A stretch of 64,000 nt of DNA from Eledone cirrhosa (Eukaryota), in NCBI GenBank assembly GCA_964016885.1, contig OZ024741.1:125240001-125304000 (forward strand). Reading direction: 5' to 3'. Shown one piece after another: positions 1 through 64,000 of this stretch. Each line of letters starts with the position of its first letter. The first letter of the stretch is position 1. The position numbers and the translations under genes are program-made. The notes beneath the pieces are model-generated. The model saw nothing but the letters and a program-made list of their open reading frames with translations. It was not told where the DNA came from and ran no database searches.

Positions 1-425
1 CTATGGTGATGTTGATAGCTATGGTGATGTTGATGGCTATGGTGATGTTGATGGCTATGGTGATGTTGATGGCTATGGTGATGTTGATGGCTATGGTGGT
101 GTTGATGGCTATGGTGATGTTGATGGCTATGGTGGTGTTGATGGGTATGGTGATGTTGATGGCTATGGTGGTGTTGATGGCTATGGTGATGTTGATAGCT
201 ATGGTGATGTTGATGGCTATGGTGGTGTTGATGGCTATGGTGATGTTGATAGCTATGGTGATGTTGATGGCTATGGTGGTGTTGATGGCTATGGTGATGT
301 TGATGGCTATGGTGATGTTGATGGCTATGGTGATGTTGATGGCTATGGTGGTGTTGATGGCTATGGTGGTGTTGATGGCTGTGGTGGTTTTGATTGCTAT
401 GGTGATGGCTATGATGATGGCTGTA
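1..425. repeat. 18-bp minisatellite (ATGGCTATGGTGATGTTG)n, ~23 copies, truncated by window start
   Basis: Direct tandem repetition; the MAMVML ORF is its translation. Confidence 0.95.
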
Positions 426-671
426 TAAGTTTGTATACTAAATATAACCTATAATCAATACATGCGTGGAAGTGACGTCCACCACCAACCAACTTGCCGT
501 CCGGCACTGCGTCCCGGCCGACAGGATGGAGAATGTATTGCTCCGGCGAACAACAAGGGAGACGCACTGAAACAACCACTCAACATCGAGGGGCTCGCAC
601 TTGTGGGAGTTGTTCTACAAAAAAGGCACCAATAAAATAGGTAATATACTTGAAATACGAAATAGGAGCAG

Positions 672-870
672 CAGACCTGTCAACTCTCCCTGTCCGACGG
701 GCAGATCTCCTCCCACCCACTTTGGAGTAGGTGAGAGATGTTTTCTCTTGGGGAAATGGGTATAACTTTCATTATGTTAAATCTTACCATTTTTCCTCAT
801 TTCTCCTCGTTTGGGGGCTATTTTATTTCATGGCACTCCCCGTTTGGGTTTTTAGAGATTGGCAGGTCTG
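672..870. mobile_element. ~200-bp MITE with hAT-like terminal inverted repeats
   Basis: Ends CAGACCTGTCAACTCT ... AGAGATTGGCAGGTCTG; diverged inverted copy at 11488-11682; no clean TSD. Confidence 0.6.
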
Positions 871-1269
871 AGGTACGGGCGTTGAAATTATCGACGAGAA
901 CAGGCACTGCTCCAGCATGGCCGCAATCTAATGACAAACCAGTAAAATCTAAATAAAAAAGAAGTAAATAACTTATAAGTTATCACACGTGATTAATCTA
1001 GCTTAATAAAGGACATTCCAGTAATACGAAATGAGGCAACACATTAACACTTATCGAGATTAGCATATAACATATTAAGTATATTATAAATCTAATGCGT
1101 AAAATTGTGACGCTGAAAGATGTTATCTCGAAGCATACTTACAAGTAATGCGAGGAAAGTATTAAAGAAGCTAATGTGTTTATTTAATTAACGCTTATAT
1201 TACAAACATGATAAATGACGAATTAACAATGTTCATGTTCCTTGCATTTTGAATCCTATTATTAGAGAT

Positions 1270-1672
1270 AGTGCTTTCTTATTTAGGTACAAGGCCAACA
1301 ATTTAAATCTATCCCAGTGTGTTACTGGTACTTTATTTTATCGACTCCGTAAAGATGAAAGACAAAGCTAACCTCGGTGGGATTTAAAATCAGAACTTAA
1401 AGGAACATAACTTTATGTCACAAAGCATGTTGCTCGTCGCTCTACCGATACTGCCAATCCAACCCCTTATTAGAGATAATGGTTTACGATATAGGCACAA
1501 GGCCAACAAATTTTTTTAAGGGGGGGGGGTTAAATCGACTCCAGTGCATTACTGGTACTTTATTTTATCGACTCCGTAAGGTGAAAGGCAAAGCCAACCT
1601 CCGCGGGATTTGAACTCAGAAGGAAAAGGGGCGTAATTATACACTGCCCAACGCTCCACCGACACTGCCAAT
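1270..1672 (-). mobile_element. Two tandem copies of tRNA-derived SINE family A
   Basis: Minus strand shows A-box-like TGGCAGTRTCGG, B-box-like GTTCAAATCC (degenerate in the first copy), body resembling GCCTTTCATCCTTACGGAGTCGATAAAATAAAGTACCAGTAA and tail GGCCTTGTGCCTA. Confidence 0.85.
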
Positions 1673-2023
1673 GTCATTAGAGACACTAAAAAGAATAATT
1701 GTGTATGGTATATACTTGAGAGGGAAAACTGGAGCCGAACATAGGTGTGCGTTTACACTATATTATACTTGAATTATTTATGCGTCCAACAGGTTTTTTT
1801 CCAAATTAGTGAATTAACAGCTTTTACATTCAAGAATGGGTTACAAGATCTACCAATCTATGGTAGGGGCAATAGCGTTGTTAGAACTCCATGTAATCTA
1901 GAAAGAATAATTCCAACGATACCAGGTAATAAGAGTTCTTGCTTTTCTAGTAGGCTCTCATCATATCAGATTCCATTGTGCATTCTAAACGTGTTGCAAA
2001 GTCATATATATGTGTGTGTGTTG

Positions 2024-2129
2024 AACAATGAAAACAAAAGGGAGGTTTAGTGCTTAATCAGTTCATTGTTTTACGATCGTAAAACAATGAACTGATTAAG
2101 CACTAAACCTCCCTTTTGTTTTCATTGTT
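2024..2129. repeat. Perfect 106-bp palindrome with no spacer, centred on CGATCG
   Basis: Arms are exact reverse complements; flanked by (TG)n on the left and (CA)n on the right. Confidence 0.95.
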
Positions 2130-2213
2130 GAACTCACACACACACACACATACATACACACATACATACATACGTACACACACACATACATACACACATA
2201 CATACACACATAT

Positions 2214-2347
<134 letters not shown>

Positions 2348-2362
2348 ATACATAATTACTTA

Positions 2363-2417
<55 letters not shown>

Positions 2418-2775
2418 TGTTTGTATTTGTTTCGCAAGATTGTTGAAAGAGTATCATGCAGTCAATAAATATAGCTGCATCACCAAAATTTCACTTCGAT
2501 TTCTATCATTAGGTAAATACTAATTAGTATATTTTCGATTTTGTTTCGCAACCAGGTAGTTATTTTCCAAAGCTCTTTCGTCACACATTATGTGACCTTG
2601 TCAATTACATTTTTGGCCCTCTGTTACTCCTCCTTGCTTAGTTTTGATCCAGTTACTCTATCTTGTTTTTTCACTCTTTATATTCCTGTAGTGTGTGTAT
2701 GGTATCGGCATGTGTGTGTGTATATGTGTGCTAGTGTTTGTGACATAACATATTGCTACTACCGCAGGTTTCTGC

Positions 2776-2908
2776 GCGTGGTATATGCACGTGGTATATG
2801 CACGTGGTATATGCACGCGTGCTGTGTATGCGCGTGGTATATGCACGTGGTATATGCACGCGTGCTGTGTATGCGCGTGGTATATGGCGTGGTATATGCA
2901 CGCGTGCT
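2776..2908. repeat. Short minisatellite based on GTGGTATATGCAC(GC)
   Basis: Tandem degenerate 13-15 bp units. Confidence 0.8.
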
Positions 2909-3660
2909 GTGTCTGCTCTGCTGCAGCAGGTTTCTGTGTAGGTTTACATTTATCTGCATATGTGTTGTATTTTGTATTCCTTGGCGACTCCCCGTTAGCC
3001 ATCGTATGTTCTTATATATCTATATACGTACATGTGTATACACTCAACTCACTGTAGCCAGCAAATTGGCAGAGTCGTAAGAACGCCGGATAGAATGTTT
3101 TGTGGTATTCATTTGGACTCTTTGCTCTCTCGGTTTAAATCCCGCCGAGGTCATCCATTAAAGGTCTATAAAAATAGTACCAGTGTAGTACTGAGGTCGA
3201 ATCTTCTATATCTCTTTCTCACTTCCATTCTCTCACCCTCTATCCTTCTCTGGAAGAAATCTACTATATTCTAATCTGGAGAGGGGATGGACTTAGCCAG
3301 ATTTAAAAAAGTGCCCTACAAATGCCATATGTCAATACGACGCCTCTACGACTCCCTAGGGAGTTCGGGACCATACATACATACACTTATTCACATCTCT
3401 GTCCTCCTCGCTATGTCTGTCTGTCAGTCTGTACTCCTTCATATTTATACCTATATGTCGGAATATGTTTGTCGTTGTCACTGTATTATTTCTGTTTTCA
3501 TTTGTGGGTGGATTTAATTTCCTCTAAATAAAACCAGATGAAGTGAACAAAGGGAAACATCCAACTGACTATCACTTTAATCTTGAAAATAAAATTGTGA
3601 ATGTTTCACGTAAAATTGCATTTACAACATCCATTCCAATGTGTGTTTGTGTGTGGGTTA

Positions 3661-3740
<80 letters not shown>

Positions 3741-4517
3741 ATGTCGATTCTGTGGGCAAGATTCTATTCAATTGGTGGGCTTTTAAAATTGAAACGATTG
3801 ATTCTGATCTATGAAAGTATGACCATTATTGTAGATGAACGAACAACATCTTGTATGACAAATGAATGTCCTTCCCAGATCACAACATCAAAGAAGTAAG
3901 TCTAAATGCCAACGATGATTTAAATCAATGATTATGGAATGGAATGGCCACAAAAGCTATCACGAAAAAATCAATGATTCGTCAATAAGAAACGCTAAGA
4001 ATCTTGGCATAGCTGCATCTTTTTAATGAGAATATCTGTGAAGTTAAATGCAGAACTCCAAAGCATCTTTGCAAACCTTTAAGAATTTCTGTAAGTTTAT
4101 AATATTCTCTATGATATGGAATAGAATGAACCTACATCGATTTCCACTATAGGTAATTGTTCGGGTCGTTCGATTAACACAAGATACTGTTCGTGAAATG
4201 AACGTGTAAGAGGCTGGGCATTTCGCAGGGAGAATCAACATAATAAAGCTGAGTGTGACAAGGCTGGTCATTCGAATTATAGGTTCAATCCATTCGACTG
4301 GTTTTCAAACACTTTCACTTGCATGGTAGAATCTACCCAGCTTCATTTTACATGGTATGGATCTACCTGAGATAATAGTAAATGACATTTGCCCGTAGGT
4401 ACGAACATGGGACCTAATTGTGGCGAGGCAAACTTCTTGACTCTTAACTATTCAATGAAGCTGCGACTCTAGATAGGTGACTGCGTTAAATAATATAGAT
4501 CTAAAGACACATTGCCA

Positions 4518-4764
4518 AGAAGAAGAAGAAGAAGAAGAAGAAGAAGAAGAAGAAGAAGAAGAAGAAGAAGAAGAAGAAGAAGAAGAAGAAGAAGAAGAAG
4601 AAGAAGAAGAAGAAGAAGAAGAAGAAGAAGAAGAAGAAGAAGAAGAAGAAGGAGGAGGAGGAGGAGGAGGAGGAGGAGAAGAAGAAGAAGAAGAAGAAGA
4701 AGAAGAAGAAGAAGAAGAAGAAGAAGAAGAAGAAGAAGAAGAAGAAGAAGAAGAAGAAGAAGAA
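4518..4764. repeat. (GAA)n microsatellite with internal (GGA)n block
   Basis: Direct reading; pure-purine mirror repeat. Confidence 0.98.
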
Positions 4765-5140
4765 AGCAAGGTAGCAAGAAATGAAATGTCTTTGATCATG
4801 GTTCAATACTTGATCATCGCTAGCCCGTAGCTAAACATCAGTAACAACAACAGTAACTATATACTAGTTACAAAAAGAATTTTTTTTCTTTTAGTCTATT
4901 GTTCTCATATTTCCATTATCTATCATATCTGCCAATACCGACACCGCCAGTAACTACAACGCCCCCAAAACACCCGCCCCACCACTACCGCTGCCTACAT
5001 AGCTATTCTGGCAATAAGAATTGTTATGAAGCCCAAATTTGCCTAGAGATATGTTCTCTTTTATAGATTAGTATAATTATAATGCATGGAACATGTGTGT
5101 CAGTATGTATATGACTTAACCTATATAAGTACAAGTGCGC

Positions 5141-5173
<33 letters not shown>

Positions 5174-5190
5174 GATTTATATATATTTAT

Positions 5191-5246
<56 letters not shown>

Positions 5247-5248
<2 letters not shown>

Positions 5249-5384
5249 CGAAGAAGTTGTGGTAGGGAACCAGATGGACCATAACGCACCAGAGTACTCA
5301 ATACTTAGGGTAGTAGAGTGGGTAATAGGAAAATATATGACCCCGACGGCAGAGCTCAAGCTGTTTCGACGGCTATTTCTGGAC
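5247..5384 (-). mobile_element. (TA)n-embedded mini-element carrying the 3' half of a hammerhead (copies at 28917, 38027, 38282)
   Basis: Minus strand TAGCCGTC-GAAAC...CCGTC-GGGGT; close match to 38027-38162. Confidence 0.65.
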
Positions 5385-5430
5385 TATATAAATGTATATA
5401 TATGTATATATATATGTATATATATATATG

Positions 5431-5462
<32 letters not shown>

Positions 5463-5594
5463 TATATATGTGTGTGTATATGTATTTATATATATGTGTG
5501 TGTGTCTGTGTGTCTGCCTCAGTGTGTGTGTGTGTGTGCGCGTGTGTATGCATATTAATATGGTATTGTATTCTAGAGTAATACAGTGCGTGCA

Positions 5595-5668
<74 letters not shown>

Positions 5669-5700
5669 AAAGAATAGAGGTGTAACACACAAGTTATTAT

Positions 5701-6171
5701 ATATTGGTAAACGGAATAGAAAATGCTGACAAATTGTTCACAGTTGAAAAATGGTTTAATTAGGAATAAAAGAGTATTAGTGATTGTATGGGTTAGTATT
5801 CAGTTGTGGTTTTAAGTTTTTAAGTTTTTACCGGTTGCGCATTTCTAAATGCTTTATAATTTTGAGATAGAGTGTCCGTGCTGTTTGCTCTGATCTGATT
5901 AGTTTGGGAATTCTACCTGTTTTTATGTTAAAAAAGTGGCTCCAATTTGCAAAAATTCTTGTGGTCAAAACAATTTTGATTGGTCGGTAGAGGTCATGTG
6001 AATGTAAAAAATTGATTTTGCGCCAAGACTGTTTTTATGTTAAAAAAGTGGCTCCGGCAAAAATTCTTGTGGTCAAAACAATTTTGATTGGTCGGTGGAG
6101 GTCATGTGAATAAAAAATTGGTTTTGCGCCAAGATTGAGAAATGACTCTTTCACAACAAATATGTGTGTGT

Positions 6172-6245
<74 letters not shown>

Positions 6246-6311
6246 TAGTAGTAAGGTGTTCGATGTTGTGATAATGGTTAGCAGCGATGTGTGTCAAATG
6301 GCTATTAAGAT

Positions 6312-6378
<67 letters not shown>

Positions 6379-6732
6379 GCAGAGTAATTCGTGGTGGCAG
6401 GGATGGTCAGTAAGAATGTGTCTGAAAGCAATGGGGGGTATTTTAGCATGTCAAAAGATATTTTTCAGCTTTTGTCTTATACGGAGAAGTGCGTGTGTGT
6501 GTGTGTGTATATATAAGTCTCTTTGTTGATGTACGCGTGTGTATATGTGTGTGTATATATGTGGGGGGGGGACCAGTATTTTTTTTTTTTTTTATTTTTC
6601 CCCTGGTAAAATGGTGTACATTATTCGATTTTTTAAGTAAAATCGGTTCTCTTAATAGAACATCAAAAATCTTAACAATAAAGGGTGTGAAATGATATTC
6701 ACTATATATATATACACATACATACATTCACT

Positions 6733-6765
<33 letters not shown>

Positions 6766-9700
6766 CATATATATACATATATATATGTGCACATATATTT
6801 TCTTGTGTTGCACCATAGAGCATGTGTGTTTACGTATGTCATTGTGTTTATATGTGGGTAGAGATGTGTGCTGATGTAGGTATGTATGTTGACGTGTGTA
6901 TGTTGTGGGTTCGTCTTAGGGAGAAGTGTTTAGACGGGGTTCGTATTTGTTAATGAAGTAAGATTCCTTGCTGATGCGCTGGGTGTGGGTGGCATTATCT
7001 TTAAATTTGTAGAGGGGAAAGATTCTGAAGTTGGGATGATTTGGGGCGGCACAGGTATCAATGTGTTCACTCAGTGGTATTTTCCTGTATTCCCGTATTT
7101 TGATTTGGGATCTATGGACAGTCATGCGTTGGCGGAGGCTGTTTTTGGTCTGGCCTATGTATTGTTCTCGACAACCTGAACAAGTTAATACATATATTAG
7201 ATTTTCCGATGCACATGTGAAATTGTGTTTTACTATAAAACGTTGTCCATCTTTGAAATAGAATTCCGAACCCTCTATTAGGTTGATGCAAATGCCACAG
7301 TTGGGTCTATCGCATTTTTTTACTGTGGGTTTCGTTGTTGTGGTTGGCAGTACTTTGGCATGTGTTAAGATGTTTTTCATTGACTTGGATTGTCTTTTGC
7401 TCTTTATGATGTCGTGTGTTCGTAGAATTTGGTTCATTCTATGGTCCTTTTTCAATACAGGGATGTTCTGGAGGATGGTGTCAAAGGCCTCATTGTTGAG
7501 GGGGTTGTGTGTGGAGATGTATGGAAGAGCTTTTAGTTTTGGTTGATTTACTTTAGGGCGTCTAAGGTCCTGGGTACTGAGTTTTAGGGCACGTTGGATT
7601 CCATTGTCAATTAGTGATGCAGGGTAGTCCCTGCCTATGAGTGTGTCCTTTAGTTCTTGTAGCCGTAAGTAGCAGATGTTTTTATTGGAGACTATAGTAC
7701 AGATTCTCTTGGCTAAGTTGTAGGGAATATTAATTTTAACGTGTCTAGGGTGGCAAGAGTTGAAGGGGAGAGATTGCTTGGAGTCTGTGGGCTTGTAGTA
7801 TATGTCTGTTTCTATTTTTTTGTTATGGATCTTAATGAGGATGTCGAGGAAGGGGAGTCGTTAATGGCTGTATTCCATCGTGAAGTTAATATTTGTGTTG
7901 AGCCCATTTATAAGGGTGTGAAATTCTTTAAGTTTTTCGATGTTTTCGTGCCAAAGGATGAAGCAGTCATCTAGATATCGCTTCCAGTTCCTTTCAATGT
8001 GTAAGTGGAGGGTGTTTCCAAATTTGTTTAGGACTTTAGTGTAGAGGGTGATTTCCAGGAATCCCATGACTAGGTTGGCATAAGTGGGGGCTGTTTTCGT
8101 TCCCATAGCGGTCCCAGATTTCTGCCTGTAGGGTTTGTTATTGAAAACGAAGTAATTGTTCTCCAAGATAAATTTGAGTCCCTCTATCACGAATTCTTTT
8201 TTGATGCGTTGTGGGAGTTCATTGTGGAAATTATCCAGCCAGAATTGGATAGCTTCTATTCCTAGGTTGTGGGGGATGTTGGAGTATAGGTATGTTGGAG
8301 TATAGGTTGACTACATCGAACGTCACTAGTAGGGTTTGTTCAGAAAGTGGCATATTAGGGAGGTGATTGAGCATATCTAGGTCGTCCCTTATATAGCTTT
8401 TGATGTGCTTGAGGAAGGGTTTGAGAAGGGTATCAATGAAGTTGTTAAGACGGTGCGTTTCGCAAGCGGGGCCTGCTATTATAGGTCTTAATTTGAGATC
8501 ATTGGGTGAGGGGACATTGATGACTATGTCTGTGGCTTCCTTGCATGCCTTACTTATTGATTCGCTTTTATGTACTTTAGGGATACCGTAGAAAAGGCTG
8601 GATTTACTTGTGAAGTCTGTGATGAAGCTGAATTCCTTGTTAGTGAGTCTTTCTTTGTATTGGTTGATTAGAGTTTTTAGGTTTCTCATAATTTTCTGTT
8701 GATTGTAGTGTTCAGCCTTTTCGTAGTATGTTTCGTTTTCCAAAGTGGAGAGCGCTAAGTTGATATAGAATTCTGTCTCCATTAGGACTACTGTACTCCC
8801 TTTATCAGCCTCTTTAATTGTAATGGTTCTGTCGGTTTTTAATCTATTTAATTCTTCCCATTCTTTCTTGTTGAGGTTTGGCTTGTGTTTTTGTCTGTGC
8901 AAGTGTTGGTAAGGGAAGTTTGTGATGTGTTCACAGAATTCGTCCAGGATTTTATTTCTACCTTTTGAAGGGGTGTAATTGCTTCTATTTCTGGCTAATG
9001 ATTCATCCTCATTGTACTGGTCGAATAGTTGTTCACTAAGTCGTAACTTTCTACAGAAGTCTGTGATGTCTTCCTTCATTTCATAGTAGTTAGGACGTAG
9101 TGGGGTCGGTGTGAATTTAAGACCTTTGGAGAGTAAGTTGATAAGGTTGGGTGTTGGTTCTGCACTAGTAAGATTGATAATTTTTATTACTATCGGTTTC
9201 TCCTCCCTGTCTTGTGTTATTTTGTTTGCCTGTATCTGTGTGCTGTGTCTAAAAAATGGTTGGGGTAGAGGGGTTGTCTGCTGATGTTAAGTGGTCTCCT
9301 GTGTTTGTTATATTCCTTGTTGTTGTAAAATGTAGTTCGGGTTGGTGGTTGTAGATTGAATGGGGTGTTCCTGTACTGCGAGTATGGGTGTGTGTTTCTA
9401 TGTGCCATGTTGTATTGTGGTGTTATAAGTGGCCTACGTTGTTGGTTGTATCGTGTGGTGTGGGTTTGTTGTGTATTGTGGAAGCGAGAGTTGAGAAAAT
9501 GGTAATTACCCTGCTGTCCCCTTGAAGCGGGGAAGTTGTTACATCTATCATGGCGGTGGTATATTTTCCCTATGTTTGACGATGAGGCATCCGCGTAGTA
9601 GTTGAGTGATTTGGTATGGTGTCTCCTTGAAGGGGGAAAGTTGTAAATGTCATTCTGGGGGAGATGATTTCTTGGGTTTTTGTTCCTTCTTATGGTAGCG

Positions 9701-10035
9701 AGGTTGGGAAGTTCATCTTCGGTCTGGTGCTTCCTTCTTCGTTTGTTAGAGGCTTGGGGGTTTGAGAAGTTGTTGTGCGGTTCAGTTATGGGTTTTCCTA
9801 TTTTTATGAACGGGTTATTGGAGGTGTAATCCGTTTGAAAAGTCGATTCATAGTGTAGGAACCAAGCGGCACTTTTTTCCCAGCGTTGAAGGGATTTCAG
9901 TTCTTCTCTGTATAAGACATCAGCACTTCTCCGTATAAGACAAAAGCTGAAAAATATCTTTTGACATGCTAAAATACCCCCATTGCTTTCAGACACATTC
10001 TTACTGACCATCCCTGCCACCACGAATTACTCTGC

Positions 10036-10104
<69 letters not shown>

Positions 10105-10105
10105 A

Positions 10106-10140
<35 letters not shown>

Positions 10141-10214
10141 TTATCTTAATAGCCATTTGACACACATCGCTGCTAACCATTATCACAACATCGAACACCT
10201 TACTACTACTACTA

Positions 10215-10260
<46 letters not shown>

Positions 10261-10719
10261 TTGTTGTGAAAGAGTCATTTCTCAATCTTGGCGCAAAACC
10301 AATTTTTTATTCACATGACCTCTACCGACCAATCAAAATTGTTTTGACCACAAGAATTTTTGCTGGAGCCACTTTTTTAACATAAAAACAGTCTTGGCGC
10401 AAAATCAATTTTTTACATTCACATGACCTCTACCGACCAATCAAAATTGTTTTGACCACAAGAATTTTTGCAAATTGGAGCCACTTTTTTAACATAAAAA
10501 CAGGTAGAATTCCCAAAACTTATCAGATCAGAGCAAACAGCACGGACACTCTATCTCAAAATTATTTTTGAAAAGCATTTAGAAATGCGCAACCGGTAAA
10601 AACTTAAAAACTTAAAACCACAACTGAATACTAACCCATACAATCACTAATACTCTTTTATTCCTAATTAAACCATTTTTCAACTGTGAACAATTTGTCA
10701 GCATTTTCTATTCCGTTTA

Positions 10720-10726
<7 letters not shown>
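5701..10726 (-). mobile_element. Penelope-like retroelement (Neptune-type) flanked by ~800-bp inverted repeats, inserted next to (TA)n
   Basis: RT plus GIY-YIG ORF fragments on the minus strand; 5701-6492 is the reverse complement of 9923-10726. Confidence 0.92.
6916..9200 (-). pseudogene. PLE reverse transcriptase-GIY-YIG endonuclease ORF, disrupted
   Basis: Motifs ADKG, FYGIPKVHK, LRPII, FDVVNLYSNI, GTAMGTKTAPTYANL, RYLDD, LPFLD, CDRPNCGIC linker, LIYVLTCSGCREQYIGQT; 16-bp tandem duplication at 8276-8307 (frameshift) and in-frame TAA at 7861-7863. Confidence 0.93.
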
Positions 10727-10779
<53 letters not shown>

Positions 10780-10809
10780 AGGAAGTTATAGTTCACTTGA
10801 AGCATTGTG

Positions 10810-11165
10810 TAAACGTTTGAATTTATAAAGGCAAAACAATGCAGGTATGGACATAGAATAAAAAATGCAAATGCAAAAGATATTGTTGACAATTAGTCTT
10901 TTACCTTCGATTTATTTAACTGCCCTTAATTTTCGAGATAATATCTCTTCTTCGGAGGGAAGTAAAGTGGTTAAACCAGTGTACTAAGCTATTTAGAACA
11001 CTGGTTTAAACGCTTTACTTCCCTCCGAAGAAGAGATATTATCTCGAAAATTAAGGGCAGTTAAATAAATCGAAGGTAAAAGACTAATTGTCAACAATAT
11101 CTTTTGCATTTGCATTTTTTATTCTATGTCCATACCTGCATTGTTTTGGCTTTACAAATTCAAAT

Positions 11166-11170
<5 letters not shown>
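10810..11170. repeat. ~360-bp near-perfect palindrome between (TA)n tracts, hammerhead-like motif in each arm
   Basis: Arms reverse-complementary around ~10990 with a few substitutions. Confidence 0.92.
11018..11060 (+). ncRNA. Minimal type I hammerhead-like motif with variant core CCGAAGA (mirror copy on minus strand ~10920-10962)
   Basis: CCCT-CCGAAGA-A-GAGAT att ATCTC-GAAA-ATT-A-AGGG; palindromic AATT stem III implies dimeric folding. Confidence 0.55.
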
Positions 11171-11224
<54 letters not shown>

Positions 11225-11487
11225 TAGTATACTTCATAGAATAGAATTAAAAGTGCTTTATAAAGCTACTACAATGGAAGTTTTAAATAAAGTTGCCGAT
11301 ACCAAACAAATACAAATAAAACGAAAACAAAGATTTGTACTTTTAGCTAACATTTCAATATTTCGGTGTTACGTTGAACTTAGCTATGAATTGCATACTA
11401 GGGGAGGAATTATATGTAAATTAGGAATGTTATTAGCGACGCGCTTCTCTTACCTGTTGGTGATAGTTGCTACTAATTTATTAATTA

Positions 11488-11682
11488 CATACCTGCCAAC
11501 CTCTAAAAGCCCAATCGGGGAGTGCCATGAAAACAAGTACCCCAAAACGGGGAGAAACGAGCCAGAATGGGGAGATTTTACATAATGAAAGCTATACCCA
11601 TTTTCACAAGAGAAGACACATCTCACTCACCCCAAAGTGGATGGGAGATCTACCCGTCGGACAGGGAGAGTTCACACGCCTG
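11488..11682. mobile_element. MITE, inverted diverged copy of 672-870
   Basis: CATACCTGCCAACCTCT terminus and colinear similarity across ~195 bp. Confidence 0.6.
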
Positions 11683-11691
11683 TAATTATAA

Positions 11692-11903
11692 TGATTTCGT
11701 ATTTAAGCTAAAGACCAATAATTTGGGAGAAGGGAAAGTCGATTAAATCGACACCAGTGTGTTACTGCTACTTTATGTTATCGACCCTGTAAGGATGAAA
11801 GACAGAGCTAACCTTGGTGGGATTTGAACTCGGTAAAGGGCCATAACTATATACCGCAAAAATGTTGTCTCACGCTCTACCGATTCTGCCAATCCACTGC
11901 CCC
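11692..11903 (-). mobile_element. SINE family A
   Basis: Same A/B boxes, body and tail as other copies. Confidence 0.85.
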
Positions 11904-12479
11904 TATTGGTTTATCAACTATAATGATTTCTTCATTAGCCACAAGGTGTTGCATATAGAAATACAGTAAACATCAACAGAGGGCTTAAAATATATTTGAG
12001 TTTTGACAAAGTCAAATAAAAAACGAGTGTAGGTGCAAGGTGCTATAAATAGACATATTTTATTTTATAAAACATGATACAAGGATAAAATTATTATAAA
12101 ACACACAGTAACTAATATTATGATATAAAAAATAAAACCTTCAAGCTTACCCACTCATATACCGGTAGGAAAACAAGTTAAACCGATTCAGAATATCTCG
12201 TGTTTCTCTATACTTTCTGAGAATCACCGAGATCCCCCGTAAGCATTCCTTCGGTGACTTCATCAACAAAACCACCTCCATCTTCTGGACAAAAGTATTT
12301 TATCTCTTCGGACACTGGAGTTCTCGGCAGCAAAACGATCCTTTATTTCCGAGTCCATCCACATATTTTTTCTTTTTATATAAAGTAATTTTATTTCAAT
12401 AGAATACATAGAAATATATACAATTTAATAAATGAGTAACTATATGAAGGAATGGCTATAAAATAATTAGAAGAACACT

Positions 12480-12845
12480 ACAAATATTTTAAAACAGAAA
12501 AGGAAGGAGAAAGCAAGGGCTATAGGGCCACAGAAAAACGGGAGGGGGTGATGGGCTCGAGGCCCAGGGCGTGGTGGTCTTGGGACTGCGCCCCCCCCCC
12601 CCCGCTGACAAGACCGCAAAAGCATTTCCGCAGACAATGACCAGCGATACCCGCTGCAACAGCCACCCCACCTCGCGGGACTCCTTCCACAGACGTGCTG
12701 CTGACATTCCGATCTTGCAGAGGAGCTCGGCAGTATGGAGTCTGAATACGCCTTAGGTCTCGACGGCGACCGGTGGCAAGAGGAAGGGGCTGGACGACAA
12801 TCCCCGGTATTTGTGTCTCTTCCTTCTCTCTGCATTGCCGGCCAC
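12480..12845 (-). mobile_element. 3' fragment of a CRE-clade non-LTR retrotransposon (restriction-like endonuclease C-terminus)
   Basis: Minus-strand translation AERRKRHKYRGL...PVAVET*GVF then, in another frame, LLQRVSLVIVCGNAFAVL, matching the CRE pattern E..K..KY..L..PFAVETLG / QRLS....RGNA. Confidence 0.7.
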
Positions 12846-13212
12846 AGTACAGGGGTTTGTAGACTATGTGACTAAGTTGGAGACAGAGAACGTGTCACAA
12901 TATGTGGCATTGATTTTCAACGTGCAATTCATGTATGTTTGTAAGCAACCTAGTTTAAAACATCTGTAACCCTTAAATTTCCAATATCAACTTCTGTTAT
13001 GATCGTGAAGCTGATATCTTATTTTTCTACTAGTTTATAACAGAATCTTAAGACATCATCAAAAGATCAGAGATAAACTAAGTCTCCATTTGCTCTTGAT
13101 AATGGTTTTCTAAAATATACAAAATAAAAGTGCAAAATTTGATTTGATATTTTTTCTTAATGTTCCATTACTATATTATTTCCAATTTACATTGTAATGG
13201 ATTCCTGAATCC

Positions 13213-13266
<54 letters not shown>

Positions 13267-13284
13267 ACATGTGAGGTGGATGTA

Positions 13285-13342
<58 letters not shown>

Positions 13343-13420
13343 TGCATTCACACACGTACACGCATATATATATAAATGCACTCACACGCGCGTATGTATA
13401 TATATATATATATATATTCT

Positions 13421-13470
13421 GTGTTCAGAAGATCCCGTTAAGGGTGAAAGCAGCGACTCTTTGCTTAAAC
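13421..13470 (+). ncRNA. Type I hammerhead-like motif with variant core CAGAAGA
   Basis: GTT-CAGAAGA-T CCC gttaa GGG T-GAAA-GCA gcgactctt TGC-TT-AAAC; second copy at 43666-43716. Confidence 0.5.
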
Positions 13471-13578
13471 TTTAATCTGTTATTTTAATAAATATTTGCT
13501 CTACGGTTCTTATATATTTGATATATATTTATCTTTATCGATCCCTCTTTGGATTTTAGTTTTCATATGTATTATTAT

Positions 13579-13649
<71 letters not shown>

Positions 13650-13650
<1 letters not shown>

Positions 13651-14022
13651 GATATTAAACAAATGGAAACTATATTTATAAAACCATATTTATTTCATTA
13701 TACATATTTCAGGGATACCATATTAAAAATATGGCATGCCTTCGTCAGATAAAATACAATATATAAACAGTTTTATAAATAATTTTGACGTACCATATTA
13801 TAAGCGACCATTAACTTAGGAAGCTGTCTGGCTACCCAGACAGCTTCCTAAATTAAGTTAATGGTCGCTTATAATATGGTACGTCAAAATTATTTATAAA
13901 ACTGTTTATATATTGTATTTTATCTGACGAAGGCATGCCATATTTTTAATATGGTATCCCTGAAATATGTATAATGAAATAAATATGGTTTTATAAATAT
14001 AGTTTCCATTTGTTTAATATCG
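13650..14022. repeat. ~373-bp near-perfect palindrome in (TA)n, hammerhead in each arm
   Basis: Arms reverse-complementary apart from a small indel near the centre (~13833); single-arm copy at 21560-21707. Confidence 0.95.
13916..13981 (+). ncRNA. Type I hammerhead ribozyme, long stem II (mirror copy on minus strand 13691-13756)
   Basis: TATTTTAT-CTGACGA-AGGCATGCCATATT ttt AATATGGTATCCCT-GAAA-TATGTA-TA-ATGAAATA; AUA cleavage triplet. Confidence 0.85.
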
Positions 14023-14109
14023 TATATACACTCCAAAAACTTGTCGAGTGCTTTATATCAGTTATAAAATATTTACTTGTTGTAACCCAACAATTTTAAA
14101 TAAAACCTT

Positions 14110-14167
<58 letters not shown>

Positions 14168-14547
14168 GATTATTCGCATATGTGTAAATTATTGTAATTA
14201 AATATATAGTGAAATAAATAATGATATAGCTGAGCGGATCGATATATTGATAAATGAAGAACTATTTGAAGCTATGAAACTAAAGACACTTGGAATTATC
14301 AGAAATATAAATCTCAAGAGTACTACATATGTCTGAAGATGTAAAATATAGTACTTGATATTATAGTTTGAGCAGGGGCTGGACACAGAGGAATCCGTGG
14401 TGACCCATCTACATTTTGTTCATCCATTCTGGCGTTCATAACCTTCAGGTTGTTTGTAATGCTTATGCGATGATGAAGATGATAGTGCTATTGACGATGA
14501 AGACGATGATGATGATGTCGACGACGACGACGATGATAATCATGACG

Positions 14548-14630
<83 letters not shown>

Positions 14631-14876
14631 TCGAACCACTAGATTGAACAATAAATCAACAACCTTTACCAAACAGCCAGCTTTCATCATCAAACTGCCA
14701 GTCTTTCGACTTCTTTTTCTAGAAATATCTACATAATAAACTATGTTGTATCCGTTTCGGCTCTCTGGTCTCTGAGTTCAAATCTCACCGCGGGCAACTC
14801 TACCTTTCCAGGTCAACAAAATGAGTACCAGTCAAGTACAGGGATTGCTTCTTTCTCTAAATCTCTTTCTCACTTC

Positions 14877-14954
<78 letters not shown>

Positions 14955-15477
14955 GTGCGTGCTTTCTATCTTTCTTTGGAAGACATCTACTGTATTCAGA
15001 CCTGGATAGCAGATGAGTTCCGCCAGGCTTAAAATACCCTAGAAACGCTGCATGTCACCATGGCGCTGCCCTTATTACTCTATCAGGAGTTACAGTTCCA
15101 TACATGCACTCTCTTAATGGCATCACGCTGTGGAATTATGACCGATGGCAACACCACTGCTAGGAAACGAACTAACTGCTGATCAAATCACAAACTACTA
15201 GGCTTCACCAAACTGCCAGTCTTTCGTCTTGTTGTTCTAGAAACAAATGTAAGTATGCTGCACTCTCATTGTGTCTTCACGCTGTTGATATAGAACTGAA
15301 CACTTCTAGCTACGTTAAATATAACATTATCTCTCACATTCAAAGACAACAGACAACAAACAAACAAGAATTGCAATTGTATGTGTGTTGCGGGTGTGTT
15401 ATGTGTGTGTGGTTTGTGTGTGCTGTATGTGTGTTTTGTGTGTGGGAGTGTTTTATATGTGTGTGTGTGTGTTATAA

Positions 15478-15912
15478 TGGTTTCTGATTTAGGCACAAGG
15501 TAAAAATTTGGGAGGGGGAGAGGAAAGTCGATTAAATCAACCTCAGTGCGTGACTGGTACTTTATTTTATCGACCCCGAAAAGCTAAACTCGACGAGATT
15601 GGAACTCAGAACATAAAGAGACGTAACTATATACTTCAAGGTATGTTGTCCGATGCCCTACAGATTCTGCCAATCTACTGCTCTATGGTGTTATAATTAT
15701 TTCTTCTTTAGGCACAAGGCCAGTAATTTTAGGGGACGGTAAAATCGATTAAATCTACCTCAGTGCATTACTGGTGCTTTATTTCTCCGACCCGTAATGA
15801 TGAAAGGCAAAGCTAACCTTGACGAGATTTGAACTCAGAAGGTAAAAAGACGTAACTGTGTACTTCAAAGCATGTTGCCCGATGCCCTAACGATACTGCA
15901 AAGCTACCGCTC
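15478..15912 (-). mobile_element. Two tandem SINE family A copies
   Basis: Family A body and tail motifs twice. Confidence 0.8.
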
Positions 15913-16318
15913 TTGTGTGTTATAATAAAGACATCAAGGTGTAAAAGTTGTACCTTCATTCTGGCACCACGCCGTTGATATAGAACTCAACACTTCCAGC
16001 TACGTTCAGCAAAATCTTTTCTCTCATACGCAATAACAACAAACAAACTAACAGGCAAAAACAAACAAACAAGAATTGCACTTTTATTAATGATGTAAAT
16101 AGTGAGAATTCACTTGCTCAGTAAAAAAAAATACCAGTTAGAAAAATATGGAAAGCAACCAAGCTGGCACATATCAATGTTATGCAGATACACCAGCATT
16201 TTTTTAATCCTTTATTTTTAGTCAATATCTTTTTAGTGCAAGGAGACTTTTTCTCCGTTTGTACATTTTATACATGTACTTACGCACACGCATGTACGTA
16301 TATATATATATGAATGTG

Positions 16319-16359
<41 letters not shown>

Positions 16360-16360
16360 A

Positions 16361-16427
<67 letters not shown>

Positions 16428-16696
16428 CGTTATACTTTTAGAGAAATCTTGCAAAACAAATTCAAAAACGAAGTATATATATACATATATATATGTGTGT
16501 GTGTGTATGTGTGCGTGTTTTGTGTGTATATATATATGTGTTTCTGTATGTGTATGTGTGTCTATTAGCATATACAAGTATATATATATAGAGAGAGAGA
16601 TATATAAACATATATACAATATATATATATGTATTTATTTTTTTGTGAATGTGTATTTGTGTGTGTGTGAGAGAGAGAGTATGTGTGTGTGCGCGC

Positions 16697-16768
<72 letters not shown>

Positions 16769-16785
16769 ATGCATATATATATATA

Positions 16786-17176
16786 TATATTAATAAGAGG
16801 AATTCCAACTTTGTCTGATTTACTCGTTTTATTTACAATCCTTTAAAATTTATAATGGTATTATAATGAAATAGTATGATAGAATATTAAATTCTAAGTG
16901 TTAATTGAACAAGTACTTTCATGCTTTCGCAATCTTCAGGTTCATAATATGTGGTGACAGTCAAGTTTGAAATTTTCAACTGTTGAAAATTTCAAACTTG
17001 ACTGTCACCACATATTATGAACCTGAAGATTGCGAAAGCATGAAAGTACTTGTTCAATTAACACTTAGAATTTAATATTCTATCATACTATTTCATTATA
17101 ATACCATTATAAATTTTAAAGGATTGTAAATAAAACGAGTAAATCAGACAAAGTTGGAATTCCTCTTATTAATATA
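16786..17176. repeat. 391-bp palindrome with 1-nt spacer at 16981, hammerhead in each arm
   Basis: 195-bp arms appear to be exact reverse complements; (TA)n adjoins the left arm and lies ~45 bp beyond the right arm. Confidence 0.95.
17018..17056 (+). ncRNA. Minimal type I hammerhead ribozyme (mirror copy on minus strand 16906-16944)
   Basis: TGAAC-CTGAAGA-T TGC gaaa GCA T-GAAA-GTAC-TT-GTTCA; palindromic AGTACT stem III, CUU triplet. Confidence 0.75.
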
Positions 17177-17218
17177 ATCTTCTATACACAATCATACACA
17201 CCCGTGTATATTTACCTA

Positions 17219-17374
<156 letters not shown>

Positions 17375-17556
17375 TATATAACGTTATACTTTTGGAGAAA
17401 TCTTGCAAAACAAATTCAAAAATGAAGTATATATATACATATATGAGTTTGTGTGTGTGTGCGTGTTTTGTGTGTGTATGTATGTGTTTCTGTATGTTTA
17501 TGTGTCTCTATTAGCATATACAAGTATATATATATATATATATATAAATAAATTTA

Positions 17557-17658
17557 GTCCTTTATCAGTGATCTTCCAGCCTTCATTGGTATTTCATCGC
17601 TTTAAAGACCATATACCTCTGGTTGGTGCGAGCAACGGCTAAAGAAAGTCGTTGGGAC
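17557..17658 (-). ncRNA. Structured RNA with hammerhead core motifs in non-canonical order (paralogue 1; core reads CTGATAA)
   Basis: GTCC-hairpin-CTCGCA-CCAACC aga GGTAT A TGGTCTT taaagcgat GAAATACC aatgaa GGCTGG AAGATCA CTGATAA a GGAC. Confidence 0.55.
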
Positions 17659-18079
17659 ACATAAATAAGGGGAACGAGCGAGACAGTAAACAAACAAAGA
17701 TGGTAATGCAACGAAAAGTGTGGAGGAAGGAGTAAAGTCCCTGAAATCGATGAACATAAGTTCTGTGAAATCGTAGACGAGAGAGAATAAAGACCATCCG
17801 ACCTGGTCGAAATGTAAGCGAGGAAAGAATTTCCTACAGGTCAAACGGCAGGAAGTAGGAGAGGGAGTAGCAGAGAGTGAGTGAGTGAAAGTGTGAGGAA
17901 GAGGCTAACAGAGAGAGTGACTGGCAGAGGGGGTAAAAGGAAGTGAGAGATACAGAGAAGGGGGAAGCAGTAAGAAAGAAACATACGGGTCACAGCGGAG
18001 GAAAATATATAAATATATGAAAAATATGAAAACATGTCGTGGTGCGTGGTTGCAAATGGGTTACATATGAATAAATTTA

Positions 18080-18161
18080 GTCCTTCGTCAGTGATCTTCC
18101 AGCCTTCATTGGTATTTCATCGCTTTAAAGACCATATACCTCTGGTTGGTGCGAGCAACGG

Positions 18162-18165
<4 letters not shown>
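18080..18165 (-). ncRNA. Second, 5'-truncated copy of the paralogue 1 RNA with intact CTGACGA core
   Basis: Same as 17557-17642 except TCGTCAG (minus CTGACGA) at 18085-18091. Confidence 0.55.
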
Positions 18166-18216
<51 letters not shown>

Positions 18217-18219
<3 letters not shown>

Positions 18220-18745
18220 TAAAAATAGACAAGGGTTAAAATGTCCTCTTCAGTAGTCTGCTGATTATCGTTGGTATTTCGACGGTATTAAAGACTAGAT
18301 ACCTAAAATCAGTGCGAGCGATAACTCAATTAAGTTATCGGGACAGTGGGAAAAGAGAGGAAAGGAAACAAACACATGGTGGTATGCAACGTAAAGAGAG
18401 GAAAATAGAGACAAGTCAATGAATCACGTGGGCATAAGCCCGACATATCAAATTGACGAGGAGAAATAGACACGTCCGAGCCGCGAGAAGATTGAGAGAG
18501 GAAAGAAATTCAAGCAGGTCAGACGGGAGGAAGTGAGAGGGGTGGAGAAGCAGAGAGGGAGTGAGTGAAAGTGGGAGGAAGGGCCAGCCGAGAGTGAGTG
18601 ACCAGCAGCGGGAGTTGAGGAAGGCAAGAGGTGAAGGAGAGAGAAAGTGTGATACATTAAAGTGACAGAAAATATACGAACCACAGCGAAGGGAAAATTT
18701 ATGTGAATGAAGAATGGCGGCACGCCATTCTTCATTCACATAAAT
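18217..18745 (-). mobile_element. Diverged paralogue of the 17546-18165 element
   Basis: Colinear similarity, e.g. ATGCAACG.AAAG and GCAGAGAG.GAGTGAGTGAAAGTG.GAGGAAG blocks; flanked by (TA)n. Confidence 0.7.
18242..18345 (-). ncRNA. Structured RNA with hammerhead core motifs in non-canonical order (paralogue 2)
   Basis: TGTCC-CGATAACT taattg AGTTATCG-CTCGCA-CTGATT tta GGTAT C TAGTCT ttaataccgtc GAAATACC aacgat AATCAG c AGACTA CTGAAGA GGACA. Confidence 0.6.
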
Positions 18746-18834
18746 ATATATATAAACATATATACAAAATATTGTATTTATTTTATATATATATATAAAC
18801 ATATAAAGAAAATATTGTATTTATTTTTACGTGA

Positions 18835-18913
<79 letters not shown>

Positions 18914-19056
18914 AATGTAATCGAATTCACAGGCATGAAAATGGTGGCAAGATAAAAAGACAGTTAACAATCTGCCATTCAGGCAAACATTCTATTGCAC
19001 GTAATTAATATATATTTCTTCACATTGAATACACTTTCACGTATATATATATATAG

Positions 19057-19144
<88 letters not shown>

Positions 19145-19195
19145 TATAATAAAGACAAAACGGTCTTCAAGCTTAATCTTTATATCTACAGATAA

Positions 19196-19235
<40 letters not shown>

Positions 19236-19309
19236 ATAGAAATTAGAAAGTTATCACAAGCTATAAAGGTGTCTGTGTGGGCGCGGATTTGTGTGTGTGT
19301 ATACACACC

Positions 19310-19401
<92 letters not shown>

Positions 19402-19421
19402 GACACACATACATCACAGAT

Positions 19422-19455
<34 letters not shown>

Positions 19456-19858
19456 GTGTGCGTGTGTATGTGTGTGCATGTGTATACATATATATGTGTG
19501 TGTGTGTGTGTATCAATCGAATTACACCTGCGATTTGTTTATTGTTCGCTTTTATTGATATATGAAGAAGTTACAGAATCATCAAAATCTTCTGCAATGG
19601 AGATAAAAAAAGGGGGGCGGATAATAGTTGGATGGGGAGGGGGACACTGAGATGAATAAAGTCTGCCAGATCTTTACTCTTTCTTCTTTAACCCATATTC
19701 TTTGGAACAATTCCCAGGGTAAGGTGAGGGTTTGTGTGTGTATTTGGTTGGTAAAGGGTTATTGAATTGCTTATTACTAAAAGCCAATATATTCTATACT
19801 CGTTCTCTTTGAATTTTTGCAATGTTTTCACATATCTTCGAGACCTATACACACACAC

Positions 19859-19959
<101 letters not shown>

Positions 19960-20136
19960 TGTGTGTGTGTGTATATGTGTATATATATAGATATATATAC
20001 ATACATATATGCATATACATGTGTATATATATATATATAGATATGTATGAGTATATATATATGTAAATATATATATGTATATATATATATGTATATATAT
20101 ATATGTATACATATATGTATATATATGTATATATAT

Positions 20137-21340
20137 ATATGATAAAGAACACAAGAGCGTCTACAACATCAAAAGATTGTTATTGGCTTACAATGTTTCT
20201 TCCTTACGTAACCGTAGGATTCGTCAGAGCTATAAAAGGGGTTTGATTGGTGTTATGGACTCTACCAACTAAACATTCAAGAACAAAGAGTAAAGAGAGT
20301 AAAGAGCAAAAGCAGGGGACGATAAGTCTAATTTTGGTGCGGGAGGGTGGGGTGTGGGTCCTTGTTTACTAGCTGTGGTCATATTCATTCCCGGGAGTCG
20401 AGTGGTTAGTGGAGCCATAGATGGGGTGGCGTCGATAGTAGGGTGCAGGGGGTGTGCAGAGGCTACACACACACAAAGGGCATACAATATATATATAACG
20501 GAAGAGAAAGTACATGAGGTAATTAGAAATGGAATAAGAGTAATAATAATAATCTATAATTAATTGTTTCTACTTTAGGCACAAGGCCAGCAATTACCCA
20601 GTGCATTACTGGTACTTTATTTTATCGACCCCGTAAGGATGAAAGGCAAAGTCAACCTCGGCGGGATTTGAACTCAGATCGTAAAGGGACGTAACTATGC
20701 TATAATAATAATCTATAATTAATCATGTATAATAAGGCATGGGGAAGATTACACTATAATAAGGTATAAAAGTAAGAATAAGGTAAAATATAAAGGAGTA
20801 TAAAAGTGAAAATAAGAATAAAGATAAAAAAATATATATAAAAAATATATCGAGAATATATAAAGAAATATAAGCAAGTATTAGAAAGGGAAAAACACAA
20901 TGTAAAAAAAACGATTTTTTCAAATAAAAATATTATAAATATGGGGGGAGAAAACGGGATAGAGAAATATAATCAAATGTGATTAGTTGAGAGAATATAA
21001 GATGATAATAGTTATGTCAAGTTTATACATCTTAATAATAAATAATATATATATCAGAGTTACACATCCTTCAATTCACTTGCAGGGTATGAATATGACC
21101 ACAGCTAGTAAACAAGGACCCATACCCACCCTCCCGCACCAAAATTAGACTTATCGTCCCCTGCTTTTGCTCTTTACTCTCTTTACTCTTTGTTCTTGAA
21201 TGTTTAGTTGGTAGAGTCCATAACACCAATCAAACACCTTTTATAGCTCTGACGAATCCTACGGTTATGTAAGGAAGAAACATTGTAAGCCAATAAAAAA
21301 TGTTTGATGTTGTAGACGCTCTTGTGTTCTTTATCATATA
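20137..21340. mobile_element. ~255-bp inverted repeats (20137-20392 / 21085-21340) with a hammerhead in each; spacer contains a SINE A fragment (20562-20700)
   Basis: Arms reverse-complementary with few mismatches; TA-repeat boundaries. Confidence 0.85.
21241..21296 (+). ncRNA. Type I hammerhead ribozyme (mirror copy on minus strand ~20180-20235)
   Basis: GCT-CTGACGA-A TCCTAC ggttat GTAAGGA A-GAAAC att GTA-AGC; GUA triplet. Confidence 0.7.
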
Positions 21341-21600
21341 TACGGCTCTGCTCCAAAGCATAGAGCTAATTATTATGCTGCCAATACCTAATGGGACACG
21401 GGTATACAATACCTAACTCCTATTAACCTAAGCATTGTATATATATATATATGTATGTATATATATGTATCTATATATATGTCTATGTATATATATGTAT
21501 ATATATATAAATATGTATATATGTATGTATATATGTATAAATATATATATATATATATACGATATTAAACAAATGGAAACTATATTTATAAAACCATATT

Positions 21601-21666
21601 TATTTCATTATACATATTTCAGGGATACCATATTAAAAATATGGCATGCCTTCTTCAGATAAAATA
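21601..21666 (-). ncRNA. Hammerhead, copy of 13691-13756 with CTGAAGA core
   Basis: Differs from the 13.7 kb copy at the free N7 position of CUGANGA. Confidence 0.8.
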
Positions 21667-22499
21667 CAATATATAAGCAGTTTTATAAATAAATTTGACG
21701 TACCATAAATATTGATCAACTTCCATGTAAGAAGTTGGTTTGGTAGTGAGATGTTTATAAATATTTAGTGTTACGCACAGTTAGAAAGAAAGATGGAGAA
21801 AAGGAAGAAATGTATGTAAAGAAAAACAGAGAGATATAGAGAGAGATAGGGGAGAGAGAAATAGTGAGGAGGTGAAAAATGAGAGGCAGCTGAGGCAACA
21901 GATGAATAATAATAATTCATCATACAAATTGAGAGATTTAGGAGGGAGGGAGTACTGTAATTATTTATTTATTTATTTATTTAGTTATAGTGTTAAGGAG
22001 ACGGAGAGAAATAAAAAATAAATAAAGAGAAAACAGAGAGGTAGAGAAAGATAGAGGTGGGGGGGGGGGGGAAAGAGGTAGACCGAATAATAATAATTAT
22101 ATATGGGGAGGTGAGAGAAATAGGAGAGAAGTAAGAGAGAAAACAATAGAGAAGCTCGAGAGGCAAAGTTAAAATAACCGATACTTAAATTTCATCATGT
22201 ATAGAGGGAGGAGAAGAAAGAGCTATATCTAGAGAGAAGGATGATAGATTTACAACTTTACGTTATGTCCTATCAATTTGAATTATCAATTCATATGAAT
22301 TGGGTATTATAATGTAAATATCAATATTCATGAATGAGACATAGATATATAATGTGTGAAAAAATAATGACCATATGTTTAGTTTAAAAATTCTTAGGTC
22401 GATGTACCAAAAACTGAGATAAAACTTCAAAAAATACGGAAATACATAAGTATATATGTACTTTCCGGAAAAAGAAAGAAAGAGAAAAAGATAAACAAA

Positions 22500-25400
22500 T
22501 ATAGTGTGTAGTGTTAACTAAATATATAGTGTGTAGATGTTGACTGTATAAATAGTGTTTAGTGTTGACTATATATATAGTGTGTAGTGTTGACTAAATA
22601 TATAGTATGTAGATGTTGACTGTATAGATAGTGTTTAGTGTTGACTATATATATAGTGTGTAGTGTTGACTATATATATAGTGTGTAGATTTTGACTGTA
22701 TATATGGTGTGTAGATGTTGACTGTATAGATAGTGTGTAGATGTTGACTTTATATATAGTGTGTAGTGTTGACTATATAGATACTGTGTAGATGTTGACT
22801 GTATATCTTGTGTTTAGTGTTGACTATATAGATACTGTGTAGATGTTGACTGTATATCTTGTGTTTAGTTTCGACTATATAGATAGTGTGTAGTGTTGAC
22901 TATATAGATAGTGTGTAGTATTGACTGTATAGATAGTGTGTAGATGTTGACTATATATATAGTGTGTAGTGTTGACTATATAGATACTGTGTAGATGTTG
23001 ACTGTATATATAGTGTGTAGTGTTGACTATATATATAGTGTGTAGTGTTGAATGTATATATAGTGTGTAGATGTTGAATGTATATATAGTGTGTAGTATT
23101 GACTGTATATATAGTGTGTAGATGTTGAATATATAGATAGTGTGTAGTGTTGAATGTATATATAGTGTGTAGATGTTGATAATATAGATAGTGTGTAGAT
23201 GTTGACTATATATATAGTGTGTAGTATTGACTGTATATATAGTGTGTAGTGTGTACTGTATATATAATGTGTAGTGTTGACTGTGTATATAGTGTGTAGT
23301 GTTGAGTATATATATAGTGTGTAGATGTTGACTATATATATAGTGTGTAGTGTTGACTATATATATATAGTGTGTAGATGTTGACTATATATATAGTGTG
23401 TAGTGTTGACTGTGTATATAGTGTGTAGATGTTGACTATATATATAGTATGTAGATGTTGACTATATAGATAGTGTGTAGTGTTGACTATATATATAATG
23501 CGTAGTATTGACTGTATATATAGTGTGTAGTGTTGACTGTGTATATAGTGTGTAGTATTGAATGTATATATAGTGTGTATATGTTGACTATATATATATA
23601 GAGTGTAGATGTTGACTATATATATAGTGTGTAGTATTGACTGTATAGATTGTGTGTAGTGTTGACTGTATATATAGTGTGTAGATGTTGACTATATATA
23701 TAGTGTGTAGTGTTGACTATATATATAGTGTGTAGTATTGATTGTATAGATTGTGTGTAGATGTTGACTATATATATAGTGTGTAGTGTTGACTATATAT
23801 ATAGTGTGTAGTATTGACTGTATATATAGTGTGTAGTGTTGACTATATATATAGTGTGTAGATGTTGACTGTATATATAGTGTGTAGTGTTGACTGTATA
23901 TATAGTGTGTAGTGTTGACTATATATATAGTGTGTAGATGTTGACTATATATATAGTGTGTAGTGTTGACTGTATATATAATGTGTAGATGTTGACTATA
24001 TATATAGTGTGTAGACGTTGACTGTATATATAGTGTGTAGATGTTGACTATATATATAGTGTGTAGATGTTGACTGTATGTATAGTGTGTAGTGTTGACT
24101 ATATATATAGTGTGTAGTATTGACTGTATATATAGTGTGTAGTGTTGACTTTATATATAGTGTGTAGATGTTGAATGTATATAGTGTGTAGATGTTGACT
24201 GTATATATAGTGTGTAATGTTGACTATATATATATTGTGTAGATGTTGACTGTATATATAGTGTGTAGTATTGACTGTATAGATAGTGTGTAGATGTTGA
24301 CTGTATATATAGTGTGTAGTATTGACTGTATATATAGTGTGTAGATGTTGAATGTATAGATAGTGTGTAGATGTTGACTGTATATATAGTGTGTAGTATT
24401 GACTGTATAGATAGTGTGTAGATGTTGAATATATAGATAGTGTGTAGATGTTGACTATATATATAGTGTGTAGTGTTGACTATATATATAGTGTGTAGTG
24501 TGTACTGTATATATAGTGTGTAGTGTTGACTATATATATAGTGTGTAGATGTTGACTGTATATATAGTGTGTAGATGTTGACTATATATATAGTGTGTAG
24601 ATGTTCACTGTATATATAGTGTGTAGATGTTGACTATATATAATGTTTAAATGTTGGCTATATAGATAGTGTGTAGATGTTGACTGTATAGATAGTCTGT
24701 AGTGTTGACTGTATAGATAGTGTGTAGATGTTGACTATATATAATGTTTAAATGTTGACTATATAGATAGTATGTAGATGTTGACTGTATAGATAGTCTG
24801 TAGTGTTGACTGTATAGATAGTGTGTAGATGTTGACTATATATATAGTGTGTAGTATTGACTGTATAGATTGTGTGTAGTGTTGACTATATATATAGTGT
24901 GTAGTGTTGACTATATATATAGTGTGTAGTATTGACTGTATATATAGTGTGTAGATGTTGACTATATATATAGTGTGTAGTGTTGACTGTATATATAATG
25001 TGTAGATGTTGACTATATATATAGTGTGTAGATGTTGACTGTATATATAGTGTGTAGATGTTGACTATATATATAGTGTGTAGATGTTGACTGTATGTAT
25101 AGTGTGTAGTGTTGACTATATATATAGTGTGTAGTATTGACTGTATATATAATGTGTAGTGTTGACTATATATATATTGTGTAGATGTTGACTGTATATA
25201 TATTGTGTAGATGTTGACTGTGTATATAGTGTGTAGTGTTGACTATATATATAGTGTGTAGTATTGACTTTATATATAGTGTGTAGTATTGACTATATAT
25301 ATATTGTGTAGATGTTGAATGTATATAGTGTGTAGATGTTGACTGTATATATAGTGTGTAATGTTGACTATATATATATTGTGTAGATGTTGACTGTATA

Positions 25401-26458
25401 TATAGTGTGTAGTATTGACTGTATAGATAGTGTGTAGATGTTGACTGTATATATAGTGTGTAGTATTGACTGTATATATAGTGTGTAGATGTTGAATGTA
25501 TAGATAGTGTGTAGATGTTGACTGTATATATAGTGTGTAGTATTGACTGTATAGATAGTGTGTAGATGTTGAATATATAGATAGTGTGTAGATGTTGACT
25601 ATATATATAGTGTGTAGTGTTGACTATATATATAGTGTGTAGTGTGTACTGTATATATAGTGTGTAGTGTTGACTATATATATAGTGTGTAGATGTTGAC
25701 TGTATATATAGTGTGTAGTGTTGACTGTGTATATAGTGTGTAGTGTTGACTATATATATAGTGTGTAGATGTTGACTGTATATATAGTGTGTAGATGTTG
25801 ACTATATATATAGTGTGTAGATGTTCACTGTATATATAGTGTGTAGATGTTGACTATATATAATGTTTAAATGTTGACTATATATATAGTGTGTAGATGT
25901 TGACTGTATAGATAGTCTGTAGTGTTGACTGTATAGATAGTGTGTAGATGTTGACTATATATAATGTTTAAATGTTGACTATATATATAGTGTGTAGATG
26001 TTGACTGTATAGATAGTCTGTAGTGTTGACTGTATAGATAGTGTGTAGATGTTGACTATATATATAGTGTGTAGTGTTGACTATATATATATAGTGTGTA
26101 GTGTTGACTGTGTATATAGTGTGTAGTGTTGACTGTATAGATAGTGTGTAGATGTTGACTATATATATAGTGTGTAGATTTTGACTATATAGATAGTGTG
26201 TAGATGTTGACTATATATATAGTGTGTAGATGTTGACTATATATATAGTGTGTAGTGTTGACTATATATATAGTGTGTAGATGTTGACTGTATATATAGT
26301 GTGTAGTGTGTACTGTATATATAATGTGTAGTGTTGACTGTATATATAGTGTGTAGTGTTGACTATATATATAGTGTGTAGATGTTTATATATAGTGTGT
26401 AGATGTTGACTATATAGATAGTGTGTAGATGTTGACTATAGATAGTGTGTAGATGTTC
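22500..26458. repeat. ~4-kb minisatellite, 25-26 bp unit AGTGTGTAG(A)TGTTGACTRTATATAT, ~150 copies
   Basis: Direct tandem repetition with variant units. Confidence 0.97.
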
Positions 26459-26639
26459 ATCATGTATTCTGCATAGAAAAAAAAAGAAGAAATAATGATT
26501 TCTGTATGTCTAATTATTTACAGTTCTACACTAGGTTTAAATACCTCTTTTGAATAAATTTTCGAATTTAGGGAGAAAGTACATCCAGCCTCCTCCGCTG
26601 CTCCTCCAGATTGAGATATCACATTTCTGATATTACGGG

Positions 26640-26960
26640 TATATGCATAGAATAGACCGCTGGTAAGATTTTATGGGCAAAACCTGGCGTCAGGTGACCG
26701 AACAAGATGGTTGAATAATATCCGTGAGCTTGGATGGACTTTCTTGGTGAATCAACCGTTTCAATTGGAGACGGTTGGTCTTGACAGGACCCGCAGGACC
26801 CTTTAAGGAATAAGTGGGTGGCTGTAAAGAAGAAGAAGAAGAAGAAGAAGAAGAAGAAGAAGAAGAAGAAGAAGAAGAAGAAGAAGAAGAAGAAGAAGAA
26901 GAAGAAGAAGAAGAAGAAGAAGAAGAAGAAGAAGAAGAAGAAGAAGAAGAAGAAGAAGAA
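26640..26960 (+). mobile_element. Probable 3' end of an RTE-type LINE with (AAG)n tail
   Basis: RTRWLNNIRELGW resembles the RTE C-terminal RP..RW.D.I motif; followed by (AAG)n. Confidence 0.4.
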
Positions 26961-27824
26961 GGTACAAACTGCATCAAAATATGTGCACTGTGAGCAAAAC
27001 GAGATATTCGGCATCAAACTTAACTTAATTACTCAACGAATTGATTCTTCGGCACAAAAAAGATAGCCTTTCTTTATTCACAGACCAAGTTTACCTCAGG
27101 GACAAATGAGCTCGAGACCCAAATTTATCAAATATCTGGTATGTTGTTCTCATTGTTACGTCACCTGTTTATGTGTGAATGCTCAACACGAATAGGTCTT
27201 ATGTCATGTTTCCTTTCTAATTGAGATAATCTTTTCTCAGGGAAGTTTTAATGAACTGGATAATATAATACTAAAACTAAACGAGGAAAACTTCGCAGAT
27301 TTAATTATAATATTAAAAATATTTGTTTTAATGGCATTATTGCATTTTTTTTATATTTTATCCGTAAAGGCAGAGCTTGGCAAAGTAATATAACGGAGAT
27401 TAAACAGTGAAAAAAATCAGAAGGAAAGTAAGAAAAAAACTAAATTTTGAAATTATAAAACTATAAGGAAAATTCATCCAAGGAATCTGAAATTGCAATT
27501 TGGATCTAAAGAATCTAAAACTTTAAATAGCCGTCAATTTCTTTTCCGCATGAATGCACAATTGTAATATAAATGCGACGTTTTTTTGCACAGTTGATTG
27601 AATCACGTCAAAAAGTGTATTTCCAATCATGGTTTACCAATTCCAAGCTGGCAGGAAGGAATTGAAGTAAGGGGGTGCAAGAATGGATTAGCTCAATGTC
27701 TATTATTCTTTGTAATAAAAAAAAAGTGGGTGGGCGGGGTTGGGTATTAATAAGTTTGAATCCACAATCCACTGTACGTTGTAATCCAAAGGATCGGCAA
27801 ATGATCCGAGAAAAAAACTAATCA

Positions 27825-28020
27825 GGCAGAATCAGTAGAGCCTGCTTCGTGGCATAGAGTTACGTCCCTTTACATTCTGAATTCATATCCCACCGAGGTT
27901 AACTTTGCCTTTCATCCTTACGGGGTCGATAAAATAAAGTATCAGTAACACACTGGGGTCGATTTAATCGACCTTCCCCTCACCCAAAATCGCTGGCCTT
28001 GTTCCTAAATTAGAAACCAT
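27825..28020 (+). mobile_element. SINE family A
   Basis: Family body and tail motifs. Confidence 0.85.
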
Positions 28021-28177
28021 TTTTTTCTTCATTTCTTCTTATTTTTCTTTTTCTTTTCCTGCTTTCAGTAATTGGACTGCGGCCATGTTGGGGCACCACA
28101 TTCAGAGTAGTTAGGCAACCATAACGACTGCAGTAAATATATTTCAACTATGTATACATATATATATATATATATAT

Positions 28178-28953
28178 AATGAAAAATTTGAACAGGGACA
28201 GAACAGAGAGGCAGTACAATAAATGTTTATTAAATTCACGCTCAGGAGAGTGGGGGTAGGTGGGGGACGACGTTTCGGGCATAAGCCCTTCCTCAGGTGA
28301 GAAGTGTGTGGGAACAGAGTTCAAAAGGTGTGTAGGGGAGTGGTGGAGAGACATATAGCGAAAGGAAACGGTGCGAATGAAAAATTAACAAATAAAGACA
28401 AAAAATATAAAAAATAAAAATAGAGCATGATCAAAATACAAGGAATGAGAAAATTTTAAAATAAAGGCATGATCAAAATAAACTGAAATTAAAAGGGGGG
28501 TAAACAGGTGGTGGAAGGGTGTGGGGTGAGTAGGGGTGGTGGCGGGTGGAGTGGGGAGAGGGAGACGGCGTGTCCGAGCGGGGAGGGCTGAAGGTGGTGT
28601 GTGTGTGTAGGTGTGCGTGTGTGTGTGTGTGTGTGTATGTGAAAGTGCGGGTTGGGGGAAGAACGGGGTTGCATGTTCAGGAAGAGGTGTGTGTGGGGGG
28701 GTTTTGTGGGTCGGAGTGTTTGTGCGTGTGTGGATAGGGGTTGGGGGGAGAGGAATCAGGAGGCTGAGGGTGTAAATATGTGGTGGGAAGCACGTGTGTG
28801 TGGGGTTTAAGCGTGTTGTGGGTGTGGGTGGCGTGTGGAGAAAAAAAAATGTTTGGGGGTGTGTGTGTGTGGGTGAGTTATATAGGTGATGACGTAAGAG
28901 GATACCAAAATGTTTAACCCCGACGGCAGAGCTCAAGCTGTTTCGACGGCTAT

Positions 28954-28958
<5 letters not shown>
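28178..28958 (-). mobile_element. (TA)n-embedded non-coding PLE-type remnant with a half hammerhead at one end and a full minimal hammerhead near the other
   Basis: C/A-rich body on the minus strand; AATAAA downstream of the hammerhead; bounded by (TA)n. Confidence 0.65.
28266..28300 (-). ncRNA. Minimal type I hammerhead of the classic PLE pLTR type
   Basis: AC-CTGAGGA-A-GGGC ttat GCCC-GAAACGTC-GT; GUC triplet; stem I weak. Confidence 0.8.
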
Positions 28959-28997
<39 letters not shown>

Positions 28998-29001
<4 letters not shown>

Positions 29002-29075
29002 CCAGGAGAAATGCAAGGAACAGAACATGCCCCTGTATGTTTCTTTTATTGACCTCACCAAGGCGTTTGACCTGG
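28998..29075 (+). mobile_element. Tiny RTE-clade reverse transcriptase fragment
   Basis: Translates FQEKCKEQNMPLYVSFIDLTKAFDLV. Confidence 0.7.
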
Positions 29076-30625
29076 TAGTAGAAATGGCCTGTGTTAAAAA
29101 GCAAAACGGTGTAGGACAGAACAAAGGAGAAACACAAAATAAAAAGCTAGTCGTTGAGGTCACAGAATGAGTGTCGAAAGAGTTTTGACAATATATAAAC
29201 AACCAACCGGTTATCGAACCAACCAACCAACCAGAAATTTATAATAAATTGAAGTGAAAACCAAAAGGTGCGTGTGTTTTTAGAGGCAGCATGACCCTCC
29301 CAATGTATAACAATATATATATATATCAAAATGGAGTCGGTAAAGACCATTACTCACTGGAGTATTCGATACTTGGGGTAGTAGAAGTCGAGTGGGTAAT
29401 ATGAAAATTTCGGACCCTAAATGTTTCATATATATATATATATATGACGCTGGAAAAAGAACCATGGACGCGCGCGTGTATGTGTGTGTGTGTGTGTATA
29501 AAACGACATACAGATACAAAGCATACACACATACATTTGAGGACCAGATCAATAACAGATACACAGGCTGAGGTAGAATGAGAGATACAGAGAGAAAGAG
29601 ACAAATTCGCACAGCAGCCAACAACAGCTATTGACTTAGAAGAAGAAGTGTAAGTCTAAGAGTATACATCTTATCGCACACACATACAGAAATATTTTGT
29701 GGGAAAAGACACTCTGCTAAACAGCATCTAATTTAGGAACCAATTGACAGATTTATCTTTAGCTAGCTATCCACTAGTTTCCACAGTTGTATCGATCTAC
29801 CGATAGAACGAACAAATGAACTATCGATCTATTGATCTATCGATCAATCCATCTACGTTTCCAATTTTATCAAGCAACCATCCTGGCAAGTTATCTTGTC
29901 TAAAAGTTGTAGCTTAATTGAAATAGCACTGGTGGTCAAATTGTCCGCCTATCTGTCCATCAAACTCCTGCCCACACGTCTACCCACCACCCACACTCAC
30001 CACTCACCAATCATCCGTCTATCCATTACACATACACACACCTATGGCCAACAACACACACACACACACATACACCCGTATGTTCAGTCACACCCGCACA
30101 TCTGTCCATCCTCTTCCCCGACCCTCAGTCCAACATAGCCCCGCCTCACCCATCTCTCCCCTCCACCGACACTCCGTCCCTCTCTATATATTCCTGCCTA
30201 TGTATGAGGTGGGGACTGTCTCCCCACCACCACTCCTCCTGTCTCTTACTGCATATATTTCCGTTCTCTCTCGACCGTCTTTCCAATCTTTGTCTCGTCA
30301 GTCAACACCGGTCCGCCGTCACAACAACCATAGATAGTTGTGTATGTATATATATTCTATATATGTGTATTTGTGTGTGGGGGTGTTTATAGATTTTTTT
30401 TTTCCAGTCTTCTTCTCGACAAGAAAGATGAAAAAACTTGCCTCGACACTTAATTTGAAATCTTTAATTTTTAATTTTTAATTCTTATAAATTTTTTTTA
30501 ATAGTAATATTCAACATTGGATGAGATGCATTTTACTAATACATCGAAACTTTGACGAATCAAAGAAAGGATAAAATGAAAAACAGATCCTTAAATATAT
30601 TTTCCGTGCTATTCCTAATTTCACC

Positions 30626-30685
<60 letters not shown>

Positions 30686-30961
30686 ATATATATATATATA
30701 TATAGTGAAGGTATGTGGCTTTGTGCTGTTCGTCTCACGATGGTCAGTTTGATCCCAAGCGGCGCGTTGTCTATTTCTACAAGAAATCTTATTTCCGGAT
30801 GCTCCAGTCCAGTCAGCTGGCGAACAAGAGTTATGCCTATAATTCGAAGAACGAACCTTGTGATAAAGCTAATATAAAGAGCGGTGTGTTCCTGCGCGGA
30901 GATGCTATAAAATAGCTTATAAAATCTGATAAAAGCCCTTAAAGACGGGAAAAACACTTGC

Positions 30962-31038
<77 letters not shown>

Positions 31039-31587
31039 GCAAGTTAATACTATCAGCCTGTAGACCTTCGCTAGACTGGATAACCTACTAACTCGACTTC
31101 CCCAGCCTCGTCAAGGACAGATATTACAACCTAGTAAACACCGTAAGCAAAATAGACCTGTCTGAATCCCGCTGACACAGGTGGTAGTCAGTCTTAACCT
31201 CAGCGCAAACCACCAAACTGACGCCTAATAAAGATTCTTTCAGGTATTTGCCAAGGTTTCTAACAGATCACATGAAAATAGAACGTGTATCCGAAATATA
31301 TCGGTATTAATAAATATTACTAAGGTAACATAATCTGTGGTTTCTTGTTTTACTTCTTTATTCTTCCCTTCTATTCACCCAATCTCACCTCTCTCCTTCT
31401 TCACCAGATTTTGTTGCCTCAAAATGTAAACACCCTGTAGAAGCTTCCATAATATATCCACTTTGTATATGTAAACACATGTAACAGAGAGAGAGTGTGT
31501 GTGTATGTGTGTGTATTCATACATTTGCATATGCGTGTTTATATATATAAACACACACACACACACACACATAAATATATATATATG

Positions 31588-31664
<77 letters not shown>

Positions 31665-31821
31665 TTATATATATATATATATAATATATATATGTATTTA
31701 GCACTCTTGAGCACTGAACGCTATATATGTATTTATATATGTCTATATATACATGTGTGTGTATATATGAATGTGTGTGTATATATATGTATATAAATAT
31801 GTTTGTATGTATGTATGTACC

Positions 31822-31853
<32 letters not shown>

Positions 31854-32449
31854 GTGAAGGAGACACATGGAGAATGAATGAATGAACGTAAATTGCAACA
31901 GAAAATTGGCCTATAATGAATGCTTTCCCGTTTTTTTTTTCTTCTCGCTTTACATTCATTTTATCGTATATACCATACTCTCCGGCTTGTGAAAATCTAT
32001 ATTGGAACACATACTTAACAACCCAAAATTATGTATTCATATCCCTGTATATAGGTGAACGTCTACTTCCCTGATAAACGAAGGCAATAATGTGTTTCGG
32101 CAACGCTCTGTATGATTTAGGAACTCCTTTTTTAGTATACCTACTTATTATTATGATACATATAACAAGAGAAATATGAAATTAGGTTGGCAAACGAGAA
32201 AGCATTATTCTAAAGTGTACTTTTTAAGCAAGCGGTGAATAGGCAGAATTGTTAGCACGTCGGATAGAAAGACTTACGGTATTTGTTCCGGCTCTTTGCA
32301 CTCTATATTCAAATCCCTCCGAGGTCGATTTGGTTTTGCATCCTTTCGAGTTCCATAAATAAAGCACAAGTTTGGTACTGAAGTCTCTCTCTCTCTATCT
32401 ATCTCTCTCGCTCTCTCTCTCTATCTATCTATCTATCTCTAGCTATCTA

Positions 32450-35400
32450 CAAAGGCCACCCCACCACAGGCACCCCCACCCAAGTCATCCCCATCCCACC
32501 AGACACCCCTTCCCCACCAAACATCTCCGTCCCAACCCCGCCAGAAACCACCACCCCATCAAACATACCCTCCAACACCCCCATAGAAATTGTGCAGCCT
32601 GGTCCCCAGGAGACGAAGAGCCCGATACCCGGGACGCAGAGAGGTAAGTGCCTTTTCTCTTCACCACCAACATGGCTATGCTAAGAGTAGGCTGTCTAAA
32701 TGCGCGTGGCCTGGGCTCAACTTGGAAGCAAGCAATGCTGCTAAATGACCTCAGGTCACAACGTATAGATGTGATGGTTATTTGCGAGGCCCGGATCAGC
32801 AACGTGCGACAGCTGGCCCCCACCTTTGATGACTTTGAGATGCACGCATCTCTCTGTCAGCCCGGCGGTGGGGGTGGGGTTGTCGTTCTGCTGCAAAAAC
32901 ATCTGGGTCTCGCAACACAGACGGCACATTTGGACCCGGAGGATCGACTAGTGGTTCTGGACCTTGGCAGTGGGGAAGGCGGAGCGTTTAGGTTGGTAGC
33001 CGTCTACGGCCCTTTCGGGTCAATGCGGCCGGACTTCTTCCATCGTCTGGAGACTTTTCTAGGGACGTCCCGCTCCTTGCTATTAGTGGGGGACTGGAAT
33101 GGTATCCTAGATGCACGTTGGGACTACGTAAGGACCTGTCCCGATAGAGAAGGGTGTAATAAATAGCCTCAAAGGGTTAATCGGTCGATTTGACCTGGCC
33201 GATAGATATCGACTAGATTTTCCGACTGCGCCAACCTGGACTTGGGTAAACTTCAGCGGATCATCTAGGTCGTACCTAGATAGGTTCTTAGTTAGAAATA
33301 AGGATAAGGACTTTTTAAGTTGTCCAAAAATGCGCATGGTTGGCTATTCAGACCACAAGTTAGTGACCTGCATGGTCAACCTTGACAGAACGCATAGACA
33401 GGGACCCGGTTACTGGAAGCTCAACTTGCCTTTACCGGCAAGTAAGGCTTACAGGGACCGGATTAGCACTTTAGTTAAGGAGCGGTTGACGGGTGCCATC
33501 GTCAACAGCAGGTGGTGGGGATCTCTCAAAAGAGAGATTAGAGAAGTCTCTATAGAATTTAGTAAGGAGTTAGCCTCAAATAGAAATAGGAAGAAAAGGG
33601 AGTTGGTAGATAATGTAGAAGAGGCAATTAGAAGTGGTGACGTGGCCAGAGGGCTAGCGTCGAGAACGACCCTGGGCCAGTTCTTCGACGCGAAACACGA
33701 AGGCTGCATCGTCCGAAGCAAAATACGTGCTCTGGGAAACGAGGGGACCAAATCTGTTAGCTGGGCCCGCGTGACAGAAGCCAAAAGAGGGAGTAGATGC
33801 ACTATCCGGTCTTTGCGAGACCAGGATGGACGGGTGATCCTTGAACCTAGGCAGATGTGCGAGGCTTTTCAAAAGCACTTTGCCAGATTGGAAGGGGCGT
33901 GGAGCCGGTTGGGGAAGTGGACTTCGGTCCATATCTCGACGGCCTGCCGTGTCTCTCGGACAGGGAGGCGAAGCCTGCGAGGAGCCGATTTCAGCCGCTG
34001 AGATAAAGGACGTGCTGATCCAATGCGGCAAACGCAAATCCCCGGGTCTCGATGGTCTTCCATACGAACTATATCTAGCTATGCCAGACTTGTTCCCCGA
34101 TCTCCTCGAGGCGGTCTACTGCAACTGGCAACAGAACGGGAGAATTCCCTGTGCTGTGACCAAGGGCGTAGTCACGCTAGTGAGGAAGGATGAGAACAAG
34201 GGGGACGATATAAATAATTTCAGGCCCATAACTCTGCTAAATACAGAGTTACAGATCTTGGCCAAGGTGCTAGCAAAGAGGTTGGCGCTTGTCGTGGGCA
34301 ACCTGGTGGGAGATGCGCAGACATGTGCTATCCCGTCCAGGTCCATCCACAACCTCCACCTCATGCGATACATCATAGAGAGGGTTGGGAACGAACCCGG
34401 CTTTGGTGGGGCCCTGATCAACTTGGATCAATCTAAGGCGTTCGATAGGGTCGACCATGGTTACCTGGATGCGGTGCTAGTGGCGGCAGGCTTCGGACCC
34501 GTTTTCAGGGGCTGGATCAATGCCATGCACAGCAGCCGCATCTGCTCTAGGGTCAAGGTGAACGGCTACCTCTCGGAGCCGTTCGAAATCGCGCGGTCCA
34601 TCCGACAAGGGTGCCCTCTCTCCTCCCTTCTGTATGTAGTGACTCTAGAGTCACTGCTGCGGAAGTTGGAGTTGTTGCAGGGCATCCCGTTGGAACCGGG
34701 ATTGCGGAAAGCGGTGTCGGCCTACACCGATGACGTAACAGTAATGGTGTCGACGACCTCGGAAATCGGGGCGATCGGCACCTTACTGGAGGAGTACGAA
34801 AGGTTTACAGGGGCTTAGCTGAACCGGGACAAGTCGATCGGTCTGCAACTCGGCACGTGGAGAGGCAGATCGATGCCCTCCGATGGCGTCGTCGGGCGCT
34901 GGACGGGGGGCCCGGTGAAGTTGCTCGGGGTCTAGTTCGGAACAGACCTCCAGGTGGAGAAGAACTGGGGTGAGGTAACGAACAGGGTGTTTGCACTGAC
35001 CCAGAAGTGGGCCGAGTGCAAACTGTCCCTGAAAGGTCGGGCGGAGGTGGCGAACACTTATATAGCGTTCGTCATCTACTACCGCCTGACCGTCGTGCCT
35101 TGCCCAAGAGAAACGCTCACCAAAATGGAGTGCGCACTCTTCCAATTCCTTTGGAAGAAGCGAGCTCCTAAGGTGAGGAGATCCATCTGCTGTCAACACC
35201 CTTCGAAAGGAGGGCTGGGGATGCCGTGGCTAATGATACGTAAACACGCATTAAGGCTACGGCACCTCCAGGTATTCCTCACCGGTCAACCGATGTGGGC
35301 CCCGTTTGTGAGGCGAGCCTTTCCCAGATTCGTCTCGCTCACCGAGCTGCAATCCTGGGTCAAGCAAAGACTTGAAAACTGTGCGCCGGGCACACCGAGT

Positions 35401-36357
35401 GTGCCCAAGCGCTCACGGCTCTCTGGCAGGCGAACCCGGCTGTCAGTGGAGAATCCACCTCATCATTCTATAGAGGGCTGGTGGTTTGCAGGTGCTACGA
35501 CGCCCTCGGAGAAGCCCTAGGCATGGAGGAAGACGCACCTGTTCGGTAGGACATTCAGCCCGGGACCCATGGATAACTTCCAGAGGTCCCTGGCCTGGCA
35601 GTGCTACCGAGGGGCTCTGCCCGTTCGAGAAAGGCTATACAGACACGGGTGCCCGGGTAGGGACCCTTCGAAAAAGATCTGTCCCAGATGCGTGTGCGAC
35701 GAGGAAACCGTTGCACACGCATTGGTACACTGCTCGAGCATTGCCGATCTGTGGGGCTATGTCGAACAACTGCTGTCAAGGGTGGGACCGATCCGGTTGA
35801 CCACCGAGCCTATTGTAACGATCAGCCGCCTCCCCACTTCAAAAACGAAGGAGAGGCGGTGTTTCTGTGAGTAGTAGCCATGGCGAAAGAGGTTGTATGG
35901 TGGACGCGTCTGAAAGGACTGAGGTCAGACACCTTTCTCTCTGGCCAACAACTGGTCCGTTTCTTCCGATATCATTTCGGAAGAAGGACAGGATGGAGAG
36001 AGAAGGGTGCTGCACCCCTGCCGAAAGATGGGTGAAAGTGGGGAGAATGGCCTGCGTGAATGGGCCTTCACTCTACATCAGACTGTAGGTGAGAAAGATG
36101 AAAGATCATGGGAGCACCCTCTCTCTGTGCTCCTGAGGATAAGGGTTGCACACTTCTTTCGGGGGTGTGTGCGACCCCCCAAGGCGCCTCCTCCCTATTG
36201 AGGATTTTGTTTTTCAATTTATTTTTGTTATATTTTATATTTTATATTTTTATATTTTGTTATTGCCTCCTCCTTATTGAGGACGCCTTTTTATGTAAAC
36301 TCCCCCCATTGTACTTGTCCCACTCTTTGATGCCCTGGTGGCAAATAAAAAGAAAGT
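32450..36357 (+). mobile_element. 5'-truncated Tx1/L1-group LINE with 16-bp target-site duplication
   Basis: TATCTCTAGCTATCTA at 32434-32449 and 36358-36373; ORF2 plus 3' UTR ending AATAAAAAGAAAGT. Confidence 0.9.
32672..36088 (+). pseudogene. LINE ORF2 (APE endonuclease, RT, C-terminal zinc knuckle) with several stops and frameshifts
   Basis: GCLNARGL, VGDWN, YSDH, KSPGLDG, RPITLLN, LDQSKAFDRVDH, RQGCPLS, AYTDD, CPRC...ETVAHALVHC. Confidence 0.93.
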
Positions 36358-37321
36358 TATCTCTAGCTATCTAGCTATCTCTTCCCTCTCTCCCTCTCTC
36401 TCTTTCTCTTCACCCTCTCTCCCTATCTTCCTTCTCTCTCTCTCTTTCTTTCTCCCTATTTTCCTTTGTATGCCCCTCTATCTCTCTCTTCCTCACTCTC
36501 CTTCTCTCTCGCACGCTGTCTCTCTAAGAAATTTACAATGCTCAGATCTCAAGAGTGCTGAACTCCGCTATGTTTAAGTGCGAAAGCGCCCCTGCGATTC
36601 CTTGTTTAGATAAATGAACGGATAGAAAGAACAACTATAACGAAGTTCTCTTAAGAGAATGTTGATTAACTAGACATCGACATACTAGAACTTGATAAAT
36701 ATAATTATATCTTTAATTCATTTCATATTAATCTATTAACCTTTACGTCCTTACCCACACTTTAGTAGCACCTCTTGCATAATAACTGTGCTTGTCTCAG
36801 AAATCTTCTGATTATATTTGTTTACGGAAATGTCACCAGCTCCTTCATCATACAGCTAAGAGATTTTTCAATCGTCTGACCTTCGACATTTCTTTCGGCT
36901 GTCTAAACAGTGTAAACATTAACGTCGTGAACAACAAGAATTACTAAAAGATGGAAACAAATAACCACGATCTGGAAGAGGTTATTTCAGGAGACCGGAA
37001 ATACGTTATTGTGTATCAAAACCAATTTAATGCTAGATATGGACTTGAGGCTTGGAATGTGATACATCAAACAATTCTTCACTAATTATAGAATTTATCG
37101 ATTTCTTCATCACATTTTATCAAATACTGAATGTGGTTCGACTGCCTGCAATTGGACTGCACAGCTCGTTCACTAATTAATTATTTCTAATTTAGGCACA
37201 AGGTCAGTAATTTGGTAGAAGGTGCATGTGTGATTAAATCGACCTCAGTAATTGACTGAAGATGCAGTAGAATTATATATTATTTGTCATATATATTATA
37301 TATATATATTATGTTTTTAAA

Positions 37322-37492
37322 AGGGTGGTGGATTGGCAGTATCGATAGAGGGTCGGCCGCCATGCTTTGCAGCACAGAGTTACGTCCCTTTATGGACTGA
37401 GTTCAAATCCCACCGAGGTTAACTTTGCCTTTCATCCTTACGGGGTAACGTACTGGGTAATTGCTTGCCTGGTGCCAAAAGTAGAAACAATT
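37322..37492 (+). mobile_element. SINE family A
   Basis: TGGCAGTATCG A-box, GAGTTCAAATCC B-box, body and tail. Confidence 0.85.
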
Positions 37493-37994
37493 ATTTAAAA
37501 AAAGAAGACAGAAGCTAACACCTATATATATATATCTTTAGTTTATTACATGATATCATCTCTCTCTTTTTATATAATATTGACACTCCGCCTGATACCA
37601 GTGCTTACATCTGATTTCATCACATGCAGTCTATTGCTTGGTCAACCAACTCTGGTTACTTGGAATAATATCTATATATCTAAAACAGAGAATGCCTGTC
37701 TGTCTGTCTGACTCCCTAAAACTCGAGAACCACCCAACCGATTGTTTTCAAACTTATCACATGTAATACTTATGGTCGTGTGAGTGTTTTGAGCAAAAAG
37801 AATTTCAAAGGTTCAATGCCCTAGAGACCGCATTAGGAGATTTAGCGATCTCTCTCTATAATTCTTAGTCTTTCTTTTTAGATAGATACATAGATATAAC
37901 GTTGCGCCCTTATAATATCTGTCTGTATGTCTGGCTGTCTGCATTACGACATTATGACGCTATATATGTGTGTGTGTATATATGTATATATATA

Positions 37995-38026
<32 letters not shown>

Positions 38027-38028
<2 letters not shown>

Positions 38029-38218
38029 CGAAGGAAATGTGGTAAGGAACCAGGTGGACCATGACGCACCAAAGTATTCAATACTTAGGGTAGTAGAGTG
38101 GGTAATAGGAACCAGTAAGACCCCGACGGCTGAGCTCAAGCCGTTTCGACGGCTAATTCTGGTCCAGAATTAGCCGTCGAAACGGCTTGAGCTCAGCCGT
38201 CGGGGTCTTACTGGTTCC

Positions 38219-38223
<5 letters not shown>
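38027..38223. mobile_element. Mini-element ending in a perfect 121-bp palindrome (38103-38223) built from a half hammerhead
   Basis: Centre at 38163; same family as 5247-5384. Confidence 0.85.
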
Positions 38224-38281
<58 letters not shown>

Positions 38282-38284
<3 letters not shown>

Positions 38285-38411
38285 CGAAGGAAATGTGGTA
38301 AGGAACCAGGTGGACCATAACGCACCAAAGTACTCAATACTTGGGGTAGTAGAGTGGGTAATAGGAACCAGTAAGACCCCGACGAGCTCAGCTGTCGGGG
38401 TCTTACTGGTT

Positions 38412-38416
<5 letters not shown>
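38282..38416. mobile_element. Tandem copy of the same mini-element with a shorter fold-back (38361-38416)
   Basis: Direct repeat of 38027-38128, then inverted at GAGCTC. Confidence 0.85.
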
Positions 38417-38477
<61 letters not shown>

Positions 38478-38478
<1 letters not shown>

Positions 38479-41400
38479 TAGCGGAGCTACCCGGTTTCGC
38501 TCGGTGTTAAAAAGCTTATTTAGAAAACAATAATATTAACATTTTAATCGTTATTTAAAAACTTCTCTAATTTAGTTTCTATTTTTTAGATCTTAATATT
38601 TATCTTTAAATGACTGAATCACTGATGAATTTAAAGAAAACTCGTTATAAGAACATTTAATTTATTTTACTGAAGTGCTTTTGGATACACAATGTTTTTT
38701 TTTTTCCTTCTGGTGCGTACACGAATAAATCAGAAGGTTTACCGACGCGTGAGCAAGCCACATACATCTGTCCATGTGAGAAGCATGGATTTTCTAAATT
38801 TAGTCCACACACTTGTAGCGATTGTCCTTGTGCTTTGTTGATAGTCATTGCAAAGGCGAGTCGCACCGGAAACTGCAAACGTTTGAATTCGAATGGCGTA
38901 TCTGTCGGAATCATTGGGATGCGTGGCAACAGTACATCTTCTCCTTTTAATTTTCCATTTAAAATTGTAGCTTCGATGATATTGTTCATCATCTTTTTCA
39001 CTGAAAGCCTGGTACCGTTGCAAAGTTGTGGTGGATTGATGTTTCGGAGAAGGATGATAGGCACGCCAATTTTCAATGTTAAAATGTGCGGTGGCATGCC
39101 TGGCAAATCAAGTGAATTCAAGAATTCAGTTGGATAATTGATAATTTCGTCTTGATTCATTACAGTATCGATGGACTTATACGTTGTCGCTTCGCCTGGT
39201 ATTTTGTTTTGAATGCTGAAATTAATGGCATTGACATCGTTGTTTTTGGCTGCTAATATAGCACGTGCATTGAGCCACTGATGATTTTTGTAATGCTGCG
39301 CAATATTTGGGAACACTTTGTGAATCAGTTCGTCTCTGGTTGCCGTGATTCTACAGAAGTTTGTTGGCAATGTCATACATTTTGTGGATTCATCGATTAC
39401 CATTTTCCCATTCCCAATATCCAGCAACTGTTTTGTGAAACGTTCAGCGGATGCATCATTTTGTAGTTGTACACACATATTGGTTTTTAAAGTTAATTTC
39501 TGTACGTGTCGCCATAAAACTGATGATTTGAGACATGCATTAAGCTCATCAGCGGGTGTTGATCGCGGTATGCCTGGTAGAGTTTGTCGAAAATCACCAG
39601 ACAATAAAATGAGTGTGCCACCGAAGAGCTGTTCATTTCCTTTCAAATCTTTTAGTGTGTTATTAAGCGCTTCCAATGATTTTTTGTGCGCCATAGTACA
39701 TTCGTCCCATATAATGATTTGGCATGATTGGAGTACTTTACCTATACCAGAATTTTTGGTGATATTGCATGTTGGTGTCTCAGTGATTTGCATATTCAAT
39801 GGCAATTTCAGTGCTGAATGTGCAGTTCGGCCACCATCCAAAAGAGTTGCTGCAATTCCAGATGATGCGATTGCCAATGCAATATTATTTTGTGATCGTA
39901 TAGTTGCCAAAATAAGTGAAATGAGAAAAGTTTTGCCTGTACCACCGGGCGCATCTATAAAATACAATCCGCCGCTTTGATTTGTAATTGCCTGCATAAT
40001 TTTGTCATATAGTATGCGTTGTTCTGTTACCAATTTCAGAAGATTCGTTTGAACAAATGTACCCAATTCGGCGACATCAAAGTTTGTTTCTCGTTGCAAA
40101 TCACGATCGAAAATGTCGTTTACAGATCGATTCGGCGCAGGCATTCCCAATTGTACCAGTATTTTGTTAGCGATTGCTAAACATATGACCTCAATCGAAA
40201 CCAATGCTTCATTATACACGATTGGTGTGAATTGAATATCCAGATTTTGATTTGTTGCACGCAAACGATGTAGGATGTCTTCACTCATGTAGTCTTTGTA
40301 TTTTTCCCAAAGATCTTTTGGATTTGATGGGAAGCACGTTGTCAATATTATTGCGAATAACGTGCGTATTTGCTGTGGTCGAGCAGTATTCGATGCATCA
40401 GCGAGTGAAGTGTCCCAATGTCCATCATTTTCAAGAAGATGTAATTTTTGGCAAGCTTCACGATAAGTGGCACATACTTGACCGTTTACTGTTCTCAATT
40501 CTTGGAATGATGTCGGTCCACGTACGTTGATTAACAATAATCGCAAGTAAAAGCATTCTGCATTATTTGGGTGAACAGTGTACAAACGGCCTAACGCGTC
40601 GGTCGAATATAAATTGGGATGTCCTTCAACTACTTTACCCTGTTTGCGACGTTTAAACTTTTTCGTTGATGTATTCCATGTGTAATATGTTGGCACTTCA
40701 GAATAAAGTAGTGTCTTTGCAAACACATCTTCACTGCACAATGAGAAAAACGCAGTTAACGTTGTTGGCGGTGGTGTCAATGCCCTTGCACGTATATTTT
40801 CATTTGTGAAGTATACGCGCTGTCCATTTTCAAGGTGCACCGCCAAATGAACAACTGTTGGATGTCGATAATGGATTGGAAATGATAAAATGCGCCATAT
40901 TGCTTCATTACTACTAATGTAGCGTCCCAGTGGGTATTGGTCGATTTCATCGATAGATGCATTTGCATTGCACACTCCAAAAACTGCCATATCGCTTCCT
41001 TTGTTGATATATTTGCAAATGTACTTGATCGCTTTCACCGAATTGCAATACTCGACATTGATGTGTGCTTTGAACGTCTTTGAGAGTAACGATGAATATG
41101 GTACAACCCAACGATTATCGACTTCAACATAATTGTTTCGTACTTTTAAAGTGATGGATTTGCCGCCATCTTCAGTTGCTCGTCGACGATAGAGTGGATA
41201 TCCGTCATTGCCAGTGATAGTCTCGGCAACTAAGTCTCTTGGGTATTGTTTCGTGCATTTCCCATCAGACATGCATGGTGAATTGTTGTTGAGTAAGCCA
41301 CATGGACCATGAATCATGTTTTTAGTGACGACTTCAAATAAGTCTGGATCAACGTCGACATCTGGTATTTCTGCTGAGATGATTTGATCAATTTGATCTG

Positions 41401-42950
41401 ATGTGACTTTTTCAATTAACCAAATCAAAATGTGTGCATGTGGCAATCCTCTTTTTTGCCATTCAATGGAAAACATCCAAAAACATGATGCTTGACAATT
41501 AAATCCGTTAACGATTTCAATTTTTGTTTGAACGCAGGCGCTGTTGTAATATCATGACGATCCGAAGACGATTGACCAGGTAACAAAAGTTCTTTAATTT
41601 CATCCCACGTAGGATTGCATGTGAATGTAATAAAAAAAATCTGGACGGCCATATGCGCGAACATATTTCATTGCATCTTGTGCGTATTCATGCATGTGCC
41701 GTGGGCTCCCTGTAAATGTAGCTGACAGTATGACCATTTTCCCCAATTAATTAGGATTCATATTGCCATCATTAACAATGGCATCACGTAAATGAATGTA
41801 CTCTTCTGAACGTAGCTTGGTTTGATTCAATCGAATGTAGAGGAGTCGTTCGGTTTCGATTTTTGCATACATATCGACAATGTATTGATGGAACAATTGT
41901 CGACATTTCAAAATATGATTTCCACCGTTTTCACGAATCATTAATCTATATGAATAATAATTCATGGCACTGACTTTCTTATTCGTTTCCTCATCTGTTT
42001 GTGGATTTCTCAGTTTGATGTTGAAATGATATCCATCTTCTCCTTGCCAAAATAAAATCGGATATTGCAATCCATCGTATGACCGATGCGTTTCTGAGAC
42101 TCGCTGAACATCACCATTTCTGCGGTGAAGAATTATATCGCGCGAGTTAAATTCTTCACCTACAATAACGATCGCCACTTCATCAATTGTTGGTGCATTG
42201 TACTGTCTTTGATGTTAGCCAACAGGTGTTTTGTCTGCTCTAACTACAATTGTGTAGTCATCACTTGGCATTTGTTCAAGGGCAGCTCTGAACAATCGAA
42301 TTAATTTGTTGTGTTGATTGAATAAAGTTTGTAATGCAGTAACAATTTCTCGTTTAGTTCCCGTATTGAATTTGCAACGTTGATCTATTTGGTCATCAGT
42401 GTTTCCCATGAAATAAATTTGAAGAAATTTGTGATCTGCGTCCGGCAGTGGTAGTAGTGATCCAGCACGATGATAAATTTGCCCTTGCACTTTGAATGTT
42501 GGCATGTAATTCTCGCGCACGATATTTGTTGCACCGAACGATGTCATTTGGAAACATGAATTGTACTTGCGTATGTTTGCCAAGAAATGTTTAGATTCGC
42601 TTGTGTCACCTGATACTAACGTTGATAATGGTTCAGGTGGTGGATGTAATTCTGGCAATTTCACTTTTCCACCCGAGCAGCACATTCCTGGTGTTTCATT
42701 TTTAAATTTGAAGGCACCACAATACCCGCATAATTTACCCATTTTTCCAATAATCACACTTGGATGAAGACTGTAATCATAATTGGAATCGTAATGAAAT
42801 GCACCAAGATTTAAATCAGCGTGCAGTATTCTTCTGGTGAGAGCATTGCGTAGTCGATTCGTTTCCAATCTTGCTTCACGTTGCTCGTCTGTTTCAGATG
42901 AACGTAGATAAAGGACAAACATACAAACAAACAAATATACATTCATTTAT
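38478..42950 (-). mobile_element. Helitron (RepHel-encoding)
   Basis: Minus-strand 3' end hairpin ACCGAGCGAAACCGGGT followed by CTAG|T at 38478; 5'-terminus-like TATATAAATGAATGTAT..(TTTG)n near 42950; a second similar 5' end near 43604. Confidence 0.92.
38657..42910 (-). pseudogene. Helitron Rep (HUH)-PIF1 helicase, disrupted in the N-terminal part; 939-aa C-terminal ORF intact
   Basis: CGYC..CCSGG zinc motif, FITFTCNP, EWQKRGLPHAH, KYICKYINKG, DAPGGTGKT, WDEC, GDFRQ, LCNGTRL, TINKAQGQSL, FSHGQMYVACSRV; stops at 42215 and 41747 plus frameshifts. Confidence 0.95.
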
Positions 42951-43483
42951 ATATATATATATATATATATACAGATTAATCTACTGGAGTAAACGGTAGT
43001 GTCGGATCCGTATAGAGAACTCAATGCAATCCGAGTGTGGAGAGATCATAAACAATTCATGTAGTTAATTAATGATGCAAAACAATAGGAAAACAGAGTC
43101 AAAATAAGACAATGAAAAACAATGTAAAATTAAACAAATAACATGTTATTCATATTAATATTGATTTATGCATCTTCATAAAAAAAATATATCTACATAT
43201 ACATATATACACATATACATATATATACATATACACATATATACATACACATACATATATACTATATTTTACAAATTATACTGAGATAAATGCAAACCTA
43301 CCTCCTTCAGTCCTCTATCATCAGTGTAGAATGAGAAAACAGTAAAACAATTGTGGAAAAGGATGGTATGGTGGTTACAGTAGAGAAAGATAATTAGGTC
43401 AGACCAATGGACAGCAAATGTAAGTACAATAGATTAATATGAAGAACATGTTATTTGTTTAATTTTTCAATGTTTTTCAATGT

Positions 43484-43518
<35 letters not shown>

Positions 43519-43665
43519 GTAGTAAATAAAGAGTTATTCCCCTTCCTTCCTGGACATACATATAAACAAACAAAAAAACATACATTCATTTTTATATATA
43601 TAGATATATATAGTGTGTAACGTTTTTCTAAATATTTACTTCTGCGTTCACAGATTGATTTTTTT

Positions 43666-43716
43666 AGTTTCAAAAGATCCCGTTAAGGGTGAAAGCAGCG
43701 ATTCTTTGCTTAAACT
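43666..43716 (+). ncRNA. Degenerate hammerhead-like motif (CAAAAGA core), copy of 13421-13470
   Basis: AGTTT/AAACT stem I, CCC/GGG stem II, GAAA-GCA/TGC-TT stem III. Confidence 0.4.
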
Positions 43717-43725
43717 TTAATGTTA

Positions 43726-43804
<79 letters not shown>

Positions 43805-44319
43805 GTGTACAGATATTTTTGCATACACAATAACAAAATATAAACAAATGTATTTATTTCACGAAGTATTTATTTCACGATAAGGATAAATATATATTAA
43901 ATATATAAGAACCCTAGAGCAAATCCCGAGCAGCGCCGGTCCATTCTGCTAGTATATATTAAGTTCTGCACTAAGCAGCCGAAGTATACAATAAATTTAT
44001 ATCTGTATAACTACATTATAGAGGTAGACGAGACTTCGTAGATGTGGTTTTACACATTGAGTAAATAAATATATAAACAACCCTTCAGTTACCTATTTAC
44101 TTCTGGTTGTTTAGATTATAAACATATCTTTTGATGAGAATCCAAACAAAATTCACAAATCCAATAAAGATATTTATCATTTTTTTTAATTTACAGGGAA
44201 ATACGTGTATTTGGTATGTTTACATGTCTATATACTTAATGTGTTTATGTATACGCCTATTACAGAGGCTTAGTTACATCTGTACTGTGTGTAAATATAT
44301 ATATATATATATATATATA

Positions 44320-44615
44320 AAGGCCCCACTCACGAATGACCATGGTTTTGCACCTAGAAAGTTTCCCTCTGAGGCACAAGCCTGGGCAAGGCTTGTTTTG
44401 TGGAAGACCAGCAGTTACCCATGCATACCAGTCTCCCCTCTCTACACCACCGATGTTGTCCAAGGGAAAGGCAATGGCCGATACAGCTGAGTAAACTGGA
44501 GCAACGTGAAATAAAGTGTCTTGCTCAAGGACACAACGCATCACCCGGTCCGAGAATCGAACTCACAACCTCTCAATTGCAAGCCCAATGTCCTAACCAC
44601 TAAGCCATGCGCCTT
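44320..44615 (-). mobile_element. tRNA-derived SINE family B
   Basis: Minus strand TGGCTTAGTGG A-box, GAGTTCGATTC B-box, GTGTCCTTGAGCAAGACACT core-like segment; diverged copy at 53375-53690. Confidence 0.8.
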
Positions 44616-44640
44616 CTGGTTAAATTAACTAGTTAATTAG

Positions 44641-45242
<602 letters not shown>

Positions 45243-45817
45243 TTTAATTAGACAATTCTGTTGATTGGTTAATTATTTGTGTTTGTTTTATAACATATAG
45301 TCGAGAGCTTATCATGATGATTAGCTGAAATTAAAATATTTCCTTTGTCTAACATTTTGAATGACCCGCCAAAACCGGGGATTATTTCCCTTGCTGGAAT
45401 TAACACGTGACAGCTATAGATACGATACGCTGCATCTAGCAGCAACATTTAGCCTATCACCCCTGTTCTAGGTAGAACGAAAAGCCTGTTGAAAAACTAA
45501 ATCCTCCGTTCGATCATGAATACCACGAGCTTGCCAGTCACGTAAGTCTGATATTTGATTTCGGATTCAAAGAAACACTTTAAACGTATAATCGTTTGAT
45601 TTGTCTAGGTGTATTTTTCTCAACCTGTTAGTTCTATCGTTACTTTGGTATTGTGTGTTAGATTTTGCCTACCACAATGTTCGATTTGTCAAGCTATTTA
45701 AACGTATGTTATTACTCTAAGGACCTAACTTATCGAGTGCTTTGCTAACTCATCATTTCATATAAGTAGGCTGAATTTGCTTGCAAACCGCCAGAGATTC
45801 GATTTTACTAAATTTCC

Positions 45818-45953
<136 letters not shown>

Positions 45954-46095
45954 GGGTGAGGCCGTCGAAGTAACAACACCACGCGTTCGGCCGGCCCTCT
46001 GTATCATGAAAATAAAATTCTTTTTCGGGGAAATTATTGGATTTTTCCAAATTTAAAGGTTTCTTAGGAACTTTCAATGTTTACTTTAGGTTTCG

Positions 46096-46153
46096 CCGTC
46101 TGAAGAGCTCAGGATATCATAACCGATAGTCCTCAGTGAAATATGTATAACGG
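46096..46153 (+). ncRNA. Type I hammerhead ribozyme, long stem II
   Basis: CCGT-CTGAAGA-GCTCAGGATATC ataacc GATAGTCCTCAGT-GAAA-TATGTA-TA-ACGG. Confidence 0.8.
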
Positions 46154-46213
46154 AGTTTTAAATAAACCTAAATCAACTGAATATGGTCTCCGATCTTTTA
46201 CTTATACACACAT

Positions 46214-46287
<74 letters not shown>

Positions 46288-48609
46288 AAATGTGAGAAAA
46301 ACCATAGACCCTCCATCTCAACTCTACTTTTGAAAAGCAGAAGAACTGCGAAACCGGTAAGGGAACCAAATAAATATATATATATTTTTTTAAATAAGAC
46401 TCCAGTTGCATTTTAGATTTCATCTTTTTTCTTTATACTTTCACTCGTGTAGGACACTTCGGTTATTTTTCATTTTGTAAAAAAAACCTCACTTTCTAAT
46501 ATATATATATATATATAGTCTGTTTAATCACAGCTGAATTAGGCTCAAACATCAATTTCAACGGCGTAGAGATAGTACATTTCTGACTTAGGCTCAAACA
46601 ACAACAAGATCAAAGACATGTAGATCAAAATATCCAATGGAAGGTTAACTTTTCTATCACGATCAAAGAAGCATAACTTCGCCTTAAAAACAAAAGGGTT
46701 TAGTATGTATTTAAGAAGCAATTATTACGAATACATGAACCCATGCATGGTTTAGTGGCTAAGATCTTGTGAGATCACAATTCGATCCCATCAGGTGACA
46801 TATTGGCCATCATAGCTCCGGATTGACCCAAGACTTCTGAGTGAAATTAGATAGAGGGGACACTGGAGGGACAGTATCTATATTTCAAAAAGATTCAGCT
46901 ATGACATATAGTGTGAGAATCCAGTACATGGCGGTGGTGGTGGTAGCGGTGGTGGTGATGGTGGTCGTAGCGGTGGTGGTGATGGTGGAGGTGATGGCGG
47001 TGGCGATGGTGGCCATTTACGGCCGGAGTTCAAATCCCGAGGTTAACTTTGCCTTTCGTCCTTACAGGGTCGATAAAATAAAGCACATGTAATACACTGG
47101 GATAATTGCTGGCCTTGTGCCACAAGTAGAAACAATTGTTATTGGGGGAACTGTATATCTATATTTGATTCGTGCAGTATTAAAAGTTAGTTTACTTAAT
47201 ATTTGATTAGAAATGCTGTGTTACACCTCTTATATTTTTCCATAAAGATTATTTATTATTTTATTTTGTGTAAATAGAATATATAAAATTGGAATAACAG
47301 TTTGGCTACAGTTTGGATCTTTAACATCCCTTTGGTGAAAGAAAAACAATGATCGTATCAAATAATTTCATTGATGGAATTCGGGAAAAAAGGAAAATAA
47401 GACACATACAGAAAAGTTAAACTAAATAGCGACCGCAAAAATAAAATCTAACAGTGATGCCGAGTTACGTCAGTGAAATAACAAAACGAAGCAACTATGA
47501 CTTGGTCTAACATACTTATTATATATAACTCGTAACTGTTTATCAATGCTAACGTCTTTATAATGGAGCAATTTATGCAACAGTAGCAAATATATATTTT
47601 TTCTCCTCCGCTATAGAATTTCTAAATCGACAATAAAGACCGCGAGAACATTCAATAGTCGATGTTTATTCTGTCATTTTGTTATCTGTATTTTTGTGCA
47701 ATGATCAAAGAAATGGAATCCTAACTTTTGCTAATGTAATTGTTTGTCAGTCAATAAACCTGACCAGAAATCAAAACTTAAAACAAGCAAATAAATACTT
47801 GATACGCAGTGACACAATATATATGTGGGGGGGGTGTAGGTGTGTTTGTATATAGATAGATTGTCAGATAATGGTGTGATGAGGATAGAAGATGTACTCA
47901 CATATCTATAGTGTACATTACATCATTATTTTGCTCATATTTATATGGAATATATCATGTACCATCAGTGCTCAATGTATTGAGTACCTCATTTGACTCT
48001 ACCTCCTTCTATACCTCTTAGAAAAATCAGTCATTATATATATACATAAAGTAGTATCACGGGTTTCCGCCAAAAGGTTGATACAAAAAGAGCGCTGTAT
48101 ATTATCAACAGAGCTGAAATATTATTAACTTCCGCTCGACAGAGTTGATCACTACCGTAGGTTTCGAAGCATGGGCATTGGCCATAAAATTTGATTATGG
48201 TCTACTTGGGACTTATTTTCATCAGGCGATGAAAATCAGTCACAAGTAACGATCTGTCGAGCAAACATTAATAATATGTGGGTATATATAGTGAAGGATG
48301 GGGAGATTTAGTTCATAGATTTCTAGAATTCCCTCAGACACTATAAACATATAAGATCGAATAAATGTATGAAATATCGATCGCCTTTCTCACAAAACTA
48401 AGAAACCTATAGATATACAAAAAAGAACGTGAACTAGAAAAGCCGAAGCCAAATTTCTAAGAGGTGTTTCTTCTTCATTTCCATACAATGTCAATGTATT
48501 CTGCCTGCGCTCTCCTCACCCCCTCTCTCCATATTTCTCCCCCTCCCTCCCCACACCCTCTCTCTCTATATATATATATAGAGAGAGAGAGAGAGGGTGA
48601 GATAGATAA

Positions 48610-48680
<71 letters not shown>

Positions 48681-50291
48681 TTGGGTTCCGATTTAATAAT
48701 CTACATTGCCTACTATATATATGTGTGTGTGTGTGTGTGCGTGTGCGTGTGCTTATGCATGTGTGTGTGTATATATATGCATGTGTGTTTGTATATGTGC
48801 GTCAATGTGTTTGTGTTTATGTGTATTTGAGTGTGGTATTCTATATTATTGTCATTTGCTAGTAAGTGGATATGTATACATATATTTCACAGCAGGTGTT
48901 GTACTATGTAATATTGACCCAGCGTGTCTTGAATACCATAACAAGGTAAACGTTAATCGCTTATTTGTATTGTGAAATAAATACTGCATTTTTAAATTAT
49001 GTAATATCGTAGAAATTCGTAAGAAGAAAAAAAATCAATAGGGTTATGGTTACTAATTGATATATTAAGTATTGTTGTTTTGTCATTGTTATTTACGGCA
49101 TGTTTTGTAGTCAAATTATTTTGCTTTCTGTAAATATGTACCATTAATAGATATAAAAGGGCAGTGAATTGGCTGTACCAGTAGGGGGTCGGAGAAAGAG
49201 GGTGAGGATCTTATACTTTCAGTCCCTTAACGCCACGGATACTGGGTGAAGCACTGATCTGATTAGCCTCCGGGCTCGAGACAAACTTTAGACTTTTATT
49301 TAGTTATTGGTGAAACGAAGAAGGTCCAGGTGTGTGTGGAAACCCTCTTCACATGGCCAGGGCCTCCAAGAGAAATTTTGCAAGGCGGTACAAGACCTCC
49401 TTTGGGGCCCGAAGCAAGCAAAGGTTTTTTTTTCAAAATGGATGTTGCATGATTGCTGTAGGGCCTTCTTAGCTCTTGGACCCCGGAATAAAGTACCTGC
49501 TGGACCCCCTCACATAGGCCCTGAACAAAGCTAACCTCGTGGAAAGTGACCGGCAACCAGACCATGTAACAGTTATGTGTTACTAGTAGTGCTCAGATTG
49601 ACAATAACTCTTAACATTCTCTAATCATTTAGCAGAAAATATCTAAAAAGGGTTTTGTTAACTCATGTTTATATTTTTTACAATATTAAAGTAAATACTT
49701 TAATTTTTAATGCGATATCTTATTTTTTATTAGTGCTGTTTTGTATTTTTTTTTTTAGAATATTGCCAACAGGGTTCTTGTGGTACAGGGTGTTACAAAT
49801 TAATCAGTCACTCAGCGTGATGCCAAAACCTAGCCCTTGCGTGTCGTCATAAAATTCACACCCTTGAAAGTATTCGTACCAAAGATCCGATTTAAAACCA
49901 TATTCCCTGTCCCTGTCCCGATCAATAGTGGCGGCCCTAAAAATGATATGGGCATTTCCCTTCCTTCTTCGACTAAAAAATCGAATTAAATAAATTAAAA
50001 TAAGCTTAAATAACTTAGGCTTTCATAGATAGGAAACGAGTGCCACACTGTCAATGTAGGGTGAACATTAAACGTCTGTATTGAAAAAGGTCATCGTACT
50101 AAAGATTCAGCCAGGAACAGATTTCTAGTTGAAGTGTAAAGATACCAACCATACAGATAGCTTGTAGTAATTAAATAGCCTGGCAACGTGGGATTCACTT
50201 GCCAACGTCGTTTCATACGATTGCCAGCTCAAAATATCATGTCTAGTAAACTAGAAAAACTAGCCAACACACACACACACACATAAACACA

Positions 50292-50396
<105 letters not shown>

Positions 50397-50519
50397 ATCT
50401 TTGATGCACATTACCTCTTACGGCTAATGTACGATTGCAAAGGTATCTTATTTTCCAAGTGGAACTTTCATCTTCATTGATTCCTTGATTCTTCATATAA
50501 AAATGAATATATATATGTG

Positions 50520-50630
<111 letters not shown>

Positions 50631-50651
50631 AAATGTGTGTGTATCTGTATA

Positions 50652-50682
<31 letters not shown>

Positions 50683-51065
50683 ATTATTTTGCTGTTTTAT
50701 ATTTTTTCTTCGTGTCTCCTTTTCTTTTTCTCAGTCCTTCACTCTATAATCTATAGCTGTGTCATAATGTCTTGCTGACAGATACCATCGATCTTTCTTT
50801 CTTGCAATGTAAAAGTAAAGATTATCTAACCAAGAAATGCAATATATCTCTTCGCGGCCACTCTAAGATGTAATCTGGTATTCAAATATTTTCTTCTCAC
50901 TTTTTTCTTCCATTGGATAAAATATGGCGGTAGAATTTACTTTTAAGGAAGAGGCTATTGAAGGAAATTTTTCTTTAATCAGAAATCTTCTTGTAAACAA
51001 CACCAATAGTAACCATCTCCTCTGTGCATAGCTTTCTTCATCTGTTATCTTTTATTAGTGTCAAA

Positions 51066-51500
51066 AGGGTGGGGGAATGGCAGAACCGGTAGAGCGTCGG
51101 TCCACATGCTTTTCAGCATAGAGTTACGTCACTTTACGTTCTGAGATCAAATTTCGCTGAGGTTAACTTTGTCTTTCATCTTTACAGGGTTGGTAAAATA
51201 ACGCACCAATAACACACTGGGGTCGATTTAATCGACTTTCCTTACTCCCAAAATGGTTGGCACTGAGCCTAAATCAGAGCCATTAAAGAGCAGTGGATTG
51301 GCAATACCGATATAGTGTCGGTCCCCATGCTTTGCGACATAGATTTACGTCCCTTTATGTTCTGAGTCCAAACCTTTTCGAAGTTAATTTTTCCTTTCGT
51401 CTTTACGAAATCGGTAAAATAAAGTTCCAATAACGCACTGGTCTCGATTTGATCGACCTTCCCCTCCTCCAAAATAGTTGGCCTTGTGCCTAAATCAAAA
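51066..51500 (+). mobile_element. Two tandem SINE family A copies
   Basis: Family motifs twice. Confidence 0.8.
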
Positions 51501-51786
51501 ATCATTTATTTTTACCACATGTCTTGTCCATTTCCATTATCACCTCTAAATGTGTATTCTAATGACTATAAAAACTGTCCGTCTGTCACACACAACCGCG
51601 ATGATCTGGCAAAAAGTTTTAATATTTTGTATTTAAAATTCATGGAGCACAAATATAAGACAAAAAGAAGCAGGTAGAATTTAAAACGTTCTCTGGTCAA
51701 CAGTATTATCTATTTGTTTCCTTCTATCTCTTTGTATCTCTCTCTCTCTCGCTCGCTCTCTCTCTATATATATATATGTGTGTGTA

Positions 51787-51817
<31 letters not shown>

Positions 51818-51875
51818 ATGTATGTATGTATGTATGTATGTATGTATGTATGTATGTATGTATGTATGTATCTCA

Positions 51876-52400
51876 GGTCACCAGTTGGTGCTACTGGTAA
51901 CATGTATGCCAGTACAACCTGTCTCATGGTCGGGTCGTTGGCGACTAAACTGGCAACCCCACCAAGGTTTCTTGGTGAGGAGGGTGACTTTGGACATCCT
52001 GCAGGACTAAAAACAAAACCTGTCAAAGGGCAAAGGAGCTCTTAAGAGTCAATGGCCATCCAAAATCACCGGGAGAGATGACCCCTTAGCCTTTGTCAAG
52101 GCAGAATTCTAGGAGAAGGAAAATTCTGATATAACACCTGCAACTCTGATGGTATCCAATGATGTTGACTTGTTCTTCTTTTTGGTAAATATCATCTTGG
52201 TTAAGAGAGTGGGACTGGCTTTGTGCAGTGCCTTTGCTCATTATAAAAGCTTCACGGCACAGGCATTGCTTTATATCTGGAGATCTCTCTGCAATTGTCG
52301 TCATATGGTACCATGGGCCCAGCACTATGTGTCAATAATTGTCACAGGTGCAGTGTTTGTACCAGACTTTTCAAGTCGCTGGCTGGACTAAAATGTCACT
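51876..52400 (+). mobile_element. Internally deleted RTE-like element (5' UTR joined to C-terminal C2H2 finger)
   Basis: [19 protein letters not shown] resembles the RTE C-terminal zinc finger; HDV-like segment at the 5' end. Confidence 0.45.
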
Positions 52401-52524
52401 CCTTCAGCGCATCGGTAGGGGTTCTCCTACATGGATATAAAGTAGTGGCCGTACTCGAAAACGAGGTGGCAGCCACCATATATGTATGTATATACATACA
52501 TAAATATATGTATATATGTATGTG

Positions 52525-52647
<123 letters not shown>

Positions 52648-52828
52648 AGTATATGTTGGTTGTATACCAACACCTAAGTATGCAGATTGGAGCACTCGAC
52701 GAAGTGCGCAGGTTGGTTTGCAGTTCCTCAGTAAAATAACAACCCAACCAGGAACTGGGCATATCAGAGTATTGACAAAGTTATACACCTCAACAACATG
52801 TGTACTCGTCTCTACCACACTAATTCGG

Positions 52829-52883
52829 ACTGCCTGAAGAGGTCACAGCCAAAGATGGCTGTCACCGAAATATATATAGCAGT
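52829..52883 (+). ncRNA. Type I hammerhead ribozyme, long stem II
   Basis: ACTGC-CTGAAGA-GGTCACAGCCA aaga TGGCTGTCACC-GAAA-TATATA-TA-GCAGT followed directly by AATAAA. Confidence 0.88.
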
Positions 52884-52943
52884 AATAAACGAAGCCAAAT
52901 TTTAAACATTTGACTTATTTATTTTATTTTATCTTATATATAT

Positions 52944-52978
<35 letters not shown>

Positions 52979-53374
52979 CATATATATAGAGAGAGAAAGA
53001 GATAGAGAGAGAAAGAGGGGGGAGAGAAACTCCATCACAATAACACAGATTGAATGAGTTGGCATTAAAACCAACGAGACTTAAGTATCTTCATATGGCA
53101 CTGTTGTAACTGGTTATACATAACTCATCCCACTGACTGAGTGCTCTAAACCCTTGGATATTTATACCAAGTTTGTACTACAATATTATTGTGACTGGAA
53201 ATCAACGTGTTATGTAGTTGTATATTTTATTATGCCTTATATCATAAATAAACCTTAAATTACCTTAAATCTTATCATTTATTTGATCTTATTTAAGTTT
53301 TTTAAAGATGCCTTCCAGTGTAACATTAAAATGTTAGGCAGATATTATGTACACTTATCTTATAAAGGCAATTT

Positions 53375-53690
53375 GTTTGATGGTTAGGTTGTAGGGCTCG
53401 CAATAGTAAAGTCATGTTTGATTCCTGGGACGGGCAGTGCGTTGAGTTCTTGGGCAAAGCACGTTATAACTTGTTTCTCCAGTCAAGTCACTTGGGAAAA
53501 ATAAGTTGCTGCATCATCGGTGTCAAGCTGCATAGGCCTTTGGTAGCATCGGTGACGTGGAGCATGGAGACTGCCATGCATGGGTGGTTACTGGTCTTCG
53601 TCAAAACACCTAGCCCAGGCTTGTACTTTGAAAGTTTAGTCTCAAGGTGTAAACCCAATGTTAGTCATGATCGAAGGGAATCTTTTTAAA
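53375..53690 (+). mobile_element. SINE family B, diverged
   Basis: Colinear with the reverse complement of 44320-44615. Confidence 0.7.
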
Positions 53691-54176
53691 TCCGCGTGTA
53701 TTACTCCTCTCTCAGCATTGATTTTTTTTTCTCTGTCACTCTGCAGTTCCTGTGACACAACCATAATATTATGACCCTATTATAATATCATTAAAACAAA
53801 TAGTTTTGAAAAGCAAGCTAAATACTCTACCACAAATATGACATTCACATGTTATGTAATATGACTGATGTTACAGTAGAAAATATTCGATCTATTTTCC
53901 ATATATTTCGATAGTTGGAAATATAATTGATGTTATCAGTTGTATAAATATTGATGATGACCAGACAGAGATTTATTATTTTATCCTTGTTTTCTTCTTT
54001 TTATCTTTTTTTTAATTCAACTTAAGATTAAAACATCCATTTGTTACTTTGAAGTAGCATTAGTATAAATCTTTCAATCTATTTGGCAATCAGTGAATAT
54101 CAGCTTCGTGTATGTAATATTTCTTGGAAAATTATTAAAATGATGCAAAAGCAGAAATGTTATCTATTAAAAATAA

Positions 54177-54394
54177 TTGTTTCTGGCTCAGGCACAAAGG
54201 CCGGCAATTTGAAGAGAAGGTGAAGTTGATTAAATCAACTCAAATGTGTTGCTGGTACTCTATTCTATCAGCCCTGTATCGTTAAAAGCCAAAGTTAACC
54301 TCGGCGGAATTTGAACTCAGAACGTAAAGGGCTGTAACTACATGCTGCAAAGCATGCTGTCCGATGCTCTGCCGGTACTGCCAGTCCAGCGCCC
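54177..54394 (-). mobile_element. SINE family A
   Basis: Family motifs. Confidence 0.8.
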
Positions 54395-54754
54395 TGGTTT
54401 ATCTATTAATATTAATATTGTTTCTAGCATTTAGTCTATCTTTGTCCGTAAACCTTGGAACGCTAAACGTGTTATCAGTGAATACCTGTCTACAAAGTTA
54501 ATTGTTGAACAGAAGTATACAAGGATGAAAGTACGAACAAGAGAAATGAGAAGTAACAAGGGGAAGGGAAATAAACTCTACACTCTGTGATGAAAGGTAT
54601 ATTTCAGCTACGCCCTGCGAACGAGATGGTGAAAGCATTGCCGCAACTAACAGCACTAGTTGCACCAGTCGTTCCATTAGATAACGAACTGGTGCACACA
54701 AACATACATAGACGTTCATCTCTCTATACATGTGATATATATATATATATACAT

Positions 54755-54841
<87 letters not shown>

Positions 54842-54979
54842 GGAGTGCGCGTGTGTGTGTATGTGTGTGTGTATGGGTGTATTTATGTATGTTTCATTAA
54901 TCATCATCATCATTTTGCTTCCAACTTCCATGCTGCCATGGGTTGTATATATATATAGGGGGTGCGTGTGTGTGCGTAG

Positions 54980-55190
54980 ATCTACAGCTGGAAAATGAGA
55001 TCATCTACGAAAATGACAAATCATATATGGAACTGGGAAGAGAGAGGATACACCACAGCATAAAATGGAGTATACAGGAAAATTCCAAACTATACATCAA
55101 CGGATCTAAGAGACGACACGGACTATGCACCAGTGAAAATATCAGAATTATCCAGGGATTAACATATCTAGTAAGTATCGCAACTCTAGA
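54980..55190 (+). mobile_element. Degraded PLE GIY-YIG C-terminal fragment
   Basis: SIKWSIQENSKLYINGSKRRHGLCTSE parallels YKISWSKLSVARPYSNGMSHCGLCNLE of the 62-63 kb element. Confidence 0.5.
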
Positions 55191-55749
55191 AGCGAGATCT
55201 TCACTACTTACATTTCACAAAATAGTTTGCTCTCTTCAATAATTGCGAAGACTTTCTCAATTGTTCTGTGCTTGTTCTTGAGCGCTAAGGCATTAAGTTT
55301 GCTATTCTTATACGTAAGTTTGTTGAATAAGTTCGATACTCTTCGAGCTCAAACTTCCCCGGCTTATTCACTCTGAATGAAGAAAGCTGGGTGCAAGAAG
55401 GACTTATGACTTAAACAGCTATTGATAGTTTAGTTCCACACAAAATATTGATCTGCCACACCTAGCAAAAGTTGCTATTGAAAATCCAGTATGGGCACCC
55501 AGGGTTGCTAGCATTTTCAGGCGCACTCTGAACCCCATCTTTCCCAGGTATTACCGGGTACTGCAGCAAGTATATATATATATATATTTGAAATATGTAT
55601 AATAAAATATATACTTTGGTTATGATATTTCTCATTTATTAATATTTTGAATAATACTATAGATACTCCAGATAAATGTTTGTCGAGTGCTTCTAATCTA
55701 TTGTAAAATTGAATTCGTTGAATAATCAACGAACCATATGAACTTTCGG

Positions 55750-56558
55750 TTATATATATAACTGAGGATGTGTATGTGTTTATGTCCGTTCCCACATAAC
55801 TTCTACAGTTTGCAACCGATTTTCTTCAAATTTAGAACAAACATGCATTATGTTCCCAGAAGTGTTCTGGACTCATCACAGTTTCAAGTTTTTATCAAGT
55901 TTTTGCCTAGGTAGACGAGGGCTGTTTCTGGATCACCATGACAATCACGTCACATGTGCGAAACTTAAATAATTGTTGGCTAACATTTTACTCATCTTAG
56001 TGTGTTACGTCCTCTTTCCTTAGATAATGCCTCCAAGGAAGAGATCCGCCATTGGTCGAAAAACGGCGAAAGCTGAGAGAGGGAAAATTAGACGATCGCA
56101 AGATGCTGAACGTAAAGCTACTGCAAGAGCGTTAGAAAACTACGAGCAGCATTGTTTTTAAGACATAAGTTACTTATGAACTCCGGGTGGTCATGGGCAC
56201 TTTCCAGATATTGATTATAGGACCCCGCGGGGGCAGATAACCCCCTTTACCTGCTTCCTTGGAGTCGACTGAAGCACTGCAGTGCAATGCAACAAAATGT
56301 CATAACTTCTGGAGTTCGCAACCGATTTTCACCAAACTTGACACATGGGCTATGTATGTTCTACAGATGAATTTGAACACTGGTTTGGCACATATTGAGC
56401 ACATATTGAGTAGGGAATCCCGCGGGGCAGGAACCCCCTTTTGGAAACAGCCGATGATTTTGTATAAGTATAGTTTTCGAAGCAGCACTGAAGTATTGAC
56501 ATGAGTGCTATACATGACTGCTATTTAATACCCGAGCAACGCCGGGTACCTCTGCTAG
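55750..56558 (+). mobile_element. Non-autonomous Helitron
   Basis: 3' hairpin CCCGAGCAACGCCGGG followed by CTAG|T at 56555-56558; 5' TATATATAACTGAGGATGTGTATG; internal AACCGATTTTC motifs similar to 37736. Confidence 0.7.
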
Positions 56559-56591
56559 TACTATTTATATACGTATATAAGCATATATGTG

Positions 56592-56662
<71 letters not shown>

Positions 56663-57659
56663 ACATTTCAATAATATACACACACACATATATATATGTG
56701 TGTGTGTGTGTGTTATTGAAATGTTAAACCATCGTCAGGCATGACCGATTCGTATCTCCATTTAACAGGTACAAAGTAGAAACTAACCCAATATTTTGAA
56801 TCATAATATAAAGGAACGTGACTAAATACCGTAATGTATTTTGTCCAACGATTTACCGATTTTACTAGTTCATCGATCCTAGCATTGTTGAATATTTCGA
56901 TGTCCCTGGGGAGATTAGAAAACCACAACTATAAACATTGTCTCTTTGTGATGAACAGATCCAGATTTATTTTCTATTTTTCTTGTTTATTTTCGTTGGT
57001 GATGTTCGTCGAACGAGGAAACCGACTTCCTCTAATTAACTCAATGTATAAGCGAAATTAAGTTAACTAATTAGTAACAGTGATTTAGCAGTCATGTGGA
57101 AATCAACTACAATTATAAAGAAGATCTTTCTGCACTCAGTCAGAATCAATATAGTTAGAAAATATAATATATAGTTGGTTCATATAGAATATATATTTTC
57201 TTAAACAAGCTATTTTTAGAATCGATTAGCGATAGGAAGTATGAATTTGAAAGAAGCTTTAACGTTGTTTGACTATGAAATAGTATTATACGTTGAGCAT
57301 ATAAACCCTAAGGACGGAAAATATTTGTACAGCACCGCCCGACTTCGGGGTTTATGAGCCCAACTACTTTTTATTGTCAATCAACGTTGATACATTTTTT
57401 AATGATATTTGGTAGGCTTGGGGGACATGACTGTGCACATTGCCTTCACAGGCTCTCCAAGACCGGCGAAATTGTGAGCCGTTGGTGTTCTACTTAAAAT
57501 ATTATAAGTGATACCTGTAAGAAAAAACTTAATCAGGGAGTTTATTCGAATATTTTTCGAGTTTATTCGAATCGAATATTATTCTTAATATTCGAAAATC
57601 TCAGATTATATTTAATGTATTCAGCCATGTAGAACGATAATTCTTTTTTATTATATATA

Positions 57660-58140
57660 CGAGTCGTCTCCCTGATTATCGACCAGCAGTGAGTGAGCCC
57701 GAAGGAAGTGTGCTCCAATGATAGGTTGATAGGCATCAGCGACGGTGAATGTCCATGTATATTACTGTGTGCCTCTGTGGAGGGAGAGAGTACGGTATCT
57801 GTACGCTTTGATTGTAGAATCATTGGCAGCTACCACTGACTCCCTCTCTATAACGGAGGTCGTTTGCAGATGCCGGGATGACACTGACTTCTACTTCTGT
57901 GTCGATTAAGAATCTGACTGGAGATCTGAACATAGACATATAGGACAGTTGATCATGTTTGCCGACCACCATGGTGTTTATTGGTGGTTGGTCCTAGAGT
58001 TTCTCCCGGAGTCGATGATGAAGAGCTATTGAAGTTACATGGTTACTTGGTATCTTTTGCTTCAAATTTCTTGTGAAAGAAACACATATCACTTTACGTG
58101 ACCTCATTGTCTTGTGGTTGACCTCGTGGTGTTGATTCTC
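57660..58140 (-). mobile_element. Gypsy-type LTR retrotransposon gag-protease remnant
   Basis: Minus strand CFFHKKF..PCNF gag knuckle-like segment; RFLIDTEVEVSVIP ... QPIIGAHFL degenerate aspartic protease. Confidence 0.65.
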
Positions 58141-58389
58141 CCTCATTACACCCTTCTCCGCCTCTTTCCCACACTTTCACACTTCGTATCCTTCTTTACC
58201 CCTCTTCCCTATTTTTCCCCATTTTTTAACATCTCTTTCCCTATTTCTTTAGCCTGTCTTCCTTCCTCTTTTCCATCCTTCTTTCCCTTGATGCCCCCCC
58301 CCCTCTTCCACTTCTGTCTCTTCCAACCCATTCTTTCCCTACCCCCCTTTACTCCATTTCCTACCCTCTTTCTCCCTTTCTTGATTTCA

Positions 58390-59010
58390 CCCACCACTTT
58401 ACCTATCATTTTACCCACCATTTTACCCACAATAATTAGTTTTACTCACCATTTTACCCACAATAATCCTTTTTTTCATTTGGTGGGGGGTCCGTTTTGT
58501 ATTGGGGGGAGAGTCCGTTTTTTATTTGGAGGGAGACCGTTTTTTATTTGGGGGAGATCCGTTTTTTTATTTGGAGGGGGTCCGTTTTTTATTTGGGGGG
58601 TCTGTTTTTTAATTGGGGGGTCCGTTTTTTATTATGGGGGGTTCGTTTTTTATTTGGGGGATCCGTTTTTTGTTTGGGGGGAGGGCCGTTTTTAATTTGG
58701 GGGAGAGCCGTTTCTTACTTGGGGGGGTCTGTTTTTTATTTGGGGAGGATCCGTTTTTTATTTGGGGTAGATCCGTTTTTTATTTGAGGAAGATCCGTTT
58801 TTTCATTTGGGGGCGATCCGTTTTATATTTGGGAAAGATCCGTTTTTTACCCACAATTTTACCTACCATTTTACCCACAATATCATTTTACCCACAATTT
58901 TACCCACAATAATCCTTTTACCCACTACTTTACACACAATAATTATTTTACCTACCACTTTACCCACAATAATCATTTTACTCACCATTTTACCTACCAC
59001 TACCCACAAC
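58390..59010. repeat. Composite repeat: TTTTACCCAC-type units flanking ~21-bp GGGGGATCCGTTTTTTATTT units
   Basis: Direct reading. Confidence 0.85.
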
Positions 59011-59224
59011 AATTATTTATTATGTGACCAGCGATTCTTTACTGAGACATTCTAATCACATGCTCATAATATCGGAGTTGTGATCTCTCAATTCGGAGAA
59101 GTAGCGGCTCTACCAGGAGTGACTCTCTGGTCTCTGAGTTATGCACTTTATCGAGTAACGTTACTCCAAAGACCCTTCGGAGGGATCCCATTTCTGCCGC
59201 TTTTATTTGCAATTATATTCTTTT

Positions 59225-59465
59225 GGTCATTACTCAAGATTCATGATCCTCGGTAAGAGTTGGCAGGAATACCATGAAGACAGCGAGTTTGGCTTTTACA
59301 CTTACCTCCCTTCATCTGATTGCTAAATGCTGAGGCTGGCGCATTACTGCATCAGCTTTTGCAATTCTTGCACTTAATTCAGCCTCCTGCATTCCATCAC
59401 TCATGAACACGGCTCCAAGATACTTGAACTTCTTACTTAGTAGAACTCCATTCACATGGATATAA
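59225..59465 (-). mobile_element. RTE-clade RT thumb fragment
   Basis: Minus strand FKYLGAVFMSDGMQEAELSARIAKA. Confidence 0.65.
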
Positions 59466-59639
59466 ATCTGTCCACCCGTCCATCACGCAATGTGTATGTG
59501 TGTTTGTGCGAATGTATGTGTGTGTAAAAGAAATGTATGTCTCTAACTTAAAAACAGTGACACACACACACGTGTCTCTAATTTAAGAACGCCGACAAAC
59601 TCACGCGCGCGCACATACACACACTGTCCTATTACCACT

Positions 59640-59910
59640 GAAGAACTTTGGCCCGTGCAAACATCCCCTCAATTTTGGAACCGTCTGGGTTGTCCTGAAT
59701 TGATGGGAAAAGACCTGACGGTTTTGCTCTGCGCTCCTGGTCAAGAGGTAGGTGTCTTACCTGGGACGTCACAGTTAGTGATTCTTTTGCTTCTTCCCAC
59801 ATTCTGGATGCAGCGGTAAGGGCGAGAGGTACAGCATCTGCAGCTGAACGGAACAAAATCCTAAAATACCATGTTCTGTCAGCTAACTACATTATCCGTT
59901 CTGTAACCAT
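59640..59910 (+). mobile_element. CRE-clade restriction-like endonuclease fragment
   Basis: IPSILEPSGLS*IDGKRPDG...W..GRCLTWDVTVSD...AAERNKILKY. Confidence 0.75.
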
Positions 59911-61184
59911 TATATTAAATGAGTTTTTAAGTACCAGTAATACACTGGTAATTGCTGGCCTTGTGCCTAAACTAGAAACAATTATATTAAATGAGTTTAA
60001 AAAAAAAAAAAAACGTTATACTTGTTTTACCCTCCCATTTCCAATTAAATCGAACGCTGCTATCATCACTATGTGTATGTTTGTGTAAATGTATGTGTGA
60101 ATGTATCTATGTTTGTGTCAAAGTATGTGTGAATGTATGTATATTTGTGTGAAAGTATGTGTGAATGTATGTATGTTTGTGCAAATGTATGTGTGAAAGT
60201 ACAAATACAAGGCAAAATTAATAACTCATATTGATACCCTGTAATTAACAAGCTCAAAGTATAAATATTGAGAATTATATAATAATATATGTATGTAGTA
60301 ATAAACACAGTAAATCGTGTGTCTAAAATTACGATGATTGAAATATCACGTTGGTTTGACAAATTAAACCTGAAGCAAACGGAAATACAGAAAATATAGT
60401 GACCGTCTCAATAACTACTACATCTCCCGGTCAGATTAGAGATTTAATCTGTTTCGCCCTGAGAATTGTGTTTGTAACAGATAATCCGCGGGCATCATCA
60501 GCGAGAGAATTCGATTAAATGTGACCAACACCTAAAGCTACAAAGCCACACGAATGAACATTTCACCTCATGCGCTAGAAGTCAAAAGTGGTGTGGGTAG
60601 ATAGGCTAGAAACAATAGCCTTAATACACCCATCTTATAAGCTCACCTAGTTAGGGAGCCGAAATACAAATAAAAGGTAGAGTTAATAAGTCATATTGAT
60701 ACCCTGTAAATAACAAGCTCAAAGTATAAATACTGAGCATTATATAATAATATATTTAGTAATAAACACAGTAAATCGTGTGTCTAAAATTACGAGGGCT
60801 GAAATACCATGTGTGAAAGTATGTGTATGTGTGTGTGAATGTATGTGTATTTGTGTGAAAGTATGTGTATCTGTGTGAATTATGTCCGTGAGGGTGTATT
60901 TTTATAAGTTTGTGTTTGCGCGATTATAGTTATATACTCATAATAGTTATATACTCATACATATAGATGTATGCATGTGCACACTCATACGTGTCAGCGT
61001 GAAGAAAATCATAATCTCTCTATCTCTCTCATCACACACTCTCTCTTTCTATATATATGGTAGTTGAAGTGGTGGTGGTGACGATATACCCGAAGTGCAA
61101 CTTTCAAAAGAAGTCAATTTCAAATTATTTATGTTTACGAAATTTAGTACATATTATGTAATATTCATTCATTATTTATTCAAA

Positions 61185-61372
61185 GGGGCGGTGGATTGGC
61201 AGTATCGGAAGAGGGCCGGACGCCATGCTTTGACGTATAGAGTTACGGCCCTTGCCATTCTGAGTTCAAATCCCGCCGAGGTTAACATTGCCTTTCATCC
61301 TTACGGAGTCGATAAAATAAAGTACCAGTAATGCACTGGGTAATTGCTGGTCTTGTGCCAAACGTAGAAACA
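61185..61372 (+). mobile_element. SINE family A
   Basis: Well-preserved A/B boxes, body and tail; an opposite-strand copy lies at 61540-61712. Confidence 0.88.
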
Positions 61373-61467
61373 ATTATTTATTCAAAGTAATCCAACTTAT
61401 TTTACTAACTGGATTAAAAGAAATAAACCATACGCAGTCCCGCAGACCTTCCTTTATTATAGTTAAG

Positions 61468-61502
<35 letters not shown>

Positions 61503-61515
61503 ATAAATGTAATCT

Positions 61516-62109
61516 GAGTTTTTCGAATATTAATAATAATTGTTTCTACTTTTGGCACAAGGCCAGAAATTACCCAGTACATTACTGGTACTTTTATTTT
61601 ATCGACCCCTTAAGGATGAATGGCAAAGTTAACCTCCGCGGGATTTGAACTCAGATCGTAAAGGGACGTAACTACGCTGGAAAGCATGTCTGACCCTCTA
61701 CCGATACTGCAAATTCAAATATTCGATTGCAATTATGAAAACAGGCCTCATTTTTAAAGCTGTTTCAGTATAATGAGCCCTTCATTCTTGCTCTTATGTT
61801 GGCATGTAAACAGAACTGCAGACACTAATGTTTATGGGTATCACTGTTCACCTGCCAATGACTTTTAAAATGAGGCTTGTTTGCATAATTGCAAAATAGC
61901 ATATATTTTCACTAGCTCTGACAGTTGGCAAGTGAACAGTGAGCTGTACTGATGAAGGGTGATACCCTGGAACATTAGTGTCTGCCGTTCTGTTTACATG
62001 CCAACATAAGAGCAAGAATGAAGCGCTCATTCTACTGACATGGCTTTAAAAATGAGGCTTGTTTGCATAATTGCAAACGAATCGAATATTATTATTAATA
62101 TTCGAAAAA

Positions 62110-62113
<4 letters not shown>
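61516..62113. repeat. Diverged inverted repeat in (TA)n (61516-61858 / 61925-62113), left arm interrupted by a SINE
   Basis: Arm comparison; right arm holds the hammerhead, left arm lacks CTGATGA. Confidence 0.8.
61944..61987 (+). ncRNA. Type I hammerhead-like motif with GGAA in place of GAAA
   Basis: CTGTA-CTGATGA-AGGGT gat ACCCT-GGAA-CA ttag TG-TC-TGCCG; GUC triplet. Confidence 0.6.
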
Positions 62114-62147
<34 letters not shown>

Positions 62148-62148
<1 letters not shown>

Positions 62149-63516
62149 CCTCCGGGGAGGAATTTACAGAGACGATACACTCCTTTTGGCCAAAAACTTA
62201 AATAATCAAAATATGGAAAAATTACGAAAAAACATTAGAGTATTCTTCAACAAACTAGGCCTAGGTATCACCTTCGAACTTAACTCTAAAAAAGCAAATT
62301 TCTTAGATGTAACACTCAACCTAAACACAGGATTAATAGAGCCCTTCTATAAGAATAACGAGAATCTAGCCTACATTAATTATAACTCAAACCACCCCCG
62401 ATCCATAATTAACTCCATAGCACATAGTATATCCCTCAGAATATCCCACCTATCTTCGATCTAGAAATTTTTAACGAACACGCAAACTATTATAACATAG
62501 CTTTACATAAGGTTGGACATAAGAAGCTGGAATACATACTAAATAGAGACAGCAACAACAAACCTAACGACAACAACACTACCCACTCATACAGAAGTAA
62601 CAAACATAGAACTAAGCATAGAATTAGACAACGAGCACCAAAAATAACTGAACCGAACACTAATATAAGGACCAAAAAAAACTATAGAAGATCCAGAGAT
62701 AGAAAATACCTATGGTTCAATCCAATATTCAATTCCTCTATAAAAACTAAGCTACCTTCTACATTCTTTAAACTAATAGACAACCACTTCCCTACACTAC
62801 AGAAATACCATAGAATTTTTAATAGAAAAACTATAAAACTATCCTACTCTACTGCAGCCAGCATAGAATCACACATACGTAAAATCAACCACAAAAATAT
62901 CTCTAAAGAAATTAACTTACCAACATACACCATAGCACCAAATACAAAACGACGCAAACACATAACACCATCCCAACCACAAATACATCAGAGCGCATCA
63001 CAACAAAACACTAATAGGCATAAATCACAACCCACCCACAACTTACAAAACTGCAACGGAGAACCTGCACACAGAAAAACCTCAAATTGTAATTGCCACC
63101 TACCGGATAAGTGCCCACTACAAAACAGATGCCTGGATTCGAGTATGGTGTACCTGTGTACTGTAAATTCAGGCAACTCTACTTGGTACTACATAGGTTC
63201 CACGGCTGAGAGTTCAAGAAAAGGTGGTACGTCCACAGATACTCCATGAAGAACCGTAGACTGGTGAACCGTAGACGACACGCTCGCCAATAAAATCTGG
63301 CTGCTTAAAAACAAAAACCTAGAATATAAGATTAGCTGGTCAAAATTATCGGTAGCAAGGCCCTACAGCAATGGAATGTCCCACTGTGGACTTTGTAATT
63401 TAGAACTACTCCATATTTTAAGGTACGATGGGATGCTACTTAACAGTAAAATAGAAAGATCAATTTTCTGTAGGCATAAAATAGCTACCAGATTCACTAA
63501 CTTCAAACCACGATGA
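62148..63516 (+). pseudogene. 5'-truncated Penelope-like element (Naiad-like): RT C-terminus plus GIY-YIG
   Basis: YRDD, NFLDVTLNL, SNHP, WFNP, LSYS, CNCHLPDKCPL (CxCx5C), VYLC...YYIGST, CGLC, FCRHK; frameshifts; starts at (TA)n; clade label is from recalled motifs. Confidence 0.85.
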
Positions 63517-64000
63517 TTTGAACCAGCAATCCCAAAATTAGAACTGAACCACCTAGATTTTAGCATATAGAATACACACCATCACACTGCTATTAGCTGT
63601 CAAACGGCCAACTGGTCACTGGATCATAAATTTCTTAACATCTCTTTCACCCTCTTTCCCTGAAACAGCATCAACCCCATTAAGATAGAAAAATCAGCAA
63701 AACATTTACAACACACGTTTGTCAAACTTCCCTTCACAATCCACCCCTAGCCCTTAAATCTCATACTTGTATCCCCCAATTAATCTCTAATTTATTGCTT
63801 TTCTTTTTTCTTTTATCTGTCACTACATCAGAATCTCTACACGTATCTAGTTTTCCATGTTAGCACTAAACCCACCAAAGAATCCTTATAAGAACACTTA
63901 CTCACCACCACCACAAACATACTCTGTACTTACATGCTCTCACCTATCCTTATTTATTTCTTTATATTTTCCATTTTCTTATTTTCTTACTTTTTTAATG

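Follow-up and report, generated by a model that had tools for sequence, protein, structure and literature searches.

A likely self-cleaving hammerhead with S-G-C strand order and a predicted opened core in a noncoding tandem repeat of Eledone cirrhosa

Hammerhead ribozymes of types I-III share the cyclic strand order C-G-S and a core without a pseudoknot; they cut after H17. In a 64-kb stretch of the Eledone cirrhosa genome (the window, analysed at its full length), the minus strand instead carries the core words in the order NUH, GAAA, CUGANGA (S-G-C), and their stems would form a pseudoknot. This raises the questions of whether such a motif could be a ribozyme, with the same cut after H17, how its core is closed and which element carries it. 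The reading favoured from sequence comparison, with a probability of about 0.78, is that it is a self-cleaving S-G-C hammerhead near the 3' end of a 520-530-nt noncoding tandem repeat; the core would be opened between A9 and G10.1 and rejoined via a four-way junction, in a fold taken from the 3' UTR ribozyme of Naiad retrotransposons.

A preliminary description of the window had quoted the minus-strand sequences of two paralogues, P1 and P2, and both are present as given (17557-17659 and 18243-18345). The motif copies and their parts are as follows.

18243..18345, minus strand: motif of the P2 subfamily, from the re-read sequence, with pairing checked across subfamilies
18341-18344 with 18243-18246, minus strand: helix a of the P2 motif
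18334-18340 with 18319-18325, minus strand: hairpin b of the P2 motif
18313-18317 with 18281-18287, minus strand: helix c of the P2 motif, broken in the window copy
18307-18312 with 18261-18266, minus strand: helix d of the P2 motif
18299-18303 with 18273-18277, minus strand: stem III of the P2 motif
18292-18297 with 18254-18259, minus strand: stem I of the P2 motif
18298, 18277-18280 and 18247-18253, minus strand: core of the P2 motif (H17, GAAA and CUGANGA, respectively)
18297..18298, minus strand: predicted cleavage site of P2, after AUC, by analogy with the block scheme of PMC10085705
18267..18306, minus strand: asymmetric loop from helix d to stem III, with 18304-18306 opposite 18267-18272
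17557..17659, minus strand: motif of the P1 subfamily, all helices present, H17 at 17612
18080..18164, minus strand: third motif copy, a 5'-truncated P1, core intact, H17 at 18135

The cut had earlier been placed between 18298 and 18297, and re-reading gives the same position. All hammerhead parts had been said to be in register; this holds for stems I and III and the core words, but helix c had been overlooked and P1 has an A at core position G8 (17562-17568). Given this substitution, the P1 window copy is probably inactive. Missing from the truncated P1 copy are strand a and the 5' side of hairpin b; this copy is a partial repeat upstream of the P1 unit, in a pseudo-LTR-like arrangement. In P2, helix c carries one substitution and one inserted base compared with its 35-copy subfamily. 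None of the three window copies is intact, and the lesion in each explains why stem II had been seen as the weak point. Neither of the two window cores passes the full descriptor, compared with 66 of 89 cores in family loci.

Within the whole window, only two CUGANGA sites have stems I and III in S-G-C order, and both are within the motif. When the core words are fixed and the remainder is shuffled, these two stems appear in 9/2000 and 14/2000 shuffles; the full fold appears in none of 4000. Standard models had been expected to miss the motif, and they do: Rfam gives no match in the window at gathering score and, for 16800-18900 at E<=10, 46 matches of which none is a hammerhead. Minimum-energy folding cannot represent pseudoknots.

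Genome-wide, an anchor pattern for the pseudoknotted NUH-GAAA-CUGANGA arrangement is matched 10,205 times and its reversed control 6 times, which bears out the proposal of a hammerhead-type motif; its host is a dispersed repeat of about ten thousand copies. P1 and P2 are young members of it (1117 and 1406 first-look candidates, respectively; the best 40 of each were scored). Of 151 distinct near-complete copies, the 146 with few gaps were clustered. Each of the 22 clusters with at least two members was represented by one real copy, and single-member clusters were left out.

Six helices hold in the resulting 22-subfamily alignment: a, hairpin b, c, d, stem III and stem I. Pairing is kept in 94% of 748 cells. 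The covariation seen earlier in two paralogues persists, with two-sided change at 17 of 34 pairs. This pairing level is matched by 0/500 shuffles, a control that ignores relatedness, and slid partners give 26-45%. Two-sided change is found at 5/6 pairs in stem I (97% of cells paired), at 5/6 in helix d (94%) and at 1/5 in stem III (98%); helix a is 94% paired and shows GC/AU covariation at one pair. The core words CUGANGA, GAAA and NUH, together with A15.1-U16.1, are invariant in the 22 subfamilies, while N7 varies freely. H17 is A or C and never G in 100 of 100 among the matches listed, as judged by eye. A local GGA-NNN-TCC hairpin past the core was tried and rejected; it is present in some subfamilies only.

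The loop between helix d and stem III consists in most subfamilies of a 3-nt bulge and a tandem GA (137/146 and 99/146 copies), with TA on one strand in P2. Presumably it is kink-turn-like in these subfamilies, as it fits the kink-turn consensus. Such a loop is found in none of 14 metagenomic motifs, unlike the main family.

Changes in the motif were followed on a tree of 70 copies for which the repeat body served as the sole input. On its internal branches the 11 core bases have 0 changes versus 20.9 expected. At the tips there are 9 changes versus 28.4 expected; from this deficit, the choice of copies by their core words accounts for about two thirds of the internal shortfall, and about 7 internal changes would still be expected. 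After internal changes the pair is kept in 11/13 cases for stem I, 15/21 for helix d and 4/5 for hairpin b; after tip changes these counts are lower (8/22, 13/30 and 2/20, respectively). The corresponding internal counts are 1/4 for helix c, 0/2 for stem III and 3/8 for helix a, where P2 is displaced by one alignment column and confounds the count. Within the main family there is hardly any variation in helix c and stem III. Since there is no tree-level compensation for c, III and a, these three helices need support from outside.

Part of this support is found within the genome: a second family has other helix sequences in the same layout, and 4/15 of its cores pass the strict descriptor. The remainder comes from Naiads, a group of Penelope-like elements; neither the host element nor this link was part of the preliminary description. 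A decayed Naiad-like ORF of this genome served as the starting query and led to intact relatives with an N-terminal GIY-YIG and a C-terminal RT. Of the 120 relatives listed, 41 were aligned; 116 loci were obtained, picked by Naiad protein similarity only. A descriptor that demands all six helices matches the sense strand of 14/116 of these loci; the match follows the ORF in 13 of them and precedes it in one. Two of the 14 have identical sequences, and L483 is a poor match. On the antisense strand there are two matches, one a convincing second element and one minimal. The same descriptor finds one match in 20 tail shuffles and none in 120 viral loci picked by core words; in the viral contigs searched there is no Naiad relative.

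Leaving out L483 and the duplicate, 12 sense motifs and the convincing antisense one make 13 distinct motifs, which are 41-72% identical among themselves and 43-55% identical to P2. Of the 102 loci that fail the descriptor, 21 have <150 nt behind the ORF and 64 have at least 500 nt; the weaker protein matches among the 116 may belong to other clades. Support once confined to two sequences has in this way been extended by 22 subfamilies, a second family and Naiad-related loci. It is extremely improbable that short words fell into this layout by chance and were then multiplied by a successful repeat. All main-family copies go back to a single ancestor and their counts are not independent, as this explanation would have it; against it, the layout recurs in the second family and in the 13 diverged motifs behind Naiad-type ORFs, and the core-fixed shuffles never gave the full fold.

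Published Naiad sequences point the same way. Craig et al. 2021 (PMC8557442) give no canonical hammerhead in Naiads, in the text available, and describe 'core' or 'half core' words without a fold; they argue that Penelope-like elements may not need a hammerhead. By eye, the Octopus Naiad consensus tails of PMC8557442 have the a-b-c-d layout, with a hairpin loop sequence as in the main family. The supplement was covered for two core words, at 45 of 62 and 15 of 23 places, which takes in a part of the 54 consensus sequences. The split form is recognisable by eye in seven of its consensus sequences, including two from Octopus and three from Acropora. Five nematode-part Naiad passages (supplement parts 13-16) hold an intact type-CSG with an extra d helix, again by eye; the available text of PMC8557442 gives no such fold for these Naiads. 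Among the 116 loci, L461, L462, L476 and L507 have C-S-G order with helix a closed as a hairpin and a four-way junction (by eye), L494 has C-S-G with intact stem II, and L495, whose loops are long, is a weak candidate for G-C-S. The 36 loci L488-L523 are in records titled bacterial or archaeal, mostly short contigs; their DNA is probably animal or protist within those bins.

In E. cirrhosa itself the Naiad ORFs are decayed: there are 93 matches, and the best 30 mostly have stops. In 21 decayed Naiad ORF loci of this genome there is no motif, and no motif elsewhere in it could be linked to such an ORF. A search pattern for tails of the Naiad-like kind has 10 matches in the genome versus 6 for its control; one passes the descriptor and none is tied to an ORF.

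How the core is closed depends on what replaces stem II. A direct stem II, in which the bases after CUGANGA pair with those before GAAA, was rejected (21.6% of cells paired). Its first pair alone holds, in 17/22 subfamilies, as AU, UA, UG or CG; the main family does not have the invariant G10.1-C11.1 pair, and 5/22 subfamilies have a mismatch there. Helix c, by comparison, is formed by a conserved TCGC with the GCGA that precedes GAAA. A closing helix, a, and hairpin b lie between A9 and G10.1 as an insertion, which predicts a four-way junction. In the main family this junction is probably shifted one pair outward, so that a pair forms between the base that follows A9 and the one preceding GAAA. 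With the G10.1-C11.1 pair replaced, activity would be less certain in the main family than in Naiads.

In all 13 distinct Naiad motifs, the C before GAAA (C11.1) is paired with the G that starts helix c. The descriptor does not demand this pairing; other pair counts in the 13 motifs are circular, since their pairing is demanded. The gaps at the junction measure 0-2 nt, and stem II in its direct form has 0-1 bp in 11/13. The invariance of C11.1-G fits helix c in the role of stem II. As helix a is also closed as a hairpin in the four C-S-G loci, the four-way junction is not caused by open chain ends.

The bases after CUGANGA had been proposed to pair with a distant 5' GTCC. This helix (helix a) is real and the core is split, as that proposal implied, but it is probably not stem II. 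It is unlikely that helix a (GTCC/GGAC) stacks under the core as stem II and leaves helix c peripheral. Helix a does begin 0-1 nt past A9, with the pairing and covariation given above, and in the main family it starts with a G-C like the canonical 10.1-11.1 pair, without a spacer base in P2. Its first pair is nevertheless variable in the 13 Naiad motifs (five types), where the C11.1-G pair of helix c is invariant. Moreover, c followed by d matches, by eye, stem II followed by the 'I' helix of the SGC-1 construct in PMC10085705.

As stem II, helix c would have its far strand supplied from upstream and not by the bases that follow CUGANGA. The gap in the opened core strand would be closed by helix a and hairpin b, and helix d would connect stems I and II at their far ends, as the 'I' helix does in type-SGC. 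In the stacking proposed for this arrangement, c would lie under the G12-A9 pair and a on b; helix d and a linker of 2-5 nt would hold stems I and II together. The chemistry would not differ from that of other hammerheads, with H17 directly before the cut.

The block order itself is not new. A match to a known ribozyme topology had been named in the preliminary description as a ground for refuting its proposal, and for the order as such there is one. S-G-C is the order of type-SGC, known from metatranscriptome RNAs, with cleavage shown for five (Eckert et al. 2023, PMC10085705); in its available text that study reports no type-SGC in genomes of known organisms. The motif shares with type-SGC the strand order, the core words, the short stretch that links stem I to stem II, a helix that bridges these two stems at their far sides (here d) and an insertion point at A9/G10.1, where the published form has one U. 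By eye, stem II of the SGC-1 oligonucleotides corresponds to helix c and their 'I' helix to helix d; HRIMA-1 and the SGC variants are the closest known systems (PMC10085705).

Two differences stand out. In the published form stem II follows right after CUGANGA, whereas here block C is split by a helix and a hairpin in a four-way junction; and the chain ends of the motif here are in helix a. PMC10085705 assumes three uninterrupted blocks, and its patterns call for a stem II of 2 or more pairs right behind CUGAUGA(U)G-C. The C-S-G loci L461, L462, L476 and L507, with their closed four-way junction, are outside these search patterns. Type-CSG and type-GCS (PMC10085705) have the same reversed cyclic order as the motif here, but their chain is opened elsewhere and stem II is intact. 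The order is already known, and the wiring is absent from the available text of PMC10085705. No description of the split-core form was found in the literature covered, including the accessible parts of PMC13725137, PMC10162972, PMC3088659 and two 2026 preprints; subscription papers, figures, Repbase/Dfam and preprint supplements could hold one.

The motif is carried by the following repeat units in the window.

17544..18075, minus strand: one complete repeat unit of P1, pyrimidine-rich and without an ORF, with a period of 523 nt
18215..18719, minus strand: near-complete P2 repeat unit, with a (TA)n end at 18165-18216
18721..18744, plus strand: 5' end of the P2 unit repeated in short inverted form, an arrangement seen in Penelope-like insertions

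The P1 and P2 units are 69% identical, and the 3' end of P1 is a short tail running into (TA)n. The window unit has no ORF, and so does not have the N-terminal GIY-YIG and C-terminal RT of an autonomous Naiad. Across the genome, direct tandems (n=17) have a period of 505-541 nt, with one ribozyme motif and no ORF in each unit; the longest array seen has five units in a row (L091). Repeat 3' ends cluster at +70-89 and +120-139 past the cut site, mostly into TA repeats; the 5' ends lie at many different places, and inversion is frequent among them. Penelope-like insertions are marked by partial tandems, inverted 5' segments and a (TA)n target, and the same pattern is described for Penelope-like elements in PMC8557442. 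Naiads in particular share the (TA)n targets, partial tandems and inverted 5' parts, and differ from the window element in having an ORF (PMC8557442).

Non-LTR retrozymes (PMC7229834; 10.64898/2026.07.22.740005) are a second point of comparison. They too consist of noncoding tandem units with one hammerhead each, have thousands of dispersed copies and are linked to Penelope-like elements. They differ in being type I hammerheads in units of mostly 150-450 nt; here the form is non-circular with a four-way junction, and the unit is 520-530 nt. Expression as circular RNA is a further mark of non-LTR retrozymes, and the units here may share it. Strand exchange between two tandem units, with the cores restored in trans, is reported for some animal type I hammerheads that have a weak helix; the preliminary description had suggested an obligate dimer. 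Such a dimer is not needed and is very unlikely here. The tandem arrangement would allow it, and weak-helix animal hammerheads cleave better as dimers (PMC7229834); yet all six helices close inside one unit, single-copy Naiad tails have long, perfect helices, and published SGC RNAs with an equally short stem I-stem II linker cleave in cis (PMC10085705).

If the motif cuts, the 5' ends of repeat copies might carry a trace of it. Among distinct 5' ends joined to (TA)n between -19 and +11 of the predicted cut (n=28, by eye), 25 are at -2 to +10 and 3 are upstream, a step with P about 1e-6 versus uniform. Beyond it, ends are evenly spread from +4 to +36 (by eye). This larger sample has a step and no peak at the predicted cut itself; a smaller sample has a weak peak near the cut (8/26 ends in 13/111 nt, P 0.008). 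The step suggests cutting, as one indirect sign read from the copies; TA microhomology or RT stalling could produce it or add to it.

It is quite unlikely that the fold here is a relic, or a protein-binding signal for a helper RT, that no longer cuts. A junction that is imperfect beside the main-family core, the decay of the Naiad ORFs and the kink-turn-like loop missing from the 14 metagenomic motifs would all suit such a state. Against it stand a core unchanged on internal branches, with N7 free and H17 never G among the matches listed, and the step in 5' ends at the predicted cut.

Under the self-cleaving reading, read-through transcripts of tandem units would be cut after NUH into unit-length RNAs, which may circularise. 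A Penelope-like RT/GIY-YIG protein would then copy the unit RNAs into (TA)n, starting from the 3' tail. The window also holds two Neptune-like features.

16932-17216, plus strand: young Neptune-like Penelope element, 3' end, carrying a minimal type I hammerhead whose core is at 17023
6916-10026, minus strand: broken Penelope-like ORF with a C-terminal GIY-YIG (PF01541)

The first of these elements has an inverted 5' part and adjoins the P1 unit across a (TA)n run; its tail recurs at 30 of 30 loci of that family. The ORF at 6916-10026 is Neptune-like by its cysteine motif, a label taken from PMC8557442. The Neptune-like family with C-terminal GIY-YIG is young in this genome, and one chimera with the repeat unit is seen: at L141 956-4460 (G000:C2:369557500-369564500), a P-type 5' part is joined inside a young Neptune-like ORF via a 4-nt microhomology, with an inverted P-type 3' end in front. 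This chimera suggests a template switch between repeat RNA and Neptune-like RNA. That the family acts as helper of the repeat is a guess from this one case. The idea that the repeat unit is a deletion derivative of a Neptune-like element, which arose from L138/L141, was rejected because five other copies differ in the 5' part, because Neptune-like tails (29/30) hold a minimal type I hammerhead instead, and because L141 is a single chimera.

The fold most plausibly descends from the 3' UTR ribozyme of Naiad Penelope-like elements. A broader reading of the sequences is favoured with somewhat better than even confidence: Naiads of several animal phyla would carry reverse-cyclic hammerheads, many with the catalytic strand interrupted at A9-G10.1 by a four-way junction; this would be the first genomic home and role for non-circular permutations and would break the three-block rule (six permutations); and Naiads would have seeded young tandem retrozymes, which here outlive the Naiad via another Penelope-like clade. 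If true, the gap left by Craig et al. 2021 is settled and the argument that Penelope-like elements may dispense with a hammerhead is reversed. Non-circular permutations would move from metatranscriptome RNAs to animal genomes, with about 10,000 copies. A core strand that can open between A9 and G10.1 and bear an inserted domain would also offer a useful site for engineering switches.

The window contains a number of other features.

28180-28460, minus strand: small canonical type I hammerhead, core at 28296, at a pyrimidine-rich repeat end running into (TA)n
13748 (minus), 13924 (plus) and 21658 (minus); 20227 (minus) and 21249 (plus): CUGANGA words in two other repeat families, as inverted pairs
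22499-26457: 4-kb satellite with 25/51-nt units

The five CUGANGA words of the two other repeat families were not flagged by the fold descriptors. Long ORFs at 38657-42946 on the minus strand resemble a Helitron Rep/helicase, and frameshifted endonuclease/RT ORFs at 32648-35520 on the plus strand presumably belong to a LINE-like element.
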